A stretch of 64,000 nt of DNA from Octopus vulgaris. Lineage: Eukaryota. The stretch lies in the NCBI GenBank assembly GCA_951406725.2, contig OX597828.1, forward strand, positions 57,784,001 through 57,848,000. Reading direction: 5' to 3'. Each line of letters starts with the position of its first letter. Within the stretch, counting starts at the first letter, position 1. The translations under genes and the position numbers were made by a program. A model generated the notes under the pieces. That model had not been told where the DNA came from. It made no database searches and saw nothing but the letters and a program-made list of their open reading frames with translations. Positions 1 through 64,000 of this stretch are shown here, one piece after another.

Positions 1-55
1 TTCTCACATAGTCTCCGTTTTTCTCAATACCAATGTTCCACCTTTGAATGAGAGC

Positions 56-209
56 ATCGACCCCAGTGCGTAACTGGTACTTATTTCATCGACCCCGAAA
101 GGATGAAAGGCAAAGTCGACCTCGGCGGAATTTGAATTTAAAACGTAACAGCAGACGAAATACGGCTAAGCATTTCGCCCGGCGTGCTAACGTTTCTGCC
201 AGCTCGCCG
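56..209 (-). mobile_element. tRNA-derived SINE, family A (Nin/Deu-domain-like), partial
   Basis: Reverse complement reads GGCGAGCTGGCAGAAACGTTAGCACGCC...GCCTTTCATCCTTTCGGGGTCGATGAAATAAGTACCAG, as in many other copies in the window. Confidence 0.85.
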
Positions 210-1008
210 GGGGTACTATATTGGGTAGACTGAACCAAAGAAATTGGTGAATGCTTTCCAAATGCAGAGTTTGTTTGTCGAGGTAATACTTTAAAGTGTA
301 CAAACGTTTGAATACCCACACTGTCCCTCTTATCATTGAAGAAATCCCAGAATGAATTGAAGTACAGTCGAAGATTTTACTTCTATTTGTCTAACTAGCT
401 AGCTGTCTACCTCTCTATGTATGTGTTTTTGTGTGCGTACCTGCGTGCGGGTGTGGATGGAAGGATGCATGCAGGCATACATTGCTGTATGTACGTATGT
501 TTAATGTATGTTCAGGGTTGCATGGGCGCATATTCTCTTACGATGATGTTCAAACGGAATCAAGGTGACCCACTGTACGTAACTATTGGGTGATATATAT
601 ACAAGCCACCAAACGATCAACTCTACAGTTTCTGTCTGCCTATTTTTACTCACAAATTATCAATCGAACGGATTTACATCGTATTTAAGATAGAATTATA
701 ATTATATCCTTAATAAACAGGCTTTGCCTAGTTGGTAAAATATACCTTGCAGCCAAAGATCATCAAGACTCTATTATATCCATGGAAATGAAGAAGCTTT
801 AAAGACACTGGATAGCAGAATCATTGCAGAACTGGAGAAATTACTTGTGATATGAATTCAACAATGTTCTCAATATTTTTTCTCTCTGCTTGCATTTGTT
901 GCATTTGAATGTAGGCACACTATTAGTAATGATTTATTTATTTGTAAAGGCTGAAATGCTTTTCCTAACGATGGCGCTCTATCAACGTTAGGTGATGATA
1001 TCTAAAAG

Positions 1009-1190
1009 TAGTGGCGTAACTAGACAGCTAGAGTGTGTGCCGCCCGGGATTTTCCTTGCGTTTGGAGCAACCCTGCCTACGTTTCCTCTATACACGCATA
1101 TACAATAAACCCAAATGTACTGCCCCTTAAAACCATCGTCTGGGGTAGACCCCTCTCCCCACCCAAATCCCGCGCCTAGCTACGCTACTG
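1009..1190. mobile_element. hAT-type MITE (Tip100-like TIRs)
   Basis: Imperfect TIRs TAGTGGCGTAACTAG / CTAGCTACGCTACTG; degenerate 8-bp TSD TCTAAAAG / TTTAAAGG. Confidence 0.65.
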
Positions 1191-1561
1191 TTTAAAGGCC
1201 CTATTTCCAAATCCAAATTGGCCAATGAACAAGGTTTATTAAAATACCGCAAAGAATTCTATCCGATGCTGTAGCGAATTTTCCCTTTTCACACATGAAT
1301 CAATATCTCATTATTCAGAATGCCATACCCTTCGAGGTCCATTGGCATCTTGCATTTGCAACTGACACAACAAATTTCGGCTGAGAGATGTGCAGTAACA
1401 TGAAACAAAATGTCTTGCCGAAGGACGCACCACACTGCTCGGCCATTGATGCGTATCTAAGTCCTTATGATCGTAAACGCAGCTATCTGAAATCTAGGCC
1501 TTCTCTCCAAAATAGATATCTACTTGCGTTTATTTATTCAAGTCTTTTTATTCTATTGTTC

Positions 1562-1954
1562 TCTTACATGTTTCAGTCATTTGACTGCGGCCATGCTGTA
1601 GCAGAACCATAAAGGGCTTTTTAATCGAAGTAATCGACGTCAGGGCTTATTCTTTGTAAGGCTAGTACTTATTCTATCGGTTTCTACAGCCAAGCTTCTA
1701 AGTTACAGAGACATAAACATGTCAACATCAAGCAACTGTGGAGGTACAAACACAGACAAAAATTCACAGACACACATATATATATACACACGACGGATTT
1801 CCATCAGTTACCGTCTACCAAGTCCACTCACAAGACTTTGGTCGACCCGAAGCTATAGTAGAAGACATTTGTCCAAGGTATCACGCAGTGGGAGTGAACC
1901 CGGAACCATGTGGTTGGTAAACAAGCTTCTTACCACACACTCACGCCTGCACCT
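1562..1954 (-). mobile_element. tRNA-derived CORE-type SINE, family B
   Basis: Diverged copy of the 29118-29508 element: tRNA head, CORE-like segment, internal microsatellite, CAGTCAAATGACTG tail. Confidence 0.85.
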
Positions 1955-2344
1955 ATGAATTCCAATTTCAAACATTGGAACAGTTAATTATGATTTCCAT
2001 CACTTCCGGGTCTGTGAAATAAAATAGCTATAACACGCGCATTTCGACCATGCTATAGTAATTTGCTACCTCGCGTTAGTACCAGATACAAAAGCAAAAC
2101 CCACGCTAAACATTGAGGTCTATGATTCACTCTATCTCCAAACTCTTTCATCCTCCTCTGTACACAAACACACACAGACAGACACACAAACACACTCAGA
2201 CACGCACACTCATACGTATACTCATATACATGTTGCTCTCTCCTCTATGAATAGCCGTAGTCATCATTGTGCTAGCAGTGATTTCTCCGATTTTGTTCGT
2301 ATCAGTCTCTATCACTATAAGTGTAAAGACGTTGATAGCGTGCA

Positions 2345-2562
2345 ATTTTTTTATTGCCCACAAGAGGGGACAAACAAGGACAGACAAACGGATTAAGTCG
2401 ATTACATCAACCCCAGTGCATAACTGGTACTTAATTTATCGACCCCGAAAGGATGAAAGGCAAAGTCAACCGCGGTGAAATTTGAACTCAGAACGTAACG
2501 GCAGACGAAATACTGGTAAGCATTTTGACCGGCGTGCTAACGTTTCTGCCAGCTTGCCGCCC
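2345..2562 (-). mobile_element. SINE family A, near full length
   Basis: Family A sequence with 13-bp TSD TTGATAGCGTGCA (2332-2344 / 2563-2575). Confidence 0.9.
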
Positions 2563-2982
2563 TTGATAGCGTGCATTGTTAAATGAAGCCTTACATATGA
2601 AATAAAGTCATACTGTGTGTTTGAGGGAGGCTGGGGACATAAAATAAGAGAGAGAAAAAGAGGAACATAGATGACTTTTTGCAAGCAATAAAAGAGAGGA
2701 ACTAAGAAATAATAAAAAAGTAAACACAAAAACGAGAAAATAAAGATTTAGAGAGACTGAGATAATTAGAATGGATCAGTTTTATGTGGTATGTGAACGA
2801 GATTATACGTCTCTGTGATGGACGAACCACCAGAGTTGTGAAAGTGAATGGGTCAGCAACACGGAGTATTATAACATTCAAGAATAGAAAGAGAAATGCA
2901 GGGTTTCTGTGTATGTGTTTGTGTATTCATGCATAAGGATATGTGCTTCTAAGTATATATGTACGTTGATCTGCACATCTTC

Positions 2983-3044
<62 letters not shown>

Positions 3045-3105
3045 GTGCGCGCGTGTGCGTATGTGTGTACATGTATGCATGCGTGTGTGTGTAAATACAT
3101 ATGTG

Positions 3106-3150
<45 letters not shown>

Positions 3151-3331
3151 GGGATTCAGATCAATTATGTACTTAAGTTGAAGCACTAAAAATTAGTACG
3201 GTATTAACCGTACAAGTTCAAAATATGGTGAATAAAATCAAAATAACCAACAGGATATCCAGAAGTGATGCAGTACGACCGTTTCAAGCGACTCCATTTA
3301 ATTTAACAATGCAATAATTACATCAATTTAA

Positions 3332-3419
3332 ATGCAGCTGAGGATAGCTCTGCATTTAAATTGATGCAATGATTGCATAGTTCAATTAAATGGAGTCGCT
3401 TGAAACAGTCGTACTGCAT
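3332..3419 (+). ncRNA. Type I hammerhead ribozyme motif with extended stem II
   Basis: Stem I AUGCAG/CUGCAU; core CUGAGGA (3338-3344); long stem II; GAAA (3402-3405); C-AGUC-G stem III; GUA cleavage triplet (3411-3413). Confidence 0.75.
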
Positions 3420-3441
3420 CACATCCTGTTGCTTACTTTGA

Positions 3442-3472
<31 letters not shown>

Positions 3473-3541
3473 CGTATGTATGTATGTATATGTGTGCGTG
3501 TGCCTGTGTGTGTGTGTCTGTGTGTGTCTGTGTATGTGTGT

Positions 3542-3600
<59 letters not shown>

Positions 3601-4444
3601 TCAAGGATCAAGCTGTAGGAAGATAGAGAACTTCAAGTAGTCTGTAGAAGATATTAAAAACAACTTTCAGAAACGATAGTGGTTCATCGGCGCTGACGTT
3701 TGCGTGTTTTGCTCGTACGATAAACTGAAAAAAAGGCTATTTTATAGTTCACAGTTAGCAGCTGAGGTTACTGTATATGCGAATCAATATCCAAAAATTA
3801 GGGAATGGAATAGATAAAAATTCAGGTTACATATCTTTCATAGCTGGCAGAATCTTGGAAGTAGTAATTATCCAAATGAGGGGTAGACCGTAAACTACTC
3901 ATCAGGTACGTTGAGAGTAATGTGCATATATAGTTTTATATATATTTATGTATATATGCAAAATCAGCGTGTAGATGCGTATATTTATAGATGTCTCTAT
4001 CCTTACATGTTGTTAAATTCCAATATATATATATATATATATATATATCGAGTAAATGAGTGTCTCTAATCATTCGCTGGACTCGTTAAAACAGTAGCTA
4101 AATCTCCCTCATATCAAACACACCGTTTTAACACTAAGAAAACATACCTTATACAATGCAATCCTAGATCCACAAAAAGACACCTAGATGGTCACTGGCG
4201 GAAGAATTTTGATCATGCTACTGCTCGGTCAAAATTTATCTCTGGTTCACAGAAGACTTTACACTATTTAGAGTGTTCATTATTCAGGTAGATATATATC
4301 CCGTAGTATACCCATTCTGTCAGCCTTTATCATATTTTTTATCCTTCACATATTTCAGTCACATCAGTCCAACACCTGTTGTCAAGCAGTGATTGTGGTG
4401 GAGACAAACACAGACTCACATATACATACATACATACACATACA

Positions 4445-5185
4445 TATAGAGGATGCGATCGGCAAATTGTCGCCATTTTATAGTTTTAACTTTGCGCATA
4501 CGCATGCTTGTTTTTTATTTTGTCGACTACCTAGTATAGTAGGGTCAACTGGGAACCGTCTGTGCAAAAAACAGCACCATGACACAATTCACTCTGACAG
4601 AAGTTCGCACTACTTGGCATTTGCGCGGGAAACTCTAATACGAACATTGCAGAGTGTTTGAGTATCAATTTGTGGACAGATAATCTCAGGACATGTAACA
4701 AGAGTGATAAAAATCAAGCATCCAGTCAACATCATGAACCTGTGTCCATTACAACATCATGGTGTTTGGAGTGATCACTAATGATGGCGACGTTATGCTT
4801 CCATTAATCTTCCTATGAGGCCTACATCAATTGCCTGGAGGAGGTAGTGCTGCCCTGGGCGAAGTGGGTGCCTGCTGGAAAGCCCTATGTCTGGCAACAG
4901 GACTCTGCACGCACCATGCCACAGAAGCAGGAGAACCCAGTCATGGCTGTCAAACAATTTCTGCGACCTTGAACTGAAGGAAAGGATTATGGCAGCATTC
5001 ACCGTCCAGAAAAGTTACAGGAGATTCCGAAGTTGTCTAGAGGTCGTGGTTAAAACCAATTCTGATTTTATTGAATAAATTTACTCTTTAGTATTTCAAG
5101 ATACTTTTATGTAATTTTGGTAAATATATCTGCTAATATGAGATGTGAGTATTATTGTGCTTTTTGCGTAATTTACACGACAGTT
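4445..5185 (+). mobile_element. Decayed Tc1/mariner (maT/DD37D-like) transposon
   Basis: Frameshifted transposase pieces [47 protein letters not shown]; degenerate TIRs at TA. Confidence 0.75.
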
Positions 5186-5197
5186 TATTCACTGCAC

Positions 5198-5282
<85 letters not shown>

Positions 5283-5283
5283 A

Positions 5284-5332
<49 letters not shown>

Positions 5333-5333
5333 G
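5182..5333. repeat. (TA)n microsatellite
   Basis: Direct reading. Confidence 0.95.
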
Positions 5334-5467
5334 TTTGAAGAATTCTGTACATAATATCATTCATGCGCAAGTATTTATAGGCTAAATATGACACTGGCAC
5401 TCACACAAATTATAGTACATGCACATATACAAACATCAGGCATACATACGCACACGCGTGTGCGTAT

Positions 5468-6064
<597 letters not shown>

Positions 6065-6630
6065 CTTTATGAAATGATACATGGAACAGAAGTAATACAA
6101 ATATATTATAGGTGTAATTTTGTTTCAAACCATTCATGAATAAACAATATGTATAAACACATATCATTTCTAAATTGAATGTACTTTAACAGTGAAAGAT
6201 TGAACTGTTTACAAAAACATACTCACACAGCAACACACATATGCATACCCACATATTTATATATATAAATATAAATATACAAAGCGAGAGGAAGAGAAGG
6301 GGAGAGAGGGGGAGATAGGACAGTTGTGCATGTACAAGATGTTCCCCAGCGCTGTATGTGCACTTTAGCAGCTTTTGACTCAATTAAATATTCTATTTAG
6401 CTTTGAACGAAATATATATAACACAACGTGCTAGTAGAACGAAATGAAAAAAAAAAACAGTTTGGGGGAGAGTTTTAAAGAGATATACCTCGCGGCTAGT
6501 AAGCTATTCAAGAACACAAAAACGCCGTTAGTTTCTCGGTACTACTTAAATACAGAGGTCCCTATGCATCTGCGTAACGATATGAAGGCGAGGGTGAGTT
6601 TTTAGGCTTAGTTTTAGGGTTAGTTTGTAT

Positions 6631-7041
6631 AGGAGTGGCTGTGTGGTAAGTAGCTTGCTTACCAACCACATGGTTCCAGATTCAGTCCCACTGCGTGGCA
6701 ACTTGGGCAAGTGTCTTCTACTATAGCCTCGGGCCGACCAAAGCCTTGTGAGTGGATTTGGTAGACGGAAACTGAAAGAAGCCCGTCGTATATATGTATA
6801 TATATGTGTATATTTGTGCGTTGTGTTTGTGTGTTGTGTTTGTCCCCCCCCCCCAAACATTGCTTGACAACCGATGCTGGTGTGTTTACGTCCCTGTAAC
6901 TTAGCGGTTTGGCAAAAGAGATCGATAGAATAAGTACTAGGCTTACAAAGAATAAGTCCTGGGGGTCGATTTCCTCGACTAAAGGCGGTGCTCCAGCATG
7001 GCCACAGTCAAATGACTGAAACAAGTAAATGAGTAAATGAG
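6631..7041 (+). mobile_element. CORE-type SINE family B, full length
   Basis: GGAGTGGCTGTGTGGTAAG A-box, GATTCAGTCCC B-box, CTTGGGCAAGTG CORE-like segment, LINE-like tail. Confidence 0.9.
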
Positions 7042-7637
7042 TATGAGAAAATATATAACGTTCACCTGCCATGTCACATTTCTTTCTCTTTATATTTTTC
7101 AAATATTTCGAATAGTTTACCTTTATCTATTTTCCTAAATAAAACCTGAAATTTTTTATTGATGTTTTTTGTACTGTATTTTAGACTCTTTTGTTTTTTG
7201 AAAACATTTTTGTCGCATCGCTTTCAATGTAGATCTTAGATAAATATTTTAATCTAGTTAAAGTATTCTATATATTTTTTTCTTTTGTTTTTTCTTCATT
7301 CATTTGTAGAAACACAAGCTATGTGTAATTGTATCTGTGCGTAGACAGACGTTAGAGTGAAATTTTGCCAAATAATTTATAAACCAAGTATGTACAGGTA
7401 AAATTAAATGAAACGGATATTTCTTCCCACTCCACTGGTTCCATTGAGTTGCTTTGCAAACTTTCCACGGATGAAGTTTATTCAAAAAATTGATGTTTCA
7501 CTTGATACAAAGGAAACACACGTCGGTAGATGTTAATTGCAGTTTTCTTGAGAACCTTTTTAAAGATTTAATTCCTGTGATTCTCAATGAGATTTCCTAT
7601 CAGGAATATGATATATTTTGTATTATACATATACTAT

Positions 7638-7800
7638 AGGCACATATATGGCTGTGTGGTAGGAAGCTTGCTTCCCAACCACATGGTTCCAGGTTCAGTC
7701 CCACTGCGTGGCGCCTTGACAGGCTGTCTTCTACTATAGTCTCTGGCTGACCAAAGTCTTGTGAGTGTATTTCATAGGCGGAAACTGAAAGAAGCCCGTC

Positions 7801-7833
<33 letters not shown>

Positions 7834-8008
7834 GATTTATGGGTGCGTACTTGTGTTTATACTTTCCCCACCAACACCGTTTGACAACCAATCTTGTGAT
7901 GTTTACCTCCCCGTAACTTTGCGACTCGGCAAAACAGACTGATAGAATAAGTACTAGGCTTTAAAAAAGCATAGCTCCAGTCAAATGACTGAAACAAGTA
8001 AAAGATAG
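7638..8008 (+). mobile_element. CORE-type SINE family B, diverged
   Basis: Similar to 6631-7041 with an internal deletion. Confidence 0.85.
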
Positions 8009-8208
8009 ATGGTAAATGTGATATACCATGTTCATATATTCTAATGTTTTCTATACTGTTCGTGATTTTGCATTTCGTTTGTCACCTTTTGCGTAGAACT
8101 AATTAGAAATTCAATATTTCTAATTTTGGTGATCAGTGAATTGATTTCACTGAAAATATATATATTTGCGGAGGCTTGGCATACATCTCAACAAGCAGGC
8201 CTTGCTAC

Positions 8209-8254
8209 CCTGGACTGATGACGAGCAAGACTCAGAAACATGCATGTCTCTAGG
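8209..8254 (+). ncRNA. Type I hammerhead ribozyme motif
   Basis: CCUGGA-CUGAUGA-C GAG caaga CUC A-GAAA-CAUGCAUG-UC^UCUAGG; palindromic stem III; C.A mismatch at the base of stem II. Confidence 0.75.
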
Positions 8255-10271
8255 TGCAGGCCCTAGCTAGTGGGGGTGCTTGTCTCCCCTTCGCAAATAT
8301 AAGGACACAAGAAATGTGTCAAAGCCGACAGGAGGCGTCGATGCTTCCTATGGCTAAATAGCAGTGGTGTGATTCCCTTTACAGGACTGTCAGGTTAAAT
8401 TGACAGTATACAACCACTCTAATTATTTACTATTCAATGTAAAACATGAGACCATGATTCAAATTCATTATTTGTATTGTATAAGGATTAGTGCTACGAG
8501 CAGTTAGTAGAGTTTGCGAATGGGACAAAATGTGTTGCGGTATCTGTTCCGTCTCTTCAGGTTCTGTCAAATCCCACCAAAGAGAATTTTGCTTTTCATC
8601 CCTTCATGGCTCTTCATTCAAACACTGAAGGCGAAAGTATCCACTTATGCACTGCCTTGAATCTCAAGCTTTTTGCATCTATTGAAAACATCTTGTGAGA
8701 AGATAATATTCATTCTTGATCTACATTGTTGCTCAACGCATATTAGAGTAAGAGTATTCGGGAAGTGGTCAGATCTAGTTAAATATATCTATTTTAGATT
8801 GATAAAATTCATTTTTTCATCCCCTACAGTGGCATACATCAGTATAGTTATATAATGTAGGTTATAGTTAATAGACAATTATAATTGTAGTTTGAGTGTA
8901 CTTAATGCAAATTAAGATTAAGCTTTCGAAAATTGGGTATAAAAAAACAAAGAGATACCCTCATCACAAAGCTTGACGAAATCGCTAAAAACTTAATTAT
9001 TTCACTTTGGGTAAGATTATTCAAATTGGTGCGATATTATTTGATAAGGGTGAAACTGATATCGGTTGTTCAGGAGAAACATTGTACAGCACAACCAAAT
9101 CCCATCACTGACCAACGCCCAAAGTCTGATTAAAGTAGAAAAATGGTGTCGTACGCACGTGTACTTTTCATACGGTTTTAGGAATGATATCTAACATATT
9201 CCTGTCATATACACAGTAATTTTTCATCCTTTGCGTGACATAAACCCTTCTCCCTCTCTGTTTTCAGCCAGAAGTAAATGTTTAAAAACAGTTGCTACCA
9301 ATTCTAAATCTAAACAGTCATTTGCAATTCGTCGGTGACGAGAGAAGGCGACGCGACAAAATAACTGTAATTCGTAACAGATGAATTCTGAATTTTTTCC
9401 CTACCAAACCACACCATTTTAAATGGACATTTAAATATATATCATAATATAATAAACTTTGTGGTATTTCCTTTATCGTCACGCTGAGGATATGGCGTGG
9501 AAATAGAAGGCTGTTAAATTACAAACGGGGAGTGAATGAGGGACAAATAAAACGAAAGTGAGTGGAAGGATGAGGTGTTTATGAGGCTGCACGCAGTGCA
9601 CAGAAGACAGATTGATAAGAGGAGAAGGAAAATAACAGGTGGCTGCAACACGTATTAAGGTCTTTGTATACATACATATATATATATATATATATCATGT
9701 GTGTGTGTGTGTGTGTGTGTGTGTACAAAAATATATTTATATATGTATATACATATATTACATACTAATATGTTTAATACATATAAAACAGTATATGTTT
9801 ACGCAATACATATAAAATACATGTCTAAAATAAAGAGGCATACATATATGTATAGATATATCGAATCTCCTGCGAGTCAACATGGGATCTCTTGACAACA
9901 ATGTAAACTTCATTTAATTAAGTTATCTTTGACTCGATGAGTAGCTAACGGATTACCATCGTTTGTGTAACTACTACTTCCGAGGTTCTCATAGCTATGA
10001 AACATATGTATCCTGGATTTAATCTACTCCATTCCCTAATTTGGGATTTTTATTCGCACACACAGCAACCCCAGCTGCTAAATGTGAACTATAAAATAAA
10101 TTTTTTTTTCAGCTTATCGAACTTTGATATGGGAAAAATTTGCAATCATTTATTACGCCAATAAACCACTATCGTTCCTGAAAGTTGTTTTTTATACCAC
10201 CTACGTACTGCTCGATGCTTACTAACTCCCTACACATTAATCCTTGCACCTTACCTTCAAGAGCGCGTACA

Positions 10272-10384
<113 letters not shown>

Positions 10385-10439
10385 CTTAGTGTTGGGGGTC
10401 ATCTTTACCTTGTTGTCTCCCCTACTTCTTACCTCTCAC

Positions 10440-10907
10440 GATGAAATGACAAGGGAGACAATCTCCCTATGGTCACAGATAGAGCCAGCTCACTGACGTT
10501 TCGCATGTTGATGCTTATCGTATCTTAATGCACATCAGTTGCTCTCATTGCGCCTAGGGTTAAACTCCTCTCGCCTTCTCAGCTCATAAGATTTCCGTTG
10601 TAATCATATGGTGCTTTCATAGACGGTAAAAGTGATAATTAGAAATAATTCGCAATTTTAGAACATAAAGGCAGAATAAATACGTCACTAAAAGGGCACT
10701 AATTAGGACCAGTGAAGAAGGACACTAATAAGCAACACTATTGCTAGAAATAAGAGTCAAAACAACTCAATACCCGCAAAAGAACTATGTTGATGAGATG
10801 ACAAGGGAGACAAGCTCCCTACAGTCGCAGGTTGAGCCAGATCACCGATGATTTCGCATTTTCATGCTTAACCCATCTTAACAGTCTTCAGCGGCTCTCA
10901 CCGCGCC
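10440..10907 (-). repeat. Two diverged ~115-bp direct repeats (period ~352 bp) with hammerhead remnants
   Basis: 10440-10554 aligns with 10792-10907. On the minus strand copy 1 has CUGAUGU-GCAU...AUGC-GAAACGUC and copy 2 has CUGAAGA. Confidence 0.6.
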
Positions 10908-10982
10908 ATCGGTGGTCTAGCTCTGTTTGTGATCTTAGAGAACTTGCATCTCTAGTCACCTCATTAAGATAGTGCTTTTGTG

Positions 10983-11215
10983 TAAGGGCGGCAAGCTTGC
11001 AGAAACGTTAGCACGTCGAGCGAAATGCTTAGCGATATTTCGTCTGCCGTTACGTTCTAAGTTCAAATTCTGCCGAGGTCGACTTCGCCTTTCATCCTTT
11101 CGGGGTCGATTAAATAAGTGCCAGTTACGCACTGGGGTCGATGTAATCGGCTTAATCCGTTTGTCTGTCCCTGTTTCTCCCTTCTGTGTGTAGCCCCTTG
11201 TGGGCAGTAAAGAAA
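10983..11215 (+). mobile_element. SINE family A, full length
   Basis: 18-bp TSD TAAGATAGTGCTTTTGTG (10965-10982 / 11216-11233). Confidence 0.92.
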
Positions 11216-11297
11216 TAAGATAGTGCTTTTGTGAGTATAGAGTTATTTTGACTCTTATTTCAAGCAAAACTGGTGCTAATTTGTGCCATTTAGTGCC

Positions 11298-11363
<66 letters not shown>

Positions 11364-11416
11364 GTGTAATATATGTACTTATGCATCGTATGTATGTATA
11401 TATAAGTACATCTACA

Positions 11417-11469
<53 letters not shown>

Positions 11470-12435
11470 ATATATATATATAAACACTTTTGGTGAGTAC
11501 TATTAAAAGCAAATATTACAATACGTGTATGTATATATTTGTGAGTTTACGCGTGTTTGAAGATATAAAAAGTATCTTTTTAATATATACGGTCCGTTAA
11601 ACTGTGTTGGTTTTCAAGAAGAAACAAAGGGTAATTCTCTAAAGACCTAAATGGACTCCTATCTTTGAAAGTTTTAGAAGTAGCATATGCATATTATTAA
11701 AAAGAAATTTGATTTCTATACCGGAAAGCGCAAACTTCTGTAAACCATTTAGTAAACGTCTTTTATGTCTCATGTGTTGGCAATTATGAATATTATTTAA
11801 TATACAAAATGTCCCTCTTCTTTGCGGTCTCGCTTGCTGACACAAATGTTTTGATGTAGGCAGTTTTATGAAAATGCGATAAGGTTTTTTTTTTTGTTTG
11901 TTTGTGTTTTTGAATAACCACTTGCCTTATTTTTGTTTCAATGAATATTAGTTGTGTTAATTTTTTCCCAAGGGTCTTCTAAACTTAAGTAAAATGAAAT
12001 CTATTTTAAATTGTGTTATTAAAATTGTTCGTAATTTTTTACTCCCTGTATCTTGCAAGTTATAATGTGACGATGTATATTTTCAGTATTCTGTTTGTAG
12101 TGTAACAGAATTTATTCCTCATATTTGCACGTTTTTCTTAAACACACCCTCACACACGCGCGCGCGCGTATATACACGCACTCATAGACAAACACACATA
12201 TATAGATATATTTATATTTATTTTTTGCCCCAATTCCACCGTTAATGGTTGACTTATCTTTATAATTGTGCACCACCCTAAAATGTATATATACACACAC
12301 GCATACATACACATGAGCGCGCACAAACATACACATACACATATATGTATATGTGTACATATGTACACATATATTTATATATATGCACACGCACACTCCC
12401 CCACCGACACACACACACACATATATATATGTATG

Positions 12436-12502
<67 letters not shown>

Positions 12503-12571
12503 GGTGTAATTTATAGAGCAAGCAGTAAACAGTTGTCTACAAATATCGGTCTCATTCTTTTGTTGTTATAC

Positions 12572-12614
<43 letters not shown>

Positions 12615-12884
12615 GTATGTATATATGTATGTATACATATATACTATACATATATATTTACAACAGGCTTGTTTCACTCTCCGTCACCCAAATCCACTCA
12701 CAAGACTTCCATTTTCTCGTCTATTCTTTTTAAACACTCCACCATCTCCTCCTCATGACCACACAAACTCCGAAGAAGGGCAGTTTGAAAATTCATGCCT
12801 TTACAGCTCTTCACCCGACGCCCCTCCATTAAACAAGAAGAAAAACTTTGCTCCGCCAAGACAACCCAAAAAAACACATGTAGA

Positions 12885-12927
<43 letters not shown>

Positions 12928-13844
12928 CTACATACATACATAAGACGAAAATCTGTACAGTTTTCTTTTAAAGAATTCAAATAAAAATGTAATGCTCATT
13001 TGAGACTAAACTAGGGAGCACTGTCCAATATGAAACTCTATGTGATCGAATACGAAACCATGTGACCGCGTAATTCATTTCTTATCCATAAAGCTATCTT
13101 TGCACTATTAGGTGTGTACAGGTGCCGGAATGACCGCATAATTTAAATGATCGCTTCTTAACCACGTCTCTTGCTCGGTAACGCTGTGTGGTATTTTTGA
13201 CAAGTGTCTATTGCTATAGATTGAAGTTGGCCTCGTGGGAAATTAGAAAGCCGTGTAGAAACCAGCCGCGTAGAATACACCTGAATTTTTCTCTCCAGTA
13301 CTAATTCATACTGTGACATCCTGATTCTGTATTTGGAATACTCAACCTCTTATACTATAATTCCATTATACTATATTCCGTGAATTTCTAAGGTCGAAAC
13401 TAGTAGATTATTCTCTGTTGAGTTATTTGTGAGTGTTTGCGTTTTGTACATGTTTGAATATGTATGTGTGTGTGCGAGCGTGTATGTGTGTGTGTGCGAG
13501 TATGTACGTGTGTGTGTGTGGGTTTCTGAGGCTATGGAATATACGATGTGTATGCTTATATTGAATTATGTTAGTATATTGTATATTCGTGGTAAGATAA
13601 CAGTTTACGTTACTGCAGTATGTTGTTGAAGAGCGATGTGAAATCTTGTATAAGTCGATTGAGGCCTAGTGTTTTATTTTTCAAATCCACGATTCATTAT
13701 AGCATGCTAATATTCTATACTAACGCCTGGACATTAAATTCATTTGTTTATATGGTTTCATAGAAAAATAAGTAGGTATTACAATATACGACGGTGTCAT
13801 ATATTGTTGCTACTGTTCCACACTTCAATATTCTTTTCTTCTCT

Positions 13845-14320
13845 AGGTACAAGGCCAGAAATCTTTGGCGAGGGGGCCAGTCGATTAGATCAACCCTAGT
13901 TCACAACTGGTACTTAATCTATCGACCCCGAAAAGATGAAAGACAAAGCCGACATCAGCGGAATTTGAACTCAGAACATAAAGACAGACGAAATTGCAGT
14001 TAAGCATTTCGCTTGGCGTGCTAAAGTTTCTGCCAGCTCCCCTTTCAATATTAAGAAAACACGTGAGTGAACAAATCAATGACTGCCTGTATTTAGCTAA
14101 CTTCTATCGACAATATTTCTTTCTCAATTTTGACAGATAATTTGTCAATATAAGGAATTACTAAGGCGGCGAGCTGGCAGAAACGTTAGCACGCAGGGCA
14201 AAATTATTAGCGTAGTTCTGAGTTCAAATTCCGCCGAGTACCAGTTGCGTACTGGGATCGATCTAACCGACTGGCTCCCTCCGCAAATGTTTCGGCCCTT
14301 GTGCCTAGAGTAGAAAAGTA
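13845..14320. mobile_element. Head-to-head pair of family A SINEs (13845-14042 minus; 14164-14320 plus)
   Basis: Family A motifs on opposite strands about 120 bp apart. Confidence 0.8.
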
Positions 14321-14612
14321 GAAAAGAATATAAGGTATTACAACTTCGACAATACTTTGAGTAATGGAGTTCAGAGAGAATGTCATTCAACTGAAGTATT
14401 TATGTTTGTCTCTTGAAAATCTGAGTTCAGCTCACAAGTACCTCCGCCCCCTGATGTCATCATTTTGATTCACAATTGTTTTGCCTGATCTGGACTCAAT
14501 TTTCTATTGCACACTTTCACGTTACTAACACTCTTTTAAAATGATCAAAATGCAGAAGCATCCCCTTCCCCCGCAAGAAATTACGACTTTTGGTAAAGGT
14601 AAAATCTCTTTG

Positions 14613-14933
14613 TAGTTGTTTCATAGTCACCGTGATCACCGTGACCGACCAGGCTAGCAGATGTTGCTACACATCGCTGGTCACAATGCGCTTCGAATTG
14701 TTTTAGCCTTCAAATGACGCCACCCCGCTAGCTAAGCGAGCAGGACAACAGAAGAGTGAGAGAAAGTTGTGGCGAAAGATTACAGCAGGGATCGCCACCA
14801 CCCATTGCCGAAACCTCATGGAGCTTTCAGTTGTTTTCGCTCAATAAACACTCACAACGCCCGATCTGGGAATCGGAACCGCGATCCTACGACCGCGAGT
14901 CCGCTGCCCTAACCACTGGACCATTGCGCCTCC
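14613..14933 (-). mobile_element. tRNA-derived SINE family C (possibly octopus OR-type)
   Basis: Minus strand GGAGGCGCAATGGTCCAGTGGTTAGGGCAGCGGACTCGCGG...GGTTCCGATTCCC tRNA head, then body and LINE-like tail. Confidence 0.8.
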
Positions 14934-15131
14934 GTTTTAAATCGATTTCCGGTAATTTTATTTCACTTCACTATCAAGTTTTTAGTCATTTGTGAATTAT
15001 TCCCACTTTCAAACGCACTTTTTGATTTTGAGTCTCCGAACGTGTATACTACTAAGTTTTTATATAACACATGTATCGCTGTTTACAGCATCCGCGGTAG
15101 GATGCAGCGTTGCTATAAATACCAATCAAAG

Positions 15132-15520
15132 TCGGTAAGCTGGAAGAATCATTATCACGCCGAGCAAAATGCTTAGTGGCATTTCATCCGTCATCACGTT
15201 CCACCGAGGCCGATTTGCCTTTCACCCTTTCAGGATCGAAAAAATACATACCAGTTGAATACTGGGGTTGATATGGCTGACATACCCCCACTCTAGAATG
15301 CTGGCCTCTGCCAAAATTTGAAACCAATATTAAAAACTATTAAGGTGATGACCCGGAATCGATCAGTCGGGGGAAATGCTTAGCGAATTTCTTCTGGCTT
15401 ACGTTCTGTATTCAAATATCATCCAGGGGTCGATAAATTAAGTACAAGTTGAAAACATAGGTTGAGGTAATCGACTGTTCCCCAGCTCGCCAAATTCTGC
15501 GTTCAATGTTCCGGGCAAGC
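15132..15520 (+). mobile_element. Two old family A SINE copies in tandem
   Basis: Degenerate GCCTTTCACCCTTTCAGGATCG and GGGGTCGATAAATTAAGTAC motifs. Confidence 0.65.
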
Positions 15521-15725
15521 ATTAAGACTGTGAACTGCTTCAAATCATTATATGTAATGGTGGAGACAAGGTGAAGTGTTTTCACACAGCAACACACGTT
15601 TACAAAAATTATGTCGAATGTATTGTGCTTCTACAGTTTGCAACAGTAAATAGGAACTTTATGTGGCACAGTAGAAATATTTATCGGAACACAGTTCTAT
15701 ATTTAAGAGATGAGAAATTATGAAC

Positions 15726-15883
15726 ATTATTTACGTTATTTACAATTGACGGATATTTGTCCTCATCTTGTTTGTGGTTAACACAACGTTTCGGCTGATA
15801 TACCCTCCAGCCTTCATGAGGTGTCTTGGGAAAATTTCGAACCTGGGTTCTCAATCCTAAGGTACTTTAGGATGTTGTTGTTG

Positions 15884-15928
<45 letters not shown>

Positions 15929-16039
15929 TTACTGCCTGGAATCGAACTCGGATTCTTGGAGTCTGTAGTCCGCGCTCTTAATCACTACGCCATATACCCG
16001 TGGGCCAAATATCCGTCAATTGTAAATAATGTAAATAAT
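15726..16039 (-). mobile_element. Short non-autonomous Penelope-type element: tRNA head + (AAT)n + hammerhead, with 34-bp inverted termini
   Basis: Inverted termini 15726-15759 / 16006-16039 (one mismatch); tRNA-like A/B boxes at 15927-15999; HHR motif at 15781-15824; homologous to 43320-43540. Confidence 0.75.
15781..15824 (-). ncRNA. Minimal type I hammerhead motif with mutated core (CUCAUGA)
   Basis: ACAC-CUCAUGA-A-GGCUG..CAGCC-GAAA-CG-UU^GUGU. Confidence 0.65.
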
Positions 16040-18111
16040 TTATCGGAACATTTAAGAATGAAACATTTAAAATCAGAAACACATTACGGACGCTAACAAG
16101 ATACAAGACGTTGCACATATAAATGGTAGGATGAAACGATATCAATTTGTTAACTGCTGCTTGCATTTGAGATTAATAACTATACGAATTAATGTCTGTG
16201 CGTTAACTGCTCATGTTCGATGCTAAAATTAATTTTAACTAAAGAAAACAAATGAGTTGCTTGCACTCCGATGCAAAACGCCGTGAGGGCTTTGATGGCT
16301 AGCAGAGTACACACCTGGATTTCACACATATAAATGGGAAATTGATTTAAATCATTATTTTCATTAACGATCTACTTTCTATCTCAGTAGTTAACTTGAC
16401 ACAATATATTTACATTCATTCTTTGCAGAGTGCAAAGCGAATTAATGCCTTCTCGCTGTTCTCAGTGCTACGAAATTTATTCCTTGGATCAAGAAGAGAA
16501 GATTGTTAGTTATGGGTATTAGAGTAGAATACTGGCTGAAAATGTAGATTTCTTTATTGGTTATTCTCGGACTAGTAGTCATTAATATATTAACGTTGAG
16601 AAATGATAAGCAAATACAATTCTCATTATACGATCGCCTGTGGGTTATTTATAACTAAACTGACGCTAAAAGTGACAATTTTGGAATATCTTTCTCTGAA
16701 CAGGTTAATAAATGATATGATCATTGTTGGAACAAGTAAACATCTCATTCCTGAATAAATTTTTCATTTTCATAGACAAAAAGATACTATGTTTCTGTTC
16801 AAACATCTCGTATTGTGCACAATCAGGCTCATAAATATTTCGAACCAATAATGGACGCTCACTTGATAAGCAAACATTTACCAACCAATTCTCTAGAAGG
16901 GAAATGCTACGATTACTTCTTGTTCTTCGTGGGTCTCTTCTCTCATAACCTCAGTATCCATTACAAGTAATGAGCCTGGCAGCTTCCAAATAATTGGTGG
17001 CTATGAATTATTTTGTAAATGTGGAGATAACTTGAAAAGACCAAAGCCAAAGTAACACAATATTGGATTGCGTTAATTTACGACGAACGTCAGTTTACCA
17101 AGCGACTACAAATCATGGCCTGACCTAATGCTCTGCTATGCCGTCCTAAATATTGCAAACACCACGACACTTTTATTAACAACTAGCATAAAAGTCACAC
17201 TCTGTGCGGACTTTTCGGCTAGGTCCTGCAGAGAGCTAATTGGTCCTGCGGCTCAAAACTAAAGCGAGTTAAATAGCATGGCAACAATACGTCTGTGATG
17301 ACTATATGCCCCGGTGGTGTTTGATCAGAGGTTAAGGACGGATGTGAATTAACTCTGTAATGCAATCATTCATATGGTTCCAGTTCGAAGTTGAATTACA
17401 ACTATTGGCCAATTTGTCCAAAAGTTTTTATCTCAACGTATAATTAACGAAGCGAACGTCATTTATCTCTCCCTTGGTCTGCGATGACATCTGAAAACCG
17501 TCAAACAAGATGGCTTGAATCAGCCAAGCTTTACCTTTAAGAAATAGCAACCAAAATGCTTTTAAATCAGATTCTAATGCTGGGTGTTCAAAAATCAAAA
17601 GACGGGCATATTTTCAATCCTGGGATCATCCTGATTCTAAAGAGGTATAATACGTCCCTATGCGGAACAAATGTAGACTGAGATACAGGGATCCGGACAG
17701 ACAGAATTTCGTGTTTATTATTATAGATGATGCTGTGTGCCTTTCAAAGCTTTGGTCTTCCATTTCCAAGGTTATGATGAACGGTATGTGTCTTTTAGAA
17801 GTCCTGCTCCTTAAACGTCCCAAATTTACACGACTCCAACTAAATGCATTCCATATATTCCTGCGTGTGTTTCTCTTACACATCCTTTCTATAGTGTCTC
17901 TACTATAATAGTGTCTCTAAATCCAGTGAAGAACGTTGCTAAGGAATATGACGTTACAAAAATAATACCAGACCGTCAATACAGACATTACGAAAATATC
18001 AGTTTAGTGAAACCTAAAAGCGGCAGTTAGGCATCAATTAACAACCACTAGGTATAGTAATGAAATCAGGAAGTAAAATCAAAATTAAGCAAAATTGATT
18101 AAGAATATTGT

Positions 18112-18570
18112 GACACGACCTTTTTCCTTGGGTCGTAACTGTTATTTCCTATTTGCTTAGGAAGTATTAAAAAATGGTTAATATTTCCTCCAGATTTTGC
18201 TTTTGTTACATTCATTCAAACGCCAAAGAAACCCCCTCAACACATGCTATGATACTCCCTCACTACTTCTGCTTATGCTCAGAGCTGCACATATTGTCAA
18301 CTACTAAGGGACATGCTCAAGTGGTTAAGATCAAGCAACAGACGAGCAAGTCTTTGATATTGAACAGCATATTTGCTATAACGATAATTCTGCGTCAGTA
18401 ACTCAGTGCTGAATCTGTCTGAAATGTAATGGAAAATAGGTCAGTTTCAAAACATTGATGTCCAGGTCACAAAAGTAAAACGAAAAGGAAATAATTATCA
18501 TTTCTTTTTATTTCTAGATAGAAGCAAATAGGAAATAACACTTACCGACAAAAGAAAAAAATATTGTGTT
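18112..18570. mobile_element. Internally deleted Tc1-like transposon / MITE
   Basis: Inverted repeats GTAACTGTTATTTCCTATTTGCTT / AAGCAAATAGGAAATAACACTTAC; weak transposase-like remnant on the minus strand. Confidence 0.6.
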
Positions 18571-18571
18571 A

Positions 18572-18935
18572 TCTCTCTATATATAAATGGCAAAATGTCT
18601 GTGTGTGTGTCCTTTATACAAATCCACAATTTTTCAGTTAGAGGGCTCGCACTTTCTATGGTCATTCAAAATTGTCCAAGGGTGGTCGTGCACATATTTA
18701 CATTTCTACAGTCACCCCGCAAAGCCATTAGAAAATCAATAGAGGTGACTTTTTTGTGAATTTTCTATCCCAAACCCAATCAAAATACCAGAAACTTGAT
18801 ACGCCAATTGAATGCCAGCTAGCTGTATGGGATTGGTCGGAGATTTGGACAGTACTCGCGTGTATGTGCACACGCATGCAGCTGTATATGCATGCACTAG
18901 CAGTATGACCCGGCGTTGCCGGGTCATAGTGCTAG
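18572..18935 (+). mobile_element. Non-autonomous Helitron-like element
   Basis: 5' TCTCTCTATATATAAA; 3' GC-rich hairpin TATGACCCGGC-GTT-GCCGGGTCATA followed by CTAG. Confidence 0.6.
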
Positions 18936-19736
18936 CACAGTATAAGAAGCAACTGCATAAAACCAATGTAATCGACATTAACCTTAGAAAATCGTATTTA
19001 GAATCTCTCCACCCAAAATGATACCCACACAGTAGAATGGCTCCACCAATTGTATACATAATAAGTTTGGAAAAGTGAAAAAGTAGTCGGCAGAAAATTG
19101 AGTGATTTGAAAAATAGTAGCTTAAATAAGCAATGTATTCTACACCATTTCTTTCTTCCGCTTTCCTTTACAGTTTATAATATTTCAATGATTGTGTATG
19201 TGAGTGTGAGAACGTATGTGTGTGAGAGTGTATGTGTGCTTGATAGACAGAATTCATTGCTGCAACGATAAAACTTCAGACAATGAAAAGTAATTAGAGG
19301 AAAGAAAATGATAATGGTCTAGTATAAGCGAATAAGATCAAGATTGCTCGAGCTGGGATAATAATATGGTTATCCGGAAGAAAGAGCAAAATAACAACTG
19401 GTTTTATATTATATTTTGTTTTTACGTTTTATTTACGCGATTTAATTCCTGATATTTTTCTATGGAGTTACGTGTATATAAAACACTGAGAACCAAAAGA
19501 AAAAAATGTTACGTGATTTCTATCATTAAAATGAGTTCATAAATGTAGCGAAAGTGAGAAATCGATTCATGCATTCACGCAATAAATAACTAGAGAACGA
19601 TGGGCATGTGTTTGTATGTGTGTGTTTATGCGTGTGTGTATATGTATGCATGTATGATATATATGGGTGTGTGTTTATCTGTATTTATGAATTTATGTTT
19701 GTATATGTCTATGTATATGTATATATGTGTATACAT

Positions 19737-19834
<98 letters not shown>

Positions 19835-21159
19835 ATATAGATATATATATAGAGAATATATATATATATATGTGCATATATATATCTACACGTGTATGTA
19901 TATACGTATATTGTAGATACAATATACATATAATAGAACACAAGAAGTACTCGGAGGCCTGATTAATATCATAGTAAAATAACGTTTCTATAAAGACAGT
20001 GCTTTAATGCTTCTAACTTTAGGCCTTCACAGAAGAAAAGAAAGAAAGAAAGACAGAAAGAAAGAAAGACAGACAGATAGACAGACAGAAAGCGTGGCTG
20101 TGATGCTTACAGAATGAATTTGTTGATGTGTGTCTCTAAGTGTATGATTATTACGTAAGTTTATGTGAAAAAGTGCAGTGCGGGAGGTGGTAGAGAGTGA
20201 ATGCGTGAACATAAAGCAGTTGAGAAGGCACATGCGATGACAAGAGCAAGATGGACGGTGTTATTGGTGTGCGTACAGCTTGAGCGAAAGCAAATAGGGG
20301 TGGGTAAACGGTTTGCGATTGCGAAAAAATGAGGTAGGATTTGTACAAAAATTCAAAACGCACAGAAAATAAATGAAATTTATTATGAGAGAAAACTATA
20401 AAGAATTTGATAAAAACTTCACATAATTGGTAAAAGGTTGAGAGAAATTTGTAAAATATTCGAATGATGGCAAAAATGTACCGGATAATGCAATCCCAAA
20501 AGATGAAACAACTTACACGAAGAACTGCAGAAAACAGTTACACACGTAACACACAGTGGAATGAGCCTGGTGAGGTCGAAATTTGAAAATAAAAATGGGT
20601 GTTATGGTGTGAGAGGGACAGAGTCACCGAAACGAAAAAAAATACAAATGGGGGGGGGGGGGCAACAACAGCGGGAAAAAAAACAAGGGTGCCACATATT
20701 CTGTATTCTGAATTCCAGAAAATTATTGCAGTTTAGTCAGCAACGGCAGCACGTTCAAGAACAATAATACAAATGATTGCCATGCGTTCATTTAAAGAGT
20801 TGTGGCTGATTATATTGAAACCAGTAAAATCCTATTATAGCACTGAGACAGAGTATCAGATTCGACATTGGTAGACTTCGGAATCAAGATATAAAGAGCT
20901 TTGCAGAATAGAGCACTTTCGTTTCTGAGTAACAACAGAAACATTCAGGCTAATAAGAACGATCTACCTTAACATCATAACCTGCTCCCTTGGGCAAAAG
21001 AAGGTATATTTTGTCCCATGTATACTTCTATAGACAGAACTGTCATAGCTGGAATGTCGTTGATCATACGAACATGTTTATGCATGTGTGTGTATATATA
21101 TATATAAACTTATCTGAGAATGGAAGCGTGGCGTTCAATTAATAAATAATATAAATAAT

Positions 21160-21303
<144 letters not shown>

Positions 21304-21440
21304 TGTATAAGTGCAGGACGTCACCAACAGTAAACTGAAGGAAATACGAAAACAAATTAGTTTAATATGCGAATAACGAGAGAAAAAGAGGAAAACAAAA
21401 TAAATAATGCAACGAATACAAAAAACATAACATATCTTCA

Positions 21441-22285
21441 CAAATTAAAAGTTAAGGCGTTTAACACGTGCGTCCTGCCATCTTTGTTATATAGGAGTGA
21501 GGCGTAGGTTATTTACCGTAGGCATGTAAGGCAACTGGAACGATACCATCAATACTGTCTGAGAAAAATTTTGGGGACTAACTGGAAGATGCCCATTAGT
21601 AAAGTGGAGGTGCTTGAGAGAAGTGGCAGTAGATCTATAGAGTCAATAAGGCGGGGATATCTGGCAAGGAAGACTGATGAGAGACTTTCCAAGCAGCTAT
21701 TGTATGGTGAGCTAGAAAACTGCAGGACACCAGCGCATAAACCTAAACTAAGATTAAAGGACTGCCTTTAAAATGCTCTGATACAGACAGGGATTGTAGC
21801 TGGTGATTGGGAGGGGGGAGCACAAGAGGTGGAAGGACGGAGGAAGACAGTGCATAGTGGTTATTTGGAGTCTTAGACTGAGGAAACCTGTGGAGAGTGA
21901 CAGTGCTGGTTTTTGTGTATGTGGTTTGTGGGAGGAGGTGTTTCAGTCGTGTAGGCCTGGTCAGCCATCAAAAAGCTCACAGGAATCGAGCCATGATAAA
22001 CAGTGACGTGGCTATTACAATTCACAACAGAACATGTGTAAAATGCGGAAGGGCCCCCCCCCCCAACCAATCCCACCCCAGTTGAAGGTCTGAAAAGACA
22101 TGTTAAGAGAGTGCATAAAACGGCACATGTTTCTCCTGCCAGTTGCAGAGCTGTACATTATGTAATAAAATGTGTAAAACTTATAAAGTCATATAAGGGC
22201 ATCACATAGCATTAACAATGAATCATTTCAGTCAGTCCTTTTGGCAACGGCTCTTTTCGTGTAACGAGCGTGTGTAGCTATGATC
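21441..22285 (+). mobile_element. RTE-clade LINE 3' fragment (decayed)
   Basis: KLKVKAFNTCVLPSLLYRSEA, RHVRQLERYHQYCLRKILG, RLSKQLLYGEL, KLRLKDCL; C2H2-like CGRRCFSRVGLVSHQKAH; stops and frameshifts. Confidence 0.8.
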
Positions 22286-22321
<36 letters not shown>

Positions 22322-22344
22322 TTTTTTACTATGGTATTTTTAAA

Positions 22345-22382
22345 AGATTAGCGTTTTCATACATAGTGTACTCATCAGATTT
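22345..22382 (-). ncRNA. Degenerate minimal hammerhead at an inverted Penelope end
   Basis: AAAU-CUGAUGA-GUAC acuau GUAU-GAAA-ACGC-UA^AUCU, pointing into the (TA)n tract at 22288-22316. Confidence 0.55.
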
Positions 22383-22402
22383 CAAATGTGTGTAACTGAC
22401 AG

Positions 22403-23235
22403 TTGTGTTCTGAACATGTTTGGAAGTGGTCAAACGATTGGGACCTGTGTCTGAACGTGTCAAAGTGCTGTCATCTGCCTGTCGGCTCTACTCCTGCAAC
22501 TCAACTTGATTTCGAGCCGGGTCGTCTGCTGCTGGAGAGGACCGATCAGGTAAAGGACCTGGGTATCTTGGTGGATTCCTCCTTTTCGCCTTCGGCCCAG
22601 TGCGTCCATGCTGCCAACAAAGCACGCGGAATTCTGTTCTTGATTCGACGGTCATTCGGAATGCTCACAGCAGCCATATTCCTGCCACTCTATGTCACAC
22701 TGTTGAGACCCATATTGGAGTATGGGATTCAAGCCTCTTCTCCTTATCTCCTCAAAGACATACAGCATCTCGAAAGAGTCCAGAAGCTGGCTACCCGCAT
22801 GGTTCATGGTCTCAAAAATTTGTCCTACGAAGAAAGGCTGAGGACGCTCGACCTTTATTTTCTTGAAAAACGCCGCCGCCGTAGTGATCTCATTCTCGCC
22901 CACAACATCATAAGCGGAAAGTGTAACCTCTCGAAAGAGCTGTTCTTCACTCCTGCTCCAGAGCGTCGGCTGCGGGGTCATTCCGAAAAGCTCTACCTGC
23001 GACGATTTCATCTCAATCGAAGGAGAGAAGCTTTCTCCGTCCGGGTTGCGGATCCGTGGAACAAACTGCCAGACGAGATGGTAAAGATGCCGACGACCGC
23101 TGTGTTCAAAGCCTCTCTGGACCTCAAGTGGCCTGAACTCTTTATATGAACACCACCCTGTACTTAACTCCATGTCCCCCTACATGGCCTTGCTATTTGC
23201 TTTTGAGCCAAATTAACTAACTAACTAACTAACTA
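22403..23235 (+). mobile_element. CR1-type LINE, 5'-truncated (ORF2 C-terminus + 3'UTR + (TAAC)n tail)
   Basis: Open frame 22403-23149 with VKDLGILVD, YVTLLRPILEY, LERVQKLATRMV, LSYEERL, FSVRVADPWNKLP; TAAC tandem tail. Confidence 0.9.
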
Positions 23236-24089
23236 TGTTTAGTTATTCTCAGAACGCTATCCGAATACTAGAAACATACGACTTATAAAACTGAAAGGAT
23301 TTGTGCTCAAACAAAATTATCCTATCATACTTATAGAAAATAGCATACAACAAGCAAAAGCGATACTTACAGAACAACTGAGAGCAACACGAGAAAGACG
23401 AAGCCGTCAAAGAAATAAAATACTATTTCTAGTAACACACAATCCGCATCACCAAAACACTTTTAAAAATCATCAAATTTGCTAATCATAAAACAAAGTG
23501 ATTAAAAAAAAAATAATAACTAATCAAACACTTATATTAAGCAAAAGGCAACTACATAACCTACTGAAACTATTAACAGAATTCAGAATAAACAAATGGA
23601 ATAACACATTCACAGTATCCGAGTGTAATGATAACAGACGTGGAACGTGTCAATACATGATTACGGGTAGATCCTTTAGAACAAAAACATGGACAGATTT
23701 TCGCAAATGTACATATATGCTGCAAAAACAAAAATTTGATCTACTGCATTAAATGCCCGATTTTCGGGGAAATATATATAGGCGAGACACGTAATGCATT
23801 ATCGGAACTCTCACGAGTCCACAGTCAACAAATCCGGAACATTAATGTTCTCCAAATTCCATTGAGCGAACATAAACAGAAATGTTCCTAGTTTTTCCTT
23901 TCCATAATCCACATGACACAAGTGAGCTTGGAAGAAAGATAAAAGAAAAACCGTTTAATAAAATGTTCAAACCTGTTCTGAACGGAAATGACTGCAATAA
24001 AATAACAACCAGTTAATGATGTGGATGAATAACTATAAACTAGTTACAGAATATCGGTATGCCAGTCACAAAAATTCGATACAAACTAC

Positions 24090-24090
<1 letters not shown>
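23236..24090 (+). pseudogene. Decayed Penelope-like 3' fragment (RT thumb/linker/GIY-YIG)
   Basis: LKQNYPIILIENSIQQA, FLVTHNPHHQN, FTVSECNDNRRGTCQ, IYIGET; paralogous to ~33850-34588. Confidence 0.85.
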
Positions 24091-24156
<66 letters not shown>

Positions 24157-24370
24157 GTGAAATAGAAAGATGAATAATCTTGTAGTAGATTAATCAAAAG
24201 TTTAACCGATACCTTAGTAGCAAAAATCACAGCAGTAAAACAGCACGGTTGGAGGTACAACCATATGGTGTTGCAACCGTGCGTTGGTGCGGATAATTGA
24301 AATTAGAACATTATTGGTGAATTGAAGAAATGGAGCTGAACGCAGATTGAACAGAAATCGTTTTATTTCA

Positions 24371-24450
24371 TTCTACACGTGTTTCGAAAGGCACAAATTA
24401 CCAAAATCCGATGGAATAATGGGACCATATTGTGTCTTTCTCTTCAGGAA
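24371..24450 (-). ncRNA. Type I hammerhead ribozyme (canonical core)
   Basis: Mirror copy of 25080-25159. Confidence 0.85.
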
Positions 24451-25079
24451 GAAAATAGGAAATCCGTTGGAAAAACAAAAACAGAACAGAGGCGGAGCAA
24501 AAACAAATCGAACTATGCTCCTAAGAGCCCATGGCGAAACTGTTTATCAGTGTATGTTGAGAACCGGTGGCTGAAGAATTCAACGGGTCAGGCATCGGTC
24601 AATCATGTGGGTGAGGGTGCGTAGATGTTCTTTGTGACCGAGAATAAAGTTCTGACTATTTAAGGAATATTGGATGTTTTATAAGGGTCGAGAAAAAATC
24701 TACTTAGAGACGTGTGTGTGTGTATACTGTTCTATATATGTGTGTGTTGGCGTAGGGGTAGAAAACATTTTTTGTGTACGTGTGTGCGTTTGATCGTTCG
24801 GCTGTCAGTGGCTACTGCCGTGATAACCGTTGGGTGGCAGAAAAAAATATATATATATCATGTTTTATGTGTGTGTGTGTTCATCTAAGCCTGCCTTGTC
24901 AAGGAAACCCCCCGCTGTGAAAAAACCAAGCCCCGTTTGTCTTACAGGAGTAATTCCCCTTGCAGTGGTTAATTCTTAAAGGCCTTTAAGATATCTACGA
25001 TTAACCACTACACATAGTTCGATTTGTTTTTGCTCCGCCTCTGTTCTGTTTTTGTTTTTCCAACGGATTTCCTATTTTC

Positions 25080-25159
25080 TTCCTGAAGAGAAAGACACAA
25101 TATGGTCCCATTATTCCATCGGATTTTGGTAATTTGTGCCTTTCGAAACACGTGTAGAA
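25080..25159 (+). ncRNA. Type I hammerhead ribozyme (canonical core)
   Basis: UUC-CUGAAGA-GAAAGACACAA...UUGUGCCUUUC-GAAA-CACGUG-UA^GAA; palindromic stem III loop. Confidence 0.85.
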
Positions 25160-25222
25160 TGAAATAAAACGATTTCTGTTCAATCTGCGTTCAGCTCCAT
25201 TTCTTCAATTCACCAATAATGT

Positions 25223-25255
<33 letters not shown>

Positions 25256-25322
25256 GTATACACACACACACAAATATATATATAGTTTTAGATTTAGATT
25301 TAGATTTTTATGATTGAACTTT

Positions 25323-25451
25323 ATTATCTCTGACGAGGCCTAGAGATATATATGAGTACCTCATTTTCAACTGCCTATTACCTCAATACACCTGACTAAT
25401 ATAGGCAGAATGAGATGCTTTTATCTATAGGCTGAAACAGCTGTAAGTAAT
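25323..25451 (+). ncRNA. Type I hammerhead ribozyme with ~95-nt stem II extension
   Basis: AUUAUCU-CUGACGA-GGCCUAGAGAUA..CUCAUU..CUGCCUAU/AUAGGCAG..AAUGAG..UAUCUAUAGGCU-GAAA-CAGCUG-UA^AGUAAU. Confidence 0.82.
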
Positions 25452-25518
25452 TTTAGTAATTTATATATATATATGTGTATATTTTAATGGCTAAAAACCA
25501 CTATGTGGACTAAATGTT

Positions 25519-25630
<112 letters not shown>

Positions 25631-25713
25631 GGTTTCTAAATGTGTATATAAGTATTCATACATATATGATATCGAAATGTGTATATACACAGACACCCAT
25701 ATATATTTGTTTT

Positions 25714-25726
25714 GATAGATAGATAT

Positions 25727-25774
<48 letters not shown>

Positions 25775-25785
25775 ATGGATAGATG

Positions 25786-25843
<58 letters not shown>

Positions 25844-25865
25844 TAGACAGACAGACAGACAGATA
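25714..25865. repeat. (GATA)n/(GACA)n microsatellite
   Basis: Direct reading. Confidence 0.95.
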
Positions 25866-27273
25866 TGTACAGAGTGTCCTCAACAATGTGCAGATATATT
25901 CATATCAATAATAGAAGGAAGTAGTCAGAATTTGTTGAAAGACTTGTTATTACTTATCCCATTTCATTCCGCATGGGACTTTTCAAACATACCTCATTAT
26001 CGTATACAAGGGTTTTGATTTATATGTGTTTGTTAGATGTCAGCTTTTTTGTTGTAAAATATCAGCAATTCAAACATCTTTGCATTTATTTGCTCGTGTG
26101 TGGGTGTTTAAGAATAAGTGACTTTTGAGTGTGGCCACTTAATTCCCACGACCTATATTGTGTGTTGCATATATACTGCATATGCTGTATATACGTTTAT
26201 ACACATGTGTGCAGGGACGCGCGAGCGTGTTTGTATCGAATATTTAAACAAAGATTGTGGTTTGGAAAAGGTTGTTTTCTAAGCAGTTTGAGTGACAGCT
26301 TTGTCCTAAGGCACCGGCAGTTTATTGATTTCAGTGTTTATACAGAAAAGCCAGTAGTTCGTTAAAGTATGAAAGATGGCTGTTCTCTTAACACAAGTGC
26401 CTAGAAATATATCTGAGTGTTTATTAAATTCAGTAGTTTATTCACTTCAGTCTGAGAATGTCATTAAACGGTTGATTGGTTGTTGTTCAAAATATGTAAA
26501 TGAGTTTTGAGGTCATTCTATATGTGTGATTTTTTGTGTGTTTGCTTGTGATTGCTTATTTGTGTGTGTGATGATTGCTTCATAATTTGTTTTAGAGATA
26601 GTCTTAACAACATCATTGATATTCAGAGGTGACTTCACTTGTTTTATCTGGAAATAGCTTTCTTTAATCAAATTCATAGAGTTTTTATGACTTTAATTTT
26701 GAAGTAAACTTTTTGATGCTTCTCTATTATTTTAAAAGTATCTTTGAAAGTTGTTGAATGTGCTGTTTCCACAGATTTCTTTATGAAAATCTGATTCATG
26801 TCCTCAATCTGTATCATATTTTCTGTAATACCTGTCTCTTCCCCATCCCTTTCCTTACATGCTAGCCATCTGGAGTGTTGATTCTAAACTGTGGGTTTCT
26901 GAATCGTCATTGGCTGCAATTTGTAGTTTGGCAGTTATTTGTCTCTTCTTTTCTTGTCTTCCATGCAGTTTTACTACAATCAGGCTGTGACTCCTTTCGG
27001 AAATTTCATGGTTGCGCTGATTATCTTTTATCCTTTATTTTTTTTACTGGTTTCAGTCATTTGGGACACCGCCTTAAAGGGTGTTTAGTGTGACAACTCG
27101 GCCCTATGACTTGTTTTTAAAAAATATCTTTCGTGTGATTGGCGACCTTCGACAGGCACTTATAATATAACGAAATCCCAGATACAAGCAAACAAGTGTA
27201 TTAGGAATATTTGGATTCTTGTCATTTTCATGAAACAGCTGACAGGTCTCTCGCTCAATCTCTCTCTCTCACG

Positions 27274-27306
<33 letters not shown>

Positions 27307-27736
27307 GTGTGTGTGTGTGTGACATAGAACCTCCCAAAACTAGACACAATATCTAAACTTTATCAAAGTCTAACTAGAGTACCTATAAAGAAAAACCAAG
27401 AAATACCCACAAAACTGATACCAACAAACTATGTAACCACAAACACTTTCCACTTTCCAAGGATGGGGGACAACTCAGAATAACGAAGCTATGACATTAG
27501 AAATTTAAAATCCAGCATAACATATGTGTATTACGAATATCAACTGACAAACGTATATCACTAGCTTTTCGACACAAGGTCTGTACCACACACACGTACA
27601 TATACACACACAATCACACACGCCCGCACGTACACACACACACGCGCATATATATATATATATATACATATGTGTATGTATGTATGTATGTATGTATGTA
27701 TGTATGTATGTATACATATACACACACAAACCAAAA

Positions 27737-27774
<38 letters not shown>

Positions 27775-28000
27775 TTTGAGGGAATAAAATCCAAACTTAC
27801 AAGGAAAAAAATTCTATTGAGAAATACTAAATACAAATTATATACTTTTTTATTATTATTTTTTTGAAATTTACTTAATCATTGACATTTTATTGTTATT
27901 TTAATTTTGATATTTCTATTAAATGTAATTTTCTAGATGGCGTAATTTAATTGTTCATTTTGACTTGATAAAAGGTGGGGTTTTTTCTAAATATATTTAT

Positions 28001-29105
28001 AGTGAAGGGTGTTCCGCAAGGCACTGTTTTGGGACCACTACTGTTCATAATGGCCCTCTCAGACATGCCCTCAGCCATGCAGAGAACCACGATCACAAGT
28101 TATGCAGATGATACAAAAGTTTCACAGGCAATACAGAACCCTGAAGACACTGATCACCTGCAATGTGAGCTGGACAAAATATACAAGTGGGCTGAAAAGA
28201 ATAGCATGCAGTTCAATGCTGAAAAGTTTCAAGCTTTATGCTATCAGCATGCAAAACTAAATGCAATACCCAATAAATACACTGGACCTGGAGGGATTGC
28301 AATCCCAGAGGCACAATCAGTGCGAGACCTGGGTATTTACATAAGTGATGATGCAACCTTTCATGTGCATGTTGCTAAATTGGCAATGAAATGTAGGCGG
28401 ATGACCAGATGGATTCTTAGAACCTTTAGAACAAGAGAACAATAAACCATGATGGTCCTCTGGAGGACACTTGTCCTAAGCCACTTTGACTATTGCTCTC
28501 AGCTATGGTCACCATCCAGTGTCAAGTTAATCACAGAACTTGAGGCGATCCAACGAAGCTACACGAAGAAGATAGCCTCTGTGCAGCATATAAGCTATTG
28601 GGAAAGACTCAAGAGATTTAGACTCTATTCCTTACAGCGTAGGCGAGAAAGATATGCCATAATATACATCTGGAAGATCCTAGAAGGACTTGTCCCAAAT
28701 TTTGGCACCGAGAGTTACACAAATGCCAGAACTGGGCGCCATTGCATAGTGCCAAGGACTCCAAATTTGCCATCAAGATGTAGGACAAGATACTGTGATA
28801 GCCTGGGCTTCCGAGGCCCACAGCTCTTCAATATCCTCCCGAAGAACCTAATAGACCTGCATGGGGTGGATGCAGATGTCTTTAAAATAAAACTGGATCC
28901 CTCCTTGTCAGGTGTCCCAGATGAACCAACTTCACGGCAGGAGGTGCAGATGAGGACAGCTGCATCGAACTCTCTCATGCACCAAATGGCAATTGCTAAA
29001 AAGCATTCGTGAAGTAAAATCATGTAGCAACACCAAATGGCGGTGCCCCAGCATGGCCACAGCTTGTGAGCTGAAACTAGATAAAAATAAAAAATAAAAT
29101 AAAAT
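28001..29105 (+). mobile_element. CR1/L2-group LINE, 5'-truncated, RT C-terminal half with one premature stop
   Basis: GVPQGTVLGPLLF, YADDTK, VRDLGI, DYCSQLWSP, SYWERL, YSLQRRRERY; TAA at 28443-28445; 3'UTR stem-loop and (AAAAT)n tail. Confidence 0.92.
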
Positions 29106-29117
29106 AATATATATAAA

Positions 29118-29506
29118 GGAGTGGCTGTGTGGTAAGTAGCTTGCTAACCAACCACATGGTTCCGGGTTCAGTCCCACTGCGTGGCATCTTGGGCAAGTGT
29201 CTTCTACTATAGCCCCGGGCCGACCAATGCCTTGTGAGTGGATTTGGTAGACGGAAACTGAAAGAAGCCTGTCGTATATATGTATATATATGTGTGTGTG
29301 TGTTTGTGTTTGTCCCCCTAGCATTGCTTGACAACCGATGCTGGTGTGTTTACGTCCCCGTAACTTAGCGGTTCGGCAAAAGAGACCGATAGAATAAGTA
29401 CTGGGCTTACAAAGAATAAGTCCCGGGGTTGATTTGCTCGACTAAAGGCGGTGCTCCAGCATGGCCGCAGTCAAATGACTGAAACAAGTAAGTAAAGTAA
29501 AGTAAA

Positions 29507-29508
<2 letters not shown>
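29118..29508 (+). mobile_element. CORE-type SINE family B, young full-length copy
   Basis: A/B boxes, CORE-like segment, tail GGCGGTGCTCCAGCATGGCCGCAGTCAAATGACTGAAAC followed by AAGT repeats. Confidence 0.92.
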
Positions 29509-29582
<74 letters not shown>

Positions 29583-29648
29583 ACATATACATATACAGCC
29601 ATAAGTGTATATATGAAACAAGTAAAAGAATAAAAAAATAAATGTATA

Positions 29649-29868
29649 TACAAGGGCTTACTGAAATGTTCTTGGCTTTAAGGGTATGGGAAAATGTCAG
29701 CTTGGTGGCCCAAACTTCCGAATTCTTTTACACCGCTTAGAAAACTGAAGGACCGCTGCAATAGATGTGTGACTCTGAAAGGAGAATATGTTGAATAAAA
29801 TCGTAATTAACAGATCCTCCTGTATTTTCTTCTATCCAAAGCCAAGAACTTGTCAGCAGTCCTTCGTA
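29649..29868 (+). mobile_element. Mariner-derived MITE
   Basis: Imperfect TIRs TACAAGGGCTTACTGAAATGTTCTTGGCTTT / AAAGCCAAGAACTTGTCAGCAGTCCTTCGTA; internal C-terminal remnant RCNRCVTLKGEYVE*. Confidence 0.75.
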
Positions 29869-30239
29869 TGTATAATATAGAAAGAAGAATCAAAGTTAGG
29901 CAAATCACGTTCACATATACATTTATCTTTATTCAGCCCTAAACCCAACATGCATGGATTTCTCTAAAAGTATATTTAATACATCAAACATATTTAAAAT
30001 ATATGGATACATAGAAATATATAAAATATATAGAAAAAAATTTAATGCATGTTGGGTCTAGGGTTGAATAAATCTAAATATATCTGTGAATTTGATTTGA
30101 CAAATTCTGATTCTTAGTTCTACACTATTCTAACGCCTCAGGTTTGAATATCTTAAGCACTTCAAAATGAAGTCTATGCATTAGATAAAATATTTTTTCT
30201 CATAATCATACACACACGCACACACATACACACATATAC

Positions 30240-30292
<53 letters not shown>

Positions 30293-30427
30293 TATTAATA
30301 AAAAGAATTCCAACCTTGTCTGATTTTCACGTTTTATTTACAATCTTATAATGATATATTATAAGATAATATATTATAATTGAATAAAATAAAATGAAAT
30401 AGTAGAATGTTAAATATTCATTCTGAT

Positions 30428-30472
30428 TGAACTAGTACTTTCATGCATTGAATTCTGCAATCTTCGGGTTCA
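30428..30472 (-). ncRNA. Variant minimal hammerhead in the left inverted pLTR
   Basis: Mirror of 35101-35145. Confidence 0.7.
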
Positions 30473-31061
30473 TGTAGTAGTGTTGACAGTCATGCTTCAC
30501 AATTTTTGACTGTAGCAAGATGAGTGATTCTGTGCTATAAATACAGCTGGGTAGGCTCCAGAGTGCTAGGTTTTGCAAACTGTATTCTGACCAATCAGTG
30601 TGTAGTATCACTCAATTACTTAAGCTGATTGGTTGGTTGAGCTGATTGGTTTAGGCATCATGCTTTGTTGGACAGGTCAAGAGTCCTGTATCTTGACCCT
30701 GGCCGAAGCAGCAATTGTTGGGTTATTTTTAGAAATGTTGTAAATATCCTTTGTCAGAGATTTTTATATTTTTATATATTTCAATTGTCATCATCATCAT
30801 TGTCAGCACCTTAATTATTGTTGCTAGTGGTGATGGTGGTGGCAATAGAACTTTTAACCCTAAATAAGATGATTTTCCTGCTATCTTCGTCTTGATCACC
30901 TTTAGTATTGTTGTTGTTGTTAGTGGTCATGGTCGTAGCAGTGGAAGTAATACCTCTAAGTATTATTATTATTGCTTATTTAGCTTGGGTTCGAATTTAT
31001 CAATAAAATTCTTTTCTCTGATTTTCCTCTCGATTTCACTTGGGCTGTGTAATTTGTAGAA

Positions 31062-32354
31062 TTGTCTGGAAAGCAACAAACAAAATTAACAGAATCCGAA
31101 AGAATTCTAATGGAAATTTCATCGAAATTATCAACACTCATCACGATGATTGACACACAATCCTCTATTTTAAAGGAAATAGAAAAACAGTCTACAGACG
31201 GAAAACTTGGAAATGAACACATAAACTCTGAAATTAAGAATTTAGCTGAAATGATACCAACAATTATAAAATCTACAAGAGAAAGCCTACCACAACCTCC
31301 TTGGATGTCAGAAATAAACGAAAGAAATCTGGAAAAAGAAGCACACCGAAAAAGAGAAGAGATACAGAAGACATGGAAAAAACTCCTTAACATAAGAAAA
31401 CAAAACTTCTGGAAGGCATATAAATGCGAAAAATATGCTGAAATACATTCGAAATGGATATCTTTAGCGGCACCCATACTTCCTCGGAAGTACCTAATTA
31501 AAGAAATTGCAGGAGAACCAGAGGAAGAAACTGAACTTCGATGGGACCTTAGTTTGATAAAATTCAGGACCGACATCTCCATTACCCTGTCTAAACAATC
31601 CCGCTACAAAGCCAAATACGAAGCTATCGATGATCAAATCAGAGATGAAATATCCAAACTAACGACCGGCAATATAGCAGAAAAAATGCGAGAACTATGG
31701 ATCAGAGATATCTCAAAAGAAGAAAGCAGATCAAGAAAGTTTTGGCAGCGGAAACAATTATTTCTCGACAAATATGCTACAAATTACGGTAAAGACACCA
31801 GAACTCCGAGAAATAGCATTAAAAGTGGACAACCTCACCAACGCAACATACACCAGAACACGTGGCAACATGAACACCCGTTTCACCACGAATCGAAGAC
31901 GAACTACGGTAAGAACTCTTCCCATTTTGTATGCAAACACCCTAATGCACACAACATGAACAAAAAGCACAAACAAAATAGATATTGTTTTGAACAAACC
32001 ATTAGCAGTAGAAATAACAGGAGATCATTTTCAAGACCTCAACAGAGATTACCCACAAGAAACTGGACAAAAAACCGATCTAGATCTAGAAGTAAACCCA
32101 GATCATTTCTCCAGGTGGTTAAAAACAATGCTAACAAGAAATTGAAAAGTAGCATACATAATACCAAAAACAAGACAGAAAACATAACGAAACCAAGTAA
32201 AGTACCACAACCAAAACGCAAAATTCATCAAGCAAACATCAACAGGAATATAAATCATAACCAGAAAAAAATCCATTTTTTTACGTCAGGACAACAAACA
32301 CCGGAGAAAGAAAAAATCCAAGAGGAAACATACCCCAAACAACTGAACGTATAG
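31062..32354 (+). CDS. Penelope upstream ORF / N-terminal region: coiled-coil-like, then basic low-complexity segment; probably 5'-truncated at the inversion junction
   Basis: 430 open codons inside the element; RSRSRSKPRS basic tract; overlaps the RT frame by ~94 nt. Confidence 0.7.
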   Translation: MSGKQQTKLTESERILMEISSKLSTLITMIDTQSSILKEIEKQSTDGKLGNEHINSEIKNLAEMIPTIIKSTRESLPQPPWMSEINERNLEKEAHRKREEIQKTWKKLLNIRKQNFWKAYKCEKYAEIHSKWISLAAPILPRKYLIKEIAGEPEEETELRWDLSLIKFRTDISITLSKQSRYKAKYEAIDDQIRDEISKLTTGNIAEKMRELWIRDISKEESRSRKFWQRKQLFLDKYATNYGKDTRTPRNSIKSGQPHQRNIHQNTWQHEHPFHHESKTNYGKNSSHFVCKHPNAHNMNKKHKQNRYCFEQTISSRNNRRSFSRPQQRLPTRNWTKNRSRSRSKPRSFLQVVKNNANKKLKSSIHNTKNKTENITKPSKVPQPKRKIHQANINRNINHNQKKIHFFTSGQQTPEKEKIQEETYPKQLNV

Positions 32355-34588
32355 ATCCTAAAATAATTAATTTATCAAAAAGAGATCTTGACAATGATGA
32401 AATCCAACTTCTGTCAAAAGGACTGAAATTCACACCTACACCAACAGCCAACCACCAAGAATTAAAGGAGGATATCCAAAAATTCTGTCGAAAATTACGA
32501 CTTGTAGAATTCTTCGCTAACAAAAGTAATGAGATTGATGAATCCCTAGTAAGGAATAAATCAAATTTCACCCCACCAAAAGGAAGAAATAACTACCTTG
32601 ACCAATACATTGATATCCTGTCTAAATTTCCCCTTAGACGCAATACCAATGTTAGGCCAAACATTAGCAAATCAGAGATGTCTGCATGTAAACGTATACA
32701 AAACGATCAAACAATAATAATTAAACAAGCAGATAAAGGTGGTGCAATTGTTATTATGGATACCGAATACTATAAGGATTTGGTTGAAGACCAACTGAAG
32801 GATACAACCTTCTATTGTGAAATACCCGCAAATATAGACCACCACATCATGAAAAAGATCAACAACCTGATTTCAACACACCACAACTCACTTACGGATA
32901 ATGAAAAAGACTACATCACCAATTTTGAACCAAAACCCAGCAACTTATACGGCTTACCAAAAATACACAAATCAAAAAACATTCAACAGGCAGTAAAAGA
33001 ACAAGAAAGTGAGTACATAAAATTATTACATCAAAAAGACCTAAAACTTAGACCTATTATAGCTGGTCCAGCATGCCCTACACACCGTCTAAGCAATTTT
33101 ATTGACATTGTTTTGAAACCACTATGTACTTACATACCAAGTTTCATCAGGGATGACATCGACTTCCTGTCCCATCTTCCCAAAACAACAGAAACAAATT
33201 CAGTTTTGCTAAGTTTTGATGTGGTAAGCCTCTACACCAATATTCCACACGATTTAGGAATAAAGGCGATTAAATACTGGTTAGAAAAACATAGAGAAGT
33301 GATTCCCAGCAGATTCACAGTGCCATTTATATTAGACACAGTCAAACTTATTCTAGAAAATAACACATTCTTCTTCAATGGAAAGAATTACATCCAAATT
33401 AGAGGCACGGCGATGGGAACGAGGTTTGCTCCCGTTTACGCCAACTCTGTAATGGGATACTTAGAAGAACAACTCTACCAAGAGGTGGAGGTAAACTATG
33501 GCACTGGATTTAGAAAGTATATTGAAAAGGCATGGAAGAGATACCTAGACGACTGTTTCATAATCTGGACAGAATCTCTAAATACTCTGGAAGAGTTCAA
33601 TATCCTCCTGAACAACCTACACCCATCTCTCAAATTTACAAAGGAGATGAGTAGTACCAAATTACCATTCCTGGATATAATGGTAATTAAAAAAGACACC
33701 ACCATCACCACAGATATATACTATAAACACACAGACACACATCAATACCTAAATTTTAAGTCGTGCCATCCACCACATACAAAACGTAACATCCCATACT
33801 GCCTAGCCAGAAGAATTTGTACTATTGTAGAAGATGCAAATATCAGGAACAAACGCCTAATAGAACTAAGAGAATTTTTGCTCAAACAAAAATACCCATC
33901 TCTACTTATAGAAAATGGCATACAGCGGGCTATAAAAATACCTATACAACAACTTAGGACAACCCAAGGAAGAGGAAAACAAGAACAAGTCATACCATTC
34001 ATAGTGACACACAACCCATGTCACCAGAATATCTTCAACATTGCCAAAGCAAACCTTCCAATCATTGCCCAAAGTAATGAATTAAAAGACATAATCAAGG
34101 ATCGAGCTATGGTGCTTAGTAAAAGACAGCCTAAAAACTTGAAAACATTACTAACAAAGGCAAAATTTGACCTCAGCAACAAAGACCAAACATTCACGGT
34201 ATCTAAATGCAATGATAACCGATGTGGCACATGCCAATTCATACATACCGGTCAATATATAAACACAAAAACCGGGAAAATATTCACAAACGCGAATATG
34301 AACTGCAAAAGCAGAAATTTAATTTACTGCATCAAATGCCCAAATTGTGAAGAAATATATGTAGGTCAGACGGGAAACGCACTATTAGAACGCTCACGTG
34401 TACACCGGCAACAGATTAGAGACCCAGAGGTCCGTCAGATACCTTTGAGTAACCACCTAGCAACATGTGGTCGGAAAATATATATAATATTTCCATTCTA
34501 CAAATTACACAGCCCAAGTGAAATCGAGAGGAAAATCAGAGAAAAGAATTTTATTGATAAATTCGAACCCAAGCTAAATAAGCAATAA
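32261..34588 (+). CDS. Penelope-like reverse transcriptase + GIY-YIG endonuclease
   Basis: Frame is open from 32261 (first ATG 32678): IINLS..LSKGLKFTPTP, ADKGGAIVIMD, YGLPKIHK, LRPII, SFDVVSLYTNIP, GTAMGTRFAP, RYLDDCF, LPFLD, CNDNRCGTC linker, NLIYCIKCPNCEEIYVGQT..R...H. Confidence 0.95.
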   Translation, partial: PEKNPFFYVRTTNTGERKNPRGNIPQTTERIDPKIINLSKRDLDNDEIQLLSKGLKFTPTPTANHQELKEDIQKFCRKLRLVEFFANKSNEIDESLVRNKSNFTPPKGRNNYLDQYIDILSKFPLRRNTNVRPNISKSEMSACKRIQNDQTIIIKQADKGGAIVIMDTEYYKDLVEDQLKDTTFYCEIPANIDHHIMKKINNLISTHHNSLTDNEKDYITNFEPKPSNLYGLPKIHKSKNIQQAVKEQESEYIKLLHQKDLKLRPIIAGPACPTHRLSNFIDIVLKPLCTYIPSFIRDDIDFLSHLPKTTETNSVLLSFDVVSLYTNIPHDLGIKAIKYWLEKHREVIPSRFTVPFILDTVKLILENNTFFFNGKNYIQIRGTAMGTRFAPVYANSVMGYLEEQLYQEVEVNYGTGFRKYIEKAWKRYLDDCFIIWTESLNTLEEFNILLNNLHPSLKFTKEMSSTKLPFLDIMVIKKDTTITTDIYYKHTDTHQYLNFKSCHPPHTKRNIPYCLARRICTIVEDANIRNKRLIELREFLLKQKYPSLLIENGIQRAIKIPIQQLRTTQGRGKQEQVIPFIVTHNPCHQNIFNIAKANLPIIAQSNELKDIIKDRAMVLSKRQPKNLKTLLTKAKFDLSNKDQTFTVSKCNDNRCGTCQFIHTGQYINTKTGKIFTNANMNCKSRNLIYCIKCPNCEEIYVGQTGNALLERSRVHRQQIRDPEVRQIPLSNHLATCGRKIYIIFPFYKLHSPSEIERKIREKNFIDKFEPKLNKQ

Positions 34589-34906
34589 TAATAATACTTA
34601 GAGGTATTACTTCCACTGCTACGACCATGACCACTAACAACAACAACAATACTAAAGGTGATCAAGACGAAGATAGCAGGAAAATTATCTTATTTAGGGT
34701 TAAAAGTTCTATTGCCACCACCATCACCACTAGCAACAATAATTAAGGTGCTGACAATGATGATGATGACAATTGAAAATATAAAAATATAAAAATCTCT
34801 GACAAAGGATATTTACAACATTTCTAAAAATAACCCAACAATTGCTGCTTCGGCCAGGGTCAAGATACAGGACTCTTGACCTGTCCAACAAAGCGTGATG
34901 CCTAAA

Positions 34907-35060
34907 CCAATCAGCTCAACCAACCAATCAGCTCAACCAACCAATCAGCTTAAGTAATTGAGTGATACTACACACTGATTGGTCAGAATACAGTTTGCAA
35001 AACCTAGCACTCTGGAGCCTACCCAGCTGTATTTATAGCACAGAATCACTCATCTTGCTA
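34907..35060 (+). promoter_or_regulatory. Putative Pol II promoter in the pLTR (CCAAT x3 at 17-bp period, TATA-like box)
   Basis: CCAATCAGCT at 34907, 34924 and 34941; reverse CCAAT near 34978; TATTTATA at 35030-35037, ~65 nt before the HHR. Confidence 0.45.
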
Positions 35061-35100
35061 CAGTCAAAAATTGTGAAGCATGACTGTCAACACTACTACA

Positions 35101-35145
35101 TGAACCCGAAGATTGCAGAATTCAATGCATGAAAGTACTAGTTCA
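35101..35145 (+). ncRNA. Variant minimal type I hammerhead in the Penelope pLTR
   Basis: UGAAC-CCGAAGA-U UGCA gaauucaa UGCA U-GAAA-GUAC-UA^GUUCA. Confidence 0.7.
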
Positions 35146-35317
35146 ATCAGAATGAATATTTAACATTCTACTATTTCATTTTATTTTATTCAATTATAAT
35201 ATATTATCTTATAATATATCATTATAAGATTGTAAATAAAACGTGAAAATCAGACAAGGTTGGAATTCTTTTTATTAATATATTCTTCTATACACAATCA
35301 CACACACCCATATATAT

Positions 35318-35437
<120 letters not shown>

Positions 35438-36200
35438 GTATGTTTATGTGTGTGTTTGTGTATTATGTATGTATGTATGCATTTCCCCGAAGTTGTTAAC
35501 GGTAGAAGGGGTAGGAGAGTAAACCATATGCAGATGTAGATGTGACACCACAAATTCGTAAATGCTGAAAAGTATAACGACAGTCTTCAGTTTGAAAGCA
35601 TTATTATACTGTAGAAAGTAGAAAGTTAGTGTTAGAGCCATCTCTAACAGAACACCTGTATTTTTATAAGTTACCACTATTGCCAGTTATATATAAGAGT
35701 AGGCGCTTCTCATTGCAATAAAAGAAATTAGAAATATTATATTGATATGTAATATTCGTGCAAACATTTCCCTAACCAGAATTGATTAGATTCTCCGATT
35801 AGATTCTCCATCTCATATGGATATCTAATTAGGAAGATTTTCATGTCTCGTCAAAGGTTTTGCTTTTCACATTAGCTATAATTAAGGAAAATGTTTTGCC
35901 AGTTCGTTGCTATTTTACTGGCATGTTTCTATGCTTTATATAATTCTTATGACTAATCTAAGTCAACATATGTATTAGACATTAATTAATATCGCCCCTT
36001 TTCTGTACGATACACGTAATTCCGCTATCATTAAATATGTTATTACTCAACTAAGTCTTCCATTTGATATGGATACTCTCTTTGAATCATTAGACTTCTA
36101 AGCAATACCAATTTTACATCGACAAGCATAATATTTCCTACGTATATGAAGTGATTAAGCAAATTAGCTAGTTAGAAAATCTCTATCAGAGATAAAAGTA

Positions 36201-36767
36201 TTGGGTTGTCCGGAAAGTTCGTGCCGATTTGTAGTAACTTACCTTTCGACTTATTTTAGAACATGGTTGAGTCCATAAAATAGAATTTGACTACATCTCT
36301 ATTTACAGCACAGTTTAAGCTATCTTTTCGTGGGAGAAGATTTATGTTCCTATAACCTGTGTTAATTTTGTACCCCTTTAAAATGGAAGATAAGAAAGTT
36401 CATTCTCGGCACTTGATGCTTTGGGATCCAGACAAAAATTGCTACAGCTCAGCTGGGATGTGTTACCCCACCCTCCATATTCACCAGATATTGCTCCTTT
36501 GGATTTCCACTTATTCAGGTCTCTGCAGAATAGTCTTAATGGTAAAAATTTCAATTCCTTGGATGACGTAAAAAGATACCTTGATGAATTATTTACCATG
36601 AAACCACCTAAATTCTGGGGAAGAGCGTATTTTCAAGTTAAAGGAAAGGTGGAGACGCATTGTGCAACAAAATGGTTCACATTTGGTTGATTAAAAATGT
36701 AATGGCAAGTATTTATTGACTTTTTCCTTTCCTTTAAAAACCGGCACGAACTTTCCAGACAACCCAA
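36201..36767 (+). mobile_element. Internally deleted mariner transposon
   Basis: TIRs TTGGGTTGTCCGGAAAGTTCGTGCCG / CGGCACGAACTTTCCAGACAACCCAA; TA TSD; WDVLPHPPYSPDIAPLDFHLFRSLQN motif. Confidence 0.93.
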
Positions 36768-36901
36768 TAGTAACTATACTGAGAAGTAATGTTTATCGAT
36801 CACCATCCGGAGTAGGTTCTTTTTGAGATCAAACGCTACAGTAACGTCGAATAGCCGCACTGATGTGGAAATAAATATTACTTCTCAGTATAGTTGCTAT
36901 T
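36767..36901. repeat. Small MITE-like element with ~30-bp inverted repeats
   Basis: ATAGTAACTATACTGAGAAGTAATGTTTAT / ATAAATATTACTTCTCAGTATAGTTGCTAT; a related half copy near 37160-37215. Confidence 0.55.
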
Positions 36902-37799
36902 TTCATCTCGTATTGAGATTTACGAATTAGTTATTTTGCTTGTTGCAAGATCAGCGACAGATTCTCACTTGGTTTTCTTTGAATTGCAAACCGGAGCGAA
37001 TTCCTGCTATCTCTAGCGACCGAATGTTCACCATTAACGATGAGCACAAATAGCCCGAAACTGATCGATCTGATGGTAGGGTTTGATTCCCCTGGTTGCA
37101 ATATATACCTGGTGCAAATGGCATTGATCACCAGCTGGACGAGGCTCTTCTTGGAATTAGAAACGGTTATAACGTCGAACAGCCACAGTGATGTGACGAT
37201 AAACATTACTTCTATCTAGTGATTCTTTCGATATTATTCCAGTAGGTACGGAGAAGCGTACTTTTATCCAAGAATTCAGAATTTATACCGAAACACAACC
37301 AACGTTTTCGAATAGATACTAATAGTACGAAGTGTAGAACTTGCAAAAAATGCAAATAATACAAAATTTCGAATGTCAATGACACGTACAGTATTTTATT
37401 TCACCGAGAATTTAATTTTAGCTTTATTTCTATCAGTCAGTTGCGTACTTATTTGAATGTCAGTATTGTCAGTGTGAAGTAGAGTTATATTTTATGAAAC
37501 TTTCAAAACACCAAAATCAGTGGAGAGAAAATATAGATATGAAGCACATTCTTGCCATTCCGTAACAAACCTAGAATATTCGCTTATCAGCCAGAAATCA
37601 TTCGTCACAGAAATTCTGCTGTAGCATAGATAATAAAAACAAAACAAAAGTAAAAAATAGTGAAAAAATATTTGGTGTCAATCCCTGCAAAAATAAACAG
37701 TTTAATTTTTGCTCATTCTGAAACAAATAAACAAATAAACCGTTCTCTATCGTTTTATATCTTTTGAAAGGCGATTATAACAAACTGTATTTCTAAAAC

Positions 37800-38372
37800 A
37801 TATTCAGTTCAAATTCTGCCGAGGTCGACTTTTCATCCTTTCGGGGTCGATAAATTAAGTACCAGTGAAGCACTGGGGTTGATATAATCGATTAGTACCC
37901 AACCCACAAACATGAGGCCTTGTGCCTTCAGTAGAAAGGATTATAGGTACCAGACCAAGAATTTCGAGTGAGAAGGCTAGTCGATTATATCGACCTCAGT
38001 GCTCAACTGGTACATATTTTCTCGACTTGGAAAGGATGAACGGCAAAGCTGACCTCAACAGAATTTGAGTTCAGAATGTAAATATGGACGAAAAGCCGCT
38101 AAGCATTTTACTCGGCGTGCCAACGATTACTATTCTGCTAGCTCGGCGCCTTTAAATGTGTAAATAATCCTATGTACTAAAGGCACAAGGCCTGAAATTT
38201 GGTCGGAGTGACAAGTCGATTATAATTATGCTCGACTGGTCCTTAGTTTATCGATTCCGATTGATGAACGGCAAAGTCGGCCACAACAGAATTTGAATTC
38301 AGAATGTAAAGACAGACGAAATGACGTAACGTGCTTTGCCTGGCGTGTTAACGATTGTACCAGCTCGCCACC
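37800..38372. mobile_element. Cluster of three family A SINEs (one plus, two minus)
   Basis: Family A motifs. Confidence 0.75.
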
Positions 38373-39623
38373 TTTAAATGTATAAATAATAATAAAGAAA
38401 ACTGCGAAAGTGATTCAATTACGACCCAATGGCCAGAAGTTATGTTAATAGTAATAACGTCAGAAGATTTTTACGTCTGTTTTAGGCAATTAAATTATCG
38501 TTACATGGGGTGCATTTCCAATGCATAAGCTGTATGTCACATCGATTAAATTCGGTGGCAATAAATTTAATAGAATGCTTCAGTAATTGAAAGTATGTTG
38601 GAGATAATATTAATATCATGCATGTCACTATTTTCTTTTCCTCTGTGCACACATATAGGTGTGTGTGTGTGTGTGTTTTGTAAGTGCATGTACGTCTCTG
38701 TATGTTTAATATATATGTGTGTATGTGTATGTGTGTGTATGTATGTATGTATGTATGTATGTATGTATGTATGTATGTATGTATGTATGTATGTATGTAT
38801 GTATGCATGTATACTCACGCACACCATACATACCTATTCATACATATATTGTGGATGTTTGCGTATGTATGTGTGTTTATGCGGCGGGAATACGGATGTA
38901 TGTATGTTTGTGTTTCTACCAGTGAAACTCTTGTAAATATATCTTTTTCTATTATATATATGTGTGTGTGTGTGTCTGTGCGTGTGTGTGTGTCTGTGTG
39001 TGTGTCTGTATATGTATGTATCTATGTATGTATGTATACACACACATATTTATATATACAGAGAGAGAGATAGAGAGATAAGGGGAGGAAATTTACATTT
39101 TGATGGAATGTGTCTAAAAACTACTGAGACACTTAGACAATTGTCAAGAAAGAAACCAAATTGGATATACATGATACTCAACCAGCAATAGCCGGAGTAA
39201 AATATATTAATGTTTAAGCGATGTCACTGCGCAAAGTACTTTATGCAAGGACAAAAATAACAAAAATAGTCTGTATATGTTCGTTCAATCTGATAAGAAT
39301 TGCAGCTGAATTTCTCTCCAAGTTCATTGGTTAATCATAATCAAGTACTATATACCATTAAAATATGGTTGGATCATGACTAAACATAGTTCTGACACAC
39401 TAGAGTTGATTTGCAACTGAACAAACATTAAACGTTACTTTAACTTTGATACATGATCACACTCGCTATACGAATTAAGGTTTGCTGATATAGATACCTT
39501 TCACAAAATGTAATAACTGCGTAAGATTAGGAACAGGGAGAGAATCGAAATCTCGTCTCGCTGAAACAGTATAACACACACACACAAACAAGCACATAAA
39601 CACAGATATATATATATATATAT

Positions 39624-39790
39624 AGGGAGAGTTTACGAAAAAAACAAAAGACGAAGACAAGTGGTGTACAAAACAAACAGATGTATTAGTATAAAGTCTT
39701 TTACGTTTCGAGCCTACGCTCTTCTACAGAAAGGGACACAGAAAAAACAAGGAGAGAAACAAGGAGAGAAAAAAATATGTGTAGTGGCTA
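39624..39790 (-). mobile_element. Penelope-type 3' end fragment with variant hammerhead (39698-39733)
   Basis: CUUU-CUGUAGA-A GAGC guag GCUC-GAAA-CG-UA^AAAG; abuts (TA)n; second copy at 50767-50925. Confidence 0.65.
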
Positions 39791-39931
39791 TCACTGTGTT
39801 GTGAGCAATTTGCTCCCTAATCACATGATTTCCGGTTCAGTCCCACTCCGCGGCAGCTTAGGCAAGTGCGTTTTACTGTATCACGCGACCAAGCATTCTG
39901 AATGGATTTGGTGGACGGAAATTTAAGTCCA

Positions 39932-39935
<4 letters not shown>
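39790..39935 (+). mobile_element. SINE family B 5' portion, diverged
   Basis: GGTTCAGTCCCACT..TTAGGCAAGTG..GGATTTGGTGGACGGAAA. Confidence 0.7.
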
Positions 39936-39983
<48 letters not shown>

Positions 39984-40033
39984 GTGTGAATGTATGTATA
40001 CATATGTCTGTATCTGTATATATACATGTATAC

Positions 40034-40088
<55 letters not shown>

Positions 40089-41629
40089 TACATGTATACC
40101 AATGAAACGAAGAAGAAAAAGAAAATTATTTAAGGCATCCTTAGCACTACCTCCTCCAGGCATTTGATGTAGCCTTCCATGTTTCGTATGAGGCCTTGTG
40201 GGAAGAGGAATGGGGGCATGACTAGTGATCACTCCAAACACCATAATACTGACTAGATCTTTGATTTTTATAACTCTCGGTACAAGTCCTCAGATTGCAC
40301 TATCCTTAGATTGACATCCAAATACTCTGAAATATTCGTATTGGTGCAGTACAGCATGTCATTGCCAAAGTCCTGGCATAATGAATCGCGTTATGGTGCT
40401 GAAATTTCTCACAGACGGTGCCCAAATGACCCTACTATACTGTGTAGTGGATAAAATCAAAAATATACAATGTGCATGCGTGAAATTAGAAATATAAAAT
40501 GGCAACAATTTATGCATCGTACACCATATATATATATATGTTTGCGTGTGTGTGTATGTGTGTGTGTGTGTATGTGTGTGTGTGTGTGTGTGTTAGGCTA
40601 TTATTCGCAAGACGTTATATAAAATGAACGACTAACAATTTCCACTTCAATCAACCATTCTCTACGCCGAACAATATTTTATTTTGACTCCCAGGAAATT
40701 TAATGTGTGATGTGGAAAGACCGAAGTGCAAACTACAATATTATCTAACTCTTGACTCTTCCATCTCCATTGATTTTTCAATATTTTATAACCCACAAAG
40801 CTGACGAGTTTCCAAAGAAATCAAATTATTTCACTTCCAATTCAGTCTGTCCCGAAATTCTCCTTACAATATCTTGTACATAAATCACCCCCCCCCCAGA
40901 CAGATTCTTCCTATACTTATCAATTCCATGCATTAGAAAGTTCAGTCTCAGATACTTCGGGAATCTGTAATAGTGCTTCCCACTACGCGTCCTGCCGTTG
41001 CCAAGTCACATAGCCTCAAACAGATTAATCTGAATGCACTACAGCATACATAAAACATTCATACACCAATATATGCACTTAGACCCATACCTGCTTATGT
41101 CAACTTATAAATCAACTTTTCTTCACGCCTGTTTTTATTGATTTATTAATTTGTTCGTTTTGAACAGATTTCGCAAGCAGATCCTCCGCTAATTTCCACT
41201 TCTAAATTTCTACTTACTGAAGACGATAAAACTTAACGTCTTATGAGTGTTTGTACAAAGCAGAGAGAAGTGGTGGTGGTGGTAGTGGTGGTGGTGGTAG
41301 TGGTGGTGGTGGTGGTGGTACAGGGAACAAGAATGGATGACAGTAAATTTACTTCAATAAATTAGATGCAAAACAAAGCAAGAATCTGTGGTGATAATTG
41401 AAACATTAAAGTTTCAGAATTATTGACATTGAAAATATTTTTTTTTTATTTCCAGCTGACGGTGGCGAAATGTGCAAATTTGTTGCCACAAAGAATGTAT
41501 TTAGTGCTAGCTACACGTACTAGGTTTAAGAGTTCATTTAAGGTTTCATTGACGTATGTCGCTTCTTGTTGACGTTGTTTGTATTATCATGACCAACTAC
41601 TTGATTAACGGTAGAGAAAACCTGATTAA

Positions 41630-41862
41630 GGCTGCGAGCTGGCAGAAATGTTACACGCCGGGCGAAATACGTAGCCGTATTTCGTCTGACGTTACGTTGT
41701 GAGTTCAAATTCCGCCGAGGTCGACTTTGCCTTTCATCCTTTCGGGGTCAATGAAATAAGTACCAGTTGCGTACTGGGGTCGATGTAATCGACTTAATCC
41801 GTTTGTCTGTCCTTGTTTGTCCCCTCTGTGTTTAGCCCCTTGTGGGTAGTAAAGAAATAGGT
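41630..41862 (+). mobile_element. SINE family A, full length
   Basis: Family sequence; TSD GAGAAAACCTGA(T/C)TA. Confidence 0.9.
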
Positions 41863-42265
41863 TGAGAAAACCTGACTACTGATAACTTTTTTAAAAGAAC
41901 AGACGTCGACTACACTACTAACCATGTGGACAACTAATCGACCAATCAAAAACCGAATAGTACTCTTATCAATTTTGTGATTATCATTCCATTTCATTAT
42001 TTGAGCGTCACTGACAAGTAATTCGACTTTTAATCAGCCGAGAATTCGACTGATATCAACAGTACGATACCTTTAGGTACGATGAAATTATTCAGTTTAC
42101 CAAGAGAAAATCACATTTGTGTTTAAGTGTGCGTAAGCATGCGTTTGCGACTCTGTGTGTGTATGTGTGTGTTCGCGCGCGCGTTTGCGTGTGTGTGTGC
42201 GTGTGCACGTGTATGTGAATGATGTGTATGCGTGTGTGTCTGTGTTTGTGTGAACAGTTGTATGC

Positions 42266-42667
42266 GTTTGACCGGCAGTTTTTTGAAATAATTTCCACGT
42301 AACTAAACACTTTTAAACTTCGTATACTGGTAGAATGTGTTTATAAAATATCTTTTTCTCTTGGCTTTATTGAAAAAGTTCTATAGTTTGTAAGATATTT
42401 GTTGTTGTTTTTTTCTTCAATTTCTGCAATTTCAACCAATAATTGACGTCTATTGAGGTGAAAACATTCTGTGCCGTATGAATATGTCCCTCGTTTAAGA
42501 AACAGATTGGGTTTATTTACATTAGTGAAGAAAAAAAAGATACCCTCCCCCCACCCCTAACTCTAAAACAGATTGAAATGCAATAGATCGATACTAGGGT
42601 CATAATTATGGGTGACAATTTCATATGACACCGCTAGAAAAAACTGCCGTTCAAACCGAAAAGATCC
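42266..42667. mobile_element. MITE-like element with (sub)terminal inverted repeats
   Basis: GTTTGACCGGCAGTTTTTT / AAAAAACTGCCGTTCAAAC. Confidence 0.55.
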
Positions 42668-43319
42668 AGCAGTTGTGCTGTTTCTTTAAGAGCGCTTCTT
42701 ACATTACTGCGCCTCATTAGTTAAATTGTCCGTCTTCACCAGGTTGCTATACGCAAGTAGGATATAGTATGGAGCTGTGTAGTGAATTCCATTTTATGGT
42801 AAGAGGTTATAAAATTTGCCGCTATGTTTCTTTTGGTAGAAACCAAGTAACCAGCACTCCTATCACAGTCATGGTGGACTTTATTCTTATTATGGTCTTC
42901 ATGATGAAGAGTATCATCATCGAAATAACCAGCGTCTTCGTCTCATTAGAATTTTTAATGTTGTCCTGCCTCCCGTTCTTATTGATTCTGTTGCCTGTTG
43001 TCATGCTGAGAAGCTTCACGAAGAATGTCAACGAAGATATTCTTCTAATTACTTCTCAACCTGCAACATAGAAATAAACGAAAGCAAGAAGAATCAAAAA
43101 AATATGATACATTACTAATCATATCATATTGAAAAAAGACTGACAATGCAAATAACACAGTTCAATAAAAACAAATCATATTCTTCATCAAACTTACAAC
43201 TTTCTTCGATAGTCATTTTCATTTAGGAATTATTTCTTCATGTCACAAATTTTTCATTCATCACGTAAACAACAGAGCATTGTCCTCTCATCATAATTAT
43301 TATATTTCCACCCAAATAT

Positions 43320-43772
43320 TATTTTTATATAAATTTGATGGATATTTGTCTTCATCTTTATTGTTAACACAACGTTTCGGCTGATATATCCTCCACCCAT
43401 GGGGAAATTTCGAACCTAGGTTCTCATTCGTAAGGTATTTTTCGATTATTATAATTATTCAGGTCACTACCTGTAATCGAACTCGAAATCCTGGGATTAG
43501 TAGCCGGCGCTATTGACCAGTACATCATATGCCCGTGGGCAATTATGGAGTGAATTTTAGGGCTTATAAATCTAATATTTTTCTATCCTTCCTTAATACC
43601 GGTTCCCATATGTTATTTATATCTGCACTCGGTCTGCTTAGGAGGTTGTTGTGTCCTAGCATATGTACTGCTTCTGTTGGTTTTTCTATTTTCCAGTGGT
43701 GTTCTCTGTCTATTTTTTAACTTCATCCCACAGGGGGAGGTGGTCTCCATTTTTCCATACGTGATCAGCTGT
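43320..43772 (-). mobile_element. Penelope/Poseidon-type 3' end: GIY-YIG C-terminus + tRNA-like head + HHR remnant
   Basis: Minus strand ADHVWKNGDHLPLWDEVK / DREHHWKIEKPTEAVHMLGHNNLLSRPSADINNIWEPVL..* (one frameshift; stop at 43564-43566); tRNA head 43462-43534; CAGCCGAAACGUUGUGU near 43367-43383. Confidence 0.78.
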
Positions 43773-43799
43773 GACACGAGGAGACATTGATAAATCGGG

Positions 43800-45970
43800 T
43801 ATAGCCGAGGTCAACTTTGCCTTTGATTCTTTAGGGGTCGATAAAATAAGTACTCGTTGAACACTCGATGTATTAGACTCATCCCCTCCCCCAAAATTGC
43901 TTGTGGCAAAATTTGAAACCACTATTCTTGTTATTATTATTATTATTGTTGTTGTTGTTATTCTTATTGTTGTTATTCTTATTATTATTATTACTATAGA
44001 CGTCGCACAGTATACAATATCGTGAGGTTGTTGATTGAAGATATTGTGGCAGAATCGATAGGACACCGGGCAAATTGCTTAGTGGCATTTCCTATGTCCT
44101 AACGTTCTGTGTTCAAATTCCGCTGAGGTCGAATTTACTTTTTATCCTTTCGGGGTTGATAAAATAATTACCAGTTGAGTGCTGGTGTCGATGTAAGCGA
44201 CTTATCCCCTCCCCCGAAATTTCAAACCATGTGTCTATCAAGAAAAGATTATCATGGGAGTGATTGATAAACCGATGAGCCAACAGAACGGGTAGCACGC
44301 TGCCCTAAATTCTTAGCGATATTTCATATGGATTTACGTTCAGATTTTAAATCCTTATTGTTGAATTGGTGGATAAGACGGTGAGCTGGAAGAACCGTTA
44401 GCACGTTGGACAAAATGCTTTGCGGCATTTCGTCCGACTTTATGTTCTGAGTTCATATTCCGCCAAGGTTAACTTTACTTCTCATTCGCTTCGAGTCGAT
44501 GAAATAAGTACCAGTTGAGTACTGGGGTTCAATGTAATCGATTTGATCCCTCAATCAAAATTCCAGACCTTGTGTCTATGCAAGAAAAGATTATCACAGG
44601 CATGGTAGATAAAATGACGAGCTAGCAGAGCGGTTAGCACGCTGCACCAAATACTTAGCGACAATTCATTGGGCTTTACGTTCATATTTCAAATCCCGCC
44701 GTGGTCGACTTTCATCCTTTCGGAGTCGATGAAATAAGTACCAGTCATGTACTGTGGTCGACATAATCGACTTCGCCAACCCCTCAAAAACTGTTTAGCC
44801 TGTACCAAATGTTTATTATTATTATGAAAGTTATGGATAAACAGAAGAGTTAGAACCCCGAATAAATGCATTGCGTCTTTTCCTCCGGCTAAAACCTCAC
44901 CGAGACCAAGTTTGTCTTTCATTCTTTCGGAGTCGATAAAATAAAGCACCAGGGTATCGACTCACATCCACTACCTTAAAAAAAAAATGCTGGCTTAGTA
45001 CCAAGACTAAAAACAAAGGCAGTAATCCGACAGAATTGTAACCGCGTTGGACAAAATATTGCTTTCAAATTTTGGCACAATACCAGCCGTCTTGGGGTAG
45101 GGCTTCAGTCGATTACATTGACCCCATTACTCAACTGATACTTATTGTATCGAGCCTGAAAAGATGTAAGGCAAAATCGGCCAGGGCGGAATTTGAACTC
45201 AGAACGTAAAAATGGACTCTGCTAGTGCTCTGTCTTCGCTCTGAACAAAATATTAAGCAGTATTTCTTCCTGCTCTTTATGTATTGTGTATGCCATCGCG
45301 GTCAATTTTGTCTTTCGTATTTTCCGGGTCAATAAAATGAGTAATCAAATTGCCCCTTTCCACAAAACTGCAGGCCTTGTGCTAAAATTAGAAAGAGTCA
45401 TGATTAAAGGTCACGAGCTGGCAGGATTGTTAGCGAATCAAAGGCGACGAGCTGGCAGAAGCGTTAACACGCCAGGCGAAATGCTTACCGGTATTTCGTC
45501 TGCCGTTACGTTCTGAGTTCAAATTCCGCCGAGGTCGACTTTGCCTTTCATCCTTTCGGGGTCGATAAATTAAGTACCAGTTACGCACTGGTGTCGATAT
45601 AATCGACTTAATCGGTTTGTCTGTCCTTGTTTGTCCTCTCTGTGTTTAGCCCCTTGTGGGTAGTAAAGAAATAGGTATTTCGTCTCCCGTTACGTTCTGA
45701 GTTCAAATTCCCCCGAGGCTGACTTTGCCTTTCATCCTTTCGAGATCGATAAATTAAGTACCAGTTACGCACTGAGGTCGATGTAATCGAGTTAATCCGT
45801 TTGTCTGTCGTTTGTCCCCTCTATGTTTAGCCCGTTGTGGGCAATAAAGAAATAAGTATTGTTTGCGCATCGGGCAAAATGATTTGTGTATTCCCTCCTG
45901 TGTTCCTTACGTTGTGAGTTCAAATCCCACCAAAGTCAAATTTGCATTTTCCTGTTTTTGGTGTCGATAT
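43800..45970 (+). mobile_element. Dense array of about ten family A SINE copies, mostly in the same orientation
   Basis: Repeated family A heads and bodies; young tandem pair at 45442-45674 and 45675-45856; one minus copy near 45070-45210. Confidence 0.85.
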
Positions 45971-46690
45971 AGCCGAGTCTATAACGGAAAAGAAAAAAAA
46001 AAGCACTAGTCTTGTCACAAAATTCGAAACCGTTAGTTTTATGATATCCATCGTTATTGCCATTACTGTTTCTGGTATTGCTACTATTTAGCAGTTTCTC
46101 TCCCGCCCCCCGCTCCTCTCCGCTACTTGCAACATCTTAAGCACACACGCCGCTCCTACTTCCATCATCAATAGCTTCGTTGCCACAATTCTTGTACAAT
46201 TCACTATCAACTTTGTTTAGTTGCCATTTTCTGTTTAAAGTTTTTATTACGTTTTGTTTCCAAAAAAAAAACAAACATATAAAAAAAATATTCATGTTTT
46301 CACAGATTTTGATTTACTTTTAAATGTAATTTCATGCTCCAGCTCCTGAAACACGTATCTTCCCTGCAGGCATTTAGACCAAATCATAAACACACCAACA
46401 TATAAATATATAAGTAGACATGTTCACATGAAGAAATGAAAACAAATCACATGATAAACATGCAAAATTACAAAATCTAAACGAAAAGAATCTGCTAAGA
46501 AAAACAGTTCTGCGGTGTTGGATACTTCAATAATTTATTGGTGGAAGTGAGAAATTTATATCAGCTTCTCTCTCTCTTTAAGTATATTTCTCTATCTGTC
46601 TGTCTTTCTTTCCTACTTCTATCAGGAGCATAGCTACAGTCTTTGCCTCATTGCTTTACTTGACACTATGTATACATATATATACATGTA

Positions 46691-46905
46691 AGGCGGCGAG
46701 CTGACAGAAACGTTAGCACGCCGGGCGAAATGCGTAGTCGCATTTCGTCTGGCATTACGTTCTGAGTTCAAATTCTGCCGAGGTCTTTACCTTTCATCCT
46801 TTCGGGGTCGATAAATTAAGAACCAGTTACGCACTGGGGTCGTTGTAATCGACTTAATCCGTTTGTCCCCTCTGTGTTTAGCCCCCTGTGAGTAGTAAAG
46901 AAATA
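46691..46905 (+). mobile_element. SINE family A
   Basis: Family sequence flanked by an ACTATGTATACAT duplication. Confidence 0.88.
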
Positions 46906-47419
46906 ACTATGTATACATGTATGTGTGTGTGCGTTTATTTATACATATTTATTTATTTATTTATATATATTATTTGTTATTTATGTATTGGTTTATGTCT
47001 ATCACTGTTTGAGTTGCATCAAAGTGGTTTTATCTCTAATTCATATTTCATATATTTATACTGTAAAATTTGATTTAATACTAAATTGAATTTTTCCCTG
47101 TAAGTTTGGAGTTATACTCCCTAATATTATTATTATTATATATATATATATGGGGGTTATGTGTGTATATATGTTTGTGGTATATATATGTGTGTATAAC
47201 TAATATATATGCATATATGTGTATACGACGTCACCAATCGTAAGGAACATGAAATACGAAAACAAATGAGTTAAATACTCAAATAACGAGAGAGAAAATG
47301 GAAAACAAAAATGTAATATGGGTACAGCAAGGGTTAATAACAAGTATATAAAGTACTCTAACATGCTTATGACCAGTTCAAATATGCCAGAAGTATAGGG
47401 GTCCTCACCTTGCATGTCG

Positions 47420-47735
47420 TTTCAACAACGTTTTGGATGATGTTCTGTTCAGCCTTCATCCGGTGTTTTGGTGGAATTTCGAACCCAGCCTTTTGACTAA
47501 TAGGGTGGCCTATACTCATTCCTAAGGCATTCTTTTGGGGTTGATTATATTTTTGGCGATATTTCCCAAGCCCCTGCCTGGGATTGAACTCAGATTCTGG
47601 GGATTAGTAGCCCGCACTCTTATCCACTACGTTATATGCCCATAGGCATTTAGCGTAGTGCCTACGGGCATATAGCGTAGTGATTAAGAGCACGGGCTGC
47701 TCACCCTCGGATTCTAAGTTCAATCCCAGGCAGAG
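47420..47735. mobile_element. Related tRNA-head/HHR element (minus, 47420-47647) with an inverted tRNA head (plus, 47660-47733)
   Basis: GGGCATATA(A/G)CGTAGTG..GTTCAATCCCAGGCAG heads on both strands; degenerate HHR ACAC-CGGAUGA-AGGCUG..AAAACGUUGU. Confidence 0.65.
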
Positions 47736-47752
47736 ATCTATATATCTATATA

Positions 47753-47799
<47 letters not shown>

Positions 47800-47803
<4 letters not shown>

Positions 47804-47957
47804 GTCGGACTTCTTTCACTTCCCATCAACTAAATTCACCCACCAGACCCTGGTTGGACCGAGGCTATATTAGAAAATACTTGCCCAAAGTTTCACGCAG
47901 TGGGACTGAACCCAAACCATGTGGTTGGGAAGCAGGCTTCTTACTACACAGCCACTC
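47800..47957 (-). mobile_element. SINE family B 5' half
   Basis: Family B head and CORE-like segment. Confidence 0.78.
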
Positions 47958-48509
47958 GTAATGTTACTATGATCTGAAAACACGTGAAGCATATTAACAT
48001 TAATGACAGGCAATAATGTAGACGGTGAAGATTCTCGCTTATGAAATAAATTGCATTTTGAAGTAGTCACTTTATAAGTACGAATCCAAGAGAGAGAAAA
48101 TTTTATGCCTTCGCTTTATTGTCTTCAACTAATATTAGTTGTATGATGGAAATCGTTCCAATGATGGTAACTTCGAGCGAAACGAAGTTGAATGATAACA
48201 ATCAAATATGAAGTGATTTCTCTCCAGCTTAGGATTCTGCTGTTAAGAAATGTCGAGAATTCTCATGTGAGAGATGAGAGAACGGAGCACAAAATAGCTT
48301 GGACGAAATATGTTGAAGGTGCTTTTAGATAATCGTTAAAGCTGTCATCGTATGCAGTTTTCATTATAATTCTTTCTTTATCTTTCCCAACTTGAATTCG
48401 TGTCTCAAAATGTCCATTTCACTTCAGTTATAATCAGAAATCGCAACCGTTTGTTTCACCAGTTACTAATAATATTAGCACGCTGAATATCATTTCAATC
48501 TTGACAACC

Positions 48510-48700
48510 TTTTCTATTATAAGCATAAAATTTTGGTGGAGACGGCTTGCCGATTATAACGATCCCAGTGTTCGCATGGTACTTATTTTATCGACCCTAA
48601 AAGGATTAAAGGCAAAGTCGACCTTGGAGGAATATCACCTCAGAACACAAAAGCGGAAAAGATACCGCTAAGCATTTTTTCGCTGTACTAAGCTCACCAC
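48510..48700 (-). mobile_element. SINE family A, diverged
   Basis: ATCGACCCTAAAAGGATTAAAGGCAAAGTCGACC. Confidence 0.7.
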
Positions 48701-48889
48701 CTTCATTTCAATCATAATAACAAGAAGAATGCCATGCTAAATAGTTAGTTAAATGATGAACATTGAAAATGTTTTTCTTTATATTAGAATTAAACAGCTG
48801 CAAAATATCGAGGATCATTCTCAGAGAAGCAAAATAAATTTTAAAAAGCAAAGCTGATTCAGTAACGCTTTTTGGACATTGTGGAGCTA

Positions 48890-49245
48890 ACATCATAATC
48901 TGTTGTCCGAAAAGGTCATCACGGTTTTATCTACCGATGAGACATGATGTTGTAACAATTACACTCTGTAATGAAATAGGCATTCCTAATAAAAAGGAGT
49001 CCTGGTGGAACTTCCCGGTGAAGACATCTGAAGACAACAGACCTGATGTGGGATAGAGAAGAGAAAGTGTGCAGTTGTGGAAATTAGTTGCCCGGTGGAT
49101 GTTAACATAAAGCTGAAGATAACTGAAAAAGAGAGCACCTATGCTGAACTATTAAGAAATCTGCTGTTACTCTATCCAGATTACAAGTTCAGGTATATAC
49201 CTGTAATTATTGTGACACTAGGGTATGTAACACACTGCATAAAAC
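48890..49245 (+). pseudogene. R2-group (R4/Dong-like) LINE fragment, restriction-like endonuclease domain
   Basis: YLPMRHDVV, SWWN, NRPD, VEISCPVDVNIKLKITEKESTY, YIPVIIVTLGYV (RHD...PD..E/DxK RLE signature). Confidence 0.75.
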
Positions 49246-49280
49246 AAAACATACAAAGCTGTACGTTTACATGCACGCTG

Positions 49281-49307
49281 ACATACATACGTACATACAT
49301 ACATACA

Positions 49308-49341
<34 letters not shown>

Positions 49342-49695
49342 CATACACATACATACATACATACATACATACATACATACATACATACATACATACATAC
49401 ATACATACATACATACATACACATACATACATACATACATACATACATACATACATACATACATACATACATACACATACATACATACATACATACATAC
49501 ATACATACATACATACATACATACATACATACATACATACATACATACATACATACATACATACATACATACATACATACATACATACATACATACATAC
49601 GTACATACATACATACATACTTACATACATACATACATACATACTTATATACATACATACTTACATACATACATATATACATACATACATACATA
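49281..49695. repeat. (CATA)n microsatellite
   Basis: Direct reading. Confidence 0.98.
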
Positions 49696-50716
49696 GAAGA
49701 ATACCCTGTTGTTGATGTTGAAATTCCAATGAAGGAGACATAGATCTATGTTAGAAAGCGGTTCTTTCTCTGTAAGAAATCTTGAAATAAAACTGAATAA
49801 TTATATACATGCATACATACATACACACATAAATACATGCATGCATGCATGTATACATACACGTTCGGTTTTGACGTGCGCATTCGTATCTATCCATAAA
49901 TATATATATCTGTGCAAATGCACACATTTTATCTTGTTTATTAACGTTTGCTCGAGTGAGCAGTGGAAGTGCTTCTTTATGTAAGCTTTGAAAGGCTTTC
50001 AATGAGAGCTTTTGGTTTAATTCTTTTTGGCAATGTCATGAAAAAAATTATGTTAAAAATGCGTTTTGTTCTACTTCACACTTTTCGTACTCTGTGTTGA
50101 TTTATCTTATTCAAATATGTTTTCAGTGTGTCTTCAGTTTTTCAATGGGACCATTGAACACCCGCTTTACTTACAAGTCATGGAGACTGCCAGTCAGGGT
50201 AAGTAAATATACTTCTTTCAAATAACTTCGAGAACGTTATCGATATGTGTGTGTGTTTGTGTGTGTTTGTGTGTGTGTGTGTTTGTGTGTGTATGTGTGT
50301 GTGTGTATTATTTATCTCAAAAATGGTTTTAGAAAACGTCTTGGCACTGTAACAATATTTGAAGGTTTTCTTAAATAACAAATATGGATGATAAAGAAAC
50401 TCTTACAAAACAGACTGAAGAAATTATTTTTGGAAAAAAATATACGTATTGAGTTAACGCTTTCGACGTTTACAGGTTTTAAACATGTATTTGGGGGTAA
50501 TCTGTATACAGGAATTTATTTTTAGATGCAGTTTTGACTACTTCGAGTTCAGTTTCGGAATTAGCGTCCTTATAAAGTAATCTTCCATTGCCTTTTGAGC
50601 GTTTCTAAGAGATGAATCTTTGATTTGTAGCTTATATGCCCTAAATAAATGTGTTGACTTTGATCCTATTTGGCTGATATTAGTCTTATTACATCGTCCC
50701 TAATCATTTGATATAC

Positions 50717-50766
<50 letters not shown>

Positions 50767-50770
<4 letters not shown>

Positions 50771-50925
50771 AGAGTTTACGAAAAAGACAAAAGACGAAGA
50801 CAAGTGGTGTACAAAACAAACAGATGTATTAGTATAACGCTCAGGAATAGAAAAAGTCTTTTAAGTTTCGAGCCTACGCTCTTCTACAGAAAGGGACACA
50901 GAAAAAAACAAGGAGAGAAAAAATA
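50767..50925 (-). mobile_element. Second copy of the 39624-39790 Penelope-type end, with HHR variant (50858-50893)
   Basis: Near-identical sequence, again directly after (TA)n. Confidence 0.65.
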
Positions 50926-51529
50926 TATCCCATATATTTAACACATAAACATCACATGTATGTCACATCATTGGATAAGTAAATGCACACATTACATAAT
51001 GGACATGATATTTATTTTACAATTTTGTGTTGTAAGTGAGGTATGACTCTTGAACAGCATAACGTGTTTTGTTTTTAAATAATGTACATATAATATAGGA
51101 AATCGCATAATAAAATCAAAAACGTAAGTAATACAATTTTCAGGCGTACATGTTGATGCAATTATATGTTTTTGTGCGTATGTCTGCCGTTTGTGTGTGT
51201 GTATAAGCGTCCTCCTTGATGTATGTGTATGTATTTTTGTAGAATACAGATTTCAGAACGTTACGTCACACAAAACAAACTTTCTCGAATATCAGTGAAT
51301 TTCTTGTGTATACAGAAATGATACCTTATTTCTCGAAGAAAGCGGAAATAGATTTAAAAAACAAGATAAAACGATAAAATTCCATTCGTTGTTTGTATAG
51401 AGTTCTAAACTTCTCTGGATGTGCTTAGCCTATTTTTTGACTAATGGAAGCAGATATGAAGACACATACTCCAGTAAAAATTACCCTCAAAGCTAATCAA
51501 GATGACATTATGATATCTTAATTGTTATA

Positions 51530-51692
51530 TTGGTTTCAAATTTTGGCACAAGGACAGCAATTTCGGGAGAGGTGGGGGTAAACCTATTACATCGACCGAG
51601 GTATACAACTGGTGCTTATTTTATGGATCCCGAAAGTATGAAAGGCAAATTCGACTCTAACGGAGTCTAATCTCAGAACGTAAAGACGGACG
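51530..51692 (-). mobile_element. SINE family A, diverged
   Basis: CCCGAAAGTATGAAAGGCAAATTCGAC motif. Confidence 0.65.
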
Positions 51693-54569
51693 TTTCTGCA
51701 TTGTCATACTGAAAGGAAGATAGAGAAATTATTTCCTTGCCGAATAAATTTCCTCGGGTAGTTTCATTCGATTTAACTTTAACAGCAAATTATTTGTGGA
51801 TCTAAATTCATAGGGTTGTTGTCGTTGTTGTTGTTGTTGAACTGGTGAGCTTTGAACATGCAGACTTGTGATGAAAGACATCCGAACAGAAATAATCTCG
51901 TATTTTTGTCCACGATTACTGGAGTTTTGGATACTATTTCTCTGAGTAGAATCTCCGAAAGTGTCTTCTACCATTGGGTTTCTCCAAGAATTGTTGGTGA
52001 AACTGGGTCGGTGTAGACTGTGTGGGAGTCCGTCCGATAGATTGTATCTCAGATTCAAAGGGTTAGCCTGTGTCACGCAAATTTTGCCCAAGTTTTACGT
52101 TAAGGTTACACGTGTTGATCTAATAGCCACATATACTATAATTTAATGCGTGGATAGTTCTGAATATGACTTTATGCCCTGGTTATGACTTTAAACTACT
52201 TCCGATAGTGGGGCTCTGGGTCAGGTGATCCGAGGTTTTCAGGAGATTTAAACCACCTTTCAGCTACTGTTGTTCTCAGATCTAGTCTGACCCAGTTAGT
52301 ACCTCTTGTCACCATCCCAGTTGTGTGTTCATTTGCATATCATGGTATTGCCTTTGGAAGAATGTCGCTTACAGACATCCCAACGGACCCAGGACAGGCG
52401 AGTTCCTTCAGCTTTTTAGCAGCTCACATAAAACAAGGTAACTCTGAGCAAGTTGTGCAGCCTAATAATTACTGGGCTTGTGATATTTGTTGCACTGGAT
52501 CACTGCTAATTTCAAGAACGAGAAAGTGGAACTGGCTCTGCAAATGCATGTTGGCTATTTATCGTATAGTTTGCTCACCAGTCCAAGATAGCAGCATCAA
52601 CATCATACTTTCTTCATGAGTCCAGTGGTGATTGGAAAAGAAACGAAGGAGCAGTAAGAGAATGCCAGTGGAAGAGCTTCAGGTTTGACCCTGACGACAC
52701 AGCAGAGTATTGAACTAAAAACACTGTGCGATTGTATCTTACAAAAGACTCATTCGTCGAAGCGACGAAAGAGACCACAAGCTGGTAGTTCAATAGATTA
52801 AACAACTTGTATGCTCGTCTTCATAACTGACGCAAGATTTATTTTTATTAAGATAATCATTATCGTAGATACTTTAATTCTTTAACATGCATATAAACAA
52901 ATAATTTTTGTAAACACTATATTTTTAGCCGTAAGGAATATCCGACCCATGTTAACCGATATAATAGATGTAGACATGCAAAATATCATTCAGCGAGATT
53001 CGTGCAATTTTCTGTTTTTACAAAATACAATTTTTCATTTATCAAATACGTAAGGATAAAACAGTAAGAGTAATAAACAACACAGTTACAATAAAAGATC
53101 AATGCAAAAAAAACGAAAACTAAAGATATGTTTCATATTAATAAATATACAGAGCAAAAATGATTTATGATACGTGATATGGAATGATACATTCAAAATT
53201 GTATACAATAAATATATCAGAACGGATATAATATTCTATGAAGAAATACACCACAGGAATTGTGAAATATAATTCAGCAACAATGTACAAAGCTCTATAA
53301 ATTATATTGGTCCACACACTATGGCATTGTGATTATTTAACCCCAGGTCAGTAATGTTCTATCTGAACTATGAGGAAAGGCGTTCCAAGTCTTTTATTTT
53401 GCGTTTCTAAAACTACACTATTCAATGTGTACTAGATCTTTCAAGTGTGTATGACATGAAGGCGTGGGGAAGGGGCAGAGATATAGCTGTTGTTTCTAGC
53501 AGGTCAAGCGACTACGAAGATTCTCCATCGAAATACATCTATCTTTGTTTATCACAGGTACTTGGTTCTCCACACAACCAAAAAAGATGAAAAAAAAAAT
53601 ACACAAGCATTAAAGGAATGATGGAACATACAGGAAAAATATCTTTCTGAGACCCCAAGTTCTCCCGGGCATTTTAAATGGTCACTGGAGCTCGCTTTTA
53701 CGATCCAAGCAGATTATTTGAGTGATTACTGATCCCTAAAATCAGACAACAATTCGTGATGCGCATAACACGGTTCACAAAAGGAGTACTATGTTGTCCC
53801 AGATCCGTGATTGCTGAATCAGTGATAAATGATGATGGATCTGGTATTGATAAAGCCAGTAACTCACTGTGTCATGCAAATGACGATAGTCTTCAATGTT
53901 GTGCAAAGGACGTCATCTAAATCAATGACCGCGCGGTTCAGGGAGAGAATATTGAAGAAGCATAAAACGGAAAACAATGCCAATATGAAGTGACTGATGG
54001 TTGCTTGTAAATTAATAACTACAATCCAGAGGAGGAAGCCGTCGGCAGTTATTTTCCATGGCTTCATTATTTCTTAGCGCAGATATTTGATGCAACTGAT
54101 AAACAAGATTTCCAACAATATTCACAGCTGGCAAGAGATATGCATCCTACACACCGTTGACAATGAGTGTTAATAATATTTGGTTTTCTTAACAATTCCA
54201 ATTTAAATATCTATTCGATTCGTTACTCAGTCATTTCACACCAGCCTTTTGAATATTTATCTGCAAAGAGTCATGCAGTGTTAGGATGAAACAGAGACAA
54301 AGGGTTGGAAATTAACTCTCTTTAAGTTATAACAAATGGAAACTGTTATGAAGCCACTGATTAACACGAATTAATTCTTTGTGAACGATAAATTTTAGGC
54401 GCTGTTGTTGTTGCTGCTGTTTATCCCAGTTCAGCATTGAGTGGTCATAGTAAAGACTAATCTGGCTCTCGGATTATCTCGGATTATACCATGGTACCTT
54501 CTTTAAGATGGTACATTGTGGTTTCAAAGGCATTTGATTAGTTCTAGTAGGTCACATGACTATATAGGG

Positions 54570-54766
54570 CAGTGGTTCCCAAACCTTTTAGAGTCGCGAC
54601 CCACTATTTATCACACCAGTTTATGACGACCCACTTAACTCTACTGAGTATCTCGATAGACAGCAGTTAATCAAAGCTAATGCGTAATTTTATAACTTTT
54701 TGCGACCCACTAAGATTCCGTTCGCCACCCATCTGCGGGTCGCGACTCATTGTTTGGGAACCACTG
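54570..54766. mobile_element. hAT (Charlie-like) MITE
   Basis: TIRs CAGTGGTTCCCAAAC / GTTTGGGAACCACTG; perfect 8-bp TSD ATATAGGG. Confidence 0.92.
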
Positions 54767-56076
54767 ATATAGGGGATTCCACCTTAAATTACAAATCTTT
54801 TTAATCAATCTTACCAAGGCCACCATCGGTCAGTTGTTTCAGTATGGTAAACGGTGTTCTTCTCCGAAATGACAGGAAACGACAGACAATATTTAGCTGC
54901 ATTCATAAGGTAAACGATACTTTCGAATGGATTGCAAAGTTGAATACCTTGATAATATTCAAACATAATATCTGAGATTCTGTCTGAGCGTATTTTATAA
55001 ACACTACAATGTATAACTAGTGTTCGATGATGTTTTGCCTTTGGCAACAATTGTTATCTGCTGCAGAACCAGCTTTTATTAAACTCCAATACTTGTGAGG
55101 TAGATTATATTTCATACAATGTCATTTCCTAAATTTGACAACGTATTGAGAGGAAAGGTGAAATCACCTGTGCTTTAAAATACATCAGTGAAACGTGACT
55201 TAATCTATTCATATATTAGTTCAATGTTCGTTGATGTGAGTGTCGGCAGTAGACTTTGAACATTTTCTACGTTTATAAATATATCCGTTCAGGATATATC
55301 CTGAACATCCAGGATTATATGAAACAAACTCTACCGGAAATCAACCGAAATACTGACAACCTACAAACAAATAATATATTTTACAAAAAAAAAAGAACAT
55401 TGCTTGACATTTGAGATTCAGAACTAAGACACAAAAACAAGTAAGTTAAGTTTAATACAACACAACAAGACATAATGACCAACACATACGAAAGTATTCA
55501 CTTTACTAATTCTACGTAAGTAAATGACTAGAGCACACTTGTTTGTTACAATTTTATAATGAAATCTTACTTATGAATGTCTATTCTATAAATTTTATAG
55601 AAATTGATAAATACACGTATATGGCTTTAAGCTTAAAGTAAAATATTTGCCAAACATACGTTTGTCATATATTGACCCCCCTAAAAAATGCCCACGTAGT
55701 CGCATGACCTGTGAGAAATAGCAGAAAAACCACCTCCCTCAAATCATGTCTTAGTATTATTAAATAGGAAGTATAATGTAGTCTCAGGTATCCTGGAAAA
55801 TAAAATCAGGTCTGACCTGAGAATAAGCAACAACCTTCGTCATATTTATTTCACATGAAAATGTTCTTATAAAAGTTTGTCATGAAATGCATATTTATTT
55901 GCACAAACTTTCTTCCTTATGTATATTTAATGGCCTTTCCAACATACATACATACATACATACATACAGGCATACAAATGCACACTTAAGCATAAATATC
56001 CATGTGCGTGTGCGTGTGTGTGTGTGTGCATTTGTGTGTGTGCGTGTGTGCATTTGTGTGTGTGTGTGTGTGTGCA

Positions 56077-56107
<31 letters not shown>

Positions 56108-57767
56108 ATTTGTGTGTGTGTGTGTGTGTGTGTGCGCGTGTAACGTGTTTTATAATGCAAGTTCACTCAGTTTTGCATACAAGTATCAGCACACATATGT
56201 AGCACATATGTTCATGCTCAAGCATATAGAATACAGCATCTGCGAAGGAGATCTGTTTTATATTATTTTTATCTTTTCCCTCTCTTTTCAAATGATGACG
56301 CCTTCTGTTCTCTACTACAAACAACGAACCAGGAACGCTGGTGCATTCATAAAGCAGAACTATAGGCTTGACATGATAATCTTTCAGAAATGTCTTTTGT
56401 TGTATACGTATTTATTGTATCGAAATGTATTCTGCGTTTATTAAATCTAAGTTGAGAAAATTCTATTGATATCTGTTCATTTGAAAATATTCTCATGAGA
56501 TCCAAACTTCTCTACTTGAGAAATGACCTTGACATTTGCATCAACCAGCCCTCAGGTTGTTCTGAAAATAAAAATAACAGGCGTTTAGCATTATATTCTA
56601 AAAATACTCTAAGGAAAAGTATAAATCAAAATGATAATCTTTAATCAGTACTTTCTTTAGTTCTAAATTTAGATTTATCTTGATATAATTCTGTTGTATG
56701 TTTTCCCCCTTAACTTAATGTTTTAAGTATGTAAAATGGAGAGATGCAAGAAAACCTCTCCTAAATTTCGCCTTAGATTTCTTGATTCGTCCTAGTTCAA
56801 AATTTTACAGCACTCGTATTTACCACTTATAGGTTTGTTCTTAGTTCAAATCACGCCCAGGTCATCTTTGCATCCTCTCAGGGTCGATAACCTAGTGAAG
56901 TACAGGGTTCTATACTATCAACTTACTCTCTCCCCTCAAAACTGCTCGCCTAAATTAAATTCCAATGTATATTTTTCGTTATAATATATTTACGTAAAAG
57001 TTTATATTATTATTGGTAGAAAAATATTTAAAAAGAGTAAATTATATCAGAATGATGTCTACATCTATCTTTCAATAAAATGCATTAAATGAAAGCATAA
57101 TATTCAGACAACGAAGGCAAGAAGGAATCATAGATCTTTTTCTTTTATTTCTTTTACATTTGCACATTTTTACTGATTCAAAATCAACAACTTGCAACGA
57201 TAGAACTATTATTAACAATATCGTTATTAATGTAAGTATAACCTGCGATAGGACCGACTTAACACCTTCCCTTAAAAATATCAGTCTTGTGTCTGAATCG
57301 GAAACCGACTGTATTGTTATAACTTGTACGACAGTATTAATATTACTATTTTTTAAAATTAAGAATGCTAACACTATTTAGATACTTCGTTCTTGTATCC
57401 GGTTTGCAAGGTTTTTTATGTGAATTCGTGTGTTGAAGCAAATTTTGTTGTGCCTGGAGACAGTCATACTGTCATAATATCTAACACACTCACTGGTTCA
57501 ATTTCCCCGCATTTATTAGTTATATTTTTTCTTTCCAAAATTTTCGTTGCTTTTACAATCTTATCAATGGATAAGACACAACAAAATTATTTAGATACTA
57601 CAGAAGAAATACTTCAGGTGTTATCGTCTTTCGAGTCACAAATACAATTTTTCGAAGATTTCTGTGTATGTTCGAAAGTGTAAATCGAGACAGTTGTTTC
57701 CTTTATATTTCTTCAAAACCATTAAAAGTGAAATATATTTAGAGTCATTCCTATTTCGTTATATACT

Positions 57768-58155
57768 CTTTTACTTGTTTCTGTTATTTGACTGTTTCCA
57801 TGCTCGAGCACCGCCTTTAGTCGAGCAAATCGACCCCAGGCCTTATTCTTTGTAAGCCTAGTACTTAATCTATTGGTCTCTTTTGCCGAACCGCTAAGTT
57901 ACGGGCCGTAAACACACCAGTATCGGTTGTCAAGTGATGTTGGGGCGGGGACAAACACAGACACACAAACATATACACACACACATACATATATACGACG
58001 GGCTTCTTTCAGTTGCCGTCTACCAAATCCACTCAGAAGGCTTTGGTCGGCCCGAGGCTATAATAGAAGACACTTGTCCAAGGTGCTACGCAGTGGGACT
58101 GAACCCAGAACCATGTGGCTGGTAAGCAAGCTACTTACCCCACAGCCACTCCTGC
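57768..58155 (-). mobile_element. SINE family B, full length
   Basis: Family B sequence. Confidence 0.88.
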
Positions 58156-58837
58156 ACTTGGGTATTTTTGTAGTAGACACAAACCCTGAGGACTCAAAAT
58201 AAAGCCTATTTAGATAAATTGAGAATGGAAAAACTCTGAATCTTACCTTGCGTTAAGTACAAATATTTGGGGCGGTATCAACAGTGTTTGTTGTACATTA
58301 ATAAACAATAAGAAAGAATACTGTGTGTTCCTGTCATTACTGCTTAACCCCAAGTCAATCCTGATCCAACAGCTCTATAATAATTTCTAATTTAGACACA
58401 ACCCGAGTAGTTTTGAGGGGAATGGGTTAGTCATTACTATTGTCATCAGTTCTTGATTTGGACTTTATCTTTATCGGATCTGACAGGATGAAAAGCAAAG
58501 ATGATCTGAGCGAAATTTGAACACGGAACGTGAAAAAATATTACATCCATGATTATTCCTATCTGGGTATCCTGATAAAACATCAATATGCAACGCCAAT
58601 AACCTACAGGTTAACCAGGCCAGGTATGAGACATTATATTGTACACATAATTACAGTACATCGTACCAATGTGAAGTGATGGAATAAGCAAACACTAGGA
58701 ATAACTGGAACCAAAAGGAAACCCCTGTGTAGTCACTTCACCTGCAACAATTTCCACATTCCTCGCCGACACGGAATACGTAGATCTTGTAGTAATCGAA
58801 AATGGGCACGATTCCAAGACAAGAGGGAACCAAAGCT

Positions 58838-59008
58838 GCCCGATGTGACTCTTTCGCCACAACTTTCTCTCACTCTTTCCTTCTGCATCTTGCAGCTTAT
58901 CTGCGACGGACCGGCGTCCTGTCCAGGTGGGGAACCGATATGCCAAGAAACCAGGAAACCGGCCCTTATGAGCCAGACATGACTCGAGAAGGAACAAACA
59001 AACAAAAA
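58838..59008 (+). mobile_element. 3' half of a SINE with a V-domain-like segment
   Basis: TCTTTCGCCACAACTTTCTCTCACTCTT shared with family C, then GGACCGGCGTCCTGTCCAGGTGGGG and an (AAAC)n tail. Confidence 0.65.
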
Positions 59009-59578
59009 ATAGTACTCGCAACATCCTCCGTTTCCACGCTGATGCTCTTGCTACCAAGGTTGCAACACTATTGTTATCGCCATCATAGACGCTAGCGACA
59101 TTCTTTGCGGTGGCTTCTTTTCCTTTTGCTCTCCAATGTTTTCTCCTCTCCTACGTCCTCCATTTCTTAAATTATCCTCATCGAAAAATATCTCATGTAT
59201 AAAAAAAATAAGACAAATGACCATTCAAAGATGCTAATTTCAAAACCAGCTATTTTCTAAATCGATTACGTGGGAGGGGAGGCCAGAAAGGATGAGGATG
59301 TAACTTCAGTATTGTCATTTACATTATATTAAGGGAAAATCTTTTAATTTTCCAGCCAGTCAGGGCAACATATAATTACATGATTGTTAAATAAACGATT
59401 CATTGGTTGGCAGGCTAAACTCTTTTCACATACTAATAAGGTATCATCCCCGCAGAAATGGAAGACAATCACCTGTTCATTAAAAGTAATTAAATCATGT
59501 AATCTGGGTTAAACACAAAGGTTTGTGTTCCGGCTGTTATGACTTTTCAGATACCGTTTGCACCACATATTGTATTAC

Positions 59579-59678
59579 NNNNNNNNNNNNNNNNNNNNNN
59601 NNNNNNNNNNNNNNNNNNNNNNNNNNNNNNNNNNNNNNNNNNNNNNNNNNNNNNNNNNNNNNNNNNNNNNNNNNNNNN
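59579..59678. other. Assembly gap (100 N)
   Basis: Run of N. Confidence 1.
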
Positions 59679-62440
59679 GCTTTTGTTGTGATGGAGTCGC
59701 ACAAGTTCGATCCCGGACGGCAGAGTTGATTGAGAGCAACGCGACACTCGCGGTGCCATTCGCCTAGCCTCGGTCTCTGCTTGATCCATGACTGTAGTTC
59801 GTCCAAGGAGACGAGCTGCGGGAAAGCGCGCCGCACAAAAGGCGATCACACCTGTTCACCGTTGTCTATGAAGCGCCGGAGATGTGGCAGTCTCAGCGCA
59901 TGTCTGCGCATCATCAACCACGGCATGCCCAGCCCTCCATTTAGCGGGTGTTGACAGCAAATGGATCGCCTAACCATCGGAACGTTTCCCTTCCACAAGA
60001 AGCGGAAGAGTATACGTTCCAGTTTGGTGATGGTAGGGTCGGGACAAGGCACGACGGTCAGACGATACTCGATGACGGATGCGATGTACGCGTTCGCCAC
60101 CTCCGCCCGACCTTTTAGGGATAGCTTTCTCTCAGCCCATTTCTGGGTGAGAGTAGCCACCCTAGTCGTTATCTCGCCCCAGTTCTTCTCCATTTGGAGG
60201 TCCGGACCGAACCAGACCCCGAGCAATTTAACCGGTCCGTCCGTCCAGCGTCCCACTATGGAGACGCTGTTGGACGGCATGGGCTTGCTTCTCCAGGTGC
60301 CGAGCCGCAAGCTCACTGACTTTTCCCGGTTAATTTTTGCTCCCGTTACCGCTTCGTATTCTTTTAGTGTCTCGCCGACCAGTTCGATGTGCTCGTAGCT
60401 CGACACTATGACGGTGACGTCATCCGCGTATGCAGACACGCTCCTCCCGCATCCCAGCTCTCGTGGGATGCCCCTCAGCGTCGCCAGTTTCCGCAGTAGT
60501 GGCTCAAGAGTCAGTACATACAGCAGCGATGAGAGGGGGCATCCCTGACGAACCGAACGCATGATGTTAAAAGGTCTGGATAGATGACCATTTACGCGAA
60601 CTACTGAGCGGATGCCGCTGTATAAGGCAGCGATCCAACCGCGGAAAACTGGACCGAAACCAGCCGCTTTAAGGACAGCCTCCAAGTAGTGATGGTCTAC
60701 CCTATCGAAGGTTTTTGATTGATCCAAATTGATCAGCGCCCCACCCATGCCAGGATTCTTAACTACCCTGTCTATGATGTAGCGCATCAGATGGAGGTTG
60801 TCATGAATACTTCTACCCGGCACGGCGCATGTTTGCGCCTTGTCGATTAGTTTCTTGATGACAAGCGCCAACCTCTCGGCTAACACCTTGGCCAAAATTT
60901 TCAAATCTGCGTTGAGCAGAGTGATGGGCCTGAAATTATCTATGACGTCCCCCTTGTTTGGGTCTTTCTTAATCAGTGCCACTGCTCCTCGCTTTACAAA
61001 AGCAGGAATACTCCCGTTTTGCTGCCAATTGCAGTAGACAGCTGCCAAGACGCCTCCAAACAAGTCTGGCATATGAAAATAAAGTTCGTAGGGCAGACCA
61101 TCCAAGCCTGGTGACTTGTCTCTCGCGCAGCCTACCATCGCATCCTGTACGTCCGCAGCTGTGATAGGCCTTTCACAAGACTCCACTTCTCTTGCTGAGA
61201 GTCGTGGCAAGGCATGCAGGTAGGCACTAAAGTCCACTCTGCGTTCTGACTCACCACTTGTCCCAAACAGTTGGGTGAAGTGTTGTTGAAAAGCCCCACA
61301 CATCCTTTTAGGCTCGAGCAATTCGCGCCCCTGTTCATCTATAAGAGACTTGATGGTGGCTCTGTTGCCTCGTTGCGTCTCCACCACTCGGGCCTCTTGG
61401 GCGGCTCCAACTCCTTCGTTCCTCAGAGCACGCATCCTGGCTCTGACAACGCATCCCTCGTGTTTGGCGTTGAGGTGTTGGTCGAGGGCCAATCTCGCCG
61501 CCAGCACGTTGGACGCGATGCCAGTTCTAAGTGCCTCTTCTAAAACCTTAACTAATTCTCCCTCTATTCTATTTCGGTCTAATGCTAGGGCTCTACTGTA
61601 TCTGACTGATTCTGCTTTAATTGCTTTTTTAGGGCATACCACCATCTGTTGTTGATGATGGTACCCGTCAAAGCTCTCTTAACTAATGTGCTGATCCGGT
61701 CCCTGTAAACCTGTCGTGCTGTAAAAGACGCGTTCAGTTTCCAGTAACCAGGACCCTGCCTATGTGTCTTATCTAAGTCAAGTGTACAAGTCACAAACTT
61801 GTGATCTGTGTAACTGACTATATGAAATTGTGGACAACCTACACTATTTTTATCTATTGTCCTACAGAATACTCTATCTAAGTATGATCTGGACGACCCG
61901 ATGCGGTTACTCCATGTCCACATTGGCACATTCGGGTGGTCCAGTCGGTACCTGTCAGACAGTTGGAAATGTCTGAGCAGGTCTTTGAGGCATTTGCATC
62001 CCCTTCTATTGCTATCTCTGCCCACGTAGTCTAGATGCGTGTCCAGGGTGGCATTCCAATCCCCCACTAAAAGTAAAGGACGAGACGTTCCCATGAAAGA
62101 CTCTAGACGTCGAAAGAAATCTGGTCGGCCTGTTAAGGACGGAGCATAAACTGCTATCAGTCGAAAAGCACACTCATTGCTGCCATCGACATCCAAAACG
62201 ACCAGCCTACCCTCCGGGTCTAGGAAATTTGCTCTTACTTTGAGATCCAGACTCTTCCGGATAAGCACCGCTTATGTTGAAATGTGTACCGAAAATGTGC
62301 TGGAGTGCCCGCAAGCTGTGGAGTCTGGTCTCACTGATGGCTATGATATTCAGATTTAGTGACTTGATGTCATTTAACAGGTAGCCTTGTTTCCAAGGCG
62401 ACCCCAAACCACGTACATTTATACTGCCTATTCTGAGCAT
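59679..62440 (-). pseudogene. Tx1-type ORF2 (APE endonuclease + RT), frameshifted
   Basis: GSINVRGL, IAISETR, VGDWNA, WTW, SYLDRVF, TDHKFV, GYWKLN; SPGLDGLPYELY, FRPITLLNADLKILAK, VRQGCPLS, AYADDV; frameshifts near 62270 and 61630. Confidence 0.92.
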
Positions 62441-62506
62441 GTTCCGATAAAATTGTGTTTTACACACGAAAAGAAAGTGCAAAAAAGGAAAGAGAGAGAG
62501 AAAAGG

Positions 62507-63900
62507 TTACTTGTTGTTCGAAAGTCCTTTGTCTTTCACGTCACGGTCTTCTTCTATGAGGCTTTTGTACAGTTTTTTTTATGAATACTTTTGAAATCTC
62601 CCTACTGCATCAGGGTAAAGAGATTCCAGGGTGCTGTATGTGTTCTGTGTTACGTGTATTATTTTAATGTGTTGTGGTGGTGTTGTGCGTGGGTGGTTAC
62701 TTGTTTTTATGTCGTTTTCAGTTATGTTGGTGTTTGACCTAATGTGTTCCATTAGGTCGTGGTTGTTTGTGTTTATGGCTGTCAACATTGCTGGGGGTTT
62801 GATGATGGTGTGTTTGTGTTGATGTGTTTGTTTTCTGTGGATGTTTTTGTTTCGGGAGTGGTGTATCTTCCTGCTTTGTTTGTTATTTTTTCTTTTCTTT
62901 TTTTCCCCTTTTTCTTCTCCCCACTCTGGCTATTTGCCAATCTTCTGTGTCTTCTTCGTCTAATGACAAATCAGACGAATCAGAGCATGGAAGAGGGAAA
63001 ATATTGGGGTCTATTGTAGACTGTGTTGATTTCGTTGTTGGTGTTGGTTGGTGAGCGTTTGGTTGTGGTGTATGCGGTTTTGGAGGTGGGGTGTGGGTAT
63101 TTTGTGTTTGAGTGATTGTAGGTATTGTTGTGTTGTTTGGGGTCTCAATTTTGTGGGAATTTGGAGTTGTAATTGTTTCTTCATTTTCACTGAGTGTCTT
63201 TTTGGCAGATGTCCTTGCTTTGGGAGTTGGTTTATTCTTGGTTGTTGTTGTTGGTGATGTTGCTTCTGTTCTTGGTGCTGCAGTTGGTGTGGTTGTTTGG
63301 TTGGTGAGTTTTGTTCCTGCAAAACGTGGTGTGGGTAGTAAACCTGGTTTATTTGTTTTTTTTCCGGCTGCTGTTGTTGTTGCTGTTGTTTTCATGCGGC
63401 AGATTTGCAGTCTTTTTTAGGTGTTGCTCACTGCCGCATATGTAGCAACGTGGTCTTCTGCCATCGGCGACCACATACAACTTGTGGTCTTCTGATACAC
63501 ATATCTGGGTGGGTATTTTTTTATGTCTTCTTGATTTACGTGTAGTAGAAATTCTACTTTTTTCCCACCCAGTTTTTGTGCTCCGTGACCGTGGTTTCCA
63601 AAATAGTGAAATTTTTCATTTTTACACATAAGGCCTTTACTAGCCATAGATTATTAGATATTTTGGGGACATTGTTTAAAGTGATCTTAGTCACTTTCTG
63701 TCCCCGATAGCTTGGTGTTAATGTAAGTTCATCTGAATGAAGAGTTAGCGTTGAGAAACGTCTTGCTAACTCTTCAGTGTGGAAAACCACTTTTATGTGG
63801 GCGAACTTGTTCCACCAGGTCACATAGTCTTTGTAGTTCCAGATGGGTTTCAAGCATTTTTCTATTTTGCTTGTGTTAGCCTTCTCTGAGCTTTTTGTTT
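62507..63900 (-). pseudogene. Tx1-type ORF1 (gag-like CX2CX4HX4C knuckle, Thr/Pro-rich tail), frameshifted
   Basis: GRRPRCYICGSEQHL near 63410-63467; T/P/N-rich low-complexity region. Confidence 0.75.
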
Positions 63901-64000
63901 TCTTATTAATTATTTTATAAATAATTGTTCTTTTTTTTCATCTTCTAATATTTCTTCTGGTATGTTTATCTTCACTATACCATCTAATTCTGTTATTGTA

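What the first reader, a model, noticed from the sequence alone, without database searches (positions are those of the whole stretch)
43320..43772. Penelope element whose pLTR carries a tRNA-derived Pol III promoter upstream of its hammerhead
Seen (minus strand): a Penelope/Poseidon-like GIY-YIG C-terminus ends at 43564. About 30 nt later a tRNA-like head with A and B boxes begins (43534-43462), followed by an AAT tract, GGTTCGAAAT and a hammerhead remnant. Established: EN+ Penelope-like elements carry hammerheads in their pLTRs, and tRNA heads are SINE Pol III promoters; schistosome SM-alpha repeats are a precedent for tRNA-like promoter plus HHR. Inference: this lineage put a tRNA cassette where the Neptune element at 34907-35145 has CCAAT/TATA motifs before its HHR, i.e. 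a promoter swap. The same tRNA-to-HHR order and similar spacing in three copies argue against a chance SINE insertion.
Basis: partly seen in the sequence, partly recalled or inferred. Interest (0 to 1): 0.85.

Follow-up and report, generated by a model that had tools for sequence, protein, structure and literature searches.

The report
Retrotransposon with built-in tRNA-type promoter
A protein-coding Penelope retrotransposon carries a tRNA-derived promoter cassette in its terminal repeat and lacks polymerase III stop signals along its whole 2.9 kb, so it is likely transcribed by RNA polymerase III, an enzyme thought to make only short non-coding RNAs.

Summary
The window copy is a decayed, 5'-truncated member of an abundant Penelope/Poseidon-type family. 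Its pLTR reads: stop codon, tRNA-like head (A and B boxes), AAT tract, in-frame ATG, minimal hammerhead. The head follows the ORF in 26 of 30 ORF-selected loci and in 19 of 19 protein-selected loci that reach the ORF end. I found no TSD and no independent SINE body. (1) Most head-bearing copies (24 of 30) have no ORF and begin within about 7 nt of the head's first base, as a Pol III start would give. (2) The element's sense strand lacks Pol III terminators. The column-majority yardstick has no T4, T3VT2 or T2VT3 in 2,620 nt. Natural copies have 0.9 per kb against 4.1 in matched relatives (synonymous-shuffle P about 0.01). A subfamily 76% identical shows the same. Best reading: Pol III transcribes both SINE-like solo repeats and the full coding unit. 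This is untested: the RNA-seq available was uninformative. The 'swap from Neptune CCAAT/TATA' compares unrelated clades.

The parts
43767..43808 (+). Inverted piece of the element's own ORF at the 5' truncation point (PLE-type 5' inversion)
   Evidence: 42-nt match, 4 mismatches, to the ORF of L058 just upstream of the break
43564..43772 (-). C-terminus of the Penelope/Poseidon ORF (endonuclease end), one frameshift, stop TAA ending at 43564
   Evidence: 197 of 207 nt identical to L033
43563..43570 (-). TTTATAAG, TATA-like, overlapping the stop codon, 30 to 23 nt before the inferred start at 43540
   Evidence: sequence; present in subfamilies A and B; role inferred
43535..43540 (-). GCCCAC: inferred transcription start (G at 43540); forms a small palindrome with GGGC; most ORF-less copies begin here
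43462..43534 (-). tRNA-derived head, A box 43527-43517, B box 43484-43473; closest to host tRNA-Arg among the isotypes sampled
   Evidence: score 41 against at most 23 for 200 shuffles
43445..43459 (-). AAT tract (variable length in subfamily A, not expanded in B)
43425..43427 (-). ATG that opens the ORF of the next unit; it lies upstream of the hammerhead, which is therefore inside the coding frame
   Evidence: reads through in frame in L162 and L183; modal spacings differ by 27 and 9 nt
43366..43400 (-). Remnant of a minimal type I hammerhead (13-nt deletion removes the CUGAUGA core); intact in many family copies
43325..43365 (-). 3' part of the pLTR; this copy ends before the family's common end AAATATAGAACT
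15693..16005 (-). Solo pLTR of subfamily A starting at the head, preceded by an inverted piece of its own 3' end
47395..47740 (-). Solo pLTR of subfamily B (about 47395-47649) with a head-to-head inverted head (47659-47740, + strand)
34907..35145 (+). Comparison only: pLTR of the unrelated Neptune-like element (three CCAAT, TATTTATA at 35030, hammerhead-like motif with CCGAAGA core at 35101-35145, read by eye)
   Evidence: no Rfam hit; 14 T4 runs in 31053-34588

Best explanation
This is a Penelope/Poseidon retrotransposon whose terminal repeat contains a tRNA-derived A/B-box cassette, and that cassette likely makes RNA polymerase III transcribe the element, including its 2.5-kb reading frame. 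Shown: the unit is head - AAT - ATG - hammerhead - ORF - stop - 30 nt - next head; the head is fixed in position; most copies are ORF-less and start at the head; the sense strand lacks T4 and interrupted-T5 motifs. Inferred steps: TFIIIC binds the A/B boxes and Pol III starts at GCCCAC, 13 nt before the A box. From a solo repeat it makes a 300-nt SINE-like RNA. From an upstream repeat it runs through the ORF into the downstream repeat. The element's RT/endonuclease copies both RNAs, and the short palindromic 5' end lets the cDNA fold back, which gives the frequent head-to-head inversions. The minimal hammerhead would cut only as a dimer, so monomeric RNAs keep the ATG that lies upstream of it. 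How an uncapped RNA is translated is open; a circle made from tandem units by cleavage and ligation would also restore the ATG-ORF junction.
For: Integral head: 26 of 30 ORF-selected loci carry it, and the other 4 break before or inside it; 19 of 19 protein-selected loci that reach the ORF end carry it. Subfamily B (76% nt identity) has it at the same place. Sharp 5' end: 1,585 exact head sites, 52 with 13 more nt of ORF linker; 24 of the first 30 sites and 29 of 30 head-selected loci are not ORF-linked and begin at about -7 to +1. L168 and L183 start at the head and run into the ORF. Terminators: L123 has 0 T4 in 2,622 nt; the majority yardstick over 141 loci has T runs 396/74/13/0 for lengths 1/2/3/4+ and 0 T3VT2 or T2VT3. 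Pooled copies have 408 T3+ against 394 expected but 24 T4+ against 74, close to the 0.36 per kb expected from decay of a T4-free master. Natural copies have 37 signals in 41.6 kb; 33 T-matched relatives have 222 in 54.3 kb; all 26 relatives of 1.8 kb or more have at least one T4. Synonymous shuffle: P(0) = 0.012. In B, the T4 runs of L267 are private at 3 of 3 testable sites and L242 has none in 2,035 nt. Depletion relative to controls: T3 0.79, T3VT 0.67, TVT3 0.41, T3VT2 0.26, T2VT3 0.17, the order of strength measured for human Pol III (PMC3141230, passages). Other retroelements in the window have T4 at or above expectation.
Against: No transcription data: no start site, no Pol III occupancy. 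The copies share one ancestor, so the terminator test is about one and a half independent observations. The within-element P values are modest (0.018 dinucleotide shuffle of L123; 0.039 for T4 alone). One of 33 matched controls (L283, 0.43 per kb) is as poor in terminators in its ORF without any tRNA head. The yardstick also has no G4, and G runs are half the control level. T2VT2, a weak terminator, is the most depleted motif (0.10), which suggests general TT avoidance (rho TT 0.77). A hairpin of up to -11.6 kcal/mol spans the linker-head junction and a TATA-like motif lies at -30; either could give the same 5' ends. Terminator loss speaks to the retrotransposition template, not necessarily to the translated message. 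The hammerhead shows 0 compensatory pairs in 12 copies.
Confidence: 0.6

Rival explanations
1. Pol III drives only the short solo repeats (a Penelope-mobilised SINE); the coding RNA comes from Pol II, using the TATA-like motif at -30 or host read-through, and the lack of T runs in the ORF is compositional.
For: ORF-less copies dominate. TTTATAAG at -30 is kept in A and B. [quoted passage not shown] TT and G4 are also low.
Against: The ORF cut-off is sharp at T4 with T3 unchanged, is repeated in subfamily B, and is 4- to 5-fold below T-matched relatives. The TATA-like motif overlaps the stop codon, which alone could conserve it.
Confidence: 0.22
2. The head is a passenger: an old tRNA/SINE piece fixed in the pLTR, and the sharp 5' ends come from RT stopping and folding back at the linker-head hairpin of a longer Pol II RNA.
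For: Hairpin of -6.7 to -11.6 kcal/mol in 4 copies; inverted self-sequence lies upstream in 29 of 60 head-selected loci; the head does not fold as a tRNA.
Against: The hammerhead stems are as stable (-13.6) yet truncations in the pLTR are scattered. A and B boxes match the consensus in A and B. This rival does not explain the terminator-free unit.
Confidence: 0.1
3. The tRNA-like head is an RNA-processing or translation signal (RNase P-type cut, or cap-independent initiation) on Pol II read-through RNA, working with the hammerhead to free or circularise units.
For: Some copies start at +1 to +5; 4 of 30 ORF-start loci are head-to-tail tandems; ribozyme cleavage can start cap-independent translation (PMC13725137, passages).
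Against: The acceptor and T stems are not paired, so it is a poor substrate; many copies keep the 6 nt before +1; terminator loss is unexplained.
Confidence: 0.08

Closest known systems
Penelope/Poseidon EN+ Penelope-like elements
   Same: Single RT + C-terminal endonuclease ORF, partial tandems forming pLTRs, inverted 5' pieces, minimal hammerhead in the pLTR (PMC8557442 and PMC4209133, passages); 37-66% aa identity to such proteins, including barnacle, sea urchin and lizard records.
   Different: tRNA-derived A/B-box head in the pLTR (0 of 29 relatives); unit free of Pol III terminators; described promoters are Pol II-type, overlapping an intron (PMC2377424 abstract; PMC8557442 passage).
Schistosoma SM-alpha / Sj-alpha repeats
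   Same: Pol III promoter followed by a hammerhead (PMC6765202, passages of a review; the original papers were not read).
   Different: Those are non-coding tandem SINE-like repeats; here the same arrangement is the terminal repeat of an autonomous coding element.
TRIMp3 elements (Cassandra, Helenus, Ajax)
   Same: Small-RNA-derived Pol III promoter inside a terminal repeat (PMC10886601, passages and section 4.2).
   Different: Non-autonomous LTR elements of 0.3-1.3 kb; that paper states their autonomous partners must use Pol II because of Pol III's weak processivity. Here the autonomous element itself carries the promoter.
tRNA-derived SINEs and non-LTR retrozymes
   Same: The solo copies are 300-nt head + body units sharing their 3' end with an autonomous element; retrozymes are proposed to be non-autonomous pLTR derivatives (bioRxiv 10.64898/2026.07.22.740005, first fifth read plus term search).
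   Different: No TSD seen, PLE-type inversions instead; the head is shared with the autonomous partner; that preprint has no mention of tRNA, polymerase III or promoter.
R2 elements (Pol I co-transcript freed by an HDV-like ribozyme)
   Same: A coding retroelement made by a polymerase other than Pol II, with a ribozyme near the 5' end (reference titles in PMC13725137; otherwise recalled).
   Different: R2 borrows the rDNA promoter; this element would carry its own Pol III promoter.

Membership tests
EN+ Penelope-like element, Penelope/Poseidon clade | Single ORF with PLE-type RT | tested here: met
   RVT_1 hit; 138 homologues, best 66%; DKG motif seen in L121, L123, L391
EN+ Penelope-like element, Penelope/Poseidon clade | C-terminal GIY-YIG endonuclease with CCHH-type residues | tested here: inconclusive
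   Pfam GIY-YIG gives no hit, but the region aligns end to end with the Anolis protein P0043 (VYSIPCSCGRLYKGET against VYRIPCSCGQVYIGTT)
EN+ Penelope-like element, Penelope/Poseidon clade | pLTRs from partial tandems, 5' truncation, inverted 5' copies | tested here: met
EN+ Penelope-like element, Penelope/Poseidon clade | No extra Zn-finger in the RT-EN linker (separates it from Neptune/Nematis) | tested here: met
   linker aligns to P0043 without insertion; the window's Neptune ORF has CxxxxCxxC there; no tree was built
Minimal type I hammerhead of PLEs | CUGAUGA and GAAA core, extra nt between 9 and 10.1, G10.1-C11.1 pair, palindromic 15.2-16.2, stems I and II | tested here: met
   family copies, alignment A2 (88% of cells paired, 0 compensatory pairs); not met in the window copy (deletion)
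Minimal type I hammerhead of PLEs | Self-cleavage as a dimer | not testable with these tools
   needs an in vitro assay
Type 2 Pol III promoter | A box and B box at tRNA spacing, start at a purine upstream of the A box | tested here: met
   TGGCGTAGTGG and GTTCGATTC as commonest letters in about 130 heads; copies start at -7 to +1; consensus boxes recalled
Type 2 Pol III promoter | No T4 or interrupted T5 inside the transcribed unit | tested here: met
Type 2 Pol III promoter | TFIIIC/Pol III occupancy and 5'-triphosphate RNA | not testable with these tools
   only unstranded RNA-seq was available
Independent tRNA-derived SINE | Own body or tail, separate from the PLE | tested here: not met
   49 of 60 head-selected loci continue into the pLTR body; the other 11 share no alternative body, and 3 of them keep its first bases
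Independent tRNA-derived SINE | Target-site duplication | tested here: not met
   none seen by eye in the 8 copies with both ends clear
Functional tRNA gene | Cloverleaf called by ARAGORN or Rfam | tested here: not met

The most novel reading that the evidence does not exclude
An autonomous, protein-coding retrotransposon that has moved its whole life cycle to RNA polymerase III: a tRNA-derived promoter in the terminal repeat drives a 2.9-kb RNA whose codons have been purged of Pol III terminators, and this RNA (linear and uncapped, or circularised by its hammerheads) is both message and template. The same promoter throws off thousands of SINE-like solo repeats, so element and SINE share one head.
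Probability: 0.5. Interest if true: 0.92.

Novelty: new variant of a known kind. Interest (0 to 1): 0.8.

Why it matters
Pol III is held to make short non-coding RNAs, and a 2024 paper on Pol III-promoter retroelements states that autonomous partners must use Pol II (PMC10886601, section 4.2). A natural 830-codon ORF fitted to Pol III would break that rule. It would make testable how an uncapped Pol III RNA is translated and what PLE hammerheads are for. It also shows a route by which a SINE can arise from its autonomous partner's own terminal repeat, and it offers a simple screen (A/B box plus T4-free ORF) for other cases. Nine literature searches found no report of it; Repbase, Dfam and subscription journals could not be searched, and the family may be catalogued there.

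Tried and rejected
ARAGORN and Rfam: no tRNA or hammerhead call in the window, in this copy, in L168 or in the Neptune pLTR. Relaxed ARAGORN on the 80 metagenome loci gave only noise. Sequencing runs: no RNA holder listed. Three raw RNA-seq runs of organism B and one contig set of organism C were laid on a tandem copy: reads fall equally on both strands, depth follows copy number, and no start site stands out, so they say nothing on promoter use. They do show the family, and fold-back joints at the head's 5' end, under another organism label. Search for a head-less Poseidon family in the same genome: all 30 loci fetched with a distant protein were this family, so there is no same-host, same-clade control. 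One search hit an unrelated repeat and was not used. Covariation in the hammerhead: none. TATA/CCAAT enrichment in relatives: none. Idea that the AAT tract is a SINE tail: rejected, since B has no expanded tract and the body continues after it in most copies. Three look-ups of earlier findings returned nothing. The Mann-Whitney P is pseudo-replicated and not used. Supplements of the papers were not read; the repeat library of PMC13282606 could bear on novelty.

Full report
What is at the coordinates. On the minus strand the window holds the last 70 codons of a Penelope-type ORF (stop at 43564, one frameshift), a 23-nt linker, GCCCAC, a tRNA-like head (43534-43462) with A and B boxes, a short AAT tract, an ATG at 43427, and a hammerhead with a 13-nt deletion through its core. 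A 42-nt inverted piece of the ORF caps the 5' break. Two more heads lie at 15693-16005 and near 47395-47740; neither is ORF-linked. ARAGORN and Rfam call neither tRNA nor hammerhead here or in a better copy.

The family. The genome is 2.8 Gb (octopus-like by recalled impression; not tested). The 453-nt query has 6,975 first-look candidates, and the 40 scored match at 83-88%. Copies lie about 6% from the column majority (median), so the family is old. Long copies give the layout: pLTR, then directly the ORF, then the next pLTR (L123, L272, L276). The protein carries an RT domain and has 138 homologues, the best at 66%; they include a barnacle cluster at 52% and sea urchin and lizard records near 40%. 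It is 37% identical to the lizard protein through the endonuclease and 24% to the Neptune-like element of the window. I file it as Penelope/Poseidon on these alignments; no tree was built. A second subfamily, B, is 76% identical in DNA and has the same head at the same place without an expanded AAT tract.

Is the head integral? Yes. With an ORF-only query, 26 of 30 loci run into the head, 2 break in its first bases and 2 break before it (the set includes the window copy and one duplicated pair). With a distant protein as query, 19 of 19 loci that reach the ORF end carry it. Of 60 head-selected loci, 49 continue into the pLTR body; the other 11 share no alternative body. No TSD was seen in 8 copies with clear ends. 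Among 35 tRNA sequences from 30 host tRNA loci, Arg(TCG) and Arg(TCT) score best (41 and 40, shuffles at most 23), but the sample covered only seven amino acids, so the source tRNA is provisional. The head does not fold as a cloverleaf.

Copies start at the head. A 23-nt head motif occurs exactly 1,585 times; with 13 more bases of ORF linker it occurs 52 times. Of the first 30 sites, 6 are ORF-linked and 24 are not (14 with inverted self-sequence upstream, 2 with a partial tandem, 8 other; two sites look duplicated), and these begin at about -7 to +1 of the tRNA's first base. ORF-linked copies, by contrast, break anywhere over 200-1,600 nt. Of 30 hammerhead-selected loci, 14 have a nearly full head, 5 a partial one and 11 break in the AAT tract. 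Of 30 loci selected on the ORF start, two begin at the head and run into the ORF and four are head-to-tail tandems. A start at G, 13 nt before the A box, fits Pol III (recalled). A hairpin across the linker-head junction (-6.7 to -11.6 kcal/mol in 4 copies) and a TATA-like motif at -30 are rival causes.

The unit lacks Pol III terminators. L123 has no T4 in 2,622 nt (dinucleotide shuffles give 3.6, P 0.018). The column majority over 141 loci (depth 14 or more) has 13 T3 runs, no T4, and no T3VT2 or T2VT3, which are the stronger non-canonical terminators of human Pol III (PMC3141230, abstract and passages). In 86 natural segments (66.9 kb) T3+ is at expectation (408 against 394) and T4+ is a third of it (24 against 74), as decay from a T4-free master predicts (0.36 per kb). 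As controls I fetched 80 related elements from metagenome contigs: 78 have T4, the two without are 747 and 1,023 nt long, and all 26 of 1.8 kb or more have at least one. The 33 T-matched controls of 1.2 kb or more carry 222 signals in 54.3 kb; 30 natural family copies carry 37 in 41.6 kb. Synonymous shuffling of the family's own codons gives P(0) = 0.012 for both signal types and 0.039 for T4 alone. In B, L242 has no T4 in 2,035 nt and the T4 runs of L267 are private at all 3 testable sites. Against: one control (L283) is as low in its ORF; G4 is also absent from the yardstick; TT is generally low; the weak T2VT2 motif is the most depleted; and all copies descend from one or two masters.

Coding start and ribozyme. 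The ATG after the AAT tract is in frame with the ORF (read through in L162 and L183), and the modal spacings differ by 27 nt between A and B and by 9 nt within A. Unnamed relatives P0008, P0124 and P0128 show the same hammerhead-encoded peptide near their N-termini. So the hammerhead lies inside the coding frame and the translated RNA must be uncut there or religated. Family copies have all marks of the minimal PLE hammerhead listed in PMC4209133 (passages and section 4), with 88% of stem cells paired but no compensatory change; that paper describes such motifs as active only in dimers.

Mechanism. Shown: anatomy, fixed head, 5' ends, terminator loss. Inferred: Pol III initiation, read-through of the ORF, mobilisation of solo RNAs in trans, fold-back of the cDNA at the GCCC-AC-GGGC end. 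Open: translation. I give 0.6 to Pol III making the full-length RNA, 0.22 to Pol III making only the short RNAs, 0.1 to a passenger head and 0.08 to a processing role. RNA-seq did not help.

Prior knowledge. Nine searches found no PLE with a tRNA-derived promoter. Read: PMC10886601 (passages, section 4.2), PMC8557442 (passages), PMC7229834 (passages), PMC6765202 (passages), PMC4209133 (passages, section 4), PMC2377424 (abstract), PMC3141230 (abstract, passages), PMC13725137 (passages), PMC13282606 (passages), bioRxiv 10.64898/2026.07.22.740005 (first of five parts, term search), bioRxiv 10.1101/596502 (passages). Nearest precedents are the non-coding schistosome repeats and the non-autonomous TRIMp3 elements. 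Repeat databases were not searchable.

Verdict. A real feature, a new variant of Penelope-like elements, interest 0.8; if the coding RNA is a Pol III product it would deserve about 0.9.

Noticed in passing
window 31053-35145 (+), inverted partial copy 30226-31062: Nearly intact Neptune-like element: 433-aa and 775-aa overlapping ORFs, three CCAAT repeats and a hammerhead-like motif with a variant CCGAAGA core; the inverted copy is 95-100% identical, so it is young.
   Followed up: partly
L055 after the AAT tract; L067, L068: The AAT tract of the pLTR is often interrupted by another retroelement; L055 translates to ...ILWDMPIHTDREIKANRPDIVV..., which looks like an R4/Dong endonuclease end (recalled). 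The tract may be a landing site.
   Followed up: partly
L157, L160, L164, L171, L178, L184 (ORF position about 431-443): Six of 30 ORF-start loci stop at the same ORF position, at TAATGTAAGT, and several then join pLTR sequence. Common 3' ends all close in TGTA, which suggests priming by microhomology; a splice donor is the alternative.
   Followed up: no
window 43407-43416 (-): A second B-box-like motif (GGTTCGAAAT) inside the coding part of the pLTR is kept in subfamilies A and B; it may be a second TFIIIC site or only the codons V-R-N.
   Followed up: no
window 43541-43550 (-) and family linker: The linker CCATAATTGCCC is a near-perfect inverted copy of the head's first bases, like a fossil fold-back from the event that joined head and ORF.
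   Followed up: partly
head position +6 to +14, subfamily A: A three-codon upstream ORF (ATG GCG TAG) overlaps the A box in A; B mostly has ATA there.
   Followed up: no
L131 (G000:C12:25267077-25270148): Tandem cluster of seven tRNA-Cys-like genes, some with changed anticodons (ACA, ACT).
   Followed up: no
window 41626-46785 and elsewhere: Many copies of an abundant SINE-like repeat surround the element; one abuts its 5' inversion at about 43804.
   Followed up: no
window 59846-62271 (-), 22400-23149 (+), 27972-29012 (+): Other LINE-like ORFs (L1/Tx1-like and CR1-like by recall), used only as T-run controls.
   Followed up: partly
L283 (metagenome contig): A related element with one T4 in 2,346 coding nt but a T-rich pLTR and no tRNA head; the lowest control.
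   Followed up: partly
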